NCBI GenBank assembly: GCA_043827025.1
Contig: JBDRPL010000004.1
Location: 1-21,348, forward strand
Reading direction: 5' to 3'
Source: Candidatus Micrarchaeota archaeon
GTDB taxonomy: Archaea; Micrarchaeota; Micrarchaeia; Anstonellales; Bilamarchaeaceae
Length of the DNA: 21,348 nt
Shown: positions 1 to 21,348 of the stretch, one piece after another
How positions within the stretch are numbered: position 1 is the stretch's first letter
Layout of the letters: the number at the start of each line of letters is the position of its first letter
The notes under the pieces: generated by a model
Told to the model about the DNA's origin: nothing
What the model saw: the letters and a program-made list of their open reading frames with translations, nothing else
Database searches by the model: none
Made by a program: the position numbers and the translations under genes

Positions 1-15
1 ATCCCGCCTGCCTGA

Positions 16-113
16 TTTCCAGCCCATGTTCACTTCAGGTTTTTCAACCTTCGTGGCTTTTGGGTAATGCCTAGCCTTTTGCCCTATTAAAGGCAAAATC
101 CAAAAGGCTTGGT
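16..113 (-). other. 98-nt tRNA intron at non-canonical position 59/60 (T-loop)
   Basis: Central helix TTCA(54-57)/TGGA with bulges AA|A and AA|T, closed by the T stem GCTTG/CAGGC. Removal restores the 7-nt TTCAAAT loop. Confidence 0.82.
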
Positions 114-135
114 TTTGAACAAGCAACCTATCCGT

Positions 136-181
136 ATCTGCTGTTTTCACAGCAGTGACACTCTAAAAAGAGTAAACCGAA
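136..181 (-). other. 46-nt tRNA intron at canonical position 37/38
   Basis: Central helix CTGT(32-35)/GCAG with 3-nt bulges AG|T and AT|A, closed by the anticodon stem ATCCG/CGGAT (BHB/BHL geometry). Confidence 0.88.
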
Positions 182-327
182 CTACAGCGGATCGCTCTAC
201 CGTTGAGCTAAGGCGGGTAACTCATTTATTCCTCAGAGGTTTTTTAAATAATTTGGTTGTGTTTCTGTAAGTTTTTGCTTGAAGATAAATCTTAAATACC
301 CTGGCCCTAAGAAGTATATGATCAAAT

Positions 328-3300
328 ATGTTTTCAATAACGCAAAAGTTGTTTTCTTCTGGATTTTTTTTGGTTCTTTTGCTGTCATTGGCATTTTCGC
401 TTGACATCGCTACCTGCACGGACATCTCATCCGGCGGAACATATGCCTTGACTGCAGACATCAACGTTTCTCAGATAGGGGAATCCTCATGCTTCAATAT
501 AACTGGAAATAATGTTTATCTGGATCTCCAGAACCATAGGATTGACGGGGTAAGCGGCGCCGGGTCTGGAAACGGAGTCTTCAATCTTAAGATTGCTGAT
601 GGGGTAACATATTTACATAATATTACGATTGCCAATGGTGAATTGAGATACTCTGCGAATAATGTCCCCCTGCTTTATTTGTTTAATGTTATGGACTCAA
701 GATTCACTAATCTGACTATTGCTAACGTAAGCACAGTAAGCGATCAAATGGTTTCAGTGTATAATGCCCATTCAAACAATTTTTCGAATATGACTATTGC
801 GAATTCTACGTTTATGGGGCTGTATCTATCATCTTCATCCAATAATTCTTTAGATAACATCACAGTATCTGGATGTGGCGAGGACGGGATCAAATTAAGC
901 GGTTCATCTAATAATAATATCACAAATTCCATAATAAGGGACAATTTGGGCAATGGAATCGAAACTGTTTCTTTATCACGCACATTATTTTTTGCGAATC
1001 TTTCCATAAGTGGCCATACTGCCACAGACAAGTCCGGCATTGTTTTTGCAACCGATGGTATGGGATCAACCAATAATAATCTTTCTAATGTCACAGCCAC
1101 CCGCAATTATAACGGGATATATCTTGCATGCAGTGGAGGGGTATGCGATACTAATAATTTCACATTGATCAATGTTACCAACAACACTAATGATGGATTC
1201 AAGCTACAGGTGACAAATGGTGGAAGTACTGCAAATCATGGTGTTTTTGATTTTGCAGATGTTTCAAATAACACTCGTTATGGAATTTTTATCAGCGCTC
1301 CTGATGCCATGGGGTCCAAAGTGAATATGACTTTCAAAGGAGGGGTAGTATATGGAAATGGGAATGCAGGAATATATGTCAATGACACTTCTTTACTGGG
1401 GGCATACAGCATTTCGCATCTGCGGATAAAGGATATGGTTCTGTACAACAATTCATATTCCAATATAAATATCACAGCTACGTACAATACAACCCTCTCA
1501 AATGTTTCATCCTATTTCTCAGGTGCTGTGCCTGCAAGGTGGATGTCAATATATACTAACAGGACCACAGGCTTAAAATTTTCATCAATCTCATTCTTGA
1601 CAAATGGCACTGGTTTTTCATATTATAATGTTACAACATCCAATTTCAATGCAACCAATTGCCTTTATACATCTGGGACAAAGAATGCAAATGTCTCTCT
1701 ATATACTAACGGGGGAAATTATACTGTAACTGCGTGGAATGCAAGTCCTGCAACTGCACCCTATGGCAATGATCTTGGATATTATTTAAACATTACAAAT
1801 GACAGCGCTGAGACCTCTCTTAACTTGACTTTCTATTGGACTGATAGCGATGCTGTTGGAAAAGACATGTCCTTGGCCAAGATGTATAAATATTCTGGAG
1901 GTGCCTGGACAGAAATCACCAGTACAAATGGAGTCACAACTGCATTGGACACAACTGCAAAATCTATTTCAGCGAACAACGTATCTTCGTTCTCGGTCTT
2001 TGCTATTTTTGCTCCAACTGCAGTTTCATCAGGCCAAGCAACATCAACAAGCGATTCTATCGTAAGAGAGGCTTCGATGTCGCATGAACTCTCCTGCGAC
2101 TCAGAGATACTTACTGTTTCTTTAGAGGATGACAGTGGAAAAGCAGTGAATGGTGCAATTATTTCAGTTAGAGATTTGGCCAATGTCAAACTCTTGTCTT
2201 CTTCAACAAATGCAGAAGGAGTTGCAACAATTGATGTTAGTAGTTTGCAGGACGGAAGCTATCTTGTAACTTGGTATAAGCCAGGCTATAATGGAGAACA
2301 GTCCCAGTCCTTCAACAAACAGTGCAATCTTGGACTGATTGCTACTGCCGAGGTGGAATGCCCGAGCGGTGCAATTCTGGTAACAGTACGCGATGATGCT
2401 GGTAATTATGTGCAGGATGCTTCTGTTTATTTTTCACAATTAGATGCCAAAAGTACGGATATGGATGGCAAGGCAAGATTATATGACATGGCTGGCCAAG
2501 CATTTGCTTCAGGGAGTTCATATTATGTCATGGTCAACAAAGATGGCTATTCATCAACCTCTGTTGAAGTTCCATACGCGTCATGCCAGACAGAACAGGG
2601 AAGGCTTGAAGTAGATGTAAGCAAGAATTGTCCTGATGGCATAGTTATCTCGGTTGCAGATTCAATTTCTGGCCCAGTTGCCAATGCAGATGTAACTGTA
2701 GATGTAACTGTAGATGGAACAAGATCCACTACCAATGCCGATGGCAAAGCCTCAATTTTCCTTGCAAATGGTGTTCACAGCATTGTTGTCTATGTTTCTG
2801 GCTATGCAGAAGGGTTTTATGAAATTACTTATGACTTGTCCTGCGAGGGATCAGGCGGCAAGAAAGGAGACATAACTACGCCAGTTGGCACAGAATGCTC
2901 AAGCGATGATGAGTGCGCGCCTGCGCAGGCTTGCGTTGATGGTGCATGCAAGCTTTTGACAGGCGAATGCGGCCATGTAGACAACCACAAATGGATTGTT
3001 GATGCATGCTGCAATGAATACGTGATCTCTGCTCCTGCTAATGTATATGTAGGTGATACTGCAACAGTGACAATTACAAGATGCGGCAAGCCTGTAAGCG
3101 AAACACAGGTTACAATAACCAATCCAAAGAATGAGGTCAAGACGGTTTCAACAGACATGGCAGGACGAACCACAGTCCCAGTTGACTTTGCAGGAATCTA
3201 CAAGCTTCAATTTGCCAAGCAGGGAATCCAGCTTGGTTCGAAATCAATACAAGGCGATCTGAAACAGGTGGTGCCTGATCAGACCAAGAAAAGAGGAATA

Positions 3301-3423
3301 CTTGGCGGCGATCCGAATACTGACAACCTTCTGCTTATAATTGCACTTATTGTTGCAGTTGTTGTGATTCTCTATCTGAGGAACAGAGGAGGAAAAAAGA
3401 AATATTCCTCAAAACAAAAGTAA
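328..3423 (+). CDS. Large membrane-anchored cell-surface protein: signal peptide, right-handed parallel beta-helix (NosD/pectin-lyase-like) repeats, Ig/carboxypeptidase-regulatory-like repeats, Cys-rich motif, C-terminal TM helix and basic tail
   Basis: 1031-aa ORF with a hydrophobic N-terminus, GI-x-L-x-x-S-x-NN-x-I-x-N repeats, repeated PVxxAxV...TxxxGxA Ig-like units, CSSDDECAPAQACVDGAC, many N-x-S/T sequons, and LLLIIALIVAVVVILYL followed by RNRGGKKKYSSKQK. Confidence 0.85.
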   Translation: MFSITQKLFSSGFFLVLLLSLAFSLDIATCTDISSGGTYALTADINVSQIGESSCFNITGNNVYLDLQNHRIDGVSGAGSGNGVFNLKIADGVTYLHNITIANGELRYSANNVPLLYLFNVMDSRFTNLTIANVSTVSDQMVSVYNAHSNNFSNMTIANSTFMGLYLSSSSNNSLDNITVSGCGEDGIKLSGSSNNNITNSIIRDNLGNGIETVSLSRTLFFANLSISGHTATDKSGIVFATDGMGSTNNNLSNVTATRNYNGIYLACSGGVCDTNNFTLINVTNNTNDGFKLQVTNGGSTANHGVFDFADVSNNTRYGIFISAPDAMGSKVNMTFKGGVVYGNGNAGIYVNDTSLLGAYSISHLRIKDMVLYNNSYSNINITATYNTTLSNVSSYFSGAVPARWMSIYTNRTTGLKFSSISFLTNGTGFSYYNVTTSNFNATNCLYTSGTKNANVSLYTNGGNYTVTAWNASPATAPYGNDLGYYLNITNDSAETSLNLTFYWTDSDAVGKDMSLAKMYKYSGGAWTEITSTNGVTTALDTTAKSISANNVSSFSVFAIFAPTAVSSGQATSTSDSIVREASMSHELSCDSEILTVSLEDDSGKAVNGAIISVRDLANVKLLSSSTNAEGVATIDVSSLQDGSYLVTWYKPGYNGEQSQSFNKQCNLGLIATAEVECPSGAILVTVRDDAGNYVQDASVYFSQLDAKSTDMDGKARLYDMAGQAFASGSSYYVMVNKDGYSSTSVEVPYASCQTEQGRLEVDVSKNCPDGIVISVADSISGPVANADVTVDVTVDGTRSTTNADGKASIFLANGVHSIVVYVSGYAEGFYEITYDLSCEGSGGKKGDITTPVGTECSSDDECAPAQACVDGACKLLTGECGHVDNHKWIVDACCNEYVISAPANVYVGDTATVTITRCGKPVSETQVTITNPKNEVKTVSTDMAGRTTVPVDFAGIYKLQFAKQGIQLGSKSIQGDLKQVVPDQTKKRGILGGDPNTDNLLLIIALIVAVVVILYLRNRGGKKKYSSKQK
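2688..2716 (+). repeat. In-frame 12-bp tandem duplication AGATGTAACTGT x2.4 (DVTVDVTVD)
   Basis: Read directly from the sequence. Confidence 0.8.
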
Positions 3424-3450
3424 TTTAATCTTCTTTCCATATTCTTTATC

Positions 3451-4098
3451 ATGGTTCTTACCCAATGTTCTCAGTTAAATGCAAACCATCGTGAAATTAT
3501 TGACAGTATAAAATCTCTTCCCAATGAAACTGCCGAGAGGCTTGCAGAGCTTTTGCTAACTAGGTATAAAGTGCCTGAGTCCGTTAGATTAGAATTAGAC
3601 AGGATTCTTTATGAAGAAGTGGATCGGACTGCAATCCTCAAGGACGTTAATCTTGAACTTACTTCCCAGTTCAGATATTTTGTGCTTCTTCTTATGGCAA
3701 AGGAATCCCGTTTTGATTATGAGCGATCGAATAAGCTAGGCTGTACGGGGTTGTTCCAGTTGTCTCCAAAATCATCTGAAAAAGCAATGGCGCGTGCAGG
3801 AGTTGACATCAATGGGCTGGTAACAATAGAAGGCAATATACGTACTTGGTTCGAGCTGATGATTGTTAAGGAAGAAGAGAAGGGCCAGGCCCCTTGGTAT
3901 GAAAAGCCTTATTCTGACATAGTGTTTCTTACTAATTATGGGAGGTGGCCAAAGGAAGATGATCCTGCCTGGGAAAAACTCAGCCTTCCAAAAACAATGG
4001 CGATGGAGCACATGCACCTTAGGGATTCTTGTACATTGGATAAGGTAGTCCCTAATAAGAAGAAACCTGTTCCAAGAAAGCTCTCAAAATCTGAATAA
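3451..4098 (+). CDS. Lytic transglycosylase SLT/lysozyme-like domain protein
   Basis: LMAKESRF (catalytic ES motif), GCTGLFQLSP (GAxGLMQLxP motif), IEGNI (xPxxNI-like) and a degenerate TNYG where AYNAG is expected. Confidence 0.65.
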   Translation: MVLTQCSQLNANHREIIDSIKSLPNETAERLAELLLTRYKVPESVRLELDRILYEEVDRTAILKDVNLELTSQFRYFVLLLMAKESRFDYERSNKLGCTGLFQLSPKSSEKAMARAGVDINGLVTIEGNIRTWFELMIVKEEEKGQAPWYEKPYSDIVFLTNYGRWPKEDDPAWEKLSLPKTMAMEHMHLRDSCTLDKVVPNKKKPVPRKLSKSE

Positions 4099-5158
4099 GT
4101 TCCAGATAGCTCTTTTTCGAGACCCATTCATCTGCTGAATGCTGGTTCGAGCCTATAGGGCCGTATGAGATTACTGGTAAATTTTGCATTGCGAAAAGGT
4201 TTTCGTCTGCTGGCGAATGTCCATAGGAATGGTTTAGGTTTCCAATCTGTTGTTCAACTATTTTTGCCAGTTTTTGAACGTATTCGTTTTGCTGTGGAGT
4301 CACATATGGCATCAAGTATGGTACGTTTCTAGGGACTACAGTAACATTCGCTTTATTAGTTATTCGATTAGTGATCTGTTGTAGGTGTGCCCTTCCTGTT
4401 TCTGCATTTTCAGGGATTACGAGTTGCCTATCAACAATCAGTTTTGCACAGTCTGGAATCGAAAGTGAAAGGCTTTCTGCGAATATCTTTCTTACGAATT
4501 GGTTGCCTTTTGGAAGATGTTCATGTGTCGGCAGCTCAGGATTCGCCCTTTCGATTTCAATTGCTACTTTTGATGCTTCGGTTATTGCATTTACTCCATT
4601 TCCAAACGCAGCATGCGCAGACTCACCCTTTATATCTATTTGATATTGCGCCCTTCCTCTCCTTCCGAGCATTATATTGTTTGTGCCATTGCGTTCATCA
4701 GAAATCTCGCTTATTTCTGGAACAAGAACACAGGCTACGTCATCAAGGAATCCGCTTTTAGTGATTGCATATGCGCCTTGGGAATCATTTTCTTCATCCA
4801 CTCCGAATGCAATCTTGACGTTTTCAACATTTTCACTATTGCATGCTTCAAGTATTGCAGCTATGCCTGCCTTCATATCATATGCTCCTAACCCGTATAG
4901 CCTCCCGTCCTTTTCTGTCAATCTAAATGGGTCAGTGTGCCAATCTCCATATCTCGGAACAGTGTCCATGTGGCCATAAAGCATAATGCGCCTGCCAGAG
5001 CCTTTCTCTGCAAGTACGTTGAACCTGTTTTCCGAGATGTAGTTTCTAGTTGTCTTGAACCCAAGCTCCTGCAATTTCTGTTCAAGGAATTCGCCCATTC
5101 TTGCTTCATTTGGGAATACAGAATCCATTGCAATTAATTCTGAGAGTAATTTAATCAT
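4052..5158 (-). CDS. M20 family metallohydrolase (ArgE/DapE/LysK/YodQ-like deacylase or peptidase)
   Basis: Metal-ligand motifs GHMDTVP, GLGAYDMKAG, VDEE and HSADEWV. The start is placed at ATG 5158 because it forms an ATGA overlap with the upstream stop. Confidence 0.9.
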   Translation of the reverse strand: MIKLLSELIAMDSVFPNEARMGEFLEQKLQELGFKTTRNYISENRFNVLAEKGSGRRIMLYGHMDTVPRYGDWHTDPFRLTEKDGRLYGLGAYDMKAGIAAILEACNSENVENVKIAFGVDEENDSQGAYAITKSGFLDDVACVLVPEISEISDERNGTNNIMLGRRGRAQYQIDIKGESAHAAFGNGVNAITEASKVAIEIERANPELPTHEHLPKGNQFVRKIFAESLSLSIPDCAKLIVDRQLVIPENAETGRAHLQQITNRITNKANVTVVPRNVPYLMPYVTPQQNEYVQKLAKIVEQQIGNLNHSYGHSPADENLFAMQNLPVISYGPIGSNQHSADEWVSKKSYLELIQILRAFLEQVSSY

Positions 5159-6168
5159 TGCATCACCATTGACCAAACATTCAACCCTTCCATATCCATG
5201 AATCCATTGTTGCCTTCTAATGACTCAGCTCCGCCGATAATGCAATGTTTGGGTAATGTTCCACAATATGACAGGCTATTTTTCCTAAGGGCAACATTTA
5301 TTGGAAGATGAGGTGCCCTTGCCTCGGAATAAATTATCGTTTCCGGGGTTAAGGATAAAATTAAGCTATGCAGTGTTGCACTTACTAATCCGCGTCTACG
5401 GTATTCAGGGTCAGTTGCACATTCACTTAATTCAACCAATGGCAGTGTAATGTCTCCAACCTGGATAGTTGCATGTTCAGCCACTGCTGCTGAGACTATG
5501 GTACCATTATCGCGAATCACCACAACGGAATTTTCACTATTTGTCAGAATGCTTATGAGATTGTTCCGATCAAGCTCGACAAAATACAATGGCAAGCATT
5601 CTTGATATAGTTTTACTAGCCTGTCCATATCTCCATTGGCAGTATCAATTTCTCTATCTATGGCGTAGCCATTTGAATTCACGGACGCAAACAATTCACC
5701 TGAGGAAAGTGGTTTTCTGACGGAAGCGATTTTTATTTCTGCAGTTTGTTGTTCCCCAATATCATCACTTACTGTCCGGTCTGAGGAATTGCAGCCAAAA
5801 TACACGATAAAGGTATTATCATACCTGGGCCCTAAGGGGATTATTGCTTCAATTAAAAAACCACACTCACTGGCAGTATTTCGACAGATTGTTGAAAGAT
5901 CCTGATGGCGAACCAACGCCCTTAAGGTTATTCTTGTAACTTCTTGGTGATTTCCTTCATCACGTACATTCCTTAAAATCGAAAAAGCATTATTTTTATC
6001 CACCAATACGTCCGCAAACCCCTTTAGTCGGTCATTTCCTCTTTCATGGATAGTGCCTTTTCTGCCTAATACCTTGCCCCTATCTAATCTAGGGGGCCAA
6101 CAAGCGCCAACTGATCCCAAATTATTTCTGAATGTATTTACATTATTTCTGACTGTTGCCAATGCCAT
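5155..6168 (-). CDS. GNAT N-acetyltransferase of the beta-lysine acetyltransferase (AblB/YodP) type
   Basis: VELSECATDPEYRRRGL, IYSEARA, INVALRK, YCGTLPKHCIIGG and EGLNVW mirror the AblB C-terminal pattern (EMTDFATLPEYRGKG...YTIARA...YGGTLVNNTNISG...ESMNIW, recalled from memory). GGAGA RBS upstream. Confidence 0.75.
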   Translation of the reverse strand: MALATVRNNVNTFRNNLGSVGACWPPRLDRGKVLGRKGTIHERGNDRLKGFADVLVDKNNAFSILRNVRDEGNHQEVTRITLRALVRHQDLSTICRNTASECGFLIEAIIPLGPRYDNTFIVYFGCNSSDRTVSDDIGEQQTAEIKIASVRKPLSSGELFASVNSNGYAIDREIDTANGDMDRLVKLYQECLPLYFVELDRNNLISILTNSENSVVVIRDNGTIVSAAVAEHATIQVGDITLPLVELSECATDPEYRRRGLVSATLHSLILSLTPETIIYSEARAPHLPINVALRKNSLSYCGTLPKHCIIGGAESLEGNNGFMDMEGLNVWSMVMQ

Positions 6169-6363
6169 TTTTCATCAATCTCCTTTTTTTAGTGCTAAAT
6201 CCGTTCTTATATTCTGAAAAATCAAGAATTCAATCTTCAAAATCCTACAAATTAATAATTAGTGTGTTGCCTGCCAAGGCTTTTTACCTGTGTTCTGTAA
6301 TTCTGAATAAATGGAAAAAATTTGAGAGAATAGCATGGTAATCAATACTCATACGCTGTATTT

Positions 6364-6540
6364 TCAAAACCTACACTCGCCATTAGAACCGTGAGTTTCG
6401 AATAGCAATCTGCGCATTGGTTCCTGTGCAGACCATGTTCTGCTTGCTGCTCCCAATGCGACTGCTGGAGGACGTCCATTCCCAGAACCTCTTGTTTCTG
6501 CAGGAAGTCTTTGTTTTGTTTGTTGTACTTGTTGTGCCAT
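6364..6540 (-). CDS. Unannotated 58-aa small protein MAQQVQQTKQRLPAETRGSGNGRPPAVALGAASRTWSAQEPMRRLLFETHGSNGECRF
   Basis: ATG 6540 preceded by RBS-like GAGGTTGA (6554..6547) and TATA-like TTTAAAAA near 6597..6590. Stop TGA at 6366..6364. GC-richer than the flanks. Confidence 0.6.
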   Translation of the reverse strand: MAQQVQQTKQRLPAETRGSGNGRPPAVALGAASRTWSAQEPMRRLLFETHGSNGECRF

Positions 6541-6592
6541 ATAATATCAACCTCATTTTTGATTTGTTAATTTCTTTAGAATACAAATATTT

Positions 6593-6657
6593 TTAAATAT
6601 ATCGTAATTTTATTACGAAAAACACTGAAAATGAGTTAAATATTACGATTATCGTAA
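6593..6657. promoter_or_regulatory. Cluster of Lrp/AsnC-type operator sites between divergent promoters
   Basis: Perfect palindrome TTACGAT-T-ATCGTAA at 6643..6657 and perfect inverted repeat TCGTAAT-TTT-ATTACGA at 6602..6618, giving four TTACGA half-sites. One abuts the minus-strand TATA box. Confidence 0.7.
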
Positions 6658-6707
6658 AGAAAGACATGACATGTTGGCTTTTTATGCCTTAACCATGAAT
6701 TCATTCA

Positions 6708-7496
6708 ATGTCAAAATTTCTTGATATCACGAAGAAAGCCGCTCTTGCTGGCGGCAAAGTTGCAGAAAAATACTTCGATACAGGCCTGAAGATCCAGCGA
6801 AAGAGAATGGGGTCCTGGCACGATAATTTCACAAAAGCAGATATTGAAAGCGAGAATGAAATAAAACACCTGCTTTCGGATGCTTTTCCAGAGCATCAAG
6901 TTCTAGGGGAAGAAACAGGTTTGGATACGAAATCCGGAGACTCAAATTATATATGGCATATAGATCCTCTTGATGGAACAAACAATTTCGTAGGCGGAAA
7001 CGCAACATGGGGAGTATCAGTAGGCCTTGCCTATAGGGATGTTCCAATTGCAGGAGCAATCTATTTTCCGACATCAAATTCGATATACTTGGCAGAGGAA
7101 GGCAAGGGGGCGACAAAGAACGGAAAAAAGATCAGGTGCAAATCGGTCAAGAGAATCGAGGATTCGATAAGTGTGTTTTCAAGCTATTTCAAAGGGCCTA
7201 ACACCGAGAAAATACTCGAAGCACTTGGCAAAATCGGCCCAAAGTGCCTTGGAGTACGGATGTATGGCTCTGCAGTCTATAATTTTGCCATGCTTGCAGA
7301 AGGGCAGGTCAGTGCAATCGTAAAGAACCGACTTATGTCTTGGGATATCTGTGCTGGTGCAGTACTAGTTCGTGAAGCGGGAGGCGAAGTGTTCACTTCA
7401 AAAGGGAAGGATTGGACTATAGGTGAAAGTGGTGTTTTTGCAACAGCAACCAAGGAACTGAAGTCCGAATTCATGAAACTCATGAATTCAAAATAA
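6708..7496 (+). CDS. suhB: Inositol monophosphatase family protein (IMPase/FBPase, SuhB-like)
   Basis: TKADIESE, LGEE, WHIDPLDGTNNF, RMYGSA and WDICAG motifs. Confidence 0.9.
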   Translation: MSKFLDITKKAALAGGKVAEKYFDTGLKIQRKRMGSWHDNFTKADIESENEIKHLLSDAFPEHQVLGEETGLDTKSGDSNYIWHIDPLDGTNNFVGGNATWGVSVGLAYRDVPIAGAIYFPTSNSIYLAEEGKGATKNGKKIRCKSVKRIEDSISVFSSYFKGPNTEKILEALGKIGPKCLGVRMYGSAVYNFAMLAEGQVSAIVKNRLMSWDICAGAVLVREAGGEVFTSKGKDWTIGESGVFATATKELKSEFMKLMNSK

Positions 7497-7532
7497 ACAA
7501 ATTTATATAAATCTCAGCATGGAGTTTATATT

Positions 7533-7940
7533 ATGGATTTAGATGAGAAAGATAAGCAAATAATTTCAATTCTAAGAAATAACTCACGCGAGTCCAACAC
7601 TGAAATCGCAAAGAAGGTCGGTCTCACAGAAGGTGCAGTGAGAAACAGGATACACAACCTTGTTGAAAGCGGAGCAATCCAATGCTTTACAATAGAAACA
7701 ACTGGAGGCTCTTTTTTTGGAGTTGTCATGGTCAAGGCAAAGAAAGATGTGAAATTGTTAGTGCACGAACTCCACAACTCAAAAATCGCAAAGGAGTCAT
7801 ATGAAATATCTGGGGATTATGATGCATGTGTAATTCTGGAAGGGGAAAGTCTTGAACAGATAGACTCAAAGATAGATCTGTTGAGGAAGCTGAAGGCTGT
7901 TGCTGATACTAAGACATTCATCTCGTTTAAGAAATGGTAA
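7533..7940 (+). CDS. Lrp/AsnC family transcriptional regulator, LysM-like
   Basis: LDEKDKQIISILRNNSR...EIAKKVGLTEGAVRNRI HTH, FTIE linker and YEISGDYD RAM-domain motif. TTTATATA box at about 7502..7509. Confidence 0.92.
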   Translation: MDLDEKDKQIISILRNNSRESNTEIAKKVGLTEGAVRNRIHNLVESGAIQCFTIETTGGSFFGVVMVKAKKDVKLLVHELHNSKIAKESYEISGDYDACVILEGESLEQIDSKIDLLRKLKAVADTKTFISFKKW

Positions 7941-7954
7941 TTAAAAAATAAAAA

Positions 7955-9586
7955 TTAATCCATAACCTCAAGAAGCATCCTTCTCATTTCGACTGGTTCC
8001 AGGTCTTCAAGCGCCTTTATTGCAAAACTTAATTTTGCTTCGCTTTCCGCATATAGTGTAAACAGTTTATCTCCTTTTTCGACCCTGTCGCCTCTTATCC
8101 TGTAGAGATAGACGCCTGCTCCCTTGTCTCTTGGAGACCCTGCAATCCTAGTTATTTTGGAGATTGTTTTATTGTCTATGTGGAATATCTTCCCATTTTC
8201 TTTTGCCGTTACTTCGTAAGTATATTTGCCTATTGGCATATCTTCGGATTTTACTCTGGGATCACCGCCCTGCGCCTCAATTATCTCCTTCATTTTCTTG
8301 AGTGCAGCTCCGCTCAACAATGTTTTCTCAGCAATTGCATATCCTTGGCCTTTATTTGCCTTTCCACAAAGTTCAAGCAATTTTCCTGACATTAGGCATG
8401 CCTTGTGCTTCAAATCATCAGGACCTCCACCTTCGAGTACTTGCAATACGTCTCTGCATTCAAGTGCAGCCCCTATCCCATTGCCAACCGGCTCAGCACC
8501 GTCAGTTATTAATGTCTCGATTTTCATTCCTATGTTTGCACCTATTTTTATGAAGTGCTTTGCAAGTTCCTGCGCTCGCGGAACATCAAGGATTTTTGCA
8601 CCACGACCTACAGGTATATCTATCATTATATGTGTTGCACCTACACATTTCTTTTTTCCTAATATGCTTGCAAGCAGCATACCTTCCGGGTCAAGGCGCA
8701 TTGGATTCCTTATCCTTATAAGTTTGTCATCGATAGGTGCTAGCTTCATTCCTCCGCCCCATACTATGGCACCGTAATTCTTGAGCACTATTTCTTTCAA
8801 TTCATCTATTCCAAATCCAACAGGAGCAAGCACTTCCATGGTGTCTGCAGTTCCTGTCGGAGAAGTTATCGCACGTGACGATGTTTTTGGAATGTATAAT
8901 TTAAGCGCCGCTATTATCGGAACAAGCAACATTGTGGTTCGGTTTCCAACTACTCCGCCTATACAATGCTTATCAAGCACCATCTTTACTTTCTTTCCTA
9001 GGTCTAACCTTTCTCCTGATTCGACAGTTGAGTTTGTGAGTGCGATGATTTCGTTGTCCGTGAAACCCCTTATATATGCAGCCGTAACCCATGCAGCAGT
9101 CTCAACCTCGCTGAGTTTGTTTGACATGATATCATCTACAATTACCTTTACTTGTTCTGCATCAAGTTCTTTTCCATCGAGTTTATTCTTCACGTACTCG
9201 ATGGATGCGGGCCGATTCATGTGGATGAGTTCTATTTTTTCGCCATTCTTTATCTTCATAAGCTCATGAATTTCCTTGGTCAGCCCTATCTCTCCTTCTT
9301 TTATGAGCTCGTTTGAGACATCCACCGTTGCAACAAGGAATTTGTTTTTATAGTGTAATTCAGTTCTATATCCCGAATAAACGTCGTATTCTTTTGCCTC
9401 AGCTTCATTCACAATAATTATCTTTGAGTCCGTTCGTATATCTAATATTTTTGCCTTTCCTATGTATGGCTTATATTTCCATACATCCACCTGTTTCTTC
9501 TTGTTTTCTTTGATTTCTTTTGATGAGTATGGGGTAGGATTATGATTCTTATGGTTGCCATTGTGATTTTTGTCATTTTTGTTCAA
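7955..9586 (-). CDS. deoA: AMP phosphorylase (thymidine phosphorylase family), with a low-complexity N-terminal extension
   Basis: DKHCIGGVVGNRTT, IPKTSSRAITSPTGTADTMEVL, IDIPVGRGAK and AGSPRDKGAG. TTG start preceded by GGTG; the start position is uncertain. Confidence 0.95.
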   Translation of the reverse strand: MNKNDKNHNGNHKNHNPTPYSSKEIKENKKKQVDVWKYKPYIGKAKILDIRTDSKIIIVNEAEAKEYDVYSGYRTELHYKNKFLVATVDVSNELIKEGEIGLTKEIHELMKIKNGEKIELIHMNRPASIEYVKNKLDGKELDAEQVKVIVDDIMSNKLSEVETAAWVTAAYIRGFTDNEIIALTNSTVESGERLDLGKKVKMVLDKHCIGGVVGNRTTMLLVPIIAALKLYIPKTSSRAITSPTGTADTMEVLAPVGFGIDELKEIVLKNYGAIVWGGGMKLAPIDDKLIRIRNPMRLDPEGMLLASILGKKKCVGATHIMIDIPVGRGAKILDVPRAQELAKHFIKIGANIGMKIETLITDGAEPVGNGIGAALECRDVLQVLEGGGPDDLKHKACLMSGKLLELCGKANKGQGYAIAEKTLLSGAALKKMKEIIEAQGGDPRVKSEDMPIGKYTYEVTAKENGKIFHIDNKTISKITRIAGSPRDKGAGVYLYRIRGDRVEKGDKLFTLYAESEAKLSFAIKALEDLEPVEMRRMLLEVMD

Positions 9587-9649
9587 GTTAACACCATTGA
9601 ATAGAACGAAAATAAAATTTATATATGAGACTGTTGTAGCGGCAGAGTG

Positions 9650-10570
9650 TCAGAGCTTGATTCCAAGGTGTTTAGTGGCAACTTCAAGTATTGATTGCGG
9701 GGGAATGATTCCAGCTTCAGTTACATATCCGTTGATATATTCTGCAGCAGTAACATCAAAAGCAGGATTTCTTATCTTGAGTTTCTTCGGAGCCTTGTCC
9801 CACACTTCTTTCCTGTCTCTCTCCTCTATTTTCTCAAGGTCTCCAAATATTGTCTTTGATGAGAATTTGAACAATTCTGCAACCGAATAGACTGATATGT
9901 CGTGCATTTGGGCTAGGTGGGCAAGCGTTGAGGTCCCTACCTTGTTTATCAGATCGCCGCGCGAAGTTATGGAATCTGCACCCACAAGACAGATATCTGC
10001 CTTTTTCATGAATATTTCCATTGCGCTGTCAACGACGAGCGTAACATCGATTCCTGCTTCCATGAGTTCAATTGCGGTTTTTCTTCCCTGATATCTGGGC
10101 CTGGTCTCGCATGCAATCACTTTGAATTTTTTTCCAAGCGACTTGGCTTTCTTCAGCACCTTTACTACAGATGACGAGTGACAGTGGGTTATCACCGTTG
10201 CATTGTCTGGTATTAGGTTCGCGCCGTACTGCGCAAGCCTTTTAGAATCTTCATCCATTTTTCTAAGAAGTTCCTTTTCTTTCTGCAGAACCAGTCCTCT
10301 CATTTCTTTCAAGTCACTTGTTTTCATGCTGTTAATTATGAATGCCGTCATGTTTTGGATGGAATTTCTTGCCATTGGTTCTGTAGGTCGTGCATTTGCA
10401 AGGGCGTTTCCGACGCTTTCTATTTCCTTTTCAACCTGTGCAGGAGTCTTTGCCTTTGATTTTATTATTTGGTATGCAAATGCGCTTATTGTAGCCTTTG
10501 CAATGTTCCGCGCACCCTGTATCTTTAGGGATTTTATGTCCTCTATGATTTTTTTGACTTTTTTTTCCAT
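9650..10570 (-). CDS. Ribose-1,5-bisphosphate isomerase (eIF-2B-like family)
   Basis: IKSLKIQGA, ARPTEP, ITHCHSSSV, CETRPRYQG, VGADSI, NKVGT and IRNPAFDVT. Adjacent to AMP phosphorylase. Start taken at ATG 10570 (MEKKVKK). Confidence 0.92.
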   Translation of the reverse strand: MEKKVKKIIEDIKSLKIQGARNIAKATISAFAYQIIKSKAKTPAQVEKEIESVGNALANARPTEPMARNSIQNMTAFIINSMKTSDLKEMRGLVLQKEKELLRKMDEDSKRLAQYGANLIPDNATVITHCHSSSVVKVLKKAKSLGKKFKVIACETRPRYQGRKTAIELMEAGIDVTLVVDSAMEIFMKKADICLVGADSITSRGDLINKVGTSTLAHLAQMHDISVYSVAELFKFSSKTIFGDLEKIEERDRKEVWDKAPKKLKIRNPAFDVTAAEYINGYVTEAGIIPPQSILEVATKHLGIKL

Positions 10571-10593
10571 GATTAAGATTACAAAATTAGGCT

Positions 10594-10628
10594 TAAAAAA
10601 TAGATGGGTGAAGCCTAACGGCTTCACC
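10594..10628 (-). terminator. Hairpin plus T-tract downstream of Lys-rich micro-ORF A
   Basis: Perfect 9-bp stem GGTGAAGCC-N4-GGCTTCACC (10607..10628), followed on the minus strand by CATCTATTTTTT. Confidence 0.55.
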
Positions 10629-10642
10629 GTTCAGATAAGAAA

Positions 10643-10705
10643 TTATCTTTTCTTACCTTTTTTCTTAACTTTTGCTTTTGAAGCTTTCTTCTTTTTTGCT
10701 GCCAT
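10643..10705 (-). CDS. 20-aa Lys-rich micro-protein A, MAAKKKKASKAKVKKKGKKR
   Basis: RBS GGTGA just upstream of ATG 10705, TATTTAAA box near 10746..10739, stop TAA at 10645..10643, and a downstream hairpin/T-tract. Confidence 0.75.
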   Translation of the reverse strand: MAAKKKKASKAKVKKKGKKR

Positions 10706-10931
10706 TTATTTTCACCAACTTTTCTTTTCAGATTAACATTTAAATATGTTTCTAATTTTTTAGAATTTTTGAATGATATATTTGTCAAATAAAAAATTGC
10801 AATGAAAAATTTTAAAAAATTTTTAGCATGTCGAGAACCTTGCGTTCACGAGCACGATCAAGAATGAAAATTTATTCTTAACATTGGAAAATCGATATTT
10901 TTCAATACAAAGAAAAAAAAGATAAAATGCT

Positions 10932-11022
10932 TCAGCAACAGCTGCAGCATCCGCCTTTTCTTGCAGGTTTCTTTTTAACTGTTTTCTTAACTGTTTTTTT
11001 TTGCTTTCTTTTTTGCTACCAT
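10932..11022 (-). CDS. Lys-rich micro-protein B, MVAKKKAKKTVKKTVKKKPARKGGCCSCC (29 aa) if the A9 run is read as A8; as written it stops after MVAKKKAKKNS
   Basis: GGTGAAAATAATG start context nearly identical to micro-protein A, TTTAAA box at 11060..11055, A9 run at 11002..10994, and TGA at 10934..10932 in the +1 frame. Confidence 0.65.
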
Positions 11023-11149
11023 TATTTTCACCATTGGAGCTAACGCTGAGAAGATTTAAATTCTTTGCTCTGTTCTGAAATAGTATTTGAAATAATTTAT
11101 AAAAAATAAAATTAAAAAAAAGAAATCTATTTAATGAAGTTCGCTAAGA

Positions 11150-11210
11150 TTATCCAAACAGCCTTGAACAAAGTTCAAGATTTTCGGGTGCGTTGCGCTT
11201 ACCCGAAAAG
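11150..11210. repeat. Twin hairpins and a duplicated LFG-stop at the 3' end of rpl12
   Basis: CTTGAAC-AAA-GTTCAAG (11163..11179) and TTTTCGGGT...ACCCGAAAA (11181..11209). On the minus strand, CTTTTCGGGTAA recurs as CTGTTTGGATAA 49 nt later. Confidence 0.6.
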
Positions 11211-11513
11211 GTTGGCCAATCCTTCAGCTGCTGCCTCTTCCTTCTTTCCTTCATCTTCTTTCTTTTCTTCCTTCTTTGCTTCAGCTGGTGCTGCGTGTCC
11301 GCCTGCAGGTGCAACTGCTGTTGCAACTATTGCGTTCTTTAGAAGTTCTTCAAAGTTTGCTGACTTTACTGCTTCAGCAAGTACCTTTGCCTTTGCTTCG
11401 TCTGCATCCACCTTTGCAGCTTTTAATACTGCGACTAGTGCGTCCTTTGAAACTTCCTGTCCTGCTCCGTGCAAAAGAAGCACAGCATGCAAATATGGGT
11501 CTACCTTTGTCAT
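11199..11513 (-). CDS. rpl12: 50S ribosomal stalk protein P1 (archaeal L12)
   Basis: YLHAVLLLHGAG, an Ala-rich hinge, an acidic tract and terminal EGLANLFG. GGTG RBS. Confidence 0.97.
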   Translation of the reverse strand: MTKVDPYLHAVLLLHGAGQEVSKDALVAVLKAAKVDADEAKAKVLAEAVKSANFEELLKNAIVATAVAPAGGHAAPAEAKKEEKKEDEGKKEEAAAEGLANLFG

Positions 11514-11524
11514 TCATACCACCT

Positions 11525-12400
11525 TTAATCATTTTTTCTCTCTTCCTTTGGAGCTATCTGCTCAAGAGCCAATCCCTGCAAACTTGCAGCGGCGAGAAGC
11601 TGTTCTATGGAAACCGAAGAGTATAATTTTCCGTTCAATGAAATGTTGACTGATTCCAAGTATGCATTGCTCAACAGCATGTCTATGTTTGCTGCAGTTG
11701 GATACTTTGCATTCATGGATAGATTGAATGAGTCGCGATATGCGTATTTCAAATCTTCATTCAATGTCACATCAACGTCAAGGACGTCTTTCTTGTAAAT
11801 ATATTCTCCATCGTATCCGAAAAGGAAGGTTACGCTGGTCTCAAATGGCATGACATTCAATTTTTGCAATGCCTTGACCTTTTCGTTGGTTATGACCTCG
11901 TCCTTCTTTGCGACTACGCTGTCCTTTGACACTACGATCTTTCCAGCCTTTATTTGGACATTTATCCCTCCTGCTTTCAATTCGGACAATGCCGGACCTG
12001 GAGGGAGATCTGTGTCTCCTGCTGGTACTATAATTTCAAAAGGAGCCTTTTCGCCTGATTTGGCAGCTCTTTTTCTTTTGTTCTCTCTGAAGAACTTGTT
12101 CAGTTCATATGGGGATTGGTTTGTCAATATGAATGCAATCGGCTTGTTGCAGTATTCCTCCATTTTTTGGAGTTTCATCTTTCCAAGCACTCTTTCGGCA
12201 ACAGGCTTCCTTGCAATGATTATTTTTCCCTTGCCATCCCTTATATCCTTCCTCACCTTTTGCAAGAGCGCATCAGGCAATTTTGTCAGGTCTATAAGGG
12301 CAACTGTTTTGTATTTCTTTGCCTCGTGAAGTATCTCATCCACTTTCTTTGCTTTTTCTACAATGTTTTTTTTGTTAACGTCAGTTTTGTAGTCTGTCAT
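11525..12400 (-). CDS. rpl10: 50S ribosomal protein uL10 (P0)
   Basis: AAKSGEKAPFEIIVPAGDTDLPPGPALSEL and GKIVVSKDSVV. GGTGA RBS at 12410..12406 supports ATG 12400. Confidence 0.96.
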   Translation of the reverse strand: MTDYKTDVNKKNIVEKAKKVDEILHEAKKYKTVALIDLTKLPDALLQKVRKDIRDGKGKIIIARKPVAERVLGKMKLQKMEEYCNKPIAFILTNQSPYELNKFFRENKRKRAAKSGEKAPFEIIVPAGDTDLPPGPALSELKAGGINVQIKAGKIVVSKDSVVAKKDEVITNEKVKALQKLNVMPFETSVTFLFGYDGEYIYKKDVLDVDVTLNEDLKYAYRDSFNLSMNAKYPTAANIDMLLSNAYLESVNISLNGKLYSSVSIEQLLAAASLQGLALEQIAPKEERKND

Positions 12401-12471
12401 AAATTTCACCTTAAATTCCATGATTGAAATTTATTATTGACCGAAATTTTCGGTCAATGTCATGTTCACAC

Positions 12472-13107
12472 CTATACCTTTATCGGCTTGCCCATGCTAA
12501 GCTTCACATATACCGATTTTATGTTTGGTTCACTGACCTTGTTCTTGACTGCTTCATATACCGTTTCTGCGTTTTCAAGCAAATCTGCTTCTTCCATTGT
12601 TTCAGTCCCTATGAATGCATGTGCCACTGGGAGGTATTTTCCTTTGGAAACTATTCTCACTGATCTTCTCGTAGCGTCTATTATCTTTGAGATGTCTCCC
12701 ATTATTGGCTTTGGAAGCTTTCCCTTTGGACCGAGATAGGTACCAAGGCTTTTAGCGACTTGACCCATCAATTTTGGTTCTGCAAGAAGTTTGTAGTTCT
12801 TTGCAAGATCCTTGAGTTTTTCCTTTTGCTGTGCGTATGAATCTATCTGGTCAGGCAATATGGTCAATTCCGCGCCTGCCTTTCTTGCATCATTTGCAAT
12901 TGCTTCGTTGGCAATGACTGCGATTTTAGGCATTTTCTCTCCTTTTCCTGCTGGAAGAGGTATATCTAGGTTCAGCCTGTTTTCAGTCTTCGAGAAGTCA
13001 ATACTTCTCATGTTCACCATGAGCTCTACGCTTTGCCTGAATTTTCTTTTTCCTTTGTATTCAAGAGCCTTTTTCAAAGCTCCAAGTAATTTGTTTTTGT
13101 CTGCCAT
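12472..13107 (-). CDS. rpl1: 50S ribosomal protein uL1
   Basis: KRKFRQSVEL, LGTYLGPKGKLPKP, IGTETM and NIKSVYVKLSMGKPIKV. Confidence 0.97.
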   Translation of the reverse strand: MADKNKLLGALKKALEYKGKRKFRQSVELMVNMRSIDFSKTENRLNLDIPLPAGKGEKMPKIAVIANEAIANDARKAGAELTILPDQIDSYAQQKEKLKDLAKNYKLLAEPKLMGQVAKSLGTYLGPKGKLPKPIMGDISKIIDATRRSVRIVSKGKYLPVAHAFIGTETMEEADLLENAETVYEAVKNKVSEPNIKSVYVKLSMGKPIKV

Positions 13108-13115
13108 ATGATTTT

Positions 13116-13144
13116 CCCTCCTACAGATTTGTAGTCCTTGCGGG
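13116..13144 (-). promoter_or_regulatory. Putative uL1-binding autoregulatory RNA in the rpl1 leader, overlapping the RBS
   Basis: The minus strand folds as CCC-GCAAGGA-CUACA-AAUC-UGUAG-GA-GGG: two helices flanking an asymmetric loop with GGAG, like the 23S rRNA L1 site. Confidence 0.6.
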
Positions 13145-13191
13145 TAGAAGATGAGTTTGTACAGATTGGTTTTTAAACCTTAGTTGGAGGC

Positions 13192-13305
13192 TTAGAGGTC
13201 TCCAACCCTTCTTTTCATTCTCTTTTTGATTCTTCTTCTCTTCTTTTTTACCCATTTCCATCTCATTCTATTCTTTTTCTTCCATTTTCTTGGTCTGCTT
13301 CCCAT
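13192..13305 (-). CDS. rpl41e: Ribosomal protein eL41/eS32, long archaeal form (37 aa), [37 protein letters not shown]
   Basis: [18 protein letters not shown] signature, GTGA RBS, and position between rps10 and rpl1. Too short for the ORF track. Confidence 0.9.
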
Positions 13306-13331
13306 TAATATCACACACTATAGAATTATTA

Positions 13332-13637
13332 TCAGCTTAAGGAAATTCTTACGAAAACATTCGTCGGAACCTTGACCCTTAATATCTGTTTGATATATTT
13401 TTCATCGCCCTCGATGTCTACCAATCGCTTTGAGATCCTCTTTTCCCAATGTTCGTATGTATCGCTTCCATCTCCACAGGGTGTTCTTCTCGTTGTTATG
13501 GAGAGTTTCCTTCTAGGAAGCCTTACAGGACCCTTGAATTTCATGGTTAATGTGGTACTCAATTCCCTGAGTTGTGAAACTACATTATCGAGATCTGCTG
13601 GTTTTTCTCCGCTTAGCTTTATCCTTACCTTTGTCAT
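13332..13637 (-). CDS. rps10: 30S ribosomal protein uS10
   Basis: RIKLSG, GPVRLP, ITTRRTPCGDGSDTYEHWE and SKRLVDI. AGGTG RBS. Confidence 0.96.
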   Translation of the reverse strand: MTKVRIKLSGEKPADLDNVVSQLRELSTTLTMKFKGPVRLPRRKLSITTRRTPCGDGSDTYEHWEKRISKRLVDIEGDEKYIKQILRVKVPTNVFVRISLS

Positions 13638-13720
13638 ATATGCACCTAATAATTATCGATTTAGTATCCTTGTTTTAACTGACAAAGCTATTTAAAGCTA
13701 TTTGTTCGCCTTCGTATCTT

Positions 13721-14545
13721 CTAGTCTTGATCGATGTCAATTTCTGCAGCCAGTATTTTTCCATCGAGTCCGCTGGCATTTTTGGGAGTGGATATTGTCA
13801 TTGCTATGTCTCCTTTTGGAAGTAGTTCCATTGCTTCATCGACTGCTTTTGGATGGACATATGCCCTGCCCGCCGTTTCGTCGATCTTAATGCTGGAGGA
13901 GTAGATCGGTCTCCCATTTATTTCCAATGTTGGATCTATATCTATCCACTGGCCATCCCGAAGTCTTTCGACCCACCAATGACACCCTCATAACCCGTTT
14001 TCGGCATATTCGAATTTGGCATTTCCAACTATTCTTGCCGGGATTCCGTTTGATCTAAGTATTGCTGTCAGAATGGATGCACGGTGAAAACATTGTCCCT
14101 TCATGAGTCTTAGTGCAGCAATTGACCCTGAAGTTGTAATCAGTTCGTGTGTCATATCTGAAGGTTTAATATGCCTGATTCCAAGTGCTACAATTATGTT
14201 TTGGCGCAATATCATCTCTTCATTTATATTCAGAACATGCTATTTATCCATGATAAACTCTGTTGGAATTATTAATCCTGTTGCAAATGTAGGCAATCTG
14301 CTGATTTTACTACGAAATGCTTCAATTGTCATATGTTCATGAAGAGCCTCTGCCATTTCCTCTTCGCTTATTGCAATTATCTGCGGGTTTGAATGCCGTA
14401 ATCCATATTTTTCTTCAATTATCTGGCCAAGGTTGACAACTGTTAGTTTTTTAAATCCTGCTTGAGGTGTTGAGAACCAAACAGTATTCCTTTTTGATTT
14501 GGACAAATCGGGCTTTGCTTTGTGCTTTGCTTTGTATTTTGGCAT
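13721..14545 (-). pseudogene. Transglutaminase-like (Cys-His-Asp) protein gene interrupted by in-frame TAG (14242..14240) and TGA (13990..13988)
   Basis: Three listed ORFs share one frame (275 codons): ...FIMDK*HVLNINEEMILR...GQCFHRASILTAILRSNGIPARIVG...ENGL*GCHWWVE...WIDIDPT... Confidence 0.75.
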
Positions 14546-14616
14546 ATACTTAGTAGATATCTGTGGTAATCATTAAAAAAGTATGCTCTAAAACTGAAAA
14601 AGAAAAAGATAGGATA

Positions 14617-16614
14617 TTATTTTTCCCAGTAAATATCATTCGTATTTCCATCATCGCCCTCATCTGTGAGATCCAATTCCTTGATCGTCTTCAAGTCACT
14701 GAGGTCATTCACCATTATCCTGTTATTCGAGATGGTGTAGAGATTATTTCCAATGTAGAGTGACCTTCTTATTGAATTGCCGTCATCATAATAGTAGTAG
14801 CCTGACTTGTCGAACGCATCGCTATCACTCATGTGGCTTATTCTTCCCTTCAGCTTGAAGCCATTCTCCAGACTCAAATCGTATACATAAGCGCCTTGGA
14901 ATGTATAGTCGCCATATTGGCTTCCAGTATATTCATCTTGTGTTTTGTCCTTTATCTCTGCCAGAAGGACTGGAATCACAAGCAAATTCTTTTCCTTGTC
15001 GTAGAGGAAGGCCTTGTGGTCATTCAATGCTTCCGAGTCGGTTCCGCGATCTCCAATTATAACCTTGTACATCTCCTTTGGATCCTCGACATCTGTAACA
15101 TCGAAAACGGCCATCTTTATTCCCTGGTACCATGCAAAACTGCCGGCATCATCTGCCTCTACAGTATCCTTTCCTATTCCAATGATGTGATTCTCATCTA
15201 TGGGATGCAAATAGTCAGAGTAACCAGGTATCTTCAGCTTTCCAAGTATCTTTGGATTTTCAGCATCGCTTAAATCTATTACGAACAATGGGTCAACTTT
15301 CTTGAATGTGACCATATATGCTTTCTTTCCCATGAATCTTGTGGAATAAATACGTTCACCAGGTGCAATCCCCTCTATCTTCCCTTTCATCTTCAGATCG
15401 CTTCCAAAGATGTAAAGGTTGTTTGTAGAATCCCCGCCTCCGCGTGCAACATGGCCATTTGTTGTTGCTATTCTAAAGTTGCCATCATATTCATCCATTG
15501 AAAACTGGTTCAATATTGTTCCCGGAGCTCCCATGCTTCCCAGATATGAAACATTTCCGCTGTCAAGCGAGAATTTGTGCACAATCGTATTTTCTTTTGT
15601 CGTGACTTTTCTTGTTGTTGGAATAAGGCTTATTTCGAGTTCATAACCATAATCATATTTCATCTCTGCAATGTAGAGGTTCTTCTCTGATGCATAAATG
15701 TTTTCGCCAGATGCAACTATGACTTCAGTCTTTGGTTTCTCGTTTCCCTGCATTGAAACAGAACCTACAATAACAAACTGCTCTGCCTGGTCTGGCATTA
15801 TATATCCGACATTTCCGCATTCTGCCATTGGCCCGAAGCTATTGTTTCCTTCCCTGTATTGAGGAACAATCTGCTCTGGATTTTCCAATGGAACAGCGTA
15901 ATAATTTGGATACTCATTCAATATAAAATAGACCTCAGAGCCTATTTTTCTTGAAGACAGGTAATTACCTTCAAAATCAAATGTTTTGAGTTCTTTTGGT
16001 TTTTCTTTGTCTGAAATATCAAATATCTGGACAGTTGTTACGCTGTTACTACCATAGTAATAGTAGTCATCATAATACGATGGCTTCGCTTTTTCTTGGA
16101 CCCCACCTTTGTCTTGGTATATATATTTCTGCCCGAAAACAAGCAATCTATCTTCATCAATGAACATCTCTGAAGGTGCAACATCCTCCAAATTCACTGT
16201 TGAAATTATCTTCGCATCTTCACCAGGATAAGCTTCTGCTATGTGTAATTTATTATTGGATATAACATAGATATACTTCCCATCTGTTTTTACAAAATCA
16301 GCTTCATCAACACCTGCAACTTGTATGTTTGTCTGTGAGTATCCTACCGAACTACCTTCAGCAGCATCCATGGACTGGGCAGATTTTGATATGGTTGGTA
16401 GGTCCTCATAATAATAATAATTTCTATTAGACTGGCTATTCGCAAAAGCCTCGCTTATTGCACTGCAGCTTGCGAATCGCGGAAGCTCCTGGTTGGCAAG
16501 AACTGTTTTGTTGCCTTCATCCTTTCCAGGTATGCTTATGGTTGTACAGCCTGAGATTATCAGAATCAGAATAAATCCAAATACCAAAAACAAATTGCTT
16601 AGTTTCATGTTCAT
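14617..16614 (-). CDS. Secreted/lipid-anchored beta-propeller domain protein (COG4880-like)
   Basis: Signal peptide ending in ISGC, then YSQTNIQVAGVDEADFVKTDGKYIY, LNQFSMDEY, ERIYSTRF, VTFKKVDPLFVIDL and LKIPGYSDYLHP. Confidence 0.9.
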   Translation of the reverse strand: MNMKLSNLFLVFGFILILIISGCTTISIPGKDEGNKTVLANQELPRFASCSAISEAFANSQSNRNYYYYEDLPTISKSAQSMDAAEGSSVGYSQTNIQVAGVDEADFVKTDGKYIYVISNNKLHIAEAYPGEDAKIISTVNLEDVAPSEMFIDEDRLLVFGQKYIYQDKGGVQEKAKPSYYDDYYYYGSNSVTTVQIFDISDKEKPKELKTFDFEGNYLSSRKIGSEVYFILNEYPNYYAVPLENPEQIVPQYREGNNSFGPMAECGNVGYIMPDQAEQFVIVGSVSMQGNEKPKTEVIVASGENIYASEKNLYIAEMKYDYGYELEISLIPTTRKVTTKENTIVHKFSLDSGNVSYLGSMGAPGTILNQFSMDEYDGNFRIATTNGHVARGGGDSTNNLYIFGSDLKMKGKIEGIAPGERIYSTRFMGKKAYMVTFKKVDPLFVIDLSDAENPKILGKLKIPGYSDYLHPIDENHIIGIGKDTVEADDAGSFAWYQGIKMAVFDVTDVEDPKEMYKVIIGDRGTDSEALNDHKAFLYDKEKNLLVIPVLLAEIKDKTQDEYTGSQYGDYTFQGAYVYDLSLENGFKLKGRISHMSDSDAFDKSGYYYYDDGNSIRRSLYIGNNLYTISNNRIMVNDLSDLKTIKELDLTDEGDDGNTNDIYWEK

Positions 16615-16670
16615 CGTAATTACTTGGAACTCTAATATTTAAGTCAGATTCGGTTTTGTTAGGGGGTGGC

Positions 16671-17267
16671 CTAACTTGATAAAAATTGTTTTACCATTAG
16701 ATATTCCGGCCCGCCAGGCCCTAACCTGCTTTCCATAAGTTCGAACGAATTGACTGTAACCTCGCCAATCCTCACATTTCTGTTTTCGTTCAGGAATCTC
16801 GAAAGATCAACTTTCTTCTTGATTCGTGCAATTGTCAAATGACCTACAAATGATTGGAAAGATTTGATATCTTTCCAATATTTGACCGAAAGTGCTCTTC
16901 GGTCAAATGATTCGAAAGATTCGGATTCGATTCGCAACTTTCCTTTCAATCCAGTATCGATTGTTTCGGCAAGCTTTTCTAATTCCTTGCTCACGCAACC
17001 TATCCAAACAACCTTCACATATTTCTCGTTTGGAAACACTCCAATTCCTTCAATCGAGATTTTGAACTTTTCGAGTTTTATTTTTTCAAGTATGTTTTCG
17101 ATTTGCCCGATTGCTTCGTTATCTATTTCTCCAAGAAACTTCAATGTAATATGTAGGTTAGTGGCCTCAACCACTTTAACTCCATCAATATCTAACTCAG
17201 AAGCAATTCTGCCTATCTTTTCCTTTATCTCTTTAGGTAAATTCACTGCAATGAAGCATCTTGTCAT
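16671..17267 (-). CDS. thpR: RNA 2',3'-cyclic phosphodiesterase (2H family), with an insertion of about 19-25 aa
   Basis: RCFIAV, the two HxT motifs HITLKFLGE and HLTIAR, GVFPN and LMESRLGPGGPEY. Confidence 0.93.
   Translation of the reverse strand: MTRCFIAVNLPKEIKEKIGRIASELDIDGVKVVEATNLHITLKFLGEIDNEAIGQIENILEKIKLEKFKISIEGIGVFPNEKYVKVVWIGCVSKELEKLAETIDTGLKGKLRIESESFESFDRRALSVKYWKDIKSFQSFVGHLTIARIKKKVDLSRFLNENRNVRIGEVTVNSFELMESRLGPGGPEYLMVKQFLSS
16847..16934. repeat. In-frame palindromic insertion in thpR: direct-inverted-direct repeat forming two 11-bp hairpins
   Basis: CAAATGATT(G/C)GAAAGATT at 16847..16864 and 16904..16921, inverted copy at 16869..16884, hairpins at 16853..16879 and 16880..16908, and GATTCG x4 at 16909..16934. 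Confidence 0.85.
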
Positions 17268-17326
17268 GACTAAATTTCTTTCCTAAGTCTTAAAAATTGT
17301 TATTCTGAACATTTCTACTGAAGAAT

Positions 17327-19117
17327 ATGGCAAAGGATACGAAAAGCAGCAGAATTGCAGTAATTGACAGGGAATTATGCACAAAGGAGCGTTGCGGTTA
17401 CATTTGCACAAAAGTCTGCCCTGTGAACAGGATGGGGCAGGAGTGCATAGTCATTGATAAGGACACAAATTACCCTATCATCTCAGAACAGCTTTGCATA
17501 GGCTGCGGCATATGTCCCAAGAAATGCCCTATGAAATGCATTGCAATTATCAACCTTTCAAAAGAGCTTGAAAATCCCATTTACCAGTTTGGCATCAACT
17601 CATTTAGGTTGTATGGCCTTCCTCTTCCAAAAGAAGGCGCAGTTGCCCTTGTAGGAAAGAATGGAATCGGCAAAACAACAGCAATTCAATTATTAGCCAA
17701 TCACCTAAAGCCGAATTTCGCAATACTTGATCGAAAACTTTCTGAACAGGAAATTTTGGATTCGTTGCCAATGGAAACAAGAAGGTATTTCTCTGAACTG
17801 ACTTCTAACTTGAAAATAAGCCACAAGCCCCAGCACGTTGACAAAATAAGGAAAGTGTTCCAAGGAACTGTGAAGGAGCTCATCGAAAAGAATTGCGGAA
17901 AATCTGCGGTTAGTAAAGCGTTGGAAGTTTTTCACATAGAAAAAATACTGGACAGATGGATAGACCATCTGAGTGGTGGAGAATTGCAGAAGGTTGCAAT
18001 AGCAGTTGCCTATCTGAAGGATGCAGATATATATTACTATGATGAATTCACAAACTTCCTTGATATTGAAGAGAGGTTGAAAGTGGCAGTCATTCTCAAG
18101 GAGCTTTCAGAAAGAAAGAGCCTTATCATGGCAGAGCATGATCTTACTATTCTTGATTATGTCAGTAGCTATGTATTTCTCTTCTACGGAGAAGAAAATG
18201 TATATGGTATTGTTTCACAGATTAAGAATGTAAGGGCAGGCATAAATGAATATCTTGACGGATTCCTGAAGGAAGAAAACATCCGTTTCCGGGAGCATGA
18301 GCTGAAATTCAACCTCCATGGCGAATCAGAGATAAAAACTCCAACAAAATTCAAATATGACAAAATGTCCAAGAAATTCGAAGGTTTTGGGTTCTCAGGC
18401 GAAGCAGGTGAAATACGGGAAGGTGAGATTGTTGGGATGGTTGGCAAGAATGCTCTGGGCAAATCTTTGTTCATCAAGTTGCTTGCAGGCGCTGAGAAAG
18501 CTGAAGAGGGCGATGTGCATTTCATGAACAAGAAAGGTGTGGTTTCAGAATCAGTTAAAATCTCTTACAAACCCCAATATATCCATGCCGAGGATGTTGT
18601 TGTCAATGAACTTTTTGCCAGCCAGAAAATCGACATGATGATATTTGAGGAATGCAAACGAAGACTCAAAATAACTCCTTTGCTTGAAAAGAAACTGACA
18701 GAGCTTTCAGGCGGAGAATTGCAGAGAGTCGCACTTACCTTGGCGTTGAGCAGGGAAGCGGATGTCTATCTTTTTGATGAACCTACTGCTTTCCTTGACA
18801 TAGAGCAAAGGTTTGAGTTTGCTCATCTTCTAAGGAAAGTCATCAGCGAATCAGAGAAATGCGCATTTGTAGTTGACCATGATGTTGTTTTCATTGATGC
18901 AATTGCCAATAGGCTCATGGTGTTTTCAGGCGAAAGCTCTGTAAAAGGGAAATCAAGCCCGCCTCTGAACAAAGCTCAGGGAATGAACAAGTTCCTGAAG
19001 ATTGTTGGAATTACGATGAGAAGGGACAAGGACAGCAAAAGGCCAAGAATCAATAAACCGGACTCTGTTTTAGATCAGGAACAGAAGAGGGAAGACAGAT
19101 ACTATTATACTTCCTGA
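17327..19117 (+). CDS. rli: Ribosome recycling ATPase ABCE1/RLI1
   Basis: N-terminal Fe-S cysteines (CPVNR, CIGCGICPKKCP), two ABC domains (GKNGIGKT, LSGGELQ twice) and the RPRINKPDS hinge. Confidence 0.97.
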   Translation: MAKDTKSSRIAVIDRELCTKERCGYICTKVCPVNRMGQECIVIDKDTNYPIISEQLCIGCGICPKKCPMKCIAIINLSKELENPIYQFGINSFRLYGLPLPKEGAVALVGKNGIGKTTAIQLLANHLKPNFAILDRKLSEQEILDSLPMETRRYFSELTSNLKISHKPQHVDKIRKVFQGTVKELIEKNCGKSAVSKALEVFHIEKILDRWIDHLSGGELQKVAIAVAYLKDADIYYYDEFTNFLDIEERLKVAVILKELSERKSLIMAEHDLTILDYVSSYVFLFYGEENVYGIVSQIKNVRAGINEYLDGFLKEENIRFREHELKFNLHGESEIKTPTKFKYDKMSKKFEGFGFSGEAGEIREGEIVGMVGKNALGKSLFIKLLAGAEKAEEGDVHFMNKKGVVSESVKISYKPQYIHAEDVVVNELFASQKIDMMIFEECKRRLKITPLLEKKLTELSGGELQRVALTLALSREADVYLFDEPTAFLDIEQRFEFAHLLRKVISESEKCAFVVDHDVVFIDAIANRLMVFSGESSVKGKSSPPLNKAQGMNKFLKIVGITMRRDKDSKRPRINKPDSVLDQEQKREDRYYYTS

Positions 19118-19164
19118 CACATACCTCTCATTTTTTATCTTTTTTCCTTCATATAATAGTATCT

Positions 19165-19704
19165 ATGTCTGATCTTGACATTGAAACAAAACTGAAGCTT
19201 TATTCCCTTGTTGTCAGTAGATATAAGGATATTATTTCTGAGAAAGAGCAAAAATCAATAACTGAGATGAGAAGCAGGATTGAGCCCTATTCTGATTTTG
19301 TCAAGTCTCTTAGGCAGACCATTGCAGGTGGAATCGACTATGATACGGACTTTATGTCGGCAGTTCAGAAGTTCGCAGCCTATATCCGAAAGATAAAGAA
19401 CTTTGAATTTCTTTTCAATTTCTCCATGGATTTCAAGGAGATTGAAAAATTGTCAGCAGCTCCGATAATGGACAAGGCACTTCTTCTGGCATCTTTGCTT
19501 AGATCAATAGAAGCAAAGAACACTCGCATCTACGTTACTGATTCTGGAAGGATTTACGTTGGCTTTGACTATAATAATGAAAGGCACCTCATGGTTCCGG
19601 AGACAGGCTCGATCCTAGTGGGGGATGATGTTTCAAACCTTTTTGAGAAGGACCCATTGGAATATTCGTTCAACGACCAGGTTTATGAGAATTATGAGGA
19701 ATAG
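19165..19704 (+). CDS. Hypothetical protein, possibly a catalytically inactive transglutaminase-like fold
   Basis: 179-aa ORF preceded by a TATA-like sequence. APIMDKALLLASLLRSI resembles GDCxDKAxLLASLLR without the Cys. Confidence 0.6.
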   Translation: MSDLDIETKLKLYSLVVSRYKDIISEKEQKSITEMRSRIEPYSDFVKSLRQTIAGGIDYDTDFMSAVQKFAAYIRKIKNFEFLFNFSMDFKEIEKLSAAPIMDKALLLASLLRSIEAKNTRIYVTDSGRIYVGFDYNNERHLMVPETGSILVGDDVSNLFEKDPLEYSFNDQVYENYEE

Positions 19705-19748
19705 GGCTCCCCCAACTGTTTTAAATCAATTCTTCTCTTATTTATTTC

Positions 19749-20315
19749 ATGGACTCAACAGAATCAATTGCGAATTATCTTTTTGAAGTTGGCGAACTCA
19801 AGCGAATCAAGAGGAGCGGATGGTGGCTTGCTAAAGTCAAGGATCCTGAATCTGTAGCTGACCATTCCCATAGAACCTCTGTTTTGACATTCATTCTCGC
19901 AAAGATGGAGAAACTAGATCCATACAAGTTATGTGTAGCTGCTGTTTTCCATGATGTTGTTGAAACGAGATTGGCAGATCTGCATAAAGTTTCTGCAAGG
20001 TACATTGATGTCACTAAACAGATAGAAGAGAAGGTTATTTCAGAGCAGCTCGAGAGTTTGCCGTCCGAGATTTCTGCAGAGATGCGAAAAGTATACTCTC
20101 TCAGTTCAAGGGAAGCCGAATTATTGAAGGACGCTGATTATTTAGAATGTGCAATACAAGCCAAAGAATATCTTGAAATCGGCCACCAGAACTGTTCCAC
20201 TTGGCTGGCGAATATCGAAAAAAGGCTGAAAACAAGTTCTGCCAAAAAGATATTCGAAAAGATAAAGAAACAGAATTCGAATGACTGGTATGCCAAACTA
20301 AAAAAAATAGAATAG
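19749..20315 (+). CDS. HD-domain hydrolase (YfbR/HDDC2-like 5'-nucleotidase family)
   Basis: LKRIKRSGW, ESVADHS, FHDVVETRLAD and KDADYLE. Confidence 0.92.
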   Translation: MDSTESIANYLFEVGELKRIKRSGWWLAKVKDPESVADHSHRTSVLTFILAKMEKLDPYKLCVAAVFHDVVETRLADLHKVSARYIDVTKQIEEKVISEQLESLPSEISAEMRKVYSLSSREAELLKDADYLECAIQAKEYLEIGHQNCSTWLANIEKRLKTSSAKKIFEKIKKQNSNDWYAKLKKIE

Positions 20316-20325
20316 ATTGGATGAG

Positions 20326-20853
20326 TCAGTAAAAGCCAGCTACCAATCCTTTTAGGTCTATTGCATAGATTATTTCGACAACCGAACCCCTTATGACGAA
20401 TGCTACTGCAATCAAGACAGCTGCCATGATTATTCCAATTGCAACATTCCCTTTCTTGAGCTCTGCAATCTCATCAACATCCGTTGTCATCTGATCTATC
20501 AGTCTTATGCCTATGTAGACTGCGAACATTGCAACCATTACGGATATCCCCAGATTTGCAACACCTGCAAGTGTAAGGAATAGCATGGCCTTAGGGTCTA
20601 CGCCGAGTGATAATACGGACAGTAGATCAACCACACCCTGCTCAACTATGAGTGCAATGGAGATGATTATACCCGCAAGCAAGACTCCAACCGCAACATT
20701 TCCCTTCTTGATTTCTTTCCATTCATTAATGTCCCTTGTTAATTTATCCAAAATCGCGATTCCCATATAGACCGAGCCGATAGCCACTGTAAGTCCGACC
20801 AAAAGCTGGATAAACGCGATTATTATATTCAATGCGATTTGTTGTGCCGACAT
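20326..20853 (-). CDS. DUF350-type membrane protein with two internal repeats
   Basis: Four hydrophobic helices and a duplicated D-x-LT-x-x-I/V-x-E-x-x-E-I/L-KKGNVAVG motif. GGTG RBS. Confidence 0.85.
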   Translation of the reverse strand: MSAQQIALNIIIAFIQLLVGLTVAIGSVYMGIAILDKLTRDINEWKEIKKGNVAVGVLLAGIIISIALIVEQGVVDLLSVLSLGVDPKAMLFLTLAGVANLGISVMVAMFAVYIGIRLIDQMTTDVDEIAELKKGNVAIGIIMAAVLIAVAFVIRGSVVEIIYAIDLKGLVAGFY

Positions 20854-20917
20854 ATTAATTACACCAGACAGATAATGAAGAGGAGATTTATAAGTTTAAT
20901 CCATTAGGTATTCCTTC

Positions 20918-21348
20918 ATGGGAATAGAAAATCTGTTGGACAAGTGCAAGGAAGCAAGAGACTACGCATTTTCCATGTCCAACCCCCTCATTGTCCATCA
21001 TTATGATTGCGATGGTATTACTTCGGGCTCCATAGTTGCAGATGCCTTCAGGTCAAAGTCAAAGAAATACAGACAGAAATGGATAAAGAAGCTGGACGAT
21101 TCTGTTATTGAATACTTGAAGTCAGCCAAAGAGAAGGAAGTCATTTTCGTGGATTTGGGCGGAGGCAACAAACGGGTTAATGAGCTGGACGATGTCCTAG
21201 TCATCGACCATCACCAGACCGAAGGCATAGATAAACTTCAAATCAACCCTCTTTTATTTGGAGTAGATGGCGGAGAAGAGCTGAGTGCAGCAGGCACTAC
21301 ATCTCTTGTATTTGACCATCGAGAAGATCTTGGCATAGTTGGCGCAGT
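20918..21348 (+). CDS. DHH family phosphoesterase (RecJ/GAN-like), truncated by the window end
   Basis: The frame from ATG 20918 reads MGIENLLDK...IVHHYDCDGITSG...IFVDLGGG...VIDHHQ...INPLLFGVDGGEELSAAG and is open to the end. Confidence 0.9.
   Translation, partial: MGIENLLDKCKEARDYAFSMSNPLIVHHYDCDGITSGSIVADAFRSKSKKYRQKWIKKLDDSVIEYLKSAKEKEVIFVDLGGGNKRVNELDDVLVIDHHQTEGIDKLQINPLLFGVDGGEELSAAGTTSLVFDHREDLGIVGA

Follow-up and report, generated by a model that had tools for sequence, protein, structure and literature searches.

The window analysed here, a stretch of 21,348 nucleotides from a Candidatus Micrarchaeota archaeon (contig JBDRPL010000004.1), carries on its minus strand two very short Lys-rich genes, referred to as B and A in the order in which they are read. 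Upstream of the pair lie rpl1, rpl10 and rpl12, identified in a Pfam search of the window, and downstream follow genes of the IF-2B and pyrimidine-nucleoside-phosphorylase families (profile search), which we take to be ribose-1,5-bisphosphate isomerase and AMP phosphorylase. The features discussed below are these:

11055..11060, minus strand: TATA-like box (TTTAAA) of gene B, 38 nt ahead of the ATG (sequence)
11028..11032, minus strand: Shine-Dalgarno (SD) GGTGA of gene B (sequence)
10987..11022, minus strand: 5' part of gene B, MVAKKKAKKNS and stop, 11 codons as assembled (ATG at 11022, stop at 10989-10987)
10994..11002, minus strand: run of nine A that breaks the frame of gene B (sequence), either a true lesion or a consensus slip
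10932..10994, minus strand: 3' part of gene B in the +1 frame, TVKKTVKKKPARKGGCCSCC and stop, with the Cys-cluster tail; aligns with 14 intact homologs
10911..10926, minus strand: T-rich tract after gene B, probable archaeal terminator by predicted function (hairpin not significant, z = -0.5)
10739..10744, minus strand: TATA-like box (TTTAAA) of gene A, starting at 10744, 39 nt ahead of the ATG
10712..10716, minus strand: SD GGTGA of gene A (sequence, and the same SD in the same-genus genome G001)
10643..10705, minus strand: gene A, intact ORF for a 20-aa Lys-rich peptide (ATG at 10705, TAA at 10643)
10594..10628, minus strand: terminator-like element 3' of gene A, a 9-bp hairpin followed by a T-run (fold z-score)
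13305-13192, minus strand: eL41/eS32 gene, 37 aa, between rpS10 and rpl1 (match of 13305-13195 to PDB archaeal L41e chains, E 5.6e-7)

The product of gene A, MAAKKKKASKAKVKKKGKKR, contains 11 Lys and neither Asp nor Glu, and its position, its length of 20 aa and its acid-free composition are as given in a preliminary description of the locus. The sequence also confirms the near-identical start contexts of A and B quoted there, as well as the placement of a TTTAAA box some 33-40 nt ahead of each ATG (the boxes begin at 11060 for B and at 10744 for A). The hairpin that had been assigned to A as a terminator holds up as well, since the fold at 10628-10607 has a z-score of -5.0 and none of 200 shuffled sequences folds equally well. 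G001 carries an ortholog of A, MAAKKKKAKGKKKGKKK, at the same position with a 9-nt in-frame deletion; the TATA-like box region, TATTTAAATGTTAATC, is identical between the window and G001. A hairpin is present at the same place 3' of A in G001 (z = -3.1); its sequence is different, and a two-sequence consensus fold of the two hairpins gave no common pairs. Rfam and tRNA scans returned nothing, and searches of Pfam, NCBIfam and PDB returned no significant match to A or B.

A-type genes recur in other lineages. A pattern consisting of an SD, ATG, KK, a gap of any length 6-36 and KxK/R before the stop was searched in the 401 genomes of the phylum, yielding 28 matches in 24 genomes and 0 in the reversed control. 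None of the 94 genomes in one family (f13) matched this strict pattern, and thus A-type genes are either patchy or missed by it. Twenty-three of the 26 distinct starts are in frame with the stop (one third expected, P ~9e-9, kin not being independent), and the 3 that are out of frame are the beginnings of longer ORFs. The 141 codons of the family left free by the pattern include 83 Lys (37.5 in shuffles), no Asp or Glu (22.4) and no stop (4.4); AAG occurs 46 times in these codons, AGA or GAA not once. A TATA-like box lies at -35..-44 in 15/22 members (shuffle mean 2.1, maximum 9). Beyond the stop, 17/23 carry a T-rich tract. These statistics overstate significance because kin are not independent; the effect is large and extends across several families. 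The preliminary description had pointed to missing conservation of the frame in relatives as the mark of a chance ORF; in fact the frame is preserved, both in these matches and in the in-frame deletion of G001. Since the ortholog in G001 and the frame, codon, TATA and terminator statistics all speak against a chance product, gene A is real.

The start context alone does not identify such genes: among 30 loci retrieved with a looser search for it, 3 are micro-ORFs and at the others ordinary genes begin. In a further sample of 60 starts, hand-picked from the 150 listed out of 317, 15 are short Lys-rich ORFs of 10-52 aa. The longest A-type relatives (44-52 aa) bear KKAAKKPA-type repeats, so that A stands at the short end of a graded series leading up to repeat peptides that resemble H1 tails. 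At the other extreme, genes in family f17 (L087, L088) encode MA and eight lysines (10 aa), complete with TATA box and SD. The composition-filtered A set is 63% K, 17% A and 0.2% E, and the net charge per residue ranges from +0.4 to +0.8 for A and from +0.31 to +0.48 for B. Neighbouring genes are varied rather than conserved, with the next gene convergent for 9/21 A-type genes that have a called neighbour (2/23 have none). Selection keeps the charge and composition of these peptides, not their length or exact sequence, and each gene carries expression signals of its own. The A family comprises stand-alone Lys/Ala peptides of 10-52 aa under strong codon-level selection. The idea that small-celled archaea harbour a family of Lys-rich micro-genes, so far overlooked and each with its own promoter, is supported by the pattern search and by the conservation of frame.

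Gene B had been described as encoding a 29-aa product with 11 Lys. As assembled, however, the frame closes after 11 aa because of the run of nine A, which leaves the CCSCC tail in the +1 frame; the 29-aa product would need a run one base shorter. Across the genome, the coding DNA of the host (G000) strongly avoids runs of at least nine A: such runs occur once in the 1.03 Mb of its long ORFs, versus 62-70 times in five synonymous shuffles, and there are 59 runs of eight A in its coding DNA. Since these longer runs are purged, nine A is unlikely to be a long-term functional allele of B. Any lesion would have to be recent, as B is undamaged elsewhere, in promoter, SD and tail. B was not found in G001 (74% complete), neither at the locus nor by pattern, and its absence at the locus fits ongoing loss within the genus. 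A generally error-prone assembly is disfavoured because 101 conserved stretches (68.5 kb, including antisense shadows) revealed no true frameshift, the two frameshift-like pairs both being antisense artefacts. We lean slightly towards a real recent lesion, and give a slip in the assembly or a mix of strains a little less than an even chance. We reject a programmed -1 frameshift at A AAA AAC, since the Cys tail is in the +1 frame and each of the 16 homologs reads through in a single frame. RNA-polymerase slippage could rescue B, but the case for it is weak: homopolymer errors in E. coli and Buchnera are reported to be mostly single-base insertions, with no frame-restoring case seen (PMC5574713). 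As assembled, the B of the window is a broken copy of a real family. On the minus strand at 11034, 12 nt upstream of where B starts, there is an in-frame ATG that overlaps the SD, close to where transcription is predicted to begin, and genes of a related genus, g13, have an in-frame GTG at a similar position; a leaderless alternative start for B is possible.

We found 16 intact B-type genes (21-32 aa), 15 of them archaeal and mostly from DPANN, a count that leaves out one candidate without an ATG and one interrupted by N's. A Cys-tail pattern gave 32 matches in the 176 genomes of the order, mostly by chance, four of which are intact SD-led genes in g13 (for example MATKKKAKKKAVKKPAKKKSACCSCC in G013). 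In 6/8 genomes of this genus B is followed ~95 nt later by a plain A-type gene, and each gene of these pairs has its own TATA-like box; of the other two, G072 has only B at the site, and no match came from G436 (67% complete). The window shows this same order, B then A. The flanks of the pair differ between genera (PEP carboxylase in g13), and the start context is common within each pair and different between genera, so that shared ancestry and independent duplication are indistinguishable. In G145 (L125:1430-1690), B and A have almost the same upstream sequence, which suggests a recent duplication or gene conversion of the promoter.

Two further intact B-type genes were found in G440 and G100. 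A scan of a genome collection for the B tail returned at least 119 stretches, with 12 in frame among the matches listed. Eight of these 12 are Lys-rich and all archaeal, namely from Aenigmatarchaeota, Altiarchaeota, Woesearchaeota, two Nanoarchaeota, one uncultured archaeon and two repeats of g13 genes that are identical to genes already counted (one titled Micrarchaeia); the four Lys-poor in-frame matches among those listed are bacterial. A metagenome scan for the tail gave 46 stretches, which included one true B-type gene of unassigned taxon and no close strain of the window's organism. The tails include CCSCC, CCCC, HVHKGCCCC, HAHTVCACCR, HAHGKGHRCSYC and CKACGKKDCCCC, and the tail in the window aligns with those of the homologs. 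The B set (composition-filtered) is 40% K, 16% C and 14% A, with 112 Lys versus 40 in shuffles, as strongly selected as in A. Intact homologs in several phyla indicate that the B family is not a chance product, and the Cys tail defines a second conserved type that the preliminary description had missed. That both ORFs are chance products of an A-rich spacer would fit the 55 Lys-rich ATG ORFs of 10-80 aa that a loose filter finds in the host genome, and the broken frame of B. However, the statistics on frame, codons, TATA boxes and terminators, the G001 ortholog and the intact B homologs render it vanishingly improbable, and it is refuted for A and for the B family.

Type A could be a small basic protein that is part of the ribosome, or associates with it, and occupies a pocket in the rRNA, akin to eL41, bS22 or Thx, which resemble type A in size and charge. 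The strong expression signals of A and its position after rpl12 in both G000 and G001 would accord with such a role. However, this place is not conserved: an A-like gene is present within the fetched 1.5 kb at only 2/30 rpl12 loci (three loci being shortened by contig ends), and the neighbours are varied elsewhere. Moreover, A has its own promoter, its length ranges between 10 and 52 aa, and nothing in its sequence is constant apart from the Lys-rich start and end. Indeed, eL41/eS32 is encoded separately in the window, by a gene too short for the usual ORF cut-off and missed by Pfam, whereas A matches no PDB chain at E 10 (nor does the B profile match any chain), and A was therefore rejected as eL41. 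A and eL41/eS32 (aL41) are both tiny, very basic and missed by gene callers, but A has no RWKW-type motif. In a genome search with PF05162 the controls gave no signal. The ribosome link that had been drawn from the rpl1-rpl10-rpl12 position thus fails, and a ribosomal A seems unlikely. Elsewhere in the window, at 13721-14545 on the minus strand, three short ORFs (68, 75 and 101 aa) lie between rpS10 and a beta-propeller gene, the 101-aa one without a Pfam match.

It is also conceivable that the ORFs are leader peptides that sense the supply of Lys or Cys and control the next gene in cis, as the runs of a single amino acid and the hairpin that separates A from the ribose-1,5-bisphosphate isomerase-like gene might suggest. 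The mechanism exists: the polycysteine leaderless sORF attenuators of mycobacteria are short ORFs with a Cys run as in B (10.1101/834739). Unlike these, however, B is SD-led, is not upstream of cysteine-metabolism operons (no such family among 33 neighbours at 12 loci) and is often convergent with the next gene. Convergent layouts, seen for several B-type genes and for the 9/21 A-type genes, largely refute control in cis, and both in g13 and in G000 B is followed by an A with its own TATA box. We consider leader peptides highly improbable.

Alternatively, type B might mainly be a minimal buffer or chaperone for Zn, Cu or Ni with a metallothionein-like Cys/His tail, the Lys stretch being a carrier derived from type A. 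Its tails, such as HVHKGCCCC, HAHTVCACCR, HAHGKGHRCSYC and CKACGKKDCCCC, do combine His, CC and CxxC, and like metallothionein-like and copper-cluster peptides B has vicinal Cys/His ligands (CC, CxCC, CCCC, CxxC, His-Cys). However, no copper, zinc or other metal-homeostasis family occurs among the 33 neighbours (~1.5 kb) of 12 B-type or B-candidate loci, and none of the B loci (n=12) lies in a metal-resistance cluster within that distance. Furthermore, Lys is selected in B as in A (in the composition-filtered set), and each B peptide has only 2-6 Cys. A primary role in metal buffering is thus rather unlikely. A polybasic stretch with a Cys cluster at the end is likewise the membrane-targeting anatomy of the K-Ras4B and Rab C-termini, and B could carry such a targeting or lipidation signal, the peptides acting at the inner membrane face. 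Two-helix proteins of 64-90 aa in related genomes, which begin Lys-rich and then Cys-rich, would be in line with this. Yet type A has no Cys, the tails end variously in CC, CCR, SYC or CQ, and we know of no cytoplasmic Cys-prenylation in archaea, making a membrane signal very unlikely.

A more appealing scenario, which we hold to be somewhat better than an even bet, is that A and B are disordered nucleic-acid-binding polycations. As paralogous, separately transcribed micro-genes, each would give rise to a short mRNA, with the TATA box ~38 nt before the ATG, the SD near the 5' end and an oligo-T end. The unstructured product would act in trans by virtue of its charge, and the convergent next genes of A-type loci point to such action. 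The peptides may coat and condense polyanions, most likely the chromosome and RNA, in the manner of a free histone H1 tail. Type A would be the plain polycation, whereas type B would add a C-terminal cluster of Cys, often of His and Cys, that most likely forms a site for Zn or a similar soft metal, or else disulfides, by which the B tail could cross-link peptide-coated nucleic acid. In the host, B as assembled would yield mainly an 11-aa A-like peptide, unless the run of nine A is a consensus error. Nucleic-acid condensation is plausible on these grounds; since a polycation binds any polyanion, DNA is indistinguishable by sequence from RNA, the ribosome, polyphosphate or the membrane as the target. 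A search for PPK2 stayed below the cut-off.

The chlamydial proteins Hc1 and Hc2 condense DNA and are K/A/P-rich like histone H1 tails. Like such H1-like proteins and tails (the AlgP/PhaF KPAA domain, Hc1/Hc2, the eukaryotic H1 C-terminal domain), A and B are Lys/Ala/(Pro)-rich, acid-free and of low complexity, with a variable number of repeats. Unlike them, A and B have no globular or helical partner domain and often occur with the Cys-tailed paralog in tandem; they stand alone at 10-52 aa, whereas the repeat region of AlgP spans 154 aa. The KPAA tail of Pseudomonas AlgP is the nearest tested analog of the A and B products: KPAA peptides of this H1-like tail bind DNA in vitro, and it also organises polyphosphate granules (PMC9239181). 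The B tail in turn is best read, by analogy with Cys-containing protamines, as a soft-metal site or disulfide cross-linker. Protamine 2 has Zn/His features. Both B and the Cys-containing protamines or sperm nuclear basic proteins are short polycations whose Cys (and His) residues might hold condensed DNA together by cross-links, and both coexist with a Cys-free form; stabilisation by disulfides is reported for these proteins (PMC5122968). However, this is an analogy only, since A and B are Lys- rather than Arg-rich (Arg 2-4%), archaeal and without homology to protamines, and the Cys residues are clustered C-terminally. Nor do A-type genes go with a replacement of histones, as protamines do: of the 22 genomes with in-frame A-type genes, 13 bear histones and 9 lack them, and A was thus rejected as a strict histone substitute.

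It is an open problem how the DNA of DPANN archaea is fitted into such tiny cells, and the host's family mostly lacks a detectable histone: PF00808 matches in only 5/75 genomes of this family (f1) and 0/17 of f9, versus 30/30 in f6 and nearly all genomes in the other orders searched. This pattern represents an apparent lineage-wide loss or divergence of histones. The host genome itself (91.6% complete) has no match to PF00808 or PF09123 and encodes Alba. A review lists Micrarchaeota as histone-positive and Alba-positive (PMC6136690), so that histone loss in the host's family is a result of the present analysis. Divergent histones such as coiled-coil histones are reported in Micrarchaeota (PMC11390915) and could be missed by the two profiles. 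In such a setting it is tempting to envisage a two-component, protamine-like packing of the genome in ultra-small archaea, with a plain oligolysine peptide and, encoded in tandem with it, a Cys/His-tailed paralog that cross-links it via zinc or disulfides, in a Micrarchaeia family largely without histones. Although we judge this unlikely, chromatin would then be condensed by peptides of 10-30 residues that redox state or metal could switch. A specific, testable mechanism follows from the Cys-tailed type and from the conserved way in which it is paired with the plain one, and at this size synthesis as well as binding, compaction and metal assays are cheap.

A and B resemble H1-tail-like polycations and seem to belong to no tested family. 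Pfam and NCBIfam gave no match for A, B or the relatives of 31-52 aa, with low power on short basic peptides, as the missed true eL41 illustrates. Such micro-genes are invisible to annotation: 9/10 peptides looked up are absent from a collection of 15 billion proteins, and the tenth is an unnamed protein. We found no description of A or B genes in a literature search whose coverage leaves out most subscription journals and bioRxiv supplements. What is new here is that B and then A are paired in more than one genus, that the Cys-tailed type occurs in several DPANN phyla, that A is not eL41, and that B is frameshifted in this assembly.

B-type genes are located just after ftsZ in an Altiarchaeota locus (L158), directly after sepF in a Woesearchaeota locus (L165) and between DP2 and cdc6 (L164); 3/12 B loci thus lie near division or replication genes, possibly by chance. 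The two-helix membrane proteins with a Lys-rich and then a Cys-rich start are encoded at L341:203-448, L344:422-655, L349:460-693, L361:1288-1557, L362:1382-1573 and L378:1510-1761. CPMCK forms the end of two of them, and one has a match to LiaF-like TM families in Pfam; they may represent this Lys/Cys module joined to a membrane anchor.
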